Assembly (NCBI GenBank): GCA_964270895.1
Contig: OZ185452.1
Length of the DNA stretch: 64,000 nt
Strand: one strand, 5' to 3'
Origin: Podarcis filfolensis
Lineage: Eukaryota
The translations under genes and the position numbers were made by a program. Under the pieces are notes generated by a model that was not told the DNA's origin, did no database searches, and was given only the letters and a program-made list of their open reading frames with translations. Shown piece by piece: positions 1 to 64,000 of this stretch; the stretch's first letter is position 1; each line of letters opens with the position of its first letter.

Positions 1-14
1 AACTTTACCCATAT

Positions 15-105
15 TATTTATTTATTTAAATTTGTATACCGCCCTCGGTAGATCTCAGACAGTTCACACAACATAAAAATACAAGATAAAAACCACACAA
101 AATAC
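15..105 (-). mobile_element. L2-like LINE 3' tail fragment
   Basis: Reverse strand reads TTTTATGTTGTGTGAACTGTCTGAGATCTACCGAGGGCGGTATACAAATTTAAATAAATA; the same tail type occurs at ~29545-29645 (+). Confidence 0.5.
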
Positions 106-317
106 GTATTTATCTATGTATTCTGCATCATTACTGCATTCCGCACACGCCGCCCTTTGCAACAACTGCAACGTTGTTGTTCTTAAGAAAGTGGGGGAGT
201 CTATCACTCGTGATTGACAAGGTGCTACGGCGGCGGCAACACCCCACGTCTATTATTGTATATTCAGTACTGTATTTATATATTCATTTAACGGCTACAA
301 ACTCCCGCCTTTCCCAG

Positions 318-331
318 AGGCGCATGCGCCT
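318..331. promoter_or_regulatory. NRF1-type palindrome AGGCGCATGCGCCT
   Basis: Perfect 14-bp palindrome containing the GCGCATGCGC NRF1 core, inside the CpG island. Confidence 0.55.
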
Positions 332-477
332 TGCCTCAAAGTCCGCGCGCGGGCCAAACGTCGCCGTGCTGCCCCTCCCCCCGGCCCACAGCGCTTATTA
401 ACGGCAGCGCGCAATTAGCTGCGCGCGCGCGCGCCCCGCCTTGAAAGTCCGCGCGCACGGGACAGAGAGGGCTAAAA

Positions 478-650
478 GGGGGCGGAGTTGTTGGTTTTTT
501 TAAAAAACCCACACAACCCGAAAGACCGTGTGGGAAGCGGAGGGGGTGTTTAAAAACCACGAATCCACGTTTTTTAACGGCGGCTCAGGAGCCTCAACTG
601 CGCGCGCACCAAGTGTGGGCGGAGTTAGAGAGATGGGGAGGGGGGCGGAG
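478..650 (+). promoter_or_regulatory. Sp/KLF GC boxes
   Basis: GGGGGCGGAG at 478-487 and 641-650; GGGCGGAG at ~617. Confidence 0.55.
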
Positions 651-2879
651 AGGGCAAGGCAAATCACGAGTCTTTCGCGTCGAAGCGCGCGCGCTCGAGG
701 GGGGGAGGAGCCCAAACGCGAGCGTTCCTCCCCCCACCCCACTCCCGCTTCTAATAAATTAACGACACCGCGCGTGCGCCTTGGGCTGAAGTGCGCGCGC
801 GAGCAGAGGGGGCGGAGAGAGAGAAAGGGGACGAAAAAGCAGAAGAGTCCAAGCAAAACAAAAGCCAGGCGAGGGGGCGGGGCGGCGTTAAACCTGAGCG
901 CGCGAGGGGGGTCGTGAAGGAGGAGAGAGTGGCGGCGGCAACCACGACGACACCGGCGACCGAAGGACGAGCAGGATGACTTCTCGGTCGCTTCTGGGCC
1001 CTGAGGAGAGCGGGGGGGCCCGGCTCGGGAGCAGCAGCGGCGGCGGTTGGCGCTTTCTATGACCCCCCCCCTCTCCTCCCTCACAGGACACACAAGCCCA
1101 CCCACCCCGCTGCCCGCCTCGCTTCGGGGCATGGTCGGCGGCGCTCGCTGAGGAGGCGGCGGTGGCGGCGCGACCCTGGCCCCCCACAGCAGGTAGCCAC
1201 CCTCCACGGCCGCTTGGTGGTCCCCTGCCCTTTTTTCCCGGCTGGGACGAGGAAAGAAGGAAGAAAGGGCGACTGGGCTGTGTGTGTGAGTTGGTGTTTG
1301 GCGGGGGGGGGCATCTCGATAGGGTGGGGGATACGCTCCCCACACATTCCAGGGTCTTGTCTCCCTCCCTCCCCCTTCTCTTTCATTCCTCCCCCCCCCA
1401 AAAAAAAACCACCTGAGGATTGTGAGGAGTTCAGGTAATCCTTCCTGGAAGGGTTGTCACTGATGGGCAGGATCAGTTTATAATTGGGGTGGACTTGTCC
1501 TTTCCTCCTCCCCAACATTTGTGATCCAAGAGGTATTTTTTGGGGGGGGTGAACTTTGGGGCTGATGACGATCCCTTTATCTGTATGGTTGCCTCTGTTG
1601 AAGGGAGGTAGGGTATTTATATTGTGTGTGTGTCCGGTCAACTTCTTTATTGACTATATTTTCATATTCCCTGGAGGTTCAGAGGGGCTTACAGCAACTT
1701 CCCAAAATGATGTTTGTTGTTTGGGCGATGATATCCTGCCTCTGCTTAACCAGCCTCTATGTAAACCAGCCAAGGCTTTTGAAAATATGAACAGGCTACA
1801 GTTCTACTGCTTATGTACTCAAAATCCACACTCAAGTTCAGTTATTCCCAAGGTGTAAGTATGTAGGATTGCAGCCTAGGAAGACAGCAACAGTAATACA
1901 AAAGGACAGGGAAGCAATTGCATTCAGATAATGAGCATCTGACAAACAAAAGTGTTATAAAAGTAATTCAGAAAAATATATAAAAAATACTCTGGGATAG
2001 TGATGGCCTTGACTAATACTTATTAATTTGCTAATAACTGCAATGTTTATATTCTATTGCATCCTCTTGGCAGAGGCAACTTACAGCAATTTCAACATCA
2101 TCTGATCTCTTGGAGCCTCTTAAGATGAGAACCTTAAGTAATGTGGTCTGTTTGGCCTGAGGAGAAAGAATTATTTTATTTTAAAAAATTTCCTCAACTT
2201 ATTAAGTGATATTATGAGCCTCGTACTAGTCCTTGAGTGCTAGATTTATTTACTTGAGTTTTTTTGGTGTCTTGTTGTGACACTGAAAGTTTAGAATGGC
2301 TAAAACCAATTTTAGTGGCGTCTGTGGGCCTCATGTCTCTTCCAAGGGCTCACCGTTAAAAGATAAATAAATCCTGAACAAAAGAAGAGAAACCTCCAAC
2401 ACATGGACTAAAAGAATAGTTGTTTTTCTATTTGCTGTAGAAGGAAAAGAATTGTGCATCCTTGAGAAAGGTCTGATCAGAGCTGCTAGCCAGGGACTCC
2501 TGTTACCAGTTTGTCTCAAATGGAAGTCCAGTTTCTTAATAGAATTGCTATAGGTGAGTGTGTATTGGAATGTACTCTGCACAGGCTCAGAAACCCAATA
2601 GCATGCAACTTAATGCTTTGTATGTTCTAGAGTTTTTTTAGATTCAAATTTAAGCATCAGTTTGCATATACACAAAAGGCTCCCCTCTTCCTTCTCCCTT
2701 GTTCGAGCAGTCTGAGAAAGGAGTGCAGGGGGATTTGGCTTTTGCAGCCTGTGGAGGTAATAGGGGACACAATAGCCTCCATGAGGGTTTTTTGTTTAGA
2801 AAGAAATTGTTTTGCAAGATGGGTGTTGTTGTTTTTAATTAGCGTGTTACCGAGAGGGGGACAAGAGCTTATCCTAGCC

Positions 2880-3860
2880 AATTCAGTTCTGTAATCTTCT
2901 GTATGCGTCGGTGATTTAATTTCCTTCTCACGCTCCGCACTCCCTTTGCCCCTCCATCTTTCAGGGCTGCGCACCACAAGGGCGGTATGTTTACCCCTGA
3001 TCATAGCATCTCAGAAATTCCCTGCAAGATGCAGGCGGTCCTTGAGCCTGTTATCTGGGGCAGTAGAACAGTAAACATCTCTGGGTCGGTTTTGTGTCAC
3101 TCTGCCTCCGCAAGCTCTTTGTCGGTTTGGAGCTGGGATGCGGGGGGGGGGGCGTTTTGTTTGCTGCTCGGATTCGCACATTTTTCTAGGACGATCGTGC
3201 TGAGCAGCTGGGGGGGGTCGTCTATACGTGCCGCCCCTTCTGCAGTTTCTTGTGGTTTTGGAGCCTGCTAGGCTGCTATTCAATGGCTCGAACAAGTAAG
3301 CTCCAGAGGTAAGGGGATTTTCGTTCAGCTTCAGCTGCAGAACCGGATCTGTTTTGCTTTGCTTTGTTTGTGACTGCATGCTGGCTTGCTCTTTTCCGTC
3401 AGCCCTCGAGGCTTTTTCCTCGCCAGATCTTTCGCTTTCATTGATTTAACCGCAGAAAAGAGAACTTGCCCTTTCTCCCCCTCCCCTTTCGGTTTCGTGG
3501 TGGTTGGAATTCGGGGCAAAGTGGAACTGGAATTCTGGCTCGAGCTGATCGCCCTGCGGCTGGACAAGGAAATGAAGCTGGAAAAACACCTTTCCTCCCC
3601 GACCTTGTGCCAGAACTGGACACCCCCACCCGGGGCAAGTCGAAGCCAGCGTGCTTCGCTGGGCTCTAGGTCGACCCCACCGGGGGCGCTCAGACACTGT
3701 TTGTAAACAGTGCCAGAAAGTGAGCCGTTTGCAGCCGCCGTTGGCCTTTTGTTTTGATCCACCGGGCTCGGACTGGCTGTGGCGGGGGCTGGCTGCTGCT
3801 GTTGTGGGTAGGCTGGCTGGGACTTTGCTGCTGCACGTCCGTTCATCTCCCCTCCCCTCC
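2880..3860 (+). promoter_or_regulatory. Second CpG-rich island in YPEL1 intron 1 (possible alternative promoter/first exon)
   Basis: Local CpG/GC enrichment against AT-rich flanks; donor-like CAA|GTAAGC at ~3295. Confidence 0.55.
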
Positions 3861-6800
3861 TCCGTGCTGTATTGTCCAAAGCAGACTGGAGGTGCATGTT
3901 TATTTTTAGAATGTTGCTTCTCGCAGTGCCCTTGCCTTTCTCCATGAAAAGTTGCCTTTTCCACAAGGCTCCGAACCCATTGTTTCTACACTTCAGAGGA
4001 GGAACAGGCAAAAGAAAGGGTAGGAGGAGATGTTTTGGTTAAAATCAGAGCAGGCAGTGATGTTTTGCTTTGTGGTCTGAGTGTGTGGTGAGTTTTCGGT
4101 TAGAATACTCTAACAACAGCCCATGAAAGTGAAAAACAAATCTGCACAAGTCTTTTGTATCTGGTTATTTTAGCATTGTTTGAAGTTTAGTAAGGGTGAG
4201 GTCTATTAAATGGTCTTATGGAAATGTGTTTTCACAGAAGCCACTTTAGCACTGTCTACAATGCAGCAACATCTATTTCTGTTGTATACATTTGATGCAG
4301 TCTGGATTGCTGGTGGATGAAAAAGGTTCTTTAGCGCTAACAGACTTCATGGGAAAGTCCAAGACAGGAAAACAAGATTTATCTTTCTGAGTTCTTGGTT
4401 ACTGTTAATGGGGGGTGGGAAGCAACTTAGCTTCAGTTAAATGAACAATTATCCAGCCACATTTTATGTGTCTTACATAACAAATCTTAGGGGTTTTAAA
4501 CTTAGCAAAAACCAACTGTGCATGTTTCTTCAGAAATAAATACTTCTCTGCTTATTTCAGCTTACTCTCAGATAAGTATGGATAAGGGTATAACCCCGAT
4601 TTTTGTAGTTCATATTTAATAGAAGCCCTTTTAGTAGCTTGGTAAAAACACGAATGAAATTAAGGCTTGTTATAGTACAAAACCTCTATAAATATAATGT
4701 ATGAAATAGCAGTGGGACATGCTGTATAGTAGAATCAAATGACCTGTTGCTTGTGTTCCTGATAAAAGCTATTTAATGGTTTGAGAATATCTTAATATTC
4801 TGTAGATCTGTTGTATGCTGATAACGTTCTGTTGCAGCAAACATGCTTAAATATTTGTTTATACATCCGGGTGCAGAATTAGGACAGCCCACTATGCTTA
4901 AGATTGGCTGCTGCTTGCCTACTAAAATTACGCTTTCCTTCAAATGACATCATGCTGGTAGACAGAAGAGCTAACATTGTATTCATTCAGTGTACGAATT
5001 GTAATATCACATGAAAATAACACTTATTTATCCATCTAATAAAATGGGTAGCATGTTCAACTGGGAGTAGCAAGGGCATGATGAAAATGAAAATTGTGTC
5101 TTAATTGCGTCTAGAATGAATGTTTGAAAAAACATATGTTTTTGAGAAAACATATGAAAAAACATATGTTCCAATGCTTGAACCTGTTTTCACATGGGGC
5201 TTGGCAGAGAATATCAGATTTGTACAGCATGCCCTTGTGTATAGTTAGTATTTTAGGAGACAAAACTCCTTTAGTGTTGTGAAATGGAATGGGGGGGGCT
5301 TGGGTAGTTGTTATTACAATCTCAGTCAGATTTGCTGACACATTTAAAAGGGTAGTCTTTTCATAGTTCAGTAAATTTGAGCTCTACTGTATTTTCATCT
5401 CTCTCTTTTTGGTACTTCTGTAAACCTCAGGATTCGCCCACACCTGTAGTGTGTGGATGGTGCTGTTTTGGTTGCAGTAGGTATGACAATTCATGTAGGT
5501 CTGTTTCAAGGAAACTACTGTTGTTTGTTTGTTCCTTTCTATATCACAAAACTGAAAGCTATGCAGTGTACAATATGACTTCGGTTTAAAACCAAAGCAA
5601 CATAACAAATACAATTGAACCAAACTACATTAAAAAAACAAACAAACAGAAGCACAGAATGGGTCATCTAACAAGAAGGTTCTAAAAAACAAGTTAATCC
5701 TTTTCATCAGAATGCTCCCTGAAATAATCAAGTATTGGTGCCTAAAACTCATTATAGTTGGTGCCAGCTTGATTTAATTAGGTAGACTGCCTATAAACTG
5801 GGTGCCACCACACTAAATGCACAATCTGTCACTGCCAGGCTGATTGCAGATATCAGGGAAAGGTATATGAATAGTACTTAATCAAGGGTTCAGAAATCCT
5901 TGGCTTAACTTGTTAGGCAGTTGTTATCCTTGAGCCCTCCGTTCCCCTATATCTTCTGTCTGTGCCTGTGGCGGCGGAGTTTGGGAGGAAAAAACTTTGT
6001 CTTGAAGATTTGACAGATGGCTCAGTCTTATGCAACAGCCCAGTCAAAAATACAGAAAGACCCAACCCTTGATTCCAGTGCTTTATAAATGCTTCCAGAG
6101 ACTGTGGGGAAGCACTGAGAAGGTCCCATTGCTTTTTCTGAAGATCTGTAAAGGATGAAACAAGACCTCCCCCCCCCCCTGCTCCGAAGTTATCTGTGCA
6201 TGCCAAAGAATATGGGAGGGGTCTATTCATGTTTCATTTCTCACAGGATTTTTGCAGAATGCAAAACTCTCCACAAAGGAAGTGCAAAGGGAAGCATGTT
6301 CCTCCATGTTCTCTGCAGTTCCTCAAGAACTCAGGGAAAGGACTAGTCAGCAGAGGGAGGATAGGGGTTATTGCACTTCCTTGCACCACTGGGGGGATCT
6401 TGTGCATCCCTGGTCTTAGTTAACAAGAAACATAATTGTGACACTCTGCACATAAACTTTAAAGTAGGATAGTTGAGAATTGATGAGTTTACAAATTTAA
6501 ACGAACTGTAAACAAAAGTTAAAATGAAGCCAGATTAAAATATCTGAATGTAAAACAAAAAACATTATGTCCACAAAAATAATCCTTTAAAACTCAATCT
6601 GTGACATTATCACATGCATTGAAGCATGTAAACTATTTTTATTGATTTTCAACTTACAAAACACAATTAATAAACTTTAAATGTGCTGCCATTGGCAATA
6701 CAGCATTAAAATTCCTTTAGAATTCCCTTCTCTCTCTCTAAGAACTGGATTAATTACTGCCATTGATTTTAATAAATTTAATTTTGAGATTTGATTTTAG

Positions 6801-8437
6801 GTGACTGCCTTGCCTCATGTTGCTACCTTAGTTCTGCAAGGCACAGGCTCATTAATTTTAAGAAGGTTTGTGAATCCAACATTATATCTAATTATACATT
6901 TATATTGTCCAAAGACTGAATTACTGCTTTCTCCTCTTGCCCACTCCCCCATTTATCTTGTTACAGGAATTATTCAGCCACCACTATGACTGAATAATTA
7001 ACCAGAGGCTCAGATCAGTCACTGTAACTAACCATAGTTTAGGACCTAAACTATGATTTGAGCTTCCAAATATTAAACAAGCACTTTTATGGTTTAGAAC
7101 TGTTTACTATGGCCCTCCTTTCTCCCAGCATACAAGTTCACAATTTCATTTCCCATCTCTTTGCTGAAGCAGCCTCTGTAGTGACACCCATATAACACCA
7201 GTTTTTAGAATTCAGACATTGCACCAAACTATGGCTTGCAAACCCCATATTACCTTAATGGTTGTCTCCTGTTCTTATTTGCTGTTTCTGGCTGCATAAT
7301 ATATGGTACTGCATTGACAACAGTCCTTTTTGGAGGGAGTTATTGTTTACACTTGTTATTGCTACCACACCATAATCTTTGTGCCTTTCTAATTTTTACT
7401 ACCAATGGAAAATCCCAGTTTCTTGACTGTCCTTGTTGAAATTGATAAAGAAATGGTTAAAATGTTGATAGTGTTTTCCCACCTCTATGTTCACTCAGAT
7501 TGATTTATTATGGGATACTGCATTGGTACTAGATGTCTGTGGTCTCCAGACCTTAAGTTCATTATTACATATTAGAATCAAATGAGACCACCCTGAAGCT
7601 CGAGAATCTGAAGTGAATGTGTCTCTTGCTTCAGCTGGCTGATAATGAACAGAGGTTTATGAGTGTCGGGCATTCATGGAGTGATACCGTCTGCCAAACT
7701 TCTGGAAATTATCTTCCTTTTGAGCAGCAGTATTTCTTATAGAAAGCTGTTTGAAGAGGCTACACTGCAAAGTTTTTGAATCCACATAGTTCAGTATTTA
7801 TTTGGGCTTTGGCTGTGTTTAAACATCCTTATAAACTATGGCTTATTGTGATGGAAATGAGCCAAGTGAGCCTTGGACTCATATGCTCCCTGTCTTTCCC
7901 CTCCTTCTCCAGTGTGGCTGCAAGTTGCTTGTTTCATTCAAACCTGACAACCTGTGGTTAACTATGGTTTGATTTAAACAAACAGACTTCAGAATGCACT
8001 TACTTTGTGGGGAACCTATGGGCAGAAAGTTTCATAGCTGGCCTACCCAGCAACTATTTTGTGTTGGCTGAGTGGAATGTTAGTTACGCTTGCCTTTTGT
8101 TCATCCAGCTGTTTTACCACCCTTGAGTTTCCAGTGCTTGTGTTAGCATACAGCCCTCTGTTGCAGTGTTCCCATCTCCCTTTTGGATGGGAGGTTGGGA
8201 GCACCTCAGTATTACAGTGCAAGAGTAGGGCCCCTCCTCTCCTCTCCCATGTAGGACTCTGTGGCATATACATGCAGGCACGATATTTTAACAGGGAGCA
8301 ACACTGCATGTAACTTAAGGTACCCATTTTATTTTAAACTTACACTAATGAGGAAATGGAGAAGTTAAATGTTTAATTAGGAATATGTACTATAAAAAGA
8401 CTTGAAGTGGCTTATATGCTTCTTTCTTCCGTTGCAG

Positions 8438-8603
8438 GTTTTGATTGTTTCTTCTGTGGCGTTTGTGTGGAAGCTGCCACACACACTCCAGAACAACAAC
8501 GGCTTTTGCTTGCATTTTCCAGTGTTTCTTTTGTCAGCAAGTTCAGCAAAGTTGTAATTCTTCAAGTGCCAGCCCTGATCAGAGTGAAGAACTGGCCACA
8601 GAG
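8438..8603 (+). other. YPEL1: YPEL1 5'UTR part of the first coding exon
   Basis: Acceptor TCTTTCTTCCGTTGCAG|G ending at 8437; no ATG in these 166 nt before the ATG at 8604. Confidence 0.8.
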
Positions 8604-8720
8604 ATGGTAAAAATGACAAAATCCAAAACGTTCCAGGCTTACCTACCAAACTGTCATCGGACCTACAGTTGTATCCACTGCAGAGCCCATCTAGCCAATC
8701 ATGATGAACTAATTTCCAAG
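8604..8720 (+). CDS. YPEL1: Protein yippee-like 1, coding exon 1 ([39 protein letters not shown])
   Basis: Matches the YPEL1 N-terminus as I recall it (TKSK...PNC rather than YPEL2 TRSK...PSC). Kozak gagATGg. Donor is AAG|GCAAGT. Confidence 0.97.
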
Positions 8721-9320
8721 GCAAGTGGCCTGTCTCTAGACCTCATGAATGCATGATCTGGTGCCTGTTTGTAACTGCCATAATGAGACAAAAAGATACA
8801 CCAAAAGCTATGTGTTTCAGGGTCTATTAGAAATACACTGCATAAGAATTTACATAATGTATTTCCTGATTACATTCTGTTTGTGTTCAGGTGCTACTTC
8901 TTGAGGTGTGTTTGTTCTCTTCTCAGGCCGGAATGATGTGTAATTGATATTTTAAAAGAAGTGCTCTTAATGTGAAGCACATTGATCAGGGTTGTGGTCA
9001 CTTGAGGTAATGTGACTAACCTGCTTGTTTTAGTTTGTTGCATGATTCTTCTAAAGAGAATCACTGTGTAACTTACACTATGTTCAAATGTTAATGTGTT
9101 CTTAATATTCAAGTACAGAAGATCTAGTATGCAGACATGAAATCTAAACCAACTAGCCAGCCATGTGAAGAAAATAGTCAATGGATTGAAGTATGCAGAG
9201 ATGTATATCTGGTCAGTTGAAAAAGAAGGGTGGGTGGGTTTCTTCTTCTGTGTATGTTCTGCAGCTAGACCTGTCCAGTGAGAGCATTCCTGAAGTGAGG
9301 AAGCATGCTTTTCAAAACTA

Positions 9321-9535
9321 CAGTGGTACCTCGGGTTGCATACGCTTCAGGTTACAGACTCCGCTAACCCAGAAATAGTGCTTCAGGTTAAGAACTTTGC
9401 TTCAGGATAAGAACAGAAATCGTGCTCCGGCAGCAGGAGGCCTCATTAGCTAAAGTGGTGCTTCAGGTTAAGAACAGTTTCAGGTTAAGAATGGACCTCC
9501 GGAACTAATTAAGTACTTAATCCGAGGTACCACTG
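9321..9535. mobile_element. Tc1/mariner (Tigger-like) MITE, family T1
   Basis: TIR CAGTGGTACCTCGG...CCGAGGTACCACTG with TA on both sides. Confidence 0.9.
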
Positions 9536-10994
9536 TACTTTCTTTTGTTCCTTGTTTTCCCCTTTATGCATTCATTTGAAGGACTTTTGGTAACAACTGT
9601 GAATCAAGGCTCTTCTTTGAGATCTGTATATATGAAGAAACCTCTCACCAGGCAGTTTTCCCAACTCCTATGCAAAGATTTGGGAGTTTCTATGTTTCTG
9701 AACTGAGAGACCATATTCTCCCAAGCATATATTCATATTCACCTGTTCTGTATCCACTCTTCATGTGCATTGGGGAGGAATTTGGACCTCGGGAAGAGCA
9801 TCATCTAATATTCAGATTTTCCCTCACAGCAATGGGGTCTCTCATGATTGCTATATGCTGCGATCTACATGCATATATTCTGAAGAGTATGCATTTGTTA
9901 GCAGTTGCTACAGCACTGGTTTGTGCTGCAGATTTAAGCTTACCACACAGAAACACAATAAAGGAAAAATGACAAGAGAAATGCTCCCTCCACTGATTTT
10001 TCTTTCTCCCCCTCACCCCCAGCCAATTTTGCATCAAAATTAAGGGAATAATTTTTTTAAACAAAGTATATTCTGTAAAGAAACCTCATATAATTTTGTA
10101 CTTCCTGTGTGTTAAAAATAGTATTGTATTCTCAGGTAAAAACATAATAAACAATCTACTAAACATTAAAAATGGTTTCAGACTGACAATTTGTCTAACA
10201 CCCATCTTCTTTAATTGTTACAAGTTTAGTATACTGTGACTAATAAGTTGGTGGGACAGGGTCATGTAACTGTAATTAAACGTACTTAATTAGGTTAATT
10301 GGTATAGTTTTTAGATGACAAGAGAGAGGTGAGGGTTTCCGCTACAGTTATGGATTTTTTCAGTGCCTGGTTTTCCTAATTAGGTATGTTCACAAGACTG
10401 TGATGGGATGAAAATTGAATACATAGCAGTAATTTAAAGGTGTAAATGATTGGGTATGCCTGTTTTAAAAACAAACACTACAGTGCAATTAGTTGACTCA
10501 CTGTTGCCCTTAAAATAAAACCAAACACTCCCTGGTTTGCAAACTACGTGGCATGGTGATATGTGAATCACTCACGCTGCTGAAAAGATGGGAGGAAGAT
10601 TGCTTTCCAGTGTATCTTGCAACGCACCAATTCTGGTGCTCATCCGGAATTCCTGTTTCTTCCAGCAATGAATATTGGAGGGCAGATTTCCTAGGAACTC
10701 CCACTATTGCAGTAACATACTGGGTAACCTTCCAAAGAGAGCTATTAGCAGCTTAGCTTCAATCATCATGCACTGACATTGAAACAAATATTACTAATTG
10801 CCGAGGTGTGTGTGTGTGTGCACGTTGCACACAAATGGCAATGGCTAGTGGATGGTACAGATATGTGTGATACTGTGATTGTGTTGCATACAAATTCTGT
10901 AAAGAAGGGGTGTAGCACCTTGTGAATCTGATCTTACTGGCTTAGCTTCATTTCCCTCCCTCTAGCCCTCCCACAGGCTATTTATTTGCCTGAA

Positions 10995-11212
10995 TAGTGG
11001 TACCTCAGGTTACAAACACTTCGGGTCACAAACTCCGCTAACCTGGAAGTAATACCTTGGGTTAAGAACTTTGCCCCAGGATGAGCACAGAAATCGTGTG
11101 CCGGCGCCAGCAGGAGGCCCCATTAGCTAAAGTGGTACCTCGGGTTAAGGACGGTTTCAGGTTAAGGATGGAGCTCCGGAAGGAATTAAGTTCGTAACCT
11201 GAGGTACCACTG
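10995..11212. mobile_element. Tigger-like MITE, family T1 (older copy)
   Basis: Same internal sequence as 9321-9535; ends and TA sites mutated. Confidence 0.85.
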
Positions 11213-11714
11213 CAATTTTTAATCTTATTTTTTATTCAACTGCAAGACCATTTTACCCTGCTTGATGTATATTGGACATGGGACTTGTTAATAGCTCTTG
11301 AACAATTAAATAATATGAATCACAGGAGCCAATACTTGGAAAGGCAACTAAGCTGTAATAAAACAGGCACTAATAAAATTCTTAACCCTGAGTATTATAA
11401 GTAACAATAACAACTTATGGCTATAAGCCATAAATTTGTGACTCACAATTTTGCTGTTTGCTGCACATCAGTATTTTGGCACACGTTTTCTCAGGCACAG
11501 CATATGTTAAAATATATGGTGTAACTTTCTCTGATCTCTTCTGACAGGGTGGTAATGAAAACCAAATGAAGTAATCTTGGAAATTTTGCAGGTTTATGGA
11601 ATAGACATCATTTTACAGCCATTTTTATGTATTCAAATTCCTGTTTGAGATCTGTATTCCCCTTTGACCTATTAGGTAGCAATGATGATGAATTCAAGAG
11701 GTTAATTTCAAGTA

Positions 11715-11961
11715 CAGTGGTGCCTCGCAAGACGAAATTAATTCGTTCCGCGAGTCTTTTCGTCTTGCGAAGCACGGTCCGTCGCAACTGCGCCTCTTCA
11801 AGCGGCTTTAAGAAAAAAGGGAACAAACTCGCAAGACGTTTTCGTCTTGCGAAGCAAGCCCATAGGGAAAATCGTCTTGCGAAGCATCGCAAAAAACGAA
11901 AAACCCTTTCGTCTTGCGCGTTTTTCATCTTGCGAGGCATTCGTCTTGCGAGGTACCACTG
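11715..11961. mobile_element. Tigger-like MITE with internal CGTCTTGCG repeats
   Basis: 22-bp TIR with 1 mismatch, TA TSD; several internal copies of the sub-terminal motif. Confidence 0.9.
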
Positions 11962-12149
11962 TACTGTATATATCTAGGAAGTCTAGGAAGGTGCTTTGAT
12001 ACAATTGCATTCCATATGAATACAATGTGGGTTCTAGGTGGTGCAGAATCCCATCTCCTCCTGTACAAATTTGCATGTAGTGCGAAAGGGGCTGTCACCT
12101 CCTGTTTTTTTCTGCTCGGCATCTGGTACTCTGAGGAGAACTATTAATA

Positions 12150-12333
12150 CAGTGGTACCTCTGGATGCGAACGGGATCCATTCCGGAGCCCCGTTCGCAT
12201 CCTGAAGTGAAAGCAACCCGCGTATGCGCGAGCGGCGAAACCCGGAAGTAACGCGTTCCGTTGCTTCCGGGTCACCGCGGAGTGCAACCCGAAAATGCTC
12301 AACCCGAAGCTACTTCAACCCACGGTATGACTG
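12150..12333. mobile_element. Tigger-like MITE with asymmetric ends (CAGTGG/CAGTCA)
   Basis: TA|CAGTGGTACCTC...GGTATGACTG|TA; related to 58936-59195 in the opposite orientation. Confidence 0.85.
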
Positions 12334-12841
12334 TATGGGGATTCTTATTTCAGATTTTAAAAATGGATTGTACCACTGTGTAGCTGGAGGTTCCTAAGGG
12401 TTGGTGGCATCTGTTTCAGTGAAACTTGTGAATGCTCTAGCTCATGATAATGTTAGCATGTTTATGTGTTACTCTATCCTTTATCAATTCTTCCATTTAA
12501 CTGTAAATGGACACAGACATTCCTTCAGGAATTCTGAATCTTCCATATGTGATACTTTTTAGCATCATGGACTCTAGAGTCTTTGTGTCTCTGCCATCTA
12601 CACACCGCAACATTTTCTGCCACTTAGTTAACAATGTTTCCAGGACTGACAGTGTTTGAAATAAAAATAATTATTTAGGAATAGTATACATGTTGTATTA
12701 AATTTCTGACCTATGTGAACTTTTACGTGCTCTATAATGGCAATCCTGCTGAATCTGGGCATTCACCAGGTCATAAGTAACCGCATAGAGCTTATTTGTA
12801 AGAGGTTGCTAGATAACTGCTAGGAACAGTTTTACTGAATA

Positions 12842-13072
12842 CAATGGAACCTCGGGTTGTGAATGTGATCCGTGCAGGAGGCATGTTTGCAACCTGCAGC
12901 GTTCGCAGCCTGCAGCGCCGCATCTGCGAACACGTAGATCGCGATTTGGTGCTTCTGTGCATGCGCAAAGCACCAAAACCTAGAATCAACCTGTTCCGGT
13001 ACTTCCGGGTTTGGCGCAGTGCGCAACCTGAAAATGCGTAACCTGAAGCGTCTCTAACCCGAGGTACCACTG
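12842..13072. mobile_element. Tigger-like MITE
   Basis: TA|CAATGGAACCTCGGGTT...AACCCGAGGTACCACTG|TA. Confidence 0.85.
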
Positions 13073-13340
13073 TATTACCATTTTGTCTCAGATTGGTTCC
13101 TTCTGACTTTGTTCACTAAGAACATTCTCAGATTCATATTATCTCCTTGATGGCCTGATAGCTTAGCACAAGAATTAAAGACTAGCTTTAGTTGGCTTTT
13201 TGCAGGGAAGGGGATCTGTTTTTTTAACCAAAAAAGGGAGCCAGCCAGATTGGTAAAATGGGGAGAGGAGGACCTAAGACTTGCTGCTTGTTCTGGTGGC
13301 TTGATTCTAATTTGTTTCCTGCTCCCCCATTCATCATCTC

Positions 13341-13520
13341 CCCTTCAGACAGTGCTTGACCCAGGGGTGCCAACTTGAATAATATATTGGGGCAGGTGAG
13401 ACACCCCCCCCCCCCACATAATCGATCACATGACATAGTGCGCACACACCATTTGAATGGCAATTCCTATTTATTTATTTTATTGGGGGGCAAAGACCCT
13501 AGGGGTTGGCTCTCCAGACT
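13341..13520. mobile_element. Degenerate hAT-like MITE
   Basis: Starts CAGGGGTGCCAAC and ends ...GGGGTTGGCTCTCC; no clean TSD. Confidence 0.4.
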
Positions 13521-14420
13521 CATTTTTTAAAGCACCAGTTATAACTGAGTGTCAATTTTAAATCTCCAGTTTTAATTGTGTCCCTTCTAACACATTAGAA
13601 CCCTGTAGTGGGGTGGGGAGCACTTTGACAGCTTCACACACACACCCCAACTTGAAACTCTAATAACTCAAGAGCCAAATGGAGAATGCCCAGTGAACTC
13701 GTATGTTTTCTAGTTATCCAATTTTAATTTTCTGTAATCCTATACAATTACACCTGTTGTCATTTTTTGGCTTAGTTTAGGGAATAATGGCCAAAGTTAA
13801 TTAAAAGCAAAATTTATTTAAAACTTATTTAGCTTACTAAATAAGCAACACAGAAAAGTAGAGGGCAAAGTGAGTGCAATAAATTATTGAGAGGCAAATC
13901 CATGTATTTTTCACATGTTTTATTTCAATAATGTTTCAATAATGTAAGGTAGACTGTTACTGTCCCCATATTACTGATGGGGAAGGAAGAGAGTGGATTG
14001 CCTTAAAACAGTGTGTGTTAAAACAGGTAACCCCTATAGCTAAGGTTTTGAACTGTGCCAGATCTTTCTTTGCTATACTACGTTATGTTAATTATCATAC
14101 CTTTTCTTTTGTCTATTGCAGCAGTGTCAGACACTGTTGGCTTAAAGAAGGCACTATACCTAGCAGTAGCTGCACAAACACTTGGGGAAAGATTTGGTTT
14201 TGAGATTAGAGCTTAGACAATGAGTTTCCAGCCCCATGTGGCAGATCGGAAGAATAATTACTTGGAACAATACATGCAGCTGAATTTGCACTTAACATAC
14301 AATGTACTAGTTTCAAAGTTCAGGTGGAATGCTTTGATTTGCCTCTTCATTGAGACAATGTTTTAGTGTTTTTTTAAAATATATATATATATATGTATAT
14401 GTCTTTTTTTTCTTTTACAG

Positions 14421-14464
14421 TCCTTTCAGGGAAGCCAGGGGCGAGCCTACCTCTTTAATTCAGT
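14421..14464 (+). CDS. YPEL1: YPEL1 coding exon 2 (SFQGSQGRAYLFNSV)
   Basis: Acceptor TTTTCTTTTACAG|, donor |GTAAGT; 44 nt, frame continuous. Confidence 0.97.
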
Positions 14465-14569
14465 GTAAGTGCAATTATTATTTTCTGTGGAATAAGAGGA
14501 CTATTTTACAACAATAGCATGTGAGTGGATTGGCTTGTTGCCTTGGTTTACGCAAGGACCCAAGTCGAG

Positions 14570-14750
14570 CCCTATGGGATCAACCCAGCAGTCCGTCTAG
14601 TCTAGCAGTCTGCTTCCCACAGTGGCTGGCAGATGTCTTGGAAGCCATAAACATGGCTGAAATACGGTAGCCCTTCTTTGCTGTTGCTCCCTAGCATCTG
14701 GTATTTTGTGTTTTTCAGATACTTTGAATGGACTAAGAGAAGGGTTTTGC
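14570..14750 (-). mobile_element. CR1-type 3' end / CR1-tailed SINE fragment
   Basis: Related to 25200-25440 and 62660-62765 (shared GGCCACA..GAGAACAG.AT.CTG...TAG.TGGG motif). Confidence 0.45.
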
Positions 14751-14814
14751 TTTGCCTGCAGAAGGCCACACATCCTTCAGTCAGGCACATGTGGAAAGCT
14801 TCTGAGGGCTGAAC

Positions 14815-14980
14815 GACTATGACTCAGTAACAGAGTGCATGCTTTGCATGCAAAAGAGCCACAGTTCAATCAAGTCTAGATAAGAAAGGTTCCTGGAGAG
14901 ATGCTGCCAACCAGTGTAAACAAAACTGAGCTAGGTAGACTAGTGGGCTGACTTGATATAAGACAGCTTTCTATGTTCCT
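14815..14980 (+). mobile_element. tRNA-head SINE with CAGCTT.CTATGTTCCT tail (LF-SINE-like)
   Basis: A/B-box-like head and tail; homologous to 28853-29212 and 57420-57815. Confidence 0.55.
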
Positions 14981-15144
14981 CTTAATTAGCATTGCCAAAA
15001 AAGTTATGTTTGGAACCAGCACATATGGAAACATAATTCTAACTATAGATTTTACAATGCAACTTTTTTCTTCTTTAGAGTATCTATTAAAATCCTTTCA
15101 AGGTAGGTAATAACTTCTGTTGGTGGCATAGTTAAAAGAAACAT

Positions 15145-15521
15145 GGGATGCTGATGGTGCTGTGGTCCAAACCACTGAGCCTCTTGGGCTTGCTGATCAG
15201 AAGGTCGGTGGTTCGAATTCCTGTGACAGGGTGAGCTCCCATTGCTCTGTCCCAGCTCCTGCCAACTTAGCAATTCAAAAGCATGCCAGTGCAAGTAGAT
15301 AAATAGGTACCACAGTGGTGGTAAGGTAAACAGCGTTTCCGTGCGCTCTGGTTTCCATCATAGTATCCCATTGTGCCAGAAGCAGTTTAGTCCTGCTGGC
15401 CACATGACCCAGAAAGCTGTCTGTGGACAAACGCCGGCTCCCTCGGCCTGAAAGCGAGATGAGCGCCACAACCCCATAGTTGCCCTTGACTGGACTTAAC
15501 TGTCCACGGGTCCTTTACCTT
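15145..15521 (+). mobile_element. Sauria/Squam1 SINE, longer subfamily
   Basis: GGGATGCTGATGGTGCTGTGG head, GGCCACATGACCC core, TCCTTTACCT tail; TSD-like TTAAAAGA(A)ACAT. Confidence 0.9.
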
Positions 15522-15987
15522 CATCTTTAAAAGAAACATAAAAACAAAGCCATAGTTAAAACTTGGGCTTTTTTTCTTCCAGCTGGAGCTCACCAGAGCT
15601 CAACTCCAGCACCTCTCAGGTGGGCACCATTGCCATTCTAAGAGAACAAGGGAGAACTTCATAATGAGCTCCGGCACCTCTTTTTCTAGAAAATTGGCAC
15701 TGGTTAAAACAATTTACCTTGTAATTAACACTAGGTCAGAAGTCGCACAGATGTTTTATTTGGTTTGTGTTCAAAAGCTTGGTGTATGTAAGGAGGAACA
15801 AGCAAAGCATCTTGGCTTTAAAATAGCTTCTTTGTGTGACGTTGGAAATATTTGCCAAAAATCCTGGTGTGAATGATCTTGAGATTTTGCATCTAGCATT
15901 TGCATATATCTTTATATTAATGGGAGGGGAAGGAAGATTCTTATAAAATGACTTACGCTTTTCCCACTCTCTCTCTCTCTCTTGCAG

Positions 15988-16096
15988 GGTGAATGTGGGC
16001 TGTGGTCCTGCGGAAGAGAGAGTTCTTCTGACAGGCTTGCATGCAGTAGCAGATATTTATTGTGAAAACTGCAAAACCACTCTTGGATGGAAATAC
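15988..16096 (+). CDS. YPEL1: YPEL1 coding exon 3 ([36 protein letters not shown])
   Basis: Acceptor (CT)n-TTGCAG|, donor |GTAAGC; 109 nt; contains the second CxxC of the Yippee zinc fold. Confidence 0.97.
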
Positions 16097-18461
16097 GTAA
16101 GCATTTGCCCATTTTTGGACATGCAACTGCTTGGATTTGTCTGGTCATTGAAATAGGCAATGTGCAAATGTGGGAGTATCTGTGTTGTCGCCAACTAAGT
16201 ACTACTCTGAGCAGACTCACTAAAGTTGAGTCTACTCTACACTAAAGTTCAGTGGATCTAGTCTGAGTACCCCAACATTGATACCCTCTGGATCTTGTCA
16301 GTTCCTTTTTGATACCCTGTGTTCTTGTCAGACTGGTGGCATGATAAGATCACCAGTTGGCCTTCCTCTAGTGGTAGTTGTAGTTGTAGTTATTGTTGTT
16401 TTTACCACCCACCCACCCCAAGAAAGGCACAGGGCAGGCTACAGCAATGTAAAAAGCAACAGTTTAAAGCAAATTGCATTCAGACCTGGAGTGGGTCCTA
16501 GAAATATGAATTTCAGTTCATATTTGCTGCTTTGAAGTGTGGCAGGTACCTGACACAGACCCTGCTTACATATGGTGAGGGGCTCATAACAAGCAGTTTT
16601 CAGAGCCACTGAATTTGCAAGGGTATCTTTTATTCCACCTGCCGGGGATTCTGCTTTTGTTACTGATGCATGAGGACCTGTCCTTCTGCCATCCCTCTTA
16701 CTTACTTGAGTGCAGGACTACTGCCACTGGGGATGGGGTGCTCTCAGGGAGAGCCCGGGTTCCTTCCTAGAATTTTCAGTTTTCATAGTACATAGTCTTT
16801 TCTTTGCAAAATGTAATGAAAAGTATACTGGTAAAAGTCTTCCCGAGTAAGAAGCAAATTTCCCATTTCCCAGGAGCATAAAGGCACTTGAATGAAAATT
16901 TATTTTATTAACATTAACTGTACCTTAAATTCAAAGGGTTGTATCCAACCAAGGTTCCATTCACACTATACAATTAAAACACCATGCTGCCACTTTAAAC
17001 AGCCAAGGCTTCCCCCCCCAATAATTCTGGGGGCTGTAGATTGTTAGGAGGCCCCTATTTTCCTTCCAGCGCTATAATTCCCAGAGCAGTTTAACAGTTC
17101 TCTCTTCCCAGGGTGATGTGGCCAAAGCCCTGCTTTCAGTAGACGCATTGAAATTAATGGTCCACCATTAGCCACATCCATTACTTTCAATGGGTCTACT
17201 AATTTTAGTACGACTGACTTTGCGTTGCTCTGCATTGATACTTCCCCCACCCCTTCCTCTGGAGAATGCTTAGGCTTCCCTCATTGCCATATGTCTGGCC
17301 CCACACCTCAAACGGCATCAACAGAGGACATTGACTGGGCTCCCCCATACATTTACTCCTTTTTCACTGGGACAGGATTGCCTGGGTAGAGCTTACATGC
17401 CAGCACCACGGGGACTTTGTGATGCACACAGTATTTCATAAAGCATAGGATATTGATTCTGACACTGGGCGGGAACCAGCCTCAAGGTCATCTCTGCTGT
17501 AACTGTACCTAAAGGAAGTTAATTTCCATAGGATTTGCATTCCTCAAAGTCTGATATTGTAGATGATAGGAATGAAACAAACCCCAAAGTAATCTTCATT
17601 AAATTCTGGTTGTTGGTACTGAATAGTTTCTCAATGGCAAAGAAGCATGGGATAGCTTTAAACCAGGCATGCCCAGCTCCCAAGAGACTGTGATCTACTT
17701 CCAGTATAAAAAAACTGGCAGTGATCTACCCATTGTCATTGGAGAAAGGAGGAACGTGCGTGGGGTGGGTGGATTGCCCAGAGTTGTACATGATAAGGAT
17801 CCCATGATCTACCAGGATTAGCCAGGGATCTACCAGTAGATCGCAAACTACCGGTTGGACACGCTTGCTTTAAACCAACTGGGAGAGACCTCTGGCCCTT
17901 GAGCCTAACTAGACCTTTTAGGCTTTCCAGTGAGGCTGTTCTGGGCTGGCCATCCCCATCTACCATTTACCTGACACCAGGAGCTTGTTAGATAAAGCTG
18001 TGGCTGAAAAGGAGCAATCAGGAGCCTTTGAGTTCTCCTGCTTTTGGCGCTGCTTAAATATGGCACCAAATACAAGCCCTGCGGCTTTTGCTCAGGTCAC
18101 TCTACTGATCATATGGAATCAGGTGACTTGTAGGTGAGCAGCTGTGCCCACCTGACAAATATGCCCGTGGAGGGTTGGCCACTGATTGATCTAGTCCTCT
18201 GGTTGAAAGTGGTTTCCACTCTTGCTTTAAATCAACAGTCATCTGCCAATAATTGAGTCCATTGCTCACCTGTGTAAAGTATTGACCTGTTGAGGTTTGA
18301 ACCAGGTCATCCCTCTTCCGTTCATACAGTGATGCCAAAGTGCATAAAGTACAACAGTTAAGCTGAGCAGTACTCTTGCCTTGCCCCTAACGGATACGTT
18401 AAGAAGCGTTCATATTTGAAGCGGCGGATAACGGAATCTAATATTTTATTTTCTTGCCTAG

Positions 18462-18551
18462 GAACATGCGTTTGAAAGCAGTCAGAAATACAAAGAAGGA
18501 AAATTCATCATTGAACTTGCCCACATGATCAAAGACAATGGCTGGGAGTAA
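18462..18551 (+). CDS. YPEL1: YPEL1 last coding exon (EHAFESSQKYKEGKFIIELAHMIKDNGWE*)
   Basis: Acceptor TTTTCTTGCCTAG|; TAA at 18549-18551. Total CDS 360 nt = 119 aa plus stop. Confidence 0.97.
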   Translation, partial: EHAFESSQKYKEGKFIIELAHMIKDNGWE

Positions 18552-21500
18552 ATGGGAACACTTCTCTCTCTCTTTGGACAATTAACCTGTGGAACATGCT
18601 TTATAAAGACTAATGCAAAAAGGATTTTGGTCCGGCTGGCTGAGAAAATCGCTGCGTTTTTGAAACCTCCAAACTGAGTAGTGTAATTTTGTGCCCCCCT
18701 CCCTTTCCCCAAAAGGCCATCTTTTGCCTTTTCCTCTTTGTGTAAGTTTCCCTCTTTTTGTATATGTATTCCTGTGTGAACAGTTGTTTTGGATCGACTT
18801 TTTCTACAAACTAGAGGGATAATTCCCTAATTTCAAATTACTTTTAATAGCTAGCGCTCTCTTTTGAACTGTGCTTTTTAAATGCTCCTTCCTTCTGTGC
18901 ATGCTTTTTTGCCCATCACCTGCCCCAGGATTTTGTTGAAGGCCTGCGTGAACAGTCCTAGAGAGAATGTAAGGCATGTTCCTTCCCCCTGACCCCAGAC
19001 ATAGCAATTTCTGTGCTCTCTTTGCAGTGAGAAGGACATAACGTTGTAGTAACCATTAGTTCTTTTCTTTTTCTTTTTTAAAGTACTGCAGCTTGTGTGT
19101 ATCTTTGGGCAGGTTGGTTAAAGGTTTAGTCAATTGTAACTGGCTGAGGTTTATAAATCCTTGCTTTTATTTAAAGAAAACGAGAAGCGAGGGTGGAATA
19201 ATAATTTACAAGGTCAACTAACTTATAAGGTCTGACCGAAATCAAAACATTCCTAAGAAAGTTAAACTTTGCTCTTTTAAGAAAGAATGTCTTAGCAAAG
19301 TTTTCAAGATCAAAGGATGCAACTATATGCAGCTCTTATTTTTAATGTCATGTAAAATGTCTCGGTACTGTACCTTTAACAGGGACTTGTACATCCACTG
19401 AAGTTTTTATGGCTGGTTCCATGTAGCTACATAGTTTTTAATGCACTGGATAAAGAGGTTGATTTGCTCTTGCAGTCCTTAAACACACAGGATTATTTTT
19501 GTGTGTGAAAGTGGCTAGAGCTTCTAGCTGTTACCTGTGGGAGGTTGGAAGTTGGGGAGCAGTTTAAAAAAAATGCAAATTGACTTCTTCATGCTAGGTT
19601 TTTTAAGGGCCGTTTGATTTGCTGGCTGAATCATCCCTGAGCACATTTTGTAATAAACAGTTATGTGAAATAAGCATCAACTTGTAATTTCCCCCAGCTG
19701 CTGCTTTTTGTGGGGTGACTCAGTCAGACACTTCCACTATGTGTGTGTGTGTATGTGTGTGTATGTAAAGTTCACTGATGGGAACTTTCCTGCACACTGT
19801 TTCAAGAGATTTGAATAATTTTTATGTCATGATTTTTGCATTAATATTCTAAAATTTATGAGAGGAGGAACGGATTGGATGATATTTTACACTAACACCA
19901 CATAGCTGCTGATAGCATGAATAATATGGAAAAGCCTTACATTGGGAAATCTGCTCCTTTCTAATACAATGTCTTTTACATGGCGTAAGAAAAACTTTGC
20001 ATTGTTCCTCTCTGCTGGCTGCTGCTATCCTCGTCTGATGGGCTTTCAAGTCTCTACTGCACTTTAGCTATACCTTTCATGTTAAAAGTAAGAGTAATCT
20101 TTCCCTAAAGAGGAATTGTCCCTTCCCTCTTCTGTTTGAAGAATTATTTCCCAAGCAAACCATCTGGGAAGTAGTATGGTTACACTGTGATGCAAAAAAA
20201 AGGATATTGAATATATCTGTTTAAGTGTGTGTGTACATAGTTACCTCTTAGGCATTCAAATCCAAAGAGCTGTACTAGTGACAGCTAGATTCAAATTTTG
20301 TTTTGCTGAATGACCTTTTATTCTGGTGCTTAATTTAATATGAATGAGGGTTTGTGTGTTTTTTTTATCCATTAATCTTCAGTACAGTACTTGATCTAAA
20401 TGTACACTAGAACCAGGCGTTATCTTGACTCATGCCTAGACAGCAGCAGCTTCAGCCACCCCAATCGACCACAAGCCGCTGAAGTTTCTCTTAAGAGGAG
20501 CTATTTCCTCGTGAGAAGACTTGGCTCTCTGGTATCCTCCTTAGTGCTGCCATCACAGATCCTTCCAGTCCCCTTGGACTAGGAGTAATCAGCACGGGAA
20601 CCTAGAATAGGCAGGCACTGTGTGTCTTGTGGGTTAGTGACTTGTGCAAACATCTGTCTGGTGTGCCTCGCTAAATATCAGTAAACTGACTTTATTTATT
20701 TTGTATCGCTTTCAAATCGCTTTATCCAAAAGGTCTGGTTTTCCTATCTTCCCTCCAATGCTTATGGCTGAAACAGTAAATAACTTGAACTATATTCTAA
20801 CTGGTACAGTATCCACTGCCAACCATGTAAGTACTGAAATCATAAGCAGATGGGCACTGTCGTTGGCTCACGATGCTGGCTGTAAGCCGTACCAGCTATG
20901 AAACTGTCGCTAGAAGCATATCTTTTTCAATAGCATGGTTCCTCCTTGGTTTAAATGTCTCTCACCTAGTACTTACAGGAATTAGAGGACAAATTTCGGT
21001 CAGGTCTTTTGGGCAGGAGTTTGAGACTCAAAAGAGTTTGAGAGACAAAATCCAACCTCTTTTTATCAGTGCATTATTCATATTCTAAACCTAAATCACT
21101 TAGGTCTAAACTACATGTTGGAGGCAAGCATGTAACTGTAGCTTTCCTTAAAAGTTGAAAATTCACTTTGGGATGAAAAGAGTAGAGACGGGAGATGCTT
21201 AGACTTCTCCCTGCTCCAAATCATTTCCCCAAGTATTCTCCCTCTGCCCCCAAGGTTTCAATTGTATGTTTGTATTTTGGGGGCAAGCCATGGGTAGGGC
21301 GTGAAGAGGGGCTGGAGTGGAGCTCCTCTTCTCTCTCTTGCTTTTCCATTCTTACTAATTCTCCCAAATGTTTTATGATAAAAAAGAGGGGCTTTTAAGA
21401 AAACACACTTGCACATATTGTGTAGTTTGGCCTTCTGGGTACAAGGTTTCACCTAAACCGTTTGTTAAACCTGGATGCCAAAAACTTGAGATTTTTATTT

Positions 21501-23490
21501 TTTTGTTGGCACCTGGAGTATCAAATTGCGGGTAAAAATCTAATGCAAGTCATTTGTAGTGATAAGGCATTTAAGAATACCAAATAGAGCAATATTTTTA
21601 TGGATTTTGAAAAAGGGGATGGGAAGGGTGGTAGAGAATTCTAAATCTAAAAATGATACTGTAGGTATCAAGTAGCATTGCATATTAGATCCTTTGGGGG
21701 AAATGAATGATTTTACTTGGATTGTAGGAAGGTCTTTAAAACTGGGTGCTTCAATTTTACAGGTTGGGTGTCAGTAGGATCCAGATACTGCTGGATGTTG
21801 GTTGATGTATAAAAGGTCAGTCTGGTTACTGAACTTTCCAGCATTACATAAGCATAATACTTGAACATTTTTCAAAACATTTACCCTCTTAACCATTTTG
21901 AGTGTGTGTAATGTATTCTATTTAAGGTTTTGTGTGTTCTTTCTGGGTAAGTTTACGCTATCCCTTCAACTTGAGCACTTTTGTTACCTGTTATTTTTAT
22001 TACTGTTGGTCTTAACATTTATTATATATATATATATATATTTTATAAATTGTAACAACGATTTTTTGTGAACTTCTGTGTGCTACCTACTAGCTCCCCC
22101 CCCCTTTTTTTTTTGGACTAGATGAACTGACTACAAGCTGGTTCTTGGGAAGAATGTTCATTCGCACATACAGAAATTGTGCTCGCAAAGTGTACATGTA
22201 TTGAGGTGTTTTTCCCTTTGAACTCAATAGCCATGGTTAGCATAAACTAACCAAACAGTATGGCATGACTGAGGGCCAGATCAGGCAATTTAAAAATCTC
22301 CTTGTGGAAGAAGGAACGTCTAATCTTGCAGAACCACATTGGCAGGCTCCCAGCAAAGTAAACGCTAGGAAACATTGCCATGTCATGCTAGATCAGATGC
22401 TAACTTCCTCCATGCAGATGTATCTGTAAGGATGCTGATGTGAAGCTTTTTTGTGCATCTGAGCTAGCCCCGCTGTGCAACTTTTTCCCCTCTTCCATTT
22501 TTTTCTAGCTCCTTTGGTGTGAGCATTACAGTAGTATGAACCAATTTCATGTGGCTGTTATTTCTCTTAACAGCTGTGGACAGCTTTTAACCACTGGAAG
22601 AAAACACCAGGCTTCCAGAATATTAAGTTGCATTATTTCACCACTCGTCCCAATAAAAGCTTGCTTCTCGGCCTAATCAGTCTTGTTATACATATGGATT
22701 TGACTTGCTGTGCTATTGCCATGAATCCTATTATGTAACAACCCAGAACAACTTGAACTCGCCTCGGCCCGTTTGTTCAACAAGGCTAGGGAGCTTTGCT
22801 TTCCTCACGGCCCAAGTTATGTTGTGAAGTTGAAATTACCAATGTCTCTCTAAATTGCTTTATTGCCTGTATGATATACCTTATGTCACAGGACTGTGTT
22901 ATGCATAACCGTTACTGAAAGCTCCCTTGGCGTCGGGTGAAATTAAGACTTCAGAGGAGCAGTGTTTCCCTTTTGAGGGAAAGGGACAGTGCACTTTGGT
23001 CATTAATATGAATGTCAGCATTAATTGGGCTGTACCATTTTGATTTCTAATAAATCTGAAATGTGAGATTTACAAAAATATGCTGTTTTTTTTCAGAGAA
23101 GATTATGGTCTGCTATGATAACCTGTTTTATGACGACTCAACCCAGATAGCCACAGTTTCTTATCCAGCTTTGTATAATGGTGAAAGGAATGACAGCAAA
23201 TGTTCAAGTTAATGGTACACCATTTGTGTAGAGGCAACCACCAGTAATCTTATGCTGCCGTGAACAGGGATTTCACAGAAGCAAAGTAGGGTCAAAAACA
23301 CAGGAGTCATAGCAGGTGCCCATTGACTTGTGCCTCTTCGCTGGAACGCTTTTGGAAAAACGCTTACTTTTTGCACAGCTGACGTGGCTTCTTTCTGGTT
23401 TTTGTCTTGGCAATACTGTACACAAGTTGTTGTTTCCCTTTATTGTATCTACTTGAGGTATCACAATAAACGTTTTCAGTTTTGTTGAAT
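18552..23490 (+). other. YPEL1: Probable long YPEL1 3'UTR
   Basis: U-rich with no recognisable TE; AATAAA at 19652, 22652, 23049 and 23465. Confidence 0.6.
23465..23470 (+). terminator. Probable distal polyadenylation signal of YPEL1
   Basis: AATAAA with upstream TGTA motifs and a downstream U/GU-rich tract. Confidence 0.55.
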
Positions 23491-24861
23491 TTTGTGCTTC
23501 CCCCGCCCCTCCCCCTTTGAGAGGATGGAGAAGAGTCACATTTTAAGGAGAAACCAATTCTTACACAAAACTTGAAGTTTTTGTTGCAAACCTTTAAAGC
23601 TACACTTTATGAAAGATTCTAGTTCCACTTTCCCTGGAACACTATTAGGGTGTAAAGGGCAATTGGTGCTGGCTGCTACTGATGTGGGAGAATGATCTGC
23701 TGGTCACGGTGTAAAATCCAAAAGTGAAAAAGAAGCAGTAGGGCCAGCACATGAATGTTCACGGTTCTAGTCAGCCATGCCTTCCCCCACAATTGTCTCT
23801 TCTATCCTTCCCAGCAGTCAATTCTCAGTCCATGGCAACTGAGCATGTTTGGCGTTCGCTGAGCTATTTCCCTGTAAATTATGTCTGTCCTACTTCCTTG
23901 CAAGCTTGGGATTCCCTTGAGTTTGCTGGTATGGTTTTGGCTGCATAAGGCTCAAAACCTGGAAAGCTGAAATCGTCATCAGTATATCCTGTTCTCAATC
24001 AGTCTGTAAATTCAGTGCCCACCACCGATACCTTATGTATTCCATACGTCAATTAAAAAAAAAAAAGTATGGTAAATTTTCTTATTCAACTTAAGTATAG
24101 AGGTAGGAAGGAGATAGTGGCGGACCAGCTATCCCAGACTAATATTGAAATGCTAAGAAGTGTTGGATTAAAGCACAAATGCAAATTCGTAGGCATAGGA
24201 ATTTAGGAGTCTTAATTTTCCTCCATTCTTGGATTGACCAATCATGATTCCAGAATTAGGTATCACTGCCTGCCTGCAGATGGTCCTTTCACAGGGAAAG
24301 AGGCAAAAGTTAAAGAGAGCCTATTTTTTCCACCCCATATAAGGCAGAGGATCGCATGTCTGAAGACTGCCCATGGATTTGCAGAAGAAGGGAAGGAATC
24401 CAACCAGAGTCAATAGAGGATAAATTTTCAAGATGCATAAAATGATGTCAAGCCCGCTGTGCTCAAAATAAAACCTTCCCCAGGGGCTCTGTAAAAACGA
24501 GTGTTTGCTTCTCAAAACTGAAGCATAGGCAGGGCAGAGAGAAAGGGCTGCCCTGACCCCACCATTTCTGGCTCCATTCACTACCAGCATGCAGCCCTTT
24601 GACAAATTAAGCAGCCTTCAACTGCTGGAAAAAGTCCCTCCACTTCTTCTATAGAGGCTTCTGTTGGGGAAATAACACCAGAAGGAGCAAAGGTGTTCAC
24701 TCAGAGCCATATCCTCGGAGGCCTTGGGAAAGGGTTCACCAGTACAACTTCCTTCCAAGGACAGCTGCAGCATTGCTTGCTGTCAGGAAAACACATGACT
24801 CATAAATTTTACGGCTAAGCGGGAGCACCAAGTATTGGTCACTGTAATTTTCCACCCACAC

Positions 24862-24993
24862 NNNNNNNNNNNNNNNNNNNNNNNNNNNNNNNNNNNNNNN
24901 NNNNNNNNNNNNNNNNNNNNNNNNNNNNNNNNNNNNNNNNNNNNNNNNNNNNNNNNNNNNNNNNNNNNNNNNNNNNNNNNNNNNNNNNNNNNN
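24862..24993. other. Assembly gap (132 N)
   Basis: Run of N. Confidence 1.
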
Positions 24994-25479
24994 ACATAAT
25001 TACAAAAGATAATGGCAATTGGACACTTTTGGACCTTGACACAACATGGATGCTGTGTAAAAGCTGTTAGCAGCTCAACGTTTAAGTTACCTAGAGAGAT
25101 TAGACAAATGCAAGGTGGATGAAGCTGTGTTCCATTTCCACTGTTGGGAGGGAGGCAACATGCGTCTGAATGCCAGATGCTGGAAAATCACAAGGGGGAC
25201 AAATAATGTTGTGCTCAGGTCCTGCTTGCACACTGGCCACACTGAGAACAGAATGCTGGACTGGATGGGCTATTGGCCTGATCCCAGGTGCGCCAATGAG
25301 AAACCTGCAAGCAGGACTTGAGCCCAATAGTGCTCTCACCTATTATGGTTTCCAGCAACTGGCTTTCAGAAACCTTACTGCCTCCCCAAAGGCCAAATGT
25401 GGAAAAAGAGAATACCTCCATAATGGCTAGTAGCCACTGATTGCCTGATCCTCCAGGAACTTGTCCAATCCTCTTTTAG

Positions 25480-25727
25480 AAGAAGAAGAAGAGTTTGGAT
25501 TTGATATCGTGCCTTTCACTCCCTTTAAGGAGTCTCAAAGCGGCTAATATTCTCCTTTCCCTTCCTCCTCCACAACAAACACTCTGTGAGGTGAGCGAGG
25601 CTGAGAGACTTCAAAGAAGTGTGACTGGCCCAAGGTCACCCAGCAGCTGCATGTGGAGGAGCGGAGACGCGAACCCGGTTCTCCAGATTACGAGACTACC
25701 GCTCTTAACCACTACACCACACTGGCT
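25480..25727 (-). mobile_element. tRNA-derived SINE (Squam3-like)
   Basis: Reverse strand starts AGCCAGTGTGGTGTAGTGGTTAAGAGCGG (A box) and includes GGGTGACCTTGGGCCAGTCAC. Confidence 0.75.
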
Positions 25728-27239
25728 TTCTTTTAAAGCCATCCAAGTTGGTGGCCATCACTGCCACCTGTGTGAGAGAAGAGTTCCTTAGTTTATGTGC
25801 TGTGTACTTAATTTTATCCTGAACCTTCCAACAACCAGCTTCATTGAACCTCCATGAGTTCTAGTATGATGGGAGTTCATGAATTGTTGGCAGCAACAAC
25901 TTAAGGATTGAACCATTGTCTACTTGAGGGCTTCCCAGAGGCATCAGTCGGCTACCGTGGAAGCCAGATGCCGCACTAGATTCCAAAAGAGCTCTTCAAC
26001 ATTGCTCTGATCCTATAGGGTTCTTCCTACATTTTTAGGATTTAAACCGCTGTGACCCTCTTGAGTAACCCGTTCATGTTAAGTATCTGGGTGGCTCTTG
26101 ATCACATAAACTATTGCCTTTTGGGACAGGGAGGTCTTTGGAATGATTAAAATTTGCCGGAACTGAGCTCTCACAAAAATAGCTAAAAGCATTAGGGAAG
26201 AGATTTTAAAATAAAGCCGCTGATATGTTTATAACACCCTTATACAAATCTACGATGCGGCTATACTTAGAATATTATAGACGGCTCTGGGTTGCACCAT
26301 TTAAAAATAAAATAAATCTGTTTCACTGGAAAAGGGAGCAGAAACGATCAAGGAATCAGAGTGCCTGCCCTATCAGAAAAGGCAACAATATTTGGGGCTT
26401 CATTTGCTTAGAAAGAAAGATAGCCGCAATAGGAAGTTTATAAAACATGCAGCGGATGGAGAAATTGGGCCTTATGGACAACCGCTTCCATCACCTCCCT
26501 GGTCATTGGCCATGTTTGCTGAAGCTAATAGGAGTTGTAAGTCACCAACATCTGGAGGGCCAGAGGTTCCCCTCCGCCACCAACCCACCCTTATTTTGAA
26601 AGAGGAGCTGAGAAATTCATGGAGGAAAAGCTGCTGGCAATTAGTCAGGTTTGCCAAATGGCACTTCCAGATTCAACAGCCTCATGCTTCTGAATGCCAA
26701 TGGCTGGGGAGGTGGCAAGAGGAGGAAAGGGCTGTCCTCTTGGCTGCCCTGCTGATGCGCTCACCAAAGCCATCCGACTGGCCCCTGGGGGAAGCAGGAA
26801 GCTAGATTAGGAGGCCCCTTGGGTCTAATTCAGCCGAGTGGCTCTTATCTTAGTTCTGTATCCCTGTGGTTGGAATGTACGTAGGTGGCCACCCAGACAG
26901 CTGGCTGTAGACAGAAGCAGCACGGATTGCCCTATATGGAACCTTGGCCTCCATAACGATTTGTGGTGTGGGAGGTGCGCATGTTGGTGTGAAAACAGCT
27001 TAGGCTCTTGTGAAATCCAAGGCACCTCTCTGCTTGTTTGCTTTCTCTTCTGTAATCTCAATAGATGCTATTGGCTTTCAGGAGGCATCTCTTCCCCCTT
27101 GGGGAAAAAATCCCCTGGAGTCCCATCTGCTGCATCTACCCCATTGTCAAGATAGTGGCCAGCTTGTTTTGCACTTCAGTCTTTTATCAATAATTCCAAT
27201 GGATTTTTATGCAAACCCCTTTGAGGTTACGACAATTGT

Positions 27240-27575
27240 AAAAGGTAAAGGGACCCTGACCTTTAGGTCCAGTCGTGGCCGACTCTGGGGTTGCGGCGCT
27301 CATCTCGCTTTACTGGCCTAGGGAGCCGGCGTACAGCTTCCGGGTCATGTGGCCAGCATGACTAAGCCGCTTCTGGCGAACCAGAGCAGCGCATGGAAAC
27401 ACCGGAGCGGTACCTATTCATCTACTTGCACGTTGACGTACTTTTGAACTGCTAGGTTGGCAGGAGCAGGGACCAAGCAATGGGAGCTCACCCCGTCATG
27501 GGGATTCGAACCGCCGACCTTCTAATTGGCAAGCCCTAGGCTCTGTGGTTTAACCCACAGCGCCACCCGCGTCCC
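27240..27575 (-). mobile_element. Sauria/Squam1 SINE
   Basis: Full length; TSD CGACAATTG. Confidence 0.92.
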
Positions 27576-28852
27576 TTTTCGACAATTGAGCACCCTACAA
27601 AATTCTGTAAAATAAATGAAGAGACAGCACCGCCCCTGTGTGCAAACGCTCATGTACGAACGAATTTGCTGTTATCAAAGCTCTCTTTGTATTTATCGAA
27701 GAGATGATTATATTGGGTGTCCAGTTTGAGGCTCAGGAAGCATGGTGGCGAAGGCCTTGGCCAGCAAACCCATCTCAGTAGATGCATGACATAAAATTGT
27801 TTTTTTGCCGTCTTTCTTGTTATTTAACTGGAGAATGAGAGAGAGCGCGCACATCATTTTAAAACCGCATCTTATGTTTCAGCCAATTTAGGCTTTTATG
27901 TTTGAATGGCATATACACTGGGTCATAATGTCTCAGAGAAATCACCCTGATTTTCCCATCAGTCTCCCTCTCTCTTTGTTTTCTATTTCCAGCAGAGTTG
28001 CTATCGTCCTCATCTTTGGGGAGGGGGAATATTGGGGGGGGGGAGCGCAGCAAAACAATACTTCCTTTGGCGCCTGTTCCCAGAGGAGTGAGGTCATCCT
28101 CAAAGGCAGCAGTTTTTCAGCTTGCTGGAAGATGACAGAGATTGGATTGATTCATGCCACATGCTAGGCTGAAACAGTGAGCAAGACATATACACTGGAC
28201 TGCAACAGTGGCTTATTATGACCTGATGAACCAGAGGCTATAAGCAAACAGCCTGGGCAGAAACTCAGCGAGGCCTTTGCGGATAAAAGCTTTTGGTCCT
28301 TGCACATGGCAGATGATGGCCATTGACCATCAAGTGAAGCCAAACAGGCCAAAAACACACACCATTGCATTTGCTCCTTTTTCTGTAATCACTTGTCCCA
28401 ATCTCCTCAAAAGCTTCCCTCGCAGCTTCAGGAAGACGCAGGGGGTTGCAGCACAGCCCTTAGTCCTGCAATGTGCCAGCTGTGAGGAACAAGCAAAGTA
28501 AGCAGTGGCGCAGTTTGATTAATTTGGGACCATAGATTTTGAATGGTCTTGTGTGGGACCAGGGTGGGTTGTGGGAGAGTCTTTAGGTAGTCAGGCAGGA
28601 ACAGTCCTGGTTGAAGAGGGGAGCAGAAGTGCTTCTAAGTAAATACATAATTTAAAAATGTGGTCATCTATTGCACCTATCTTTGAGGACCCCGTTCATT
28701 ATCAGTTCTTTGTCCCTTTCCCCCCACAGCACAACTGAAAACAAACCACTGGCATCTTCATCATCCAGATTCAGTTTGATAAACCAGACATTAGTACTTT
28801 CCACTCTACAGTCAGTGAGTGAGTGTGTGTTGAGGGATAGGTTAGAAAGTTT

Positions 28853-29212
28853 CATAGCTCAGTGGTAGAGCATCTGCCTTCATGAAGAGGGTCCCTGGTT
28901 CAATCCCCAGAGGAGACCCCTGCCTGAGAACCTGGAAAGCCACTGCCAGACAGTGCAGATAATACAGTCATACCTTGGAAGTTGAACGGAATCCGTTCCG
29001 GAAGTCCGTTCGACTTCCAAAACGTTCGGAAACCAAAGTGCGGCTTCCGACTGGCTGCAGGAAGCTCCGTCAGATGTTCGGCTTCCAAAAATAGTTCACA
29101 AACCAGCATTCGGGAGCCAAAACGTTCAAGAACTAAACTGTTCGAAAACCAAGGTAAGACTTTACTGTGTTAGAACGGCCAATGCTCTGACTCAGTGCAA
29201 GACAGCTTCCTT
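28853..29212 (+). mobile_element. LF-SINE-like SINE interrupted by a Tigger-like MITE (28965-29162)
   Basis: TAGCTCAGTGGTAGAGCATCTGC head; SINE sequence resumes after the duplicated TA. Confidence 0.75.
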
Positions 29213-29544
29213 TGATATAGGGATATTTAAGTAATTGGTTTCCCCATGACACCTATGATCTGATCAATGGGGGGGAGGAAAAGCACAGCAAAGTTTCAAG
29301 AGTGCCATAGCTGTGTATATAATTCTGTAAGGGAAACAGGAATATTTGTCTTTTCTTTCTTTTTACTTTGCCCTACTTCCATAACCCAGTAACATTACTG
29401 TCTGTACTTCACTTCCCTCTGATCTCAGAGTTTGCAATCACCTACCTGCAGAACCCTGTACATACATAACCTGCAAACTGAGGATGATGCTCCATGCATC
29501 TGATTCTAGTCCACAGAAACCTATGCTACAATAAACTTATTATT

Positions 29545-29612
29545 CAGAGTTTTATGTTGTGAACTGCCTTAAGATCTATGGGTATAGGGCAGTATACAAA
29601 TTTTCTAATAAA

Positions 29613-29645
<33 letters not shown>
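29545..29645 (+). repeat. L2-like tail ending in (GAT)11
   Basis: GGGCAGTATACAAATTTTCTAATAAA followed by (GAT)11 at 29613-29645. Confidence 0.7.
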
Positions 29646-30538
29646 AATAGCAGCCACTATTAGGAGTCTTCTGGAGAAGAATACAGCTTTTATGAAACTA
29701 TGGTTGGTCATCTTGAGCCCCCCCAAAACTATCAGACATAAATGACTATGGTGAACAGATAATTAAGATATTTTCCGAAGCCTTTTCAGTGGTGGTACCC
29801 AAATTCCTTCCTATGCATATTTTTTTCTCTTCTGACAAATGGCATGGAGCAGCTTAAGGTGTCAAGAGCTATAACCAATGTTCTGTCTGCTAGCGCAAGA
29901 GTCCTAGTGTCAGGGAAAGACAAGGTTTAAATGTGGCCCACTAAAGGAATCCAACTCACCTTTTGCACTACCAGAAGTTTGCAACAGCTGATTCTTGTGC
30001 AATCTGTTGCACACTATTTTGATGATGTACCTGCTTTTTCCCTTGCATAACAACATTCCATCGGAGCAACAACTATGCCAACAGGCGACTTTAACATAGT
30101 ACCGCACTGGATACAATGCACAGTGATAGTTGGCCCAATGGCAGGGCTAACTTCAGCTACTTTTCTTTCCACAGATTGAGGAGGAGGGCCCCACAATTAA
30201 TGAAGCAAGCATGTAAAGGCATCATGCATATTGATTGTGCTTATATAAACAAAGGGAACAGTGTTCTCCTGTGATCTGTGAACAGGGCATAAGATAGACA
30301 TGATCTCCTGAATAATGATCCCCTATAGCGTTACTCCACTGCTCACTTGAATGTTGTTGCTTTAAAATATAGAGCCAATTTTGGAGACTACAGTGCCAGC
30401 GACTGTATATCACTGGAGCCCCAGCCCCACCCTCCAGCCATGTTTTGTTGAAGTACTTTTAAACAGGAACTTCTGGTGCACAAGTTAAGCAGGCAAACTT
30501 TTCCCTGGCACAGCGGTAGTAATAAGCACCTGCTAGGC

Positions 30539-30674
30539 CAGCGTTTCCCAAACTTGGATCGCCAGCTGTTGTTGGACTACAATTCCCATCATCCTTGACC
30601 ACTGGTCCTGTTACCTATGGATGATGGGAGTTGTAGTCCAAAATCAGCTGGAGACCCAAGTTTGGGAAACCCTG
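30539..30674. mobile_element. Palindromic hAT-Charlie-like (MER5-type) MITE
   Basis: TIR CAGCGTTTCCCAAACTTGG / CCAAGTTTGGGAAACCCTG; degenerate 8-bp TSD tgctaggc/agctaagc. Confidence 0.8.
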
Positions 30675-31898
30675 AGCTAAGCTCAGGCTGCAGTTAAGCC
30701 CTGGAATATAAGGCCATCTGAAGCAGAATTTATGGCTTTCAAACGGAAGACAGTCACATGTTGTGGCGTCACTGTGACTCATGAACAAGTCCTCAGTTAC
30801 ATAGTGCCTGAAAGTGTCACCAATTAGGGTAAGAAATAGTTTCTGCCAGCTTTCATCCCTTCCCAACCCTCTTTTGTTTAGCTGATCAATGATTTTGAGC
30901 GAGAGGTTCTAAAGTCACACGGAAAGAGGCACTGCCTGTCTTCTTCAAGATAACTATTTCCTCTTGCATGTCCAGCCACAAATTGAAAACCAATCTGCAG
31001 CAAACAGAATTAATTGCTTTTCTTTATAAACACACTCTCTCTCTCGTCTTCTGCTTCATACATCTGGGTGATTCTGTATTCAGTTCCAGGTAGCAAGCCT
31101 CTTGTTTCAGAAGCACTTTTGATGTAGACTGTTTTGATTTCCTTTTGCTCATCAGACCTTTGCTCCTGCTAAAACCTGCTTTTTCCTTTGTAATAGTGCT
31201 GTCCGTTTTTAAAGCACCGGTTTGGCTTATATAGTCTAATTACTGCATCTTCTGTTCAACCCTGATATATTCTACCCCCTGCCCCAGGAAGCCGCCTTCT
31301 GTGAGGACAGAGGAGAACAGAAAAAAAGTGAAGGAGGGCTGGTTACAGATTTTGGGAGGTATTTGGTGTGAGGCTCTCCAAAGCAGTAACTTTCACAAAC
31401 AACGACACACACCTCTAGAGTTATGACAGATGACCAAGTAGTGATTCCTTCTCTTTGGGGTTGGGATCAGTCTGGACTGCTGCTCAGGGGACAGGTGAGC
31501 AACTAGGCATCTTGGGTCCAGGATACCTCTAACCTCTTATATCCCTGAGGTCTACAGGGGAGTCACTGTTTGTGGTCCCTCATAGCTCCGATGAATGACT
31601 CATACGTACCAGGAGCCATGCTTTTAGAAATGTAGGCTCCATTTCATGGAACTCCCCACCGGCTGAAGTCAAGCAGGCTCCCACTCTGTTGTTATTTCCA
31701 GGCATTTAATCAGAATTCATTTTAAACCATCTTTTCCCTTTTCCAAGTATGGCATCCTTGCACACAGTTTGGATGCAGTACAGGCAATTCCCAATTTAAG
31801 CGGGGGTTACGTTCCAAGGCACCACACGTTTAGGTGAAATTGTGTATATTTGAAAAGATTCCATCAACAGTATCTCCGAAAAATTGTACACGTCACTT

Positions 31899-32994
31899 GG
31901 GAAGACAGGTGAACTAATGCCAGTGCCGAAGCAATGATTCTTCAACATCAACTTCACTGGACTGGTCATGTTGTGTGGGTGCCTGATTATTGTATTCCAA
32001 AGCAACTACTCTACAGTGGAACCTCATGTTACGGATGGGATCCGTTCCGGAGGCCCGTCCATAACACAGAACTGACGCAAGCCAAAGCGCCGTGTCTGCG
32101 CATGCGCATGGTGCGATGTAGCGCTTCTGCACAAGTGGCAAAACCCGGAAGTAACCCGTTCCGGTACTTCCGGGTTGCCGCGAGACGCAACACGAAAACT
32201 TTGGCGAAATTGACTGGCAGCTTCGCTTGCCCCTGGAGCCCACACGCTTCCCTGCGTGTCTCTGCTCCCTCCGGGCCCCCAGCTGCAGTTAGCAGAGTGA
32301 AGTACACAGCGGTAGAAGCAATGCGATGATTGCCATGTGTGCAGTAAATCAGTCAGACGCTCGGTGTCTTTCCTTATCTTACAAAGAGCTTTAATCTCGT
32401 ACAAAAACAACAAATCATAACTCTCCCGGAGACACGCAACTCATTTTCCCGGTGCGTTCCTTGAGCAGACTCAGCTCCCACTGTCTCTCTCTGAGACACA
32501 TAAAACACTCCCCTTTCTCAGTGTTCTATGCCCGCCTCTGAATGTGAGACGTCACTCAGAACTTCTTAACCCTGTAAGCAGATGCAACATGAGGTATGAC
32601 TGTATTCCGAACTTACAAATGGAAAGTGTAATGCTGGTGGTCAACAAAAGAGGTTTAAAGACTCTCTCAAGGCAAATCTTCAAAAATCTAGTACAGACAC
32701 CGACAACTGGGAAACACTGGCCTGCGAGCGCTCCAATTGGAGAACAGCCTTTACCAAAGGTGTCATGGGCTTTGAAGACGCTTGAACTCAGGCCGAAAGG
32801 GAGAAATGTGCTAAGAGGAAGGTACGCTTGGCAAACTCTCACCGTGATCAACTTCCGCCCAGAAACCTATGTCCCCACTGTGGAAGGACGTGTGGATCCA
32901 GAATTGGCCTCCACAGTCCCTCACGGTTTCACTGTTAAAACCGTGTTCATGGAAGACAATCTTACTCGGCTATGAGTGATCACTAAAGAAGAAG
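31899..32994 (+). mobile_element. RTE-clade LINE 3' fragment split by a 589-bp Tigger-like element (32014-32602)
   Basis: Halves rejoin as HQLHWTGHVV..PKQLLYSELTNGK, then a CPHCGRTCGSRIGLHS zinc-finger-like end and a GAAGAAGA tail. Confidence 0.85.
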
Positions 32995-34071
32995 ATAGCT
33001 TTTAAGTAAACAGCAGTAGCGACAGGCTTGGACTCAAGGCAGTGGACTTTTCTGGTGCACTAGGCTCCTCACACCAGCCGCCCAGAAGGCCAGCTGTTGA
33101 CACTTCTTGTCTCTGCTTTAAACACACACACAGCAAATAAACTGAAGGCTCCATGTTCATCTTTTCAAACAAGGCTGAATTCCTTATAGAGCTGCAAACC
33201 ATTTCCTCAAAAGAAATCAAGGCTCCAGGAAGAATCTTAGAAAATATAGGTGACTCATTTCCTGGCAAGCCAAACAAAAGAGTTTTGGCAGGGTCCCGGA
33301 AAAACTGAACGGGAAAGCAGGAAGCAAATGAAAATTTAAATCTTTAATGGAAAAAAAGCACTGTATCACAGAAATTGTCCTGCTACAATTTTGTGTCAAG
33401 GTGACTTGATGTTTTCTTTCTTCATAAACAAGATGGTACTGCGATATAAAAAAATATTTTCTCGAGCAAGAGGTCCTCACTTCTTGCCAAGGGATTTCAG
33501 TTGATCAGTCCAAGCAGTAGAAGTAAATACTCCAATGTGTCTGGCCAGGGTGCTGCTATTATGATGGTCTGTGGGTGGATGAAATTTGGAGCCAGTCTTT
33601 TAGCAGCAATCCCTGTTGCTCAGTCTGCAAAGATCATTTAAATATTCTAGGCAGGCTCCCAGGGAGGGTGTGGTCTGTACATCAGAAGTGGAGAAGTCGG
33701 ACTGGCCACATTATTTGGGCAACTTTCGCCAAGAGGTGGTTTCACTGCTTTTGGATACCGGCCCAGGTAGCACATAACAGTAACCCATCATTAGCAACTT
33801 CTGGTGCCCAAAAACCAGTTCACTCCTTTTGCTCCACCCTGCCAGTCTGGGGGAGAAACGAACCACAAAGCTTGATTCAGTATTATGTTAGACTCAGAAC
33901 TCATCGTTCGTTTCTCCCAGAGAGGACAAGGCAGAACAGAGAGGAAGTGACTAAGCAGCACACTGCTTGTTCAGAGTAAGCCATGGTTTATTACTGACTA
34001 CGGTTTACTGTTACATGTGAACAAGGCCAATGAGTAAAAACAAATAATGACAGTCTAGCTAGCGTCTTTCT

Positions 34072-34077
34072 TTTATT
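34072..34077 (-). terminator. Candidate PPIL2 poly(A) signal
   Basis: TTTATT on + (AATAAA on -), ~1.3 kb past the stop; another candidate at 33987-33992. Confidence 0.35.
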
Positions 34078-35349
34078 ACAACTTCCTGCTAACAGCGAGC
34101 CCTTTTGACTGATTTCCTGCAATCCAGACAGCTAGAAAAGTTGCACATATCTGTGCCGGTGGTGGTGGGGATACTTCTTTTCTTTACCTATAAATATAAT
34201 TTTTGAATTGTATGAAAATAGAAATACATATATACATAAGCAAACTTGTCTCCATTGGACTATAAACTGGCATTTGGCATTCACTCAGCCAATGCTTCTA
34301 AGCAATGTGGGGCTCCAGGCACACCTTAACTCTGCCCATATTTAGCAGAAAGGGCAGAATGCGCATTGCACAGAAATGTACACAGTGACTGCCGGGCGGC
34401 CATTTTTGTTAATGGGGATAGTAGGTTTAGGAGGGGCTAGCTTCAAGCAGAGAGAAGGCTCAAGCTGCTCCTTGCTGACCGATTCCTCTCCAAATGGCAT
34501 CTTCTAGCTGATTCTCCTCCTAAGGGTCACCCCAAAGGGTCAAAAGCACTTGGAGGGAATTTGCAAAGGATTAAAAATGTGGGCAAAGGAGTGAGCAAAT
34601 CCTCCAGTCTGGTCCCTGTGCTTCTTAAAGTGAGAGGTCATTTTTCTAACTGGGCTGCAACCTCTTCATGCTGCACATCAGAAATGAGGGGGGGGGGGAC
34701 AGTGGAGCTTCGATTTGTGCCTGCAAGCAGAAGTTCTGAACCGAACTGATGCAGATCCCTCCGTCAAACCTGGTAGCTCGGAGCTGTATTCCTGAGAGGA
34801 CACTGGACAGCTGCAGCTCTGTTATGATCCCAGAGCCCACAGAGAGAAGGGGTGGATGCTTCTAAGCAGCAGTAAGGTTGCTCTCATACAGTGCAGTGGG
34901 AGGTGTGAAATGGAGGGAGGATGCTCAGGCGGTGTTTACAAATTAAAACTGGGAAGGCGTAAAGGGTTATGTGTCTCCTGCAACAAGGGTACAGCTCTAA
35001 TGCTCTCGCCGCCTCCTCTGAAATCTGGCAATTACCCATTTAAGCCGGGAATAGAACCTCACTCATTCATCTGTTTTTAGCATCCTCTCATGTTCTGCTG
35101 ATAAATCTACTGAGCAACAAAGCATTAAGAGTCCTCCTTGAATTAGGGAGCACAGCAGCTCACGGAAAAAGCAAAACGGTTCTTCCTGAGAAGGGCTCGA
35201 GAAAGGGCAAAGAAATCTGACTTAAACCATGTTAGGAAATTGTCTTGAACTGGTTGGGTTTGGGTTCCTTTGCCTGCTGCAGGGAAGATGTACAACTTGG
35301 GCTTTCTCTGTCCAGAGTCCAGGCTTGGTTATGGTTGGGTTTTTGGTCC

Positions 35350-35443
35350 CTACCAGGAGCTGAAGTCCCCAAAGCCTGTGCTCTTCTTCTCTTTCTTTGC
35401 AGCTGTGCTGGTGGACGGCCCATCATCTTCAGCCACTCGCTTC
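35350..35443 (-). CDS. PPIL2: PPIL2 last coding exon (KRVAEDDGPSTSTAAKKEKKSTGFGDFSSW*)
   Basis: C-terminal GFGDFSSW typical of PPIL2; acceptor TTTCCATTACAG|; TAG at 35350-35352. Confidence 0.95.
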
Positions 35444-36239
35444 CTGTAATGGAAACCACACTGGTCAGAGCTCAGGCTGCGAGCCTAACCCCACCCACCT
35501 GGGGAAATGAACCCCAATGAGTTCAACCGGACTTCCTTCTGAGTGCATGCAACCAGGATGGAGGGCAGCCCTTTTTATTTACATCTTCTGCCCCACCCAT
35601 CAATCCAAAGAGCAGCACTCCTCCCTCCTCTTGATCCTCACAACCATCTTGTGAAGCAGGTTAGGCTGAAAAAAGGTGACTGGTCACTCGGTACTGTTCT
35701 GTTACTGAATAGGGTGTGTGAATCTGGGCCTCCCCAATGAAACCACAGTGTGGGTGTGGCTTTCCCATGAACACATAAAGCTTCTGTATAGTAAGACGAC
35801 TTGTTCACCCAGTCTCGTACTGTCCAGTGGAGCATCTGAACACTTGCGAGTCCTCCAGACGTTTTGAACTACAACTCCCATCAGCCACTGCAGTTGCGCC
35901 GTGTGGCTGATGGGAGTTGAAGCCCAAAACATCTGGAGGGCAGCAAGTTGGCAAATGCTGGTCTACTCCGATCAGCAGCACGCTCTCTGGAGTCTCCCAC
36001 AAAAAGTCCACCTGAGATTCATTTTTTAGCGAGATGCTGGGGATTGAACCTGATGCCTTCAAAGCGGAATGCTTGGGCTCTAACCCTTAGCTATGTCTCA
36101 GTCCCCATTGCCATCTGCTCAACAGCAGAGCACTGACCTCTTCTCTTGCTCAAAAACATGAAGAACCTGAGGTACTGTTTGCTTTTTAAAAATTATGTAT
36201 TTCGTAGATTTATATCCTGCTTTTCGACTAATAGTAACA

Positions 36240-36305
36240 ATAAAATTTTTATTATTTGTACCCATCTGACTGGGTTGCTCCAGCCACTCTGGGAGGCTTC
36301 CAACA

Positions 36306-36363
<58 letters not shown>

Positions 36364-36830
36364 TTTATTTATATCCCGCCCTCCCCAGCCGAAGCCGGGC
36401 TCAGGGCGGCTAACAACAATCAAATAATCAAACAATCAACTAATCCAACATTCTAAAAATATTTCATTATAAAAATTAATTAAAATCAAGTTGATGGCAA
36501 CCGTTAAGCAAAATTCTGTGCAGGTTGCCAGAGGAGGGAGTCAGGCTGCGCCCTGACCAAAGGCCTGGTGGAACAACTCTGTCTTGCAGGCCCTGCGGAA
36601 AGATGTCAGGTCCCGCAGGGCCCTAGTATATATAAAAGCATCCAATATTAAAAACTTCCTGATACAGGGATGCCTTCAGTTGCACAGTCATTTATCTCCT
36701 TGACATCTGATGGGAGGGTATTCCACAGGGACGCGACTCCTGCGAAGGCCCTCTGCCTGGTTCCCTGCAACTTTAATTCTTGCAGTGAGGGAACCACCAG
36801 AAGGCCCTTCGGAGCTGGACCTCAGTGTGG
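36240..36830 (-). mobile_element. Nested L2 3' fragments (family A at ~36306-36630 inside family B) with an (AAT)n tail
   Basis: Family B tail at 36240-36305 and body at 36635-36830 flank a family A 3' end. Confidence 0.65.
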
Positions 36831-37264
36831 CTAGCAAATCTGGGTGGGCGTTGGCCTTGAGCTCGCCAAGACCCCCCGCCAAGGAACACCAGCTGGTCTC
36901 GGAAGCCCCAATGTATTGCAAAGCTGAGGCTGCTCTCGTCTCACACTCCATCCTACTCTTAGTGCCTTTGCTCAGGGAGCAAGCAGTGCTAGGTTACCCA
37001 ATGGGCAGACTAAGTAGATGCTTCGGGCACCAGCGAAGCAGGAACACACACATAAATTGAGAAGTTTTTGAAAGGATTTAGTATTTATTTTTTAAAGCAC
37101 CAGTGTGGATATCATGGTGAAAACCAGAACTTTGTTAGACTTCCTTATACTCCATTGTGCCATCTTTCCCCATTTTTTCCTGTTCTCTTTTTATCGTTAT
37201 GTATTCCCCACCAAAACCAAACCCAAAAAGAAACCAGGGGGGCCATCCTACCAACGTAGATTTA

Positions 37265-37412
37265 AAGACCATGAGGAAATTGGTACAGCACAAGACACTT
37301 AATCTCGGGGTCACAGGTTCGAGCCCCACCACACTGGGCAAAATATCCCTGCATTCCAGGGGTTGGACTAGATGACCCTCAGGGACCCTTCCAACTCTAC
37401 AAACTATTCTAT
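37265..37412 (+). mobile_element. tRNA-Lys-derived SINE with CR1-type tail (Squam2-like)
   Basis: CTTAATCTCGGGGTCACAGGTTCGAGCCCCAC head; GGGTTGGACTAGATGACCCTC...TTCTATGA tail. Confidence 0.75.
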
Positions 37413-37414
37413 GA

Positions 37415-37955
37415 ATAATAATAATAAATAATAAAATAATAAAATTTTATTTATATCCCGCCTTCCCCAGCCGAAGCCGGGCTCAGAGCAGCTAACAACA
37501 GTAAAAGTAACACAGTTTACATAAAATCACAATCAATTAATTAAAATACATTCTAAAATCAGTTCATTCTAAAGTCAATTCTGAATCAAATTGATGGCAA
37601 CCATTGGGCTAGAGTTCTGTGAAGAATTACCAAAGGAGGGGGTCAGGCTGTGCCTTGGCCAAAGGCCTGGTGGAACAGCTCCGTCTTGCAGGCCCTGCAG
37701 AAAGATGTCAAGTCCCACAGGGCCCTAGTCTCTTGTGACAGAGCGTTCCACCAGATCGGGGCCATGGCTGAAATAGCCCTGGCTCTGGTTGATGCCAGCC
37801 TAACCTCTCTGTGGCCCGGGATCTCTAATATGTTTTTATTTGAAGACTGGAAGGTCCTCCGTGGGACATACCAGGAAAGGCGGTCCCATAGGTCCGAGGG
37901 TCCGAGGCCGTATAGGGCTTTAAAGGTTAAAACCAGCACCTTGAAATCAGATCCC
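37415..37955 (-). mobile_element. L2 LINE 3' fragment (family A)
   Basis: Encodes FKVLVLTFKALYGLGP...ARAISAMAPIWWNAL (L2 ORF2 C-terminus) plus tail. Confidence 0.85.
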
Positions 37956-38939
37956 ACCATGGGTTGCGTATAACACGAATGCACATGCATTTTGGCACAC
38001 GCGTCAAGTCTCCTGTCGTTTCAAAAAAGCAAAAAGTTGTCTTTCCGTTTCTCGTTGGGTTCATTTTGAATTACAAATGGGGTACCGTAATCTTTTCAGT
38101 GCTTAGGAACTCTTGATCTGTGTGCAACGCTGGCTTTCCTAGGAAAGGCAACTGCTAAACCCTTCAGCTCCCACCACCACCCACCCCTGCTATTCCTGAC
38201 TCCTCCTGAGGCTGCCACAATCTCCTGCTCACACTCACAGTCGTCTAATGACTATGTGCCCAAAGGCGGGGCAGGCCATGGACTCCAAATGATCCTCCTA
38301 TCAAGCTACACTCTCCCCTTTTAAAAAATGGAACTTAAGACTGGAAGAGAGGAGTGAAAGAGAAGCACGCCAGAGGAGCCAGACTCCCTGCGAACAGGCA
38401 TCAATTATTTTCCCTCCGCATCTTCATGGCAAACCAAGACTGGAGGAGAAAAAGCAATCTTAAACTCAATGGGCTCCTGGCATGGCTTCGTATCACAGGC
38501 AAGAAGCAACATCGGTCAACAAAACATCACACCTTCGCCTCAGGCTGTTTGTCTTCAACTGGTGGGCCCTAGTCTAATCTAAAGTGGATCACATCAGGGT
38601 AACTGCCATCAATTCTCTCTCGTTCACTCGCTCAAGTTTTTCCCCTATCTCATCGCTTTTTATTTTTTAAGGGAAGGAGAAAGAGACAGGAGGAATTTGG
38701 TGAAAATGGGCTCTCCTCTGCAAACCTCCCCAAGCATTCCAGGCATTTTAATACTTTGTAGTGATTTACTGGGATGAACCCTTGAGCCAACACTATCATG
38801 AGGGAAAGGGGAGACAGGGAGGCCCACCCCTTCAGCTCCACTCAGCTGCCATTTGCCTCCTTCCATCCATAGATGGGCATCTACAGCGATGGAGGAACCA
38901 TAAGTCCTAGATTCCCAGCTTGCTTTCTTTTAAAAGTAT

Positions 38940-39383
38940 GTTCCTAGGACCCTCATACCTACGGGACCGCCTCTCCCGGTATGCCCCACAGAGGACCTTA
39001 AGGTCCATAAATAGCAACACCCTAGAGGTCTCGGGCCCTAAGGAAGCTAGATTAGCCTCAACCAGAGCCAGGGCCTTTTCAACACTGGCTCCGGCCTGCT
39101 GGAACGCTCTGTCTCATGAGACCAGGGAGCTGCAGGATCTGATTTCTTTCCGCAGGGCCCGTAAGACAGAGTTGTTCCGCCTGGCCTTTGGCTTGGAGCC
39201 GATTTGATTCCCTCTCCCTTTTTCTTTTTCCTTTTTCCTCCTGTGATGAGGCTGCATTTTAATGTTTTAATGTTGTATTTTAATCTTGTTTTTAAGTTGT
39301 ATTCATTCAACTTGTTTTTATTATTGCTTGTTAGCCGCCCTGAGCCTGGCCTTGGCTGGGGAGGGCGGGGTATAAATAAAATT

Positions 39384-39425
<42 letters not shown>
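38940..39425 (+). mobile_element. L2 LINE 3' fragment (family A) with a (TAG)14 tail
   Basis: LGPSYLRDRL...ARAFSTLAPACWNAL...KTELF; (TAG)14 at 39384-39425. Confidence 0.85.
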
Positions 39426-39427
<2 letters not shown>

Positions 39428-39657
39428 AAGCTTGTGATACGAGACAGGCAGTGTTCATATGTTGTGTGTTTGAGAGAGAAAATAACCTGCTGATGTCAGG
39501 GGCTGTGCTGAGGAGGGCGGTAAAGAGGAAGAACGGTGGGAGCCTCCCCCTGCTCCTGAATCTTCCCAGGAGCAGTGGGACAGTATAGATTTGGAACAGT
39601 GGTTTGCAGAGGGACATAGTTCAGAAGACCGAAGAACTGGGTGGTGAACAGCTAGGA

Positions 39658-39908
39658 CATGGGTAGGCAACCTAAGGCCTGTGGACCGGATGTGGCCCAA
39701 TCGCCTTTTCAATCCGGTCTGCAGACGGTCCAGGAATCAGCGTGTTTTTACATGAGTAGAATGTGTCCTTTTATTTAAAATGCATCTCTGGGTTATTTGT
39801 GGGGCATAGGAATTCGTTCATTTTTTCCCTTCAAAATATAGTCCGGCCCCCCACAAGGTCTGAGGGACACTGGACCGGCCCATGGCTGAAAAAGGTTGCT
39901 GACCCCTG
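39658..39908. mobile_element. hAT MITE with perfect 8-bp TSD AGCTAGGA
   Basis: TSD at 39650-39657 and 39909-39916; same family as 57505-57753 in the opposite orientation. Confidence 0.92.
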
Positions 39909-40295
39909 AGCTAGGAGAAGAACTGAACGAGAGAAAAAGAGTTAACAGATTCACTTTCACTGGAAAGCGTCCATCCGCTCAGCCCAAGGTCAAGGAGAGC
40001 AGATAAGGAGGCAGCTCAGAAAAAGCACAGTGCTTTTGAGATCAGGTTGCAAGATGCAGAAGTGACGGGGGTGACTAGGGGGGAAGTGGGTGGCACCCTT
40101 AATTGAGAGCACCTTCATCCTAGGAATGGATTCTTTGTTCTCTCGCTGTGCTCGTTAAACTTTCTAACTGGTAAGAGACTCCTATCGCTTTGTTCTGCTT
40201 ATCTACTGCCGGGGGGGGGGGGGGGGGAGCCGAGTCCCTGAAGCCTGACAGCTACTCACTTTCACTGCTTTACTCAAACACTACTTATATAAATC

Positions 40296-40332
<37 letters not shown>
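40296..40332. repeat. (AAT)n microsatellite
   Basis: Direct read. Confidence 0.95.
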
Positions 40333-40457
40333 TACTCTTGTCCCCACCCGCTGCCTCCTGAAAACTTTCCCATCTCCAACACCTTCAGCTTTTGAAGGTT
40401 GCACATGACACCCTCCCTGATATCCTGGAGAGTGTGCTGCCAGTCAGAGTATACAAT

Positions 40458-40813
40458 AAGGTAAAGGTAAAGGGACCCCTGACCATTAGGTCCAGTCGTG
40501 ACCGACTTTGGGGTTGCGGCGCTCATCTCGCTTTGTTGGCCGAGGGAGCCGGCGTACAGCTTCCGGGTCATGTGGCCAGCATGACTAAGCCGCTTCTGGA
40601 GAACCAGAGCAGCGCACGGAAATGCTGTTTACCTTCCCGCCGGAGCGGTACCTATTTATCTACTTGGACTTTGACGTGCTTTTGAACTGCTAGGTTGGCA
40701 GGAGCAGGGACCGAGCAATGGGAGCTCACCCCGTTGCGGGGATCCGAACCGCCGACCTTCTGATCGGCAAGTCCTAGGCTCTGTGGTTTAACCCACAGAG
40801 CCACCCGCGTCCC
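40458..40813 (-). mobile_element. Sauria/Squam1 SINE
   Basis: Full length with (ACCTTT)n tail; TSD-like GAGT..ACAATA. Confidence 0.92.
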
Positions 40814-40915
40814 TGAGTTGACAATACTGGGGGCTAAAAGGCAAACAGTCTGATCTTGCCTACGTAACAAAGATGCGGAGCAGTTTCACTTCTCAAGTTC
40901 AGTCGCACAACTCAC

Positions 40916-41055
40916 GCTGCAGCTATGTTGATGTACTTCCCGACACCCTCCCGGTACGTCTTCGGAATGTGCTGCTCCTTCTTTGGGACGACGACTTTGG
41001 TCTTCTCCTTGGCTGCCTCCTCCTCTTGCTGGGCCTTCTCTCTCTCTTTGGCAAC
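40916..41055 (-). CDS. PPIL2: PPIL2 exon (VAKEREKAQQEEEAAKEKTKVVVPKKEQHIPKTYREGVGKYINIAA)
   Basis: AG/GT boundaries; 140 nt; GVGKYIN motif; frame joins both neighbours. Confidence 0.95.
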
Positions 41056-41137
41056 CTTTGAAGAAAAGACACAAGAGCAGGTAAGGTCCCAAAAGGCATG
41101 ATATCAAACAGACCAGAGGGTCATCTATCTAGATATC

Positions 41138-41360
41138 GAGAGCCAGTGTGGCGAAGCGGTGAGCGTGCTGGACTAGGACCTGGGAGAGCAGGGTTCAAAT
41201 CCTCCCACTCGGCTATGAAGTTCACTTGAGTGGCCTTTGGCCAGTCACTGCCTCTCATCTTGACCCCCTTCACAGGGTTTGCTGTGGAGGAATTAAATGA
41301 GGAGTGGGAGAACCACGCCTTGAGCTCCTCGCAGAAGAAGGTGGGATATAAATGCAGAAA
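41138..41360 (+). mobile_element. Squam3/MIR-like SINE
   Basis: GAGAGCCAGTGTGG head, GGGTTCAAATCC B box, GGGATATAAATG tail. Confidence 0.7.
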
Positions 41361-41727
41361 ATCAACAACTAAAATAGTCAAAAGATGGGATCGTCTGCAC
41401 TTTTTATGAGGATAAAATGGAACAAAGGGGGCAGAACTATGTACGCCACCTTGAGCTCCGGGGGGGGGGGGGAGGCAGGTAAGAGAGAAAGGTAATCAGA
41501 AAGAAGCAAGTAGACTGTAAAACAATCTTGCCTAAAGGGCATGTCACGCCCAAATGTTGTAAATAAATAAAATCCGATTAAGTCAGGTTTTCTTCAAATT
41601 CAAAAGCGCAGACACAACCAAACACACACACACAGAACTAAGGGCTGCCTAGGGAGGTATTAAATTAATTTCCTGCTTGAGTAGCTCTCTGTGCTAGCCT
41701 GCTTATGTCCCAAGTTTCCATCATCAC

Positions 41728-41790
41728 CTGAGCATCTGCTTCTTCGTATGGATCAACGAAAACAGTCGTCGACGTGATTTTTATTTCTTC
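41728..41790 (-). CDS. PPIL2: PPIL2 exon (EEIKITSTTVFVDPYEEADAQ)
   Basis: 63 nt, AG/GT; VFVDPYEEADAQ motif. Confidence 0.96.
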
Positions 41791-41958
41791 CTGGGGACAA
41801 AAGGAGACGAGAGGGTGGGTTAAGTATATGGTGCACTCCACGGATCAGTGCCACCACTCCTGAACTTTGGGCTTAAAGTGTGCTCAAGCGCAGGAGTGGC
41901 GGAGGACAACGAAGTCACAAAGTTCAGGCGAGTAACCTGTTGCTGCAGGTGATGCTAC

Positions 41959-42031
41959 CTTGGGACGGTCTGTTTTGGGATCACTCTCCACGTTCTCCAT
42001 TGCTGTCAGCGTCTCAAAGCCACCGACCACT
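41959..42031 (-). CDS. PPIL2: PPIL2 exon (VVGGFETLTAMENVESDPKTDRPK)
   Basis: 73 nt, AG/GT; end of the cyclophilin domain. Confidence 0.96.
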
Positions 42032-42151
42032 CTGTAAAAGAAAAAGAGACAATCTGAGTGGAGGGATAAAACAAAGTGGGGAGAAAGAGGGGGGCAGAAC
42101 GCATCGTTCCAAAAGCATTTGCGACATTTCGGTCACTTTCATAAAGCTATC

Positions 42152-42437
42152 GTTTACTTTAAAAAATTTTCACCTATGATCCTTTTCTTTTACTTCTTTA
42201 TTTTTCTTTGTTCTTTTTTCTGAAATCTTATCTTTCATTTCACTCCTTTATTGTGAATAGCATTTTACAGAGGTATAAATAACTGTAAATATGAAAAGAG
42301 GCAAAGTATTCTCTAATTTTTTTTCCTTGGTTATATGTATTTTCTTTTTTCTTTGTATTTTCTTTTGTTGTAAATATGTATGTTTTCTAATGTGTACTTA
42401 ATAAAAATTATTTAAAAAAATTAAAAAAGCAAAAAAA
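42152..42437 (+). mobile_element. 5'-truncated L1-type 3'UTR with poly(A)
   Basis: T-rich body, AATAAA at ~42400, A tail, TSD AAAGCTATC at 42143-42151 and 42438-42446. Confidence 0.8.
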
Positions 42438-43899
42438 AAAGCTATCACCTTAACGCGGACTTTGTGATTTTTTGTTGTAGGCCGACACGACTACTTTCGC
42501 TTTTCCATTATTTTAGATTTTCATTATGTTGCATGTATTTTAGTCGCTATCTGGAAGAGGATTTGAACACTGGAAAAGCGACACAAAGCCGCTCTAAATA
42601 AAATCTGTAAAAAATACCCAAAGGGAGCAGCAACTACCGCAAACTTTGGCCATCCAGCAGAGGGAAATAATCCTGCTCAAGTTTCTGTTTGAATGATACA
42701 TGGTTCAGTCCTCTGCCAGTCAGGATGAAAACACAAAGTTCAGTGGATAGGGTCCTAATCTCTTATTGACCAGGCAAGGGAGAAGACTTAGGGGTGTTTC
42801 CACCAAGCTGTTTCACAAATGGTTTCTATGTGCTTTAGAAAGTTCACAGCAGCAGCTCCTTTTTATGACGCTTTAGGCTGACAGCAACAGAAGAAGCCTT
42901 TACACGACACTGAAGACACAAAGCTCATCCAACAGATGGGCTCTACATTTTTAATTGCCCCCAATTTAAGTCCTGAAGCCTTCTCTCACAAATAAACTCA
43001 AGCTTTCTTATTGGGGATCTTTATTTTAATTGGGCTTTAATAATCCAAAAAATCCAGAATATCACATGCTGGCCACCTCCAAAAAAGGGGGAGACGGGAA
43101 CCCTTTTTAGGACCCAAATCAAGCAACCCCTCCCTCAAACCCCACTCTTCTCCCAGGACCTGGTATGACACTCAAACCACTCCACCACATGGTATTCATA
43201 TTCAATGGTATTAATAATATTATTAATAACAATGATTCATATTATTACTAATTACCAATTCTGAATGCTGTCATTTGTACAGCTGCCTAAAGGAAATGTA
43301 CCACTAAGGCCAGGCCTTGACAAGGCCCCAAAGTCTCTACGCTTATCCCTACATTCAGGAAGAGACCTTCGTCTGCTCTGCTGACATCTGTGCCTGAGAC
43401 GTTTTTCCTTCCACTTGTGTGTTTTTCTCTCTTGCTCCTAAATTATATCAATTAAGCAGCTTGCCATATTGTGCTGGCTGGGGCCCAAGGCAAAACACAG
43501 TTTCCTGCTCAGGAGACAATGCAAAATAAAATAAAGAAAGTCTCTGGAATGCTTTAGGGAGAGAAATGAAAACACAGAGCAGAAGGAAGGGGGGAAGGGG
43601 ACTTGCCTGAGCAAGAAAAATCTACATGTCCGCTTGGCAGATCTGTGTTTACCGGGGGGGGGGGGGGAAGTATTTTAAGATGTTGATCGGAAGTATGGCA
43701 CCCTTTATAGCTGGAGGAGCCAAATTCTGAAGGTTGATATTAGGGCTGCCTAGAACTTAAAAGATTCGTTTGCAGATTTCCAGTGCGTGCAGCAAAAATA
43801 CATAATGCACTGCATTCGTTACGCAATGACCCATCAGCCTCAACCAGCATGGCTAGTGGCCCAGGAAGATGGGAGTTGTACCTTTGAAGGTGACCCGGA

Positions 43900-44285
43900 A
43901 ACTACAACTAATCCAGAATGCGGCAGCCAGACTGGTGACTGGGAGACCATATAACACCGGTCTTGAAAGACCTACATTGGCTCCCAGTACGTTTCCGAGC
44001 ACAATTCAAAGTGTTGGTGCTGACCTTTAAAGCCCTAAACGGCCTCGGTCCAGTATATCTGAAGGAGCGTCTCCACCCCCATCGTTCAGCCCGGACACTG
44101 AGGTCCAGCACCGAGGGCCTTCTGGCGGTTCCCTCACTGCGAGAAGCCAAGTTACAGGGAACCAGGCAGAGGGCCTTCTCGGTAGTGGCGCCCTCCCTAT
44201 GGAACACCCTCCCACCAGATGTCAAAGAGAACAACAACTACCAGACTTTTAGAAGATATCTGAAGGCAGCCCTGTTTATGGAAGC
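43900..44285 (+). mobile_element. L2 LINE ORF2 C-terminal fragment (family B)
   Basis: LKDLHWLPVRFRAQFKVLVLTFKALNGLGP...RAFSVVAPSLWNTLP. Confidence 0.9.
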
Positions 44286-45100
44286 TGCCCCATACTGCAT
44301 TAAAACACACTGGTCCATCTATTTCAGTACAGTCTTCCCCAGGGGTTGCCAACCTGGTGCCCATGGGCACCATGACACATGTAAAGCCTCTCACTTGTGG
44401 CCCTAGGCAGGAATGGCACACTCCAAGCTTTCATAAAAAACAACAACAAGAAGTCTCTAGTCCTTCTAGGAAGTAAGTTATGGGGCAAAAAGTGCAGGTA
44501 CCTCATAAGTGATTTTTGTGATTTGAAAGTGAGTGTGATGTGGCCACGTTATATATTTTTCCTGGTAGTGAGGTATGTTCCCTCTTGTTGTTAGATAGCA
44601 GGACCATTGGGGGCGTGTGTGTAAAATAAATATTGTGTGATGGACCAGCAGGACATAGCTGACTTCCCATGTTTTCCAGTCTCTAAATCGACCACTGACA
44701 CCCCCCCTTCTCTTCTCCCACATACATTTTGGGCTGGCTTCCAGCTTAAGAAAAACCCAACTGGTGACATGCAAAGCCAATCTAATTTTTAAAAATAAAA
44801 AGCTGAAACACTGTTCCAAGGGGAGGAAGTGGCTTTATGGTCGACACAAGAGGCAACCTGCACGGCTGGCTGGGGACAAAGGGGGCTTCATGATTATCAC
44901 AAGGGCCAGTGATAATCAGCACTTTGCACAGCCAGCTCCTGTTGGTACAGCAAAGAACTGCTTGCCCCGAGCTTCATTCTCTGTGGAAGGTTGTAATTCT
45001 GACCCACAAGGAGGTGAGTATGGACCTACAGGAGGGTCATTACAAGAGCAGCTCATGATGTAAGAGCATGCCTTAATCAAGATTTACTCTTGTACAGTGG

Positions 45101-45457
45101 CAAAGGTAAAGGTAAAGGGACCCCTGACCATTAGGTTCAGTCGTGGCTGACTCTGGGGTTGCAGCGCTCATCTCGCTTTATTGGCCGAGGGAGCCGGCAT
45201 ACAGCTTCCGGGTCATGTGGCCAGCATGACTAAGCCGCTTCTGGCAAACCAGAACAGAGCACGGAAACACCGTTTACCTTCCCACCGGAGTGGTACCTAT
45301 TCATCCACTTGCACTTAGCGTGCTTTTGAACTGCTAGGTGGGCAGGAGCAGGGACCAAGCAACGGGAGCTCACCCCGTTGCGGGGATTCGAACCGCCAAC
45401 CTTCTGATCGGCAAGTCCTAGGCTCTGTGGTTTAAACCACAGCGCCACCCGCGTCCC
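45101..45457 (-). mobile_element. Sauria/Squam1 SINE inserted into a MITE end
   Basis: TSD TTGTACAGTGG at 45090-45100 and 45458-45468. Confidence 0.92.
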
Positions 45458-45462
45458 TTGTA

Positions 45463-45704
45463 CAGTGGTACCTCAGGTTAAAAACTTAATTTGTTCCAGA
45501 GGTCCGTTCTTAACCCGAAACTGTTCTTAACCTGAGACACCACTTTAGCTAATGGGGCCTCCCGCTGCCGCCGCATCACCGCCACGCAATTTCTGTTCTC
45601 ATCCTGAAGCAAAGTTCTTAACCCGAGGTACTACTTCCAGGTTAGCGGAGTCTGTGACCTGAAGCGTTTGTAACCTGAAGCATCTGTAACCTGAGGTACC
45701 ACTG
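45463..45704. mobile_element. Tigger-like MITE, family T1
   Basis: TA|CAGTGGTACCTCAGGTTA...TAACCTGAGGTACCACTG|TA. Confidence 0.9.
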
Positions 45705-47599
45705 TACAGGTAAAAAAAAGAGACAACCCACAAAAAGGTAAAGATGTGAAGATCACACATACTTCCTTAACCTACTTATCTCCCACCCCCTGAATTTGTG
45801 ACCGTGACTCGTAAGTTCTATGGTACAGGAGGGCTATTTTTTAAAAATTTTATTTTAGTGAGAGCATACTGTTGCTTGTAAACGTTCAAACACCATTCAT
45901 TACTGCCAGCGTAACATTATGGAACAAATGGCAGGACCGCCCAGACTACCATGCCCCAACCTCTTTTCCTTCCTGCACAGGACAGTTTCCTTCTCTTACA
46001 TTCACTTTCCGGGTCACATTTTCATTGAAACCACCATAGATCAGGGGTAGCCAATGTTGTGGCCCCCAGATGTTGTTAGACTCCAGTTCCCATCAGCCCC
46101 AGCCAACATGGCCAGAGAGGTCAAGGGTGATGGGAACTGGAGTCTTGCCCCACCCCTCCAGCCCTGAGAGCCTTCATAAAGGACCTGCTTCCATAAGATT
46201 TTGGAGGGGAATTTCTCAACTTTTGTGTTGGGGCATAAAAGATTTCCAGGTGGAACCAACAGGTACTAATGTCATCAGATCTGGGGCTAGCTTTGGATAT
46301 GAAGTTTTGGATATTTGTACTGGACCTACCAGTGCACTTTGATAAACAGATGAGCTGCTCAGTGTTAACTTATTTTCATACGTTATTCTATTTCTATTTC
46401 CTTATTTAACAAACGTATCAATCACTTCCTAGCACAAAGCTATCAAAGCAGCGTACAAGATAAAAAACACAAGTTCTGACAACAATAAAATAATTCGGGA
46501 GGACTCTAAAAACGATAAAACAATATCTGCTAATTGTGAAAACGCTAGTGCAATGTTGGCAGATATTCCATCAAAGACAAGGCTATACCTCAGGGAAAGC
46601 CTTTTTAGAACAGAAACGTCTTCAGCGGATGCCTAAACATCATGACATAAGGTGCTGGTCTGATTCTGGCTGGTCACAAATTCCAAAGAGCTGGAGCTAC
46701 AACACTAAAAGCCTGATATCTAGTACAGGCTAAGAGAACCTCTGGGATCTAGGGTGCTCTCAGTAACGTCCCTTCTGCACAGTTTCCCATGCAGGGACAC
46801 ATGGAGCAAGGTGGCCCCTTACATACTGTGGCCCTGAGCCTTTCAGGGCTTTAAATGCCGAAAGCAAAACCTTGAACCTCCTGGTAGTATATTGGCAGCC
46901 AGGGCAGCTCCCTCAGCAGGGGTGCTATCTGGTGTCTGTCATTGAATTCTGCGCAATAGTGATCCAGAGCAGATTCCAATGTATAGTAAGCAGAGTAAAA
47001 ACTTAAAACACATTGCATGATTCCCAAAAAATAGACCAGAGGCAATTGTATTTAATCCAGCAGAGCTTTACTGCTACTGAAGGCAAATGAGCATCATGGT
47101 CACAAATCCAGGGTTGGCACTATCCGTAAGAAATCCAGTTGCAGCAGAACTTAACTTAAACTTACAATAACTTATAACAAGTCTAAACCTTAACACTATA
47201 GCATACTGTGTACAGAACACCACACCAGACAGAAAAGAGATAGAAAAAGGAAAGTGAAAACCAGGCTCCTTCTGGCCTTTTTATTATAGTCAGTGTGACC
47301 TTGACAGAAGAGATAATGGAACCAGTTTAAGCCAGCTGTACTCAGCTTCTCTGAAGGAATAACCCAAACATCATGAAGTTTCTGCTTGTTTCTTTCACAC
47401 AGAGAAGCTTCCAGAACCCTCTTGAATGAATTAGAATAGGAAAGATCTCTACACATCAGATCAATACTTTCTGCACTAAGAAATGGAAACTGACAGTGTT
47501 GACAGGGGAGAACCAGCCAATCAGCTAATTGCTGCATTCTGGTTTGGCTGCAGCTTCCGAGCCAAGGGCCAACGGAAGCCCCAGCGATGCTCCAGTGAT

Positions 47600-47802
47600 A
47601 TTTTTTATTATGGACAAGGACCTGGGAGACCAGGGTTCAAATTCCCTGAAGCCCACAGGGTGACTTGGGGCCAGTCACTGTCTCTCAGCCTAACCTACCC
47701 TTGCAGGGTTGGTTTGACGTCAAAATGGAGAGGAAGAGAAGCTTGCACGTCACCTTGAGCTCTTTGTTGAAAAAATGGGGTATAAATGCAATAAATAAAT
47801 AA
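47600..47802 (+). mobile_element. Squam3/MIR-like SINE
   Basis: GGGTGACTTGGGGCCAGTCACTGTCTCTCAGCCTAACCTAC core; AATAAATAAATAA tail. Confidence 0.7.
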
Positions 47803-47891
47803 ACGCGACATCATTTAGACTGGTGCTCTGTTTTGTTTTCCATGGGAACCGCTTTGAGCGAGGGATGCGTTTTCAGAAAACGTGGCATATA

Positions 47892-48150
47892 CCGTATTTT
47901 TCGCTCTATAAGACGCACCAGACCACAAGACGCACCTAGTTTTTGGAGGAGGAAAACAAGAAAAAAAATATTCTGAATCTCAGAAGCCAGAACAGCAAGA
48001 GGGATCATTGCGCCGTGAAAGCAGCAATCCCTCTTGCTGTTCTGGCTTCTGGGATAGCTGCGCAGCCTGCATTCGCTCCATAAGATGCACACACATTTCC
48101 CCTTACTTTTTAGGAGGGAAAAAGTGAGTCTTATAGAGCAAAAAATACGG
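47892..48150. mobile_element. Tc1/mariner (Tc2/pogo-like) MITE
   Basis: TIR CCGTATTTTTCGCTCTATAAGAC / GTCTTATAGAGCAAAAAATACGG; TA TSD. Confidence 0.88.
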
Positions 48151-49244
48151 TAAATAAAAATCACAAGGACTCTTGCTCAAGTCTCCCTTTCCCCAAAATC
48201 TGAAGCCAGCATCTGCTGATTCACTGGCCCGTTTTATTCAGGCAAACGGTAGTGCTACCTCGCCGTCTGAAATATTGTGCTAGGCTTATCAAAATGCAGA
48301 GGTCCAATCAGTATGCCAAATAAAAGCACTTTAATATAGAAGTGGAAAAATCAATTGATGCACAAAGAGGAGATACTGCTTGTGGCCAGCAACCATCAGA
48401 ATGGAAGCCATTTTTCAAGATTTTCATTTGAACCCAGCTGGGTGGGATGCCAGGGCCCATATATCTCTTCATTCCCACTGCATCTGAATAGCACCCTTTT
48501 CCTAAGAGTACTGACCCCCCACCCTGCCCCTGTGCGCAGGAGCTGAATGAAGACCTAGGGGTCGAAATGGGGTCAGAAAGGGCCTGGAGCTGGAAAACCG
48601 GTTTACAAGGTACAGCGTGAAAAAAACTAATTAGGAACTAAAAACCACAGAAATAAAGTGCATGGGCATATACAGAGTGCCCATGTGTGAGATACAGCAG
48701 TATTCTCAGAAAATGCTGCTTCATTGCTTAAAAAACAAAGGGTATACAGCTGCTACTTGCTTTTTGTTCTAGTTTTAATGCATATATGTGTCTGGTTTTT
48801 GGTTTAAAATATTGCAAGTCACTTTGAGTTGCCATGGCAAAAAAACCAATGAACAAAATTATCACCATCATTATTGATTTTATTTCTTTAATTTTGTTGT
48901 TTGTTTCAAAGAACATTTGTTATATTCTTCAGAATTTAGGCTGGGTTCAAAGATGACTTTGTAAGGTCCTTAGGGGGGTCAATGAATGCAGAAGTTTGGC
49001 AAGACCTGATCTAAGGAGCATATGTGGATTGATGCCCTTCTATGCTCACAACCCTCTTGCAAGGCGGGCTAGACTGAAAGGCGAGGAACCAGCCCAAGGC
49101 TCTCCACTGGAGCTATTGTGGCAAAGCTGGAGATCAAACGCAGGTCTCCCCAGTCCTAAACACTCTAAGTACACCAGCTATTCCTCTGCTGCCCAAGTAC
49201 ATAGGAAAACATGGTGTATGTTGCAATAAACTTGTTTCTTTTAC

Positions 49245-49301
49245 CTTCCAAACACTGTGTGTTTCCTGTCCAGGTATGCACAGGATCGGAATGTGATGAA
49301 G
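49245..49301 (-). CDS. PPIL2: PPIL2 exon (FITFRSCAYLDRKHTVFGR)
   Basis: 57 nt, AG/GT; cyclophilin FIT..C..LD.KHT.FG motif. Confidence 0.96.
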
Positions 49302-49760
49302 CTGGAGAGAGGGAAAAACAGACAGAACAGACCTTACAAACCTGCCATAGAACACATCAATATTTCATATATATATATACTCTCATGTCTGGTTACGCTG
49401 CCGTTTCTACAGGGATATATGCTCAGTATTTATCACTCCTGTTATACAAAAATCTCCAAATGGGTCCGAACTCCAATGTCTAAAACTCCTGGTAGAGGAC
49501 AAGGATCTAGAGATCACGCTAAGGGTGGCCAAATTCTGTGCGACTGCCATAAAACTTAGGGAACAAGCTGTACTACCAAAATGATTAAGGTTTTAAATGA
49601 CAATTTTAGGTTATATTTTAGTGATCAAGATTTAATATATATATATTAACTGCCGCTATATCTGTATTGCCTCTGTTATACCCAATTTCAATTCAATGTA
49701 TTCCTGTTTTGTTTTATGATTTTCCTGATATTGTAAGTGAGCCGGAACTGGTCTATGACC

Positions 49761-49960
49761 NNNNNNNNNNNNNNNNNNNNNNNNNNNNNNNNNNNNNNNN
49801 NNNNNNNNNNNNNNNNNNNNNNNNNNNNNNNNNNNNNNNNNNNNNNNNNNNNNNNNNNNNNNNNNNNNNNNNNNNNNNNNNNNNNNNNNNNNNNNNNNNN
49901 NNNNNNNNNNNNNNNNNNNNNNNNNNNNNNNNNNNNNNNNNNNNNNNNNNNNNNNNNNNN
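49761..49960. other. Assembly gap (200 N)
   Basis: Run of N. Confidence 1.
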
Positions 49961-50339
49961 AGAAGCCAGAAGGCAAAAAATTAGGGGAGGGCTTCCCCAT
50001 CCTGGTGGTGTTGGACTACAACTCCCATCAGCCCTAGGCAGTGTGGTTAATGGGTCGTGGATGATGGGAGTTGTAGTCCCAACCCATGGTAAAACGACAG
50101 ATTCCTCACAAGGATTCTACCTCTCCATTAACAGCCTTTCGGGTTGCTTGCAGAAAAATTAGAATAGCGCAAAGGGCAAACAAGAGGATTAAAAGCAGTA
50201 ACAGGATCGCGTAAGCCTTAAAAACAGCTAAGAGAGGCTGTGAAGGGTGAAACTGTTAGACCCAGCCCCAAGCTTCTCACAGAATTCCGCATGCTCCTTA
50301 AATGGGTTTGAGACAGAGAAGAGCCAAGCGACTACTCAC

Positions 50340-50457
50340 AACTGGGACTTGTTATTGTTGGGTCCGGTATTAGCCATGCTGAGGACGCCACGTCCTGTGT
50401 GGGACAGGTTGGGCTTGAACTCATCTTTGAAAGGCTTCCCCCAATATGACTCTCCCC
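50340..50457 (-). CDS. PPIL2: PPIL2 exon ([39 protein letters not shown])
   Basis: 118 nt, AG/GT; cyclophilin SMAN.GP..N.SQF motif. Confidence 0.97.
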
Positions 50458-50871
50458 CTGAAATAAACATTATTATTATTATTATTACTGTAAGTCCACA
50501 CCTGGTCACGCCAGTCCCAAACACACAGACACAAGATAGGTCAAAATGCCACAAGGAAAGGCTGCGCCATACCGAGACAAGCCGCTGGTCCATTTAGCTC
50601 AGCACTGACTCTCCCCAGCAAAACCCGCCTGGCAACTTTCCTGACACCAGGTTAGAGACTTATGTTTTTTCTCCCTGGGCTTTTGCTATTGCTGTGTTAC
50701 AAGCAACCCCTGCAGCTGTTATGAGGGACTGTTTTGTAAGACGGGCAACTGTCCCAAGCACACCCAGCCCAACCAGGAAAAGCTTTTTGGAAGTATATTT
50801 CTTTATTGGCAAAGCACCAGCTGCCTAGGTGATCTACTTCTGCAGTCCCACGCTCCAATCCAGACAGTTGA

Positions 50872-51299
50872 TTCCCCCCCCCCATTTTTTTATTCATTTT
50901 ATAATACAACTAAACAACACAAACAGAAAAACAAACAATACAAATTCTTGTCTTATCCTTATTTTTTCTAAACATTGTTAGGTGGGCTTCCCCAAGTCCC
51001 CCCATCTGATTTTCATTTTGCCACATCTTTAGCAGTTTACATATATCATAATTTTAAACCATTTTTTAAAATCACGCTTACTTTTACCATTAAAAATCTT
51101 CACATTTTATCACTTACAAATAATGCTATTTTAAAATACACTATCTTCTACTTCTAACCCTACAGCCTATATCCACTTCCAAAGCTATTCTAAGATTTAA
51201 ATATTAACATATTTTTTCAAATATTCTTTAAACTTCTTCCAATCTTCTTCCACCGTCTCTTCTCTCTGGTTTCGGACCAGTCTTCTCTCTGGTCTTCAG
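50872..51299 (-). mobile_element. 5'-truncated L1/Tx1-type insertion
   Basis: ORF2-like end REETVEEDWKKFKEYLKKY plus 3'UTR; 13-bp TSD TCCAGACAGTTGA at 50859-50871 and 51300-51312. Confidence 0.82.
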
Positions 51300-52158
51300 T
51301 CCAGACAGTTGAAGCAACAGCGTAACTAGGCCCCATTCAGCTTACCAAAACCCCCTTGTCTGAGGCGGTCTGCGCAAACTCTCAGCGATTCCAGCTAGTC
51401 ACATCGCTTCAAGCCCTGCCTTGTGTGTAGAGACTGCGGAGGGGAGGACAGGAGACATTCCGAAGGCATGGCTCTCCCGGAGACCACGGCAGCCTCTTCC
51501 GCCTCTGAGATTCCCTGCAACTCTTCTCCCGCCTCCTTTCTGTCCTGACTGTCTCAGGCTGCCTGGTCTCTTCCCCTTGGGTCCCCACTTCCACTGCCCC
51601 CACAGCATCTGCCTTATGGGTGGCACAGAACCCCACAAATTGCGGGCCCCTTTCCCATGATTGTTCTCGTGCTCGCCTGCCCGCACATCCTCTCCCGTGC
51701 CTGCACGTTCCCCAACCACTTTGGACTCCTATCCATCCCAGACATCGGTGCCATTCTGATAACATATTGATCGGCCAGAGCCGGCCCAGTCATTAGGCAA
51801 GGTGAGGCTGCCGCTTCAGGCAAAAGAAGTCTCATAGGTGGCAAACCCACAGGTGTCCGTCCGTCCCCCGCCTCTTCCAGTGGCAAGAGAAATGCTGTCA
51901 ATTTTGGGCAAGATTCAGTCTATTTTGGATGCGGCGAAGCAGGACACACCACCCGTGGGATAGGTTTCTTGGAGGGTAAGCTCATTTTTTAATGCATACA
52001 AGAGGGAGCGGTGATCCAGTGCTGCAGCACTGAGTGCTTTGGGCTCAACATCCCATCCAGCCATGCCTTCTTCCAGGACACTCCATTCCTCCTCCCACCA
52101 GTTCAAATTAAGTGTTGGCATTCCACGGCCAGTGAGGATGTTCAGCAGTCAATGAGCG

Positions 52159-52298
52159 GTTTGTGTCCCCCGCCCCCTCTACCGATTATAAATGAGAACT
52201 TCTGCAAACCTTCCCCATGCCTGCAAATGCAGTTTGTGTCCCTGCCCCCCCGATCATAAATGAGAACTTCTGCAAACCTTCCCCATGCCTGCAAATGC
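52159..52298. repeat. Two-copy ~70-bp tandem duplication
   Basis: Identical core ATAAATGAGAACTTCTGCAAACCTTCCCCATGCCTGCAAATGC in both units. Confidence 0.9.
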
Positions 52299-53256
52299 CT
52301 CTCTCTTGTTTGTGGATGGTGGCTGTTTGGGCTACATAAAGTAGAACGGGCTAGACTGCCACCCTCCGCGTTACATTGCTGGACCAAATCTCAGCAGCTC
52401 TGCAAAACCAGTAGTCTGGGATGATAGGAGCTGCAGTCCCACAACATCCAGAGAGCCACAGGGTAGCTAGTCCTAAAACAACAGACAGGCCCCGGGGAGA
52501 ATGAGTTTGCTATCTGCCTTGTTGGATTCCACTGGGATCACTGAAGCTTCTGCTCAAAAGGTGGCCATTATCCATCTCACAGAACCCTCATGTGGCATAT
52601 GTAGCTGCCCCCAAAATCTCCAACCTTCCTCAGATTCCTGTGGGACTTGCAATGCTGCAGCATTTGAGCCCTCTAAGGAGCTGGTCCCCACCTTGAGCAG
52701 AGACAAAAGGGAACCTCAGGTTGAGTGCATGCAGCTCATCTGCTTTGGGCTCCTCACTTTCATGTTATTTATGACAGATGTGACATTTTCATTTTCCTCC
52801 AGGACTATTCCTAATCAGGAGAGAACATTCTGAGATGAGTCACTCCCAGAGTTATACAGTCGATTTCTCTCCCCCCTCCCCACACTTTGCATCATTACCA
52901 GAAACAAAACACCAGAAAACGCATCTGCAACAAGCAGAGAAGAAGGTGGCTTGGCTTGCAGAACAACCTTAATGATCCTCTGGAGGAATCGCATCACTGG
53001 CGGAACAGCCGCTTCCAAAAGCCTCTGCTGTACTCGGGAGGCTTTCGGAACACGTAGGCTGCAAAGTGAGCAGGGGAGAAGGATCCAAGGGAAGGGATAA
53101 GGAGAGGCAGACCAGAAGCTACTGGCAATGGAATCTGGGGAAACGGGGCTCAGCCCTGTCCACCTCTGTCTCGATCCCTTCCAATCCTTCTTTTACTTAG
53201 GGGGTGGCAGAAGCTGCCTGCTTCCTCTTTAGCCTCAGTTTTGCTTTTGCACAGTA

Positions 53257-53482
53257 CAGTGGTACCTCGGGTTAAGTACTTAATTCGTTCCGGAGGTCCG
53301 TTCTTAACCTGAAACTGTTCTTAACCTGAAGCACCACTTCAGCTAATGTGGCTTCCCACTGCCACCGCACCGCCGGAGCACGATTTCTGTTCTCATCCTG
53401 AAGCAAAGTTCTTAACCCGGGGTACTATTTCTGGGTTAGCGGAGTCTGTAACCTGAAGCATGTGTATCCCGAGGTACCACTG
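53257..53482. mobile_element. Tigger-like MITE, family T1
   Basis: TA|CAGTGGTACCTCGGG...CCCGAGGTACCACTG|TA. Confidence 0.9.
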
Positions 53483-54628
53483 TACTTTCTTTCCAGGGAA
53501 AATAGTGCTGGTACTCACCAGCAAGCAGGGGGCGTGGCCAGTGCATGGGAGGGGCGTGGCCTGATGGCAAGGCTGGGCGGTGAGGACGGGCCAGCTGCCA
53601 GGTGCTCCCTCGCCTACCGACCAGGGCACTGCCGCCCAGGTGAAGAAGCCTCCCTTGCTCGGCTTTGGGAAGGGGGCAGCAGGGCTCCAGGACCCTGTCA
53701 GAGCATCCCTAAGCTGGGCAAAGGCTTCCTGGGCTCGGGGAAGGAGGCACAATGCTCTGATGGGGTCCCAGAGCCTTCCCTCCTCCTCCCCTTCGAAAAG
53801 GTGGTGGTACTGTGTACCGTTGCATGCTGCCGGAAAACACTGCAACTTCTGCAGGACTTAACAAAGGAGAGGAGGAGGAGGAGGAGGAGGATGGAGACAA
53901 GACTAGAGTTAGCCGGCCTTGCCTATCGTTGGCTCTGACTCTCATCTGCTGTTGCGTTCCCTATCTTCCCCCCCAGCAGTGCCAATGGACACCAGCCACC
54001 GCTCGCTCTGCTCCCCACACACCCCAGATTATCAACTTCATACACACTTACAAATCATGCATACAAATCCAATACAGATTCAGATTAGGATAAAGATCTC
54101 CACTTAAAAGGGTTGCCGAGAAAAGAACGTCTTCAGTTAAGTGCCAAAAGACAATAGAGACGGTGCTTATAGTTCCACAGGGCAGGTGCCGCCACACTTG
54201 GACTCCTAGATTGTATGGAACAGACCTACTGGTAAGACGGCATTTATCCATTTAACAAAATTTATATTCCACTTGACTGCAGAAAACCTCAAAGCGGTTT
54301 ACGAAGCTGGTAAAGAGCAAGATGAAAATCACAACCCTACTTTAAAACATACGGAAGTCAAAATGCTAACACGGATTAAAAATTACCCCCGTTTTCTAAG
54401 CGTAGGCTTGTTTCAACAAGGAGGTTTTTAGCAGGCGCTGGAAAGAGTAAAGTGAAGGCGCCTGCGTGATCTCAACAGGCAGCGTTGCCACACTAAACGA
54501 TCAGAGTTCTTACAAATGCAGGGTGGGTGTTTAGCCGTGGCACTTGGGAGTAGTGCCAGCTCTGCCGATCAAAGTGGTCAAATGGGTGCATGTGGGGTAG
54601 GGCCGATCTTGTAAGAGGCATGGGTATA

Positions 54629-55293
54629 CAGTGGAACCTCTACCTACAACCATAATCCGTTCTGGAGGTCCGGTCATGACTAGAAACGTACATAAGTAGA
54701 GGTGCGCTTTTCCATAGAAAGTAATGGAAAAGTGAATTGATCCGTTCTGGACGATGAAAAACACCCCCTAAAACAGCAATTTAACACCGATTTTACTGTC
54801 TAATGAGACCATAGATCCGTAAAATGAAGGCAATAATCAATGTACTGTACTATAAAATAAATAAGACAGTATTGTAGATGGAAAAAAATAACATTTTTTT
54901 CCCTTACGTGCGCTGAGGGTGGGTGGGCTTACCTGGCTACAAGCTGGGGGTGGGGCAAGGGTCAGTAAAGAGCTGATTCACTTTGGCCTAGGTCACTTTT
55001 TTTTTCTTGCCAGGCCAGGTTCTTCACTGGACTTCCTCAGGTTAGTTCCTCGGCAGGGTTTGGGGCTGCAGTGCGCCCTGCTGTGCCTCTTGCAGGTGGC
55101 ACCTCTTCCACAGCTTTGGGGGTGGGATGGGGGCCCTCTCCCTGGCGGCAGAGGCCCCAGAGCTGCTCCACAGCCGGCTGCTGGCAAGGCCTCTGTTTGT
55201 ATCTAGAGGAAAGCTCATAAATCGAAGCACCTACCTAAGGTTGTAACTGGAATCATATGTAAGTAGAGCCATACATAAGTCGAGGTTCCACTG
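54629..55293. mobile_element. 665-bp Tigger-like non-autonomous element
   Basis: TA|CAGTGGAACCTC...GAGGTTCCACTG|TA. Confidence 0.8.
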
Positions 55294-55300
55294 TATAAGG

Positions 55301-55403
55301 CAGCATTTCTCAACCTGTGGGTCCCCAGATGTTGCTGAACTACAACTCCCATCATCCATAGTAGTTCAACAACATCTGGGGACCCATAGGTTGAGAACCA
55401 CTG
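55301..55403. mobile_element. 103-bp palindromic hAT (MER5-type) MITE
   Basis: Perfect 8-bp TSD GTATAAGG at 55293-55300 and 55404-55411. Confidence 0.9.
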
Positions 55404-56426
55404 GTATAAGGTACCTTTTCCAGTATCCTATTCACAAGATGGATAGGTGGCATTATGAAACAGGACCAACCCCTTCAACTTTTCCAGTTTGCGAGCTGAT
55501 GGCCAGGGCAATTCTTCCAGCAGCAGTCTAGCACTGTAGCCATAGTCTGCCCCACCAAGCAGACGAGCTGCTGCATTCTGCACTGGCTGTAGCTTCCAGG
55601 CCAACCTCAAGGGCAGCCCCACATAAAGCACACTGCAGCAATCTAACTGGGAGAAGACCTCCTGTGCCTGGAGGGCAGTAGCTTGGCTATTCTGGGCTAG
55701 AAATGGCCCTCTCTTACAGAGCACAGTGACTGGCCGGCCACATAAGAGATGAGATACCAATCTTTTAGGTATCCTAAAATAGTGACTTTTAAATAGAAGG
55801 AGCGGGTGAGGAACACAAAAATAAATTATGTGTTTGTGTGTGCGCAGGGTGGGAGTACTGGGGTGGGGGGAAGAGACAGGCGTTTGCAATGCTTCCTCCC
55901 CAGAGATATTGAAGCGGCCATGCATTCTCCAGACTGCTTCTCAAAACCATAGCAACTCAGCTCTGTTGCCACGGAAAAGATGTGCTCTCCCTTGCGAGCT
56001 TGATGCTTGCCACATACAGGTGCCGTTTTAAACGAGGGGCCTGTTAAAATAACAAAACCTGCAATATTCCAAACAACAGGTGTAGGTGGGAAACGCATCA
56101 TGCATGGCAATTTCAAAATGAATTGCCACTTTACTTAGTTGGGTGGAAGGGGGGGCGGATGTGAAGGAAGGGGATTGGGTGAATGAAGTGGGAGGGCTTC
56201 TTGTTCAACCAACTGACAGCTTGCTTTCATTCTCCCTTGTGACACTGGGGTTAACCTACACTGTAGGTGTTTGTAACAATCCCCCAGATGGCCTCTTTAT
56301 TAAAGGAAAGGTGGCTTAAGTGGGGCTGGGGTGGCTTTTGAGCTAAAGAACAGCAAAAGATGAGGTGCTTAACCCTCTCCCATTTTCTGTTTTTCTTCTC
56401 CAAATTGGCCTCCCAAGTGTTCCAGC

Positions 56427-56631
56427 CACTGGCGGAGGAAGAGGAGTGCGGGGGGAGCGCACCGCCCCGGCAGCGTGATCCCAGTGGGGTGCCATCGCGG
56501 CTGCCCCCCGCCCACGCTGGGCACCACACCCTCACAGGCAGCATGCTATGCTCCCAGGACGCACACCAGCCCCATCCCCCGCCTGCTTTCCGCCCCCCCC
56601 CCCGGTGCCGGAGCATGAAGCTCCGCCACTG
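56427..56631. mobile_element. GC-rich hAT MITE
   Basis: Ends CACTGGCGGAG / CTCCGCCACTG; perfect 8-bp TSD GTTCCAGC at 56419-56426 and 56632-56639. Confidence 0.85.
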
Positions 56632-57504
56632 GTTCCAGCTGCATGTTTTTTCTTTGCAGAAAGGGGGGGTCCCCCAAATGGGAATCCCAAGGGGGCTTGG
56701 ACGTCCCCCAGATGTTAATGAAGGGTTTCAACCTTATGAATGCTGCCACTAAACTAGTTCTGTGAAAAAAGAAGCCTCTGCTGCAGAAGGGTCTGCGCTA
56801 GCCTTGAGTTAATTTATTCTATCTCCGCCTCAGTGCATTTCACCTGTAAAATGGGACTACTCATTGAATGCTTTTGATGATCTCTTGGTGCATTTTTAGT
56901 GTTTGGTGCAAGAACTGCAAGCTCAGGTGTGGATTTGTTCCTATATACACAGGTCACCCCAGAATATGGTGCTTGGGGTGCAGCGTGTAATTCTGATCCC
57001 CTGGGCCGCCATTTTGAGACTCTCCTTAGCTGGCAAAAGATGGGGTGCTAGTAAAAACTAAAATCCTAGGTACAGTAGTTGTTGTGTTGGTCTACAGGGG
57101 GTGGGGGTGGAAATAAAAAATCCACTTTAGGCCACCACCGCCACCTTTATTTGGACAGCAACAACCACCACCACCACCACCACAAAGAGCAAGGGTTTCA
57201 TGTTCTCCCGTGGAAAGTGGGCTGCAGAATAAGAAAGGAGACAAAACCAGCTGCTGGCTACCTCAGCCCATGGTAGAATACCCAACCCACTGCTTTTGTG
57301 TACCCAGTTAATTAAGAATTAAAAATATGAGAGGTGGTGATGGCTAATGGGGATAATGAAGTGAGTTGGGAGTTGATTTGAAGGGTGATGTGTGTGAATA
57401 GGAACTGCCTTGGAGAAGAGCCATAACTCAGAGGTAGAGCATCTCTAAGCAGGAATATCCCCTGCCCGATAACCTGGCAAACCACAGTCAGCCAGTGCCT
57501 ACAA

Positions 57505-57753
57505 CAGGGGTCTGCAAACTTTTTCAGCAGGGTGCCGGTCCACTGTCCCTCAGACCTTGTGAGGGGCCAGACTATTTTTTGTGGGGGTGGGGAATGAATT
57601 CCTATGCCCCACAAATAACCCAGAGATGCATTTTAAATAAAAGGACACATTCTACTCATGTAAAAACATGCTGATTCCCGGACCGTCCGTGGGCCGAATT
57701 CAGAAGGCGATTGGGCCGGATCCGGCCCCCGGGCCTTAGTTTGCCTACCCATG
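57505..57753. mobile_element. hAT MITE inside an LF-SINE-like element (~57420-57815)
   Basis: Perfect TSD GCCTACAA at 57497-57504 and 57754-57761. Confidence 0.92.
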
Positions 57754-58935
57754 GCCTACAATATGGAACTAGATGAACTGATGGTTTGACTCAGTACAAG
57801 GTAGTTTCCTGTGTTGATTTGGGTAGCAAATAATTTATTTGGGAGGTATTTGGATGGGGAGTCTATTGGCTTGTGTTTTGTGGAATTTAAATTCTAGACA
57901 CATTTTCTGAATTTTAATCTATACTTACAAATTAGCAAATGCATCATCATCATTATTAAAAAAAACACAAATTCATACAAGCTTGTGTCCTCTTTCTCAA
58001 TGGCGCACGTCCTCTGCTTCGGTGCGATGCCTAAGCGGGCACATGAGATCGCCTGGTCGCCACACAGTGGCACTTCCCAGCCTTGCTTGTGGATTGGCAT
58101 GGCAGTTAAACCCATTTAATACAATGCAGAGGGAGCCTCGGGGCAAATCCTCCCTAGTTTCTGGAAATGGAAGTCTCTGAGCTTTTATCTCTCTCCCTCT
58201 CCCTCTCTGTGAAACAGGGAGCACAGCGCACATTACAGCAAATCCTTAAGACCGATTACCACAAGGAATTTCAAATGCCACATGACTTGTTAAGATAAAG
58301 GAATATTTCTAGTCTGGCTGCAATGTAAATCAGGCTTGCCTCGGGACTGAAATACTGAATTAGATTAAGAGGAAGGTAACATTCTGATTGCTTCTTCTAA
58401 GCACGCATCTGAAGCTTCCCTCTTAAACAGCTGCATAGAGTAAATGGAATCTTAAATAGCTACATACCGTTAAGAGAACCAAAAACAGTATATTGAGCCA
58501 GAATGCCACTTATTCCGCAATTGGCAATGTAACCACTCCAGTTCTTTAATACTCTTGGTTGTTAATTTTAAATATTCCATGTACTGCACTCCAAAGGCTT
58601 AGAATCCGTCACATCTGCTTTAACACACCCTCCCCAAACATAGTGTTGGCCTCCATCTGTCCTGAGAGACAATGTCGTGCGCCTGGGGTGGGGTGTGGAG
58701 TCAAACTGCTAAGTGACTTCCCTGGGACGCAAGCCTGGGCGGTGTGTATGGAGGTCTTGGGCTGCCCAGACAACAAGAGCCCACTCTCTGCCTCCCCGAT
58801 GTGGCCCAAAGGAAAGCAGAGCAATACATTTGGCACCAGCTTGGCTGCAGGAGTTGCCGGAAGGATGCAGACAAGGTGCCATCCAACAATTTTGGGGACT
58901 CCAGTCTGGATTTATGTAGAGATTTACTCCTTATA

Positions 58936-59195
58936 CAGTCATACCTCGGGAAGAATACGCTTCAGCTTAAATATTTTCGGGTTGCGCTCTGTGGTGACCC
59001 GGAAGTAACAGAGCGCGTTACGTCCGGGTTTTGCTGCTCGCACATGCGCAGACGCTCAAAATGATGTCATGCGCATGCGTGGAAGCTGTGAAACGCGACC
59101 TGTGAACGTGCAGACGCACAGTCGCGTCTTACGTTCGCTTCAGGATGAGAACGGGGCTCTGGAATGGATCCCATTCACACCCAGAGGTACCACTG
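58936..59195. mobile_element. Tigger-like MITE with asymmetric ends
   Basis: TA|CAGTCATACCTCGG...AGAGGTACCACTG|TA. Confidence 0.85.
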
Positions 59196-59197
59196 TA

Positions 59198-59428
59198 CAG
59201 TGGTACCTCCGGTTACAAACTTAATCTGTTTCCAGAGGTCTGTTTGTAACCTGAAACCGATCGTAACATGAAGCGCACTTTCGCTAATGGCGCCTCCCGC
59301 TGCTACCTCGCGACTTCAGCTTGCATCCCGGGGCAAAGTTCGCAACAAGGGGACCTACTTCCAGGTTAGCAGAGCTCGTAACCCGAAGCGTTCGCAAGGA
59401 GGACGGTACGTAACACAAGGTTCCACTG
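59198..59428. mobile_element. Tigger-like MITE sharing a TA with the previous element
   Basis: TA|CAGTGGTACCTC...AAGGTTCCACTG|TA. Confidence 0.85.
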
Positions 59429-60419
59429 TATATATTTAATCTGCAACTAAAAGCATATTCAATTACAGTTATAAGTTCTTTAAACTTTAAAAGAGAGTGT
59501 GTTGCATAGTTTTTAAAGGGGGGGGGCGGAGAATGAAAGGGTCAAACGACCCAGGGCTGTCTTCCGCATACTCTGCAAATGGGAACTACAGTCCAATTTC
59601 CCACACTTTCCACAAGTCTCTCGGTCTCTGCTTCTGCCATCTGATAACTGCAGCAATAACTGAAACCCGATCCCTCGGGGATATTGTAGTGGGGAGGGGG
59701 AGGGAGGCTGGTAATCTGTGCACAGTCACAGGTACAGGATCCGTGGCAGCGCAGAGCGGCCTTCCCTGCACCGGTCGAGAGAGAGTTTGCGCTCTTTGTG
59801 TCTGTGATTTAGCCACACGGCTCTGAAGCATGTAATAAGAGTGACTCCCCCTAATTCACTCTGAATGATGGTGGCTGCTGGGAAGAGCTCCTTTCCAGAA
59901 TCGCTTAAGCGGCGGCTTTGCAAAAGTTGCTCCGAGCTCCGAGGGAGGGAACTCTGAGGCCCGCTGAGCCAGCAGGCGTACTCAAGTCGAATTCAAGGGA
60001 AGTGAGCGGAGATGGAAGCAAGATGGAAATGTTGCCCTCAGTGTGAAGATAACTTATCTTCTTCTTTTTAAACAAAAGAAGAAGAATGAATCAAGTAAAG
60101 TCCCCTTCTGGACATTTTATTGGCACTTGCAGTTTAGTCCCCCGCAATTCCTACTATGAGGATTTACAGTTTCCCCCTCAGATTGGTACTTGTGCCACGG
60201 CCCCAAACCAGGGGCCAAACACTTAAAGCGCTATGACACCACTTCAAAAAGTCATGGCTTCCCGCCAGAGAATTCTGGGGGCTATAATTGGTTAAGGCTG
60301 CTGTACCAGAGGTACAATTCCCATAGTGGTTTAAAATTCAACCCCTTTTCACAGAGAACTACGAAGCCACAACTGTTTAAAGTGGTGCTGCAGTGCTTTG
60401 TGTGTGCAGTGTGAATGAG

Positions 60420-60578
60420 GCCCAGGAATAACAGAATCACAGGTTTGTAGAGCTGGAAGGGGCCACGAGGATCATCCAGTCCAACCCCTGCAATGCAGGA
60501 AACTTTCATCCACCATGGGGCTTAAACCCATGAGCCTGGGATTAAGAGTCTCATGCTCTACCAACTGAGCTATCCAGC
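60420..60578 (-). mobile_element. tRNA-Lys(CTT)-derived SINE with CR1-type tail (Squam2-like)
   Basis: Reverse strand GCTGGATAGCTCAGTTGGTAGAGCATGAGACTCTTAATC..., then GGGTTGGACTGGATGATCCTC. Confidence 0.8.
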
Positions 60579-60595
60579 CTCATATGCAAAAGTAA

Positions 60596-60952
60596 GGGAC
60601 GCAGGTGGTGCTGTGGGTTAAACCACAGAGCCTAGGGCTTGCCGATCAGAAGGTCGGTGGTTCAAATCCCCGCGACGGGGTGAGCTCCCATTGTTCAGTC
60701 CCAGCTCCTGCCAACCTAGCAGTTCGAAAGCACATCGAAGTGCAAGTAGATAAATAGGTACCACTCCGGTGGGAAAGTAAACGGTGTTTCCGTGTACTGC
60801 TCTGGTTCGCCAGATGCGGCTTAGTCATGCTGGCCACATGACCCGGAAGCTGTACGCCGGCTCCCTCGGCCAATAAAGTGAGATGAGCGCCACAACCCCA
60901 GAGTCGTCCGCGACTGGACCTAATGATCAGGGGTCCCTTTACCTTTACCTTT
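60596..60952 (+). mobile_element. Sauria/Squam1 SINE
   Basis: Full length; TSD-like AAAAGTA. Confidence 0.92.
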
Positions 60953-62440
60953 TACTCTAAAAGTAGCCTCAGGCTGGAGACTGATCTACTACCCGCTGCT
61001 TCCTGCATGGATCTGTTGGCACCAGAGCCTGCATCTGAATCCCTAGGAGACACTTCAGCCAACAGACTCCGACTGGACCGCAGACCCTTTGGGGGAAAAA
61101 AGGACTGAGTGCTTGACCACATGATGGGTTTTAAAAGACACGACAGAAAGCACCTGGTCCAAAGACTTGAGTGGGGAGGCTGAATTTTGCCCACAGGACT
61201 CCCAAGCCAGTGAACTAATCAGACAAGTCTTCAGCTTGCTTTATTACCTGCCCTGCAAATGTTTGGGTTGGAATGGATGGCCCTTGGGGGTCCCTTCCAA
61301 CCCTATAGTTCTCTGATCTGCTATCTGCGAAAGAACTGTGGGCGACCTGAAAGCATGCAAAGCATCTAGCAAGTCTAACGAGACAGATGTTTGATGGCTC
61401 TTGCTCAGATGCCTCCTGAGTCACTGATAATAAGAGATAGGATGGGTCAGCTGGGTTCAGGAGAGTGCCCTTGAGAACAGTTCCCCACTTTATTCATGGG
61501 GCATCTGCCTTTGTCTATGCTGTTCTTGACCGCCTTTCAAGGTGTCCACACCAGCAAAGAAAGCAAGGGCAGATCTGGGGGGTGGGCAGGAAGGTGTGTG
61601 GGCGGAGAGTATATGAAGAACAAGAAAACTTTTGTTCTTAACTTCACGAAGCGATCGAGGGACTAATAGCAAGATTGAACTTGGATGGAACCAGCCGTTC
61701 TTGAGCCAGGAGCAATTCCACAAACATCTCTTTCATTCTGAACATAACGAAGGCCTTGCTTGAAGCCAGGGCATCTCTCTCCGCCCCCCGACCCCCCATT
61801 CTGCAGTTCTCAAAATGACTTACTCTGGAGTGGGTTTGGGGGAAGGCAATGCAGCTAATGCACAGCAAACAATTTAAGAACTGCAGTTTGGGTGAGGTCT
61901 GTGGCTCAGAGAGCTGCTGCCAGTCAGTGTTGGTGCTGAGCTAGAAAGACCAATGATGTGTTTCGGTATTTCGTTCAACAATTAATTCAAGGCATGTGAA
62001 TCATTACAATTAACCTGAAAACAAATCACATTTCCATTTCCTAAAATCCTAGAGGAAACAAGCTTTAACATTCTATAACGTAACCACTTGGGTTGTCAAT
62101 AAAGCAAAGGGCCATCAAGGAATTCCAATTAGTCCTGTTCAGCTTAATGCTTCCATTCCAATAACTGAAAAATTCACCAAGCACACTTATCCTGCCAATT
62201 TGCTTTACCTAAAATAGTCTATCCCCTCCCCTTTCATAAATGGTGGGCATAAAAATATAAACAGTACGCCGAGCCTGAATTAAGGTTGCTGCACCCTGAA
62301 GTGTTGACTGTAAACAGAAGGGAAAAGCAGGCAGCCTGTTGCAACCACCGGCTGAAGGGGTTTCCAGCTTTAAAAGATGGGATTCATTTCAAATCCTGAG
62401 CGACCCAACTGCAGGTAAGGAATCGACCCAGTTTGCTTAC

Positions 62441-62474
62441 CTGTTCCTGTTCCCGTTGGATCCCCTCCTTGGAT
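62441..62474 (-). CDS. PPIL2: PPIL2 34-nt exon (IQGGDPTGTGT G)
   Basis: QGGDPTGTG cyclophilin signature; acceptor TTGATTCCACAG|, donor |GTAAGC. Confidence 0.96.
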
Positions 62475-62769
62475 CTGTGGAATCAAAAGATATAGAAGGT
62501 TTAGGGTGGGAAGAGGTGGGGAGAAAGGATGCAGATGGAATAACTGGGTGCTAAAAAAGCAGAGGCTCTGCTGATGGGCAAACCCCAAGTCAAGGAGCTA
62601 GATTACTTGTTGTGGATAGGGTGGTACTCCCTTGGAAGGATCAAGAGTGAAGTCTGGGGGGTACCCTGTATTCAGCTCTTGTCATTGGTTGGCCACCATG
62701 AGAACAGGATCCTGAGCTAGGTGGGCCACTGGTCTGATCCAGCAGGTTCTTCTTATGTTCTAATGCAGC

Positions 62770-63133
62770 TGACTTTTAGAAGACATCTGAAGGCAGTCCT
62801 GTTTAGGGGAGTTTTTAATGTCTGATGTTTTATCGTGTTTTTAATACAGTGGTACCTCAGAAGCTGAACGTAATCTGTTCCGGAAGGATGTTCGACCTCC
62901 AAAACGTCCGATTACCAAGGCGCAGCTTCTGATTGGCTCTTGCAAATAGGAAGAGCCAATCGGAAGCTGCTTGTCTGCTGCGTCAGATGTCCGGCTTCCG
63001 GGTTTTTGACATTTGGGAGCCAAAATGTTCAGCAACGGAGACGATTGAAAACCAAGGTTTGACTGTGTTCTGTTTGGAGCCACCCATAGTGGCTGGGGGA
63101 GCCCAGCCACATGGGCAGGGTATAAATAATAAA

Positions 63134-63180
<47 letters not shown>
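62770..63180 (+). mobile_element. L2 3' tail (family B) split by a Tigger-like MITE (62847-63065), ending in (ATT)n
   Basis: Tail rejoins across the TA/TG site; (ATT)n at ~63133-63180. Confidence 0.75.
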
Positions 63181-63181
<1 letters not shown>

Positions 63182-63329
63182 CTATCAAGGTAATGGGACC
63201 CTTGCTTCCTCTCTTGTCTTCGCTCTAGTTATCCCCAAAACAGAACTGACGGACAATGTATGGGTTGTGTGGAACTGATGAATATGCAGTGGCAATTTCA
63301 TGTGCTAAAAGGTGATTATTGCTACATCT

Positions 63330-63512
63330 ATATCCCTCCATTCCTCCAAGAAGCTCAAGGTGGCAGACATTGCTCTCCGCTTCCCCATTTCATCCACACA
63401 GAAACCCTGTGAGGTAGGTTAGGCTGAGAGACAGAGACGGGCCCGAGGTGAACCCAGCGAGTGGAGATTTGAAACCTGGTGTTTGGGGTCCTGGTCTGGC
63501 ACTCTAAGCACC
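63330..63512 (-). mobile_element. Squam3/MIR-like SINE
   Basis: ACCCTGTGAGGTAGGTTAGGCTGAGAGACAG core, the reverse of the 47600 copy. Confidence 0.65.
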
Positions 63513-63941
63513 AAGCCCCTTAGAGTAATGCAATTCAGAGTCTGGCCTTTCATATCGCCCAGTGAACCCAAGTTTCAAATGTCACAAGCCATGGAGTCTG
63601 AATGAAAACTGAGCGATGACAACATTCTTCCTTTCTGAGTGCTTGGAAACGGCTGATGACAGCCTGACTTATTCAACGCAGGTTGCTAGGCAATCAGATG
63701 TTGCTCTTACTCCAGAAAAGCGATCTTGTTCTCAAGGAATATTCTCTTTCTATTAACGTCAGCCTTATTTTTTTGTCTGTGGCAAATTCTAGTCCAGAAG
63801 GAGATTTGAAAAAAACACAAAACACACACAAAACCCCCACAAAGAGTGAAAATTAATACCTCTTGACATAACTATAGTTCTCTGCTCTGGTCATAAAACA
63901 CTGGAGATAAAAAAGCTTTCTCCCCCACTCCCAATACTCAC

Positions 63942-64000
63942 CACAAAATTACGAATTGATCTGTGAAAAATAGTCCCGTCGTAGTAATTTTTCTTGCACA
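63942..64000 (-). CDS. PPIL2: PPIL2 exon, truncated at window edge (CKKNYYDGTIFHRSIRNFV)
   Basis: FHRSIRNF cyclophilin catalytic-Arg motif; donor |GTGAGT. Confidence 0.95.

Follow-up and report, generated by a model that had tools for sequence, protein, structure and literature searches.

Non-AUG N-terminal extensions have already been described for the YPEL genes themselves. In Ivanov et al. (2011, NAR, PMC3105428), YPEL1, YPEL2 and YPEL4 are listed among ten genes in which the extension as well as initiation at a non-AUG codon is apparently conserved in all vertebrates, and the three are treated as an ancient paralogous cluster of such extensions; the listing to which the earlier note on the present DNA refers does exist, as one of non-AUG extensions. 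Among the 24 genes with annotated non-AUG starts in GENCODE v35 are YPEL1, with an extension of 35 codons, and YPEL2, with one of 33 codons (2022, Nat Commun, PMC9789052). The human YPEL2 extension displayed a positive PhyloCSF score and was supported by Ribo-seq, whereas the human YPEL1 extension had a negative PhyloCSF score among mammals and too little Ribo-seq coverage (PMC9789052). Deeply conserved near-cognate starts that have alternatives next to them also occur in DDX17, TEAD1/3/4 and EIF4G2, where the codon is likewise conserved and in good context, no AUG lies between it and the main start, and the two proteoforms coincide at the C terminus; these are unrelated genes with unrelated peptides, the YPEL1 extension being short and Cys-rich.

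The locus considered here lies in a window of 64,000 nucleotides from the lizard Podarcis filfolensis (GCA_964270895.1, contig OZ185452.1) and is very probably, judging from sequence comparison, the lizard ortholog of this known vertebrate-wide extension of YPEL1. Gene, exon and the length of 35 codons are the same as for the human extension (ENST00000672036), but in the squamate ortholog the extension is not annotated. The extension has been known in vertebrates since 2011 and the lizard case is an unannotated ortholog; the description of the extension in the earlier note as usually unannotated no longer holds for human, where GENCODE annotates the 35 codons. What is added here is a fish–tetrapod codon test, a frame-breaking indel just upstream of the start, a tandem ACG in teleosts with a compensated loss in an icefish, a putative conserved leader hairpin, a constraint on synonymous sites and the upstream open reading frames (uORFs) of exon 1.

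Gene structure and reading frame

The four coding exons (Table 1; the first from position 8604) encode a YPEL1 protein of 119 aa that is identical at 118 of 119 residues to an icefish YPEL1 (P0016, residues 53–171), itself a PF03226 (Yippee) protein, and the fish matches are named 'yippee-like 1' at NCBI. The lizard gene is identified as YPEL1 by its exon structure and protein identity. The acceptor AG of exon 2 occupies positions 8436–8437. The proposed ACG start and the AUG, itself in a strong context, are in the same frame at a distance of 105 nt, and no stop codon was found in this frame between 8499 and 8603, nor any ATG in any frame between 8438 and 8603. The frame is closed upstream by a TGA lying in exon 2 close to its start, and a second open frame (from 8440) spans the entire leader. 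The predicted long form consists of 35 + 119 = 154 aa. All of these positions, distances and extension residues agree exactly with those given in the earlier note, in which an ACG with A at −3 and G at +4 had been proposed as the start of a conserved 154-aa proteoform of YPEL1.

Table 1. Features of the YPEL1 locus, in window positions.
Feature	Position	Strand	Basis or description
Exon 1, 5' UTR	934..1192	+	CpG island; 3' end exact, 5' end minimum; X9/X13 contigs
YPEL1 exon 2 = first coding exon	8438..8720	+	acceptor AG; X9/X13 contig junctions; X23 splice reads
In-frame TGA, exon 2	8442..8444	+	window sequence
Putative 7-bp hairpin	8464..8483	+	stems 8464–8470/8477–8483, 6-nt loop; ends 15 nt before ACG; non-coding leader
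ACG, proposed non-AUG start	8499..8501	+	context acaACGg, 8496–8502
N-terminal extension, 35 codons	8499..8603	+	hydrophobic, Cys-rich head; Ser-rich middle; acidic tail that varies
Annotated AUG of 119-aa YPEL1	8604..8606	+	gagATGg; assembled protein
YPEL1 coding exon 3	14421..14464	+	splice reads; assembled protein
YPEL1 coding exon 4	15988..16096	+	assembled protein
YPEL1 last coding exon incl. stop codon	18462..18551	+	assembled protein

The degree to which such a pattern could arise by chance was estimated from 5000 dinucleotide-preserving shuffles of 8438–8603. Of these shuffles, 38% had a frame open for 35 codons or more, 17% had a strong-context near-cognate codon inside the open frame, and 20% had no ATG in any frame; all three features combined occurred in 2.3%. 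Taken singly, the pattern in this sequence is only mildly unusual, and its significance derives from the comparison between species and not from the single sequence.

Comparison between fish and tetrapods

A word search of a large protein collection with the translated leader (8445–8603) retrieved 17 proteins (E-values 1e-17 to 5e-4), most of which are teleost YPEL1 models with a wrong start. One of the 17 came from a tetrapod, and the named ones were teleost YPEL1 models or raw ORF calls crossing the region. Over about 26 residues after the ACG the peptide was near-invariant in these 17 proteins, and was followed by a variable acidic tail. Only YPEL1-type peptides were matched by this leader, YPEL2 and YPEL4 being genes that are listed together with YPEL1 as carrying non-AUG extensions.

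At the DNA level eight sequences were aligned, namely the window, one distant tetrapod (L001, alignable only over the exon plus 30 nt, at 89% identity) and six teleosts: an eel (L007), a fish (L008), an icefish (L009), a catfish-like fish (L010), a percomorph (L012) and Tetraodon (L015). The sequences L001–L006 represent one tetrapod, seen on only 7 contigs, and none of the contigs used in this comparison is regarded as human. In the extension core (27 codons from the ACG, 8499–8579), the variable columns at codon positions 1, 2 and 3 numbered 1/27, 1/27 and 15/27, respectively (Fisher test of position 3 against positions 1 + 2, p = 2e-7), a distribution that agrees with that of the main coding sequence in the same exon (3/39, 1/39 and 31/39; p = 1e-16). 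The 61 nt of the exon upstream of the ACG displayed no such periodicity (6/19, 5/19 and 8/20; p = 0.56). By the Nei–Gojobori method, the core of the window differed from each fish by 7–12 synonymous and 0–2 non-synonymous changes, corresponding to changes at approximately 0.5–0.8 of the synonymous and 0–0.03 of the non-synonymous sites, and the non-synonymous/synonymous ratio of the extension against fish was approximately 0.01–0.02. Every indel between the ACG and the ATG was a multiple of three, giving extensions of 35–37 codons in the eight species. By this comparison, strong purifying selection acts on the 35 codons, which change in the manner of protein code, and the reading of the earlier note is supported. 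A clear coding signal is thus obtained between fish and tetrapods, in contrast to the negative PhyloCSF score of the human extension among mammals. When the two tetrapods were compared with each other, the core contained 1 synonymous and 2 non-synonymous changes, so the coding signal within tetrapods is weak. Of the features by which Ivanov and co-workers (2011) recognized non-AUG extensions, an in-frame near-cognate codon with an open frame up to the AUG, a low Ka/Ks, frame-preserving indels, an upstream in-frame stop and conservation of the near-cognate codon with its context were observed.

The 5' limit of the conserved frame is set by the indels upstream of the ACG, which are one of 3 nt and one of 2 nt. 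The latter, located right after 8483, sets tetrapods and fish in different frames, and the conserved frame must therefore begin within the five codons before the ACG. Only 15 nt (CAC TCC AGA ACA ACA) separate this frame break from the ACG, and none of these five codons is near-cognate in this genome, which leaves the ACG as the sole near-cognate codon of the interval. Translation of the extension from another codon, either upstream (CTG 8454, TTG 8445 or TTG 8463) or downstream (ATT 8514 or CTG 8592), appears improbable. These near-cognate codons are in frame, CTG 8592 has G at −3 and G at +4, and non-AUG extensions often use several starts. The upstream candidates, however, have a pyrimidine at −3 and T at +4 and lie in a region with neither a frame shared with fish nor codon periodicity. 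The coding signature already takes in the codons next to the ACG, whose conservation would have no explanation if translation began at 8514 or 8592; position 8592 is, moreover, variable among species and among the squamate relatives. Initiation at the ACG itself, and its ratio to initiation at the AUG, are what we infer from the sequence.

In terms of meaning, the YPEL1 extension represents protein code that has stayed near-unchanged for more than 400 million years, as confirmed with independent sequences, with a start that can be pinned to the ACG by the frame-breaking indel just upstream. YPEL1 models of squamates, other tetrapods and fish should carry a non-AUG proteoform of 154–156 aa. Six of the fish models (P0002, P0004, P0006, P0011, P0014 and P0016) reach the extension via invented upstream ATGs or by reading through an intron, and are probably mis-annotations of this non-AUG proteoform.

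Conservation of the ACG and of the leader

The ACG was found at the same alignment column in seven of the eight species, and an ACG with A at −3 and G at +4 was present at or next to this column in all eight. The exception at the column itself was the icefish, which has GCG there and an ACG one codon upstream, likewise in this context; the change of the second ACG to GCG in this species is what gives the first ACG its G at +4. The teleosts carry a tandem ACG-ACG at the column of window positions 8496–8501, where both tetrapods have ACA-ACG, an arrangement that recalls the tandem ACG-GUG reported for DDX17 by Ivanov et al. (2011). Of the outcomes that the earlier note had named as evidence against its proposal, a loss of the ACG or of its frame in other squamates was not observed; the ACG, its context and the frame were kept in squamate relatives, the distant tetrapod and teleosts.

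Conservation at this locus is not confined to the protein. Nucleotide invariance peaked over 8464–8538, a block that straddles the ACG and reaches into clearly non-coding leader, and a part of the conservation is therefore not at the protein level. In addition, third positions of the first 16 codons of the extension were less variable (6/16) than those of the main coding sequence (31/39; p = 0.004). These observations, namely a leader highly conserved before the ACG despite its broken frame, an invariance peak across the ACG and under-varied synonymous sites after it, together with the negative PhyloCSF in mammals, are those expected if the region were an untranslated 5' UTR element conserved at the nucleotide level (an RNA structure or a protein-binding site), with the open frame and the ACG as by-products. 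Such an interpretation is nevertheless very unlikely, since a purely RNA-level constraint does not predict codon periodicity and third positions account for 15 of the 17 variable columns of the 27-codon core. It is also at odds with the indels, which are multiples of 3 between the ACG and the ATG, as against 3 and 2 nt upstream, and with the effect of reading the core in the +1 frame, where every change becomes non-synonymous.

The predicted hairpin located in the non-coding leader (Table 1) retained 7/7 pairs unchanged in 8/8 species, with 4/6 loop positions variable, and the folding energies calculated for four species ranged from −10 to −11.6 kcal/mol (z-scores −1.0 to −2.6). Essentially no covariation was detected in the consensus fold (term −0.17), so this conserved hairpin is put forward as a hypothesis. 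The fold of the whole leader had no extra stability compared with shuffles (z = −0.37), and a scan of 8300–8800 against Rfam, with E up to 10, returned chance-level matches only. A downstream hairpin of the Kozak type was also considered; its stem (8508–8513/8537–8542) was invariant, but its z-score of −0.43 was not significant and it was rejected. Tentatively, and with the odds rather against it, the invariant block of approximately 75 nt (8464–8538), which holds the invariant-stem hairpin and extends over the synonymous sites of low variability in the first 16 codons, might be a dedicated cis-acting RNA element by which the ratio between initiation at the ACG and at the AUG is set or regulated, perhaps together with the uORFs of exon 1. 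If this were true, the choice between ACG and AUG would be a regulated switch and not a fixed leak.

Squamate relatives, exon 1 and the route to the ACG

The exon was found in many organisms by a search of sequencing runs, and one raw RNA-seq run (X23) and contigs of three other squamates were compared with the window over 2900–8899. The ACG and its context were unchanged in the contigs of the three relatives. Across the four squamate runs the exon showed no more than three differences, C>T at 8592, C>A at 8597 and G>A at 8603, each of which is synonymous in the frame of the extension. Few differences were present in the intron as well and the relatives are close, so this squamate test of conservation has little power.

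In the same material both the exon 1–2 and the exon 2–3 junction were seen in RNA. In transcriptome contigs of two relatives, X9 and X13, a GC-rich sequence of 255 nt is spliced onto the start of exon 2; it matches window positions 1159–1188 and ends at 1192, with a donor GT at 1193. Four RNA reads of X23 splice from 8720 to 14421, and the orientation of the mates was consistent with transcription of the + strand. The exon structure assumed by the earlier note is right.

Exon 1 lies within a CpG island (1–1500) and contains three upstream ATGs, at 976 (28 codons), 1059 (30 codons) and 1131 (6 codons, GGCATGG). The resulting uORFs stop at 1060–1062 and 1149–1151 and none runs beyond exon 1; they end 102 nt ahead of the ACG in the spliced leader, in which the ATGs at 1059 and 1131 are in frame with the ACG and stopped at 1149–1151. 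These data bear on the possibility that ribosomes enter the extension after starting at an upstream AUG, which would lie in another exon or be joined by way of an alternative acceptor, as in some automatic fish models (killifish, catfish 'isoform X2'). Models P0002, P0006 and P0014 indeed start at upstream ATGs and read through the region, and the in-frame TGA near the exon start is absent from the eel and catfish-like sequences. In the lizard, however, the TGA at 8442 closes the frame within exon 2, those ATGs of exon 1 that are in frame run into the stop at 1149, and in contigs of two relatives exon 1 is spliced to the usual acceptor. The distant tetrapod (L001) and three percomorph fish (L009, L012 and L015) likewise have the in-frame TGA, and an upstream AUG is accordingly regarded as an extremely unlikely source of the extension.

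Under initiation at the ACG, a minority of scanning 43S complexes would recognize the codon at 8499 in its optimal context (A at −3, G at +4) and start there with initiator Met-tRNA, yielding the 154-aa proteoform. The remaining complexes would scan past it, meet no ATG and start at the AUG at 8604, yielding the 119-aa Yippee-domain protein. The 255-nt contigs of the relatives suggest that the transcription start site (TSS) lies upstream of the three exon 1 ATGs, in which case, if these ATGs are used, part of the ribosomes would come to the ACG through reinitiation. Given these three upstream ATGs, the leaky scanning proposed in the earlier note probably does not, in its simple form, account by itself for how ribosomes arrive at the ACG.

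The extension peptide

In the invariant head of the extension, three Cys in a C-x3-C-x2-C arrangement are interspersed with Phe and Ile, and a fourth Cys lies eight residues farther along; residues 1–12 have a hydropathy of approximately 2.1, and the head has no basic residues. Behind the head follow a Ser-rich stretch and the acidic tail. From this composition, S-acylation and membrane tethering of the long form can be guessed at with low confidence. A literature search found no paper tying YPEL proteins to palmitoylation, and a search for YPEL together with other non-AUG work found nothing specific. An AlphaFold2 model of the icefish long form (13-row alignment) had a mean pLDDT of 34.5 and was all-helix for a known beta fold, and was discarded.

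Other features of the transcript and the window

The donor of the intron that follows exon 2 is GC (8721–8722) in the lizard and in L001, and GT in all six fish. RNA reads of a relative ran on into this intron (8721–8899) at a depth of 9–11, compared with 13–16 over the exon and at most 2 over the upstream intron, and branches into the same intron were present in contigs of three relatives as well. The frame that reads past the GC donor stops after 11 codons, at 8754. Such read-through may represent a retained-intron or alternative 3' isoform with just the first 39 residues of the Yippee domain. A single transcriptome contig of a relative (X13) joins 8720 to 9582, with an acceptor AG at 9580–9581, and matches window positions 9582–9608; the alternative exon meets a TAA after three codons (9591–9593) and, on this one contig, looks like a poison or alternative terminal exon. 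Elsewhere, the window contains two runs of N, at 24862–24993 (132 bases) and 49761–49960 (200 bases), and a second bin resembling a CpG island at 40501–41000 (GC 0.56, CpG observed/expected 0.87), which is possibly the promoter of a neighbouring gene.
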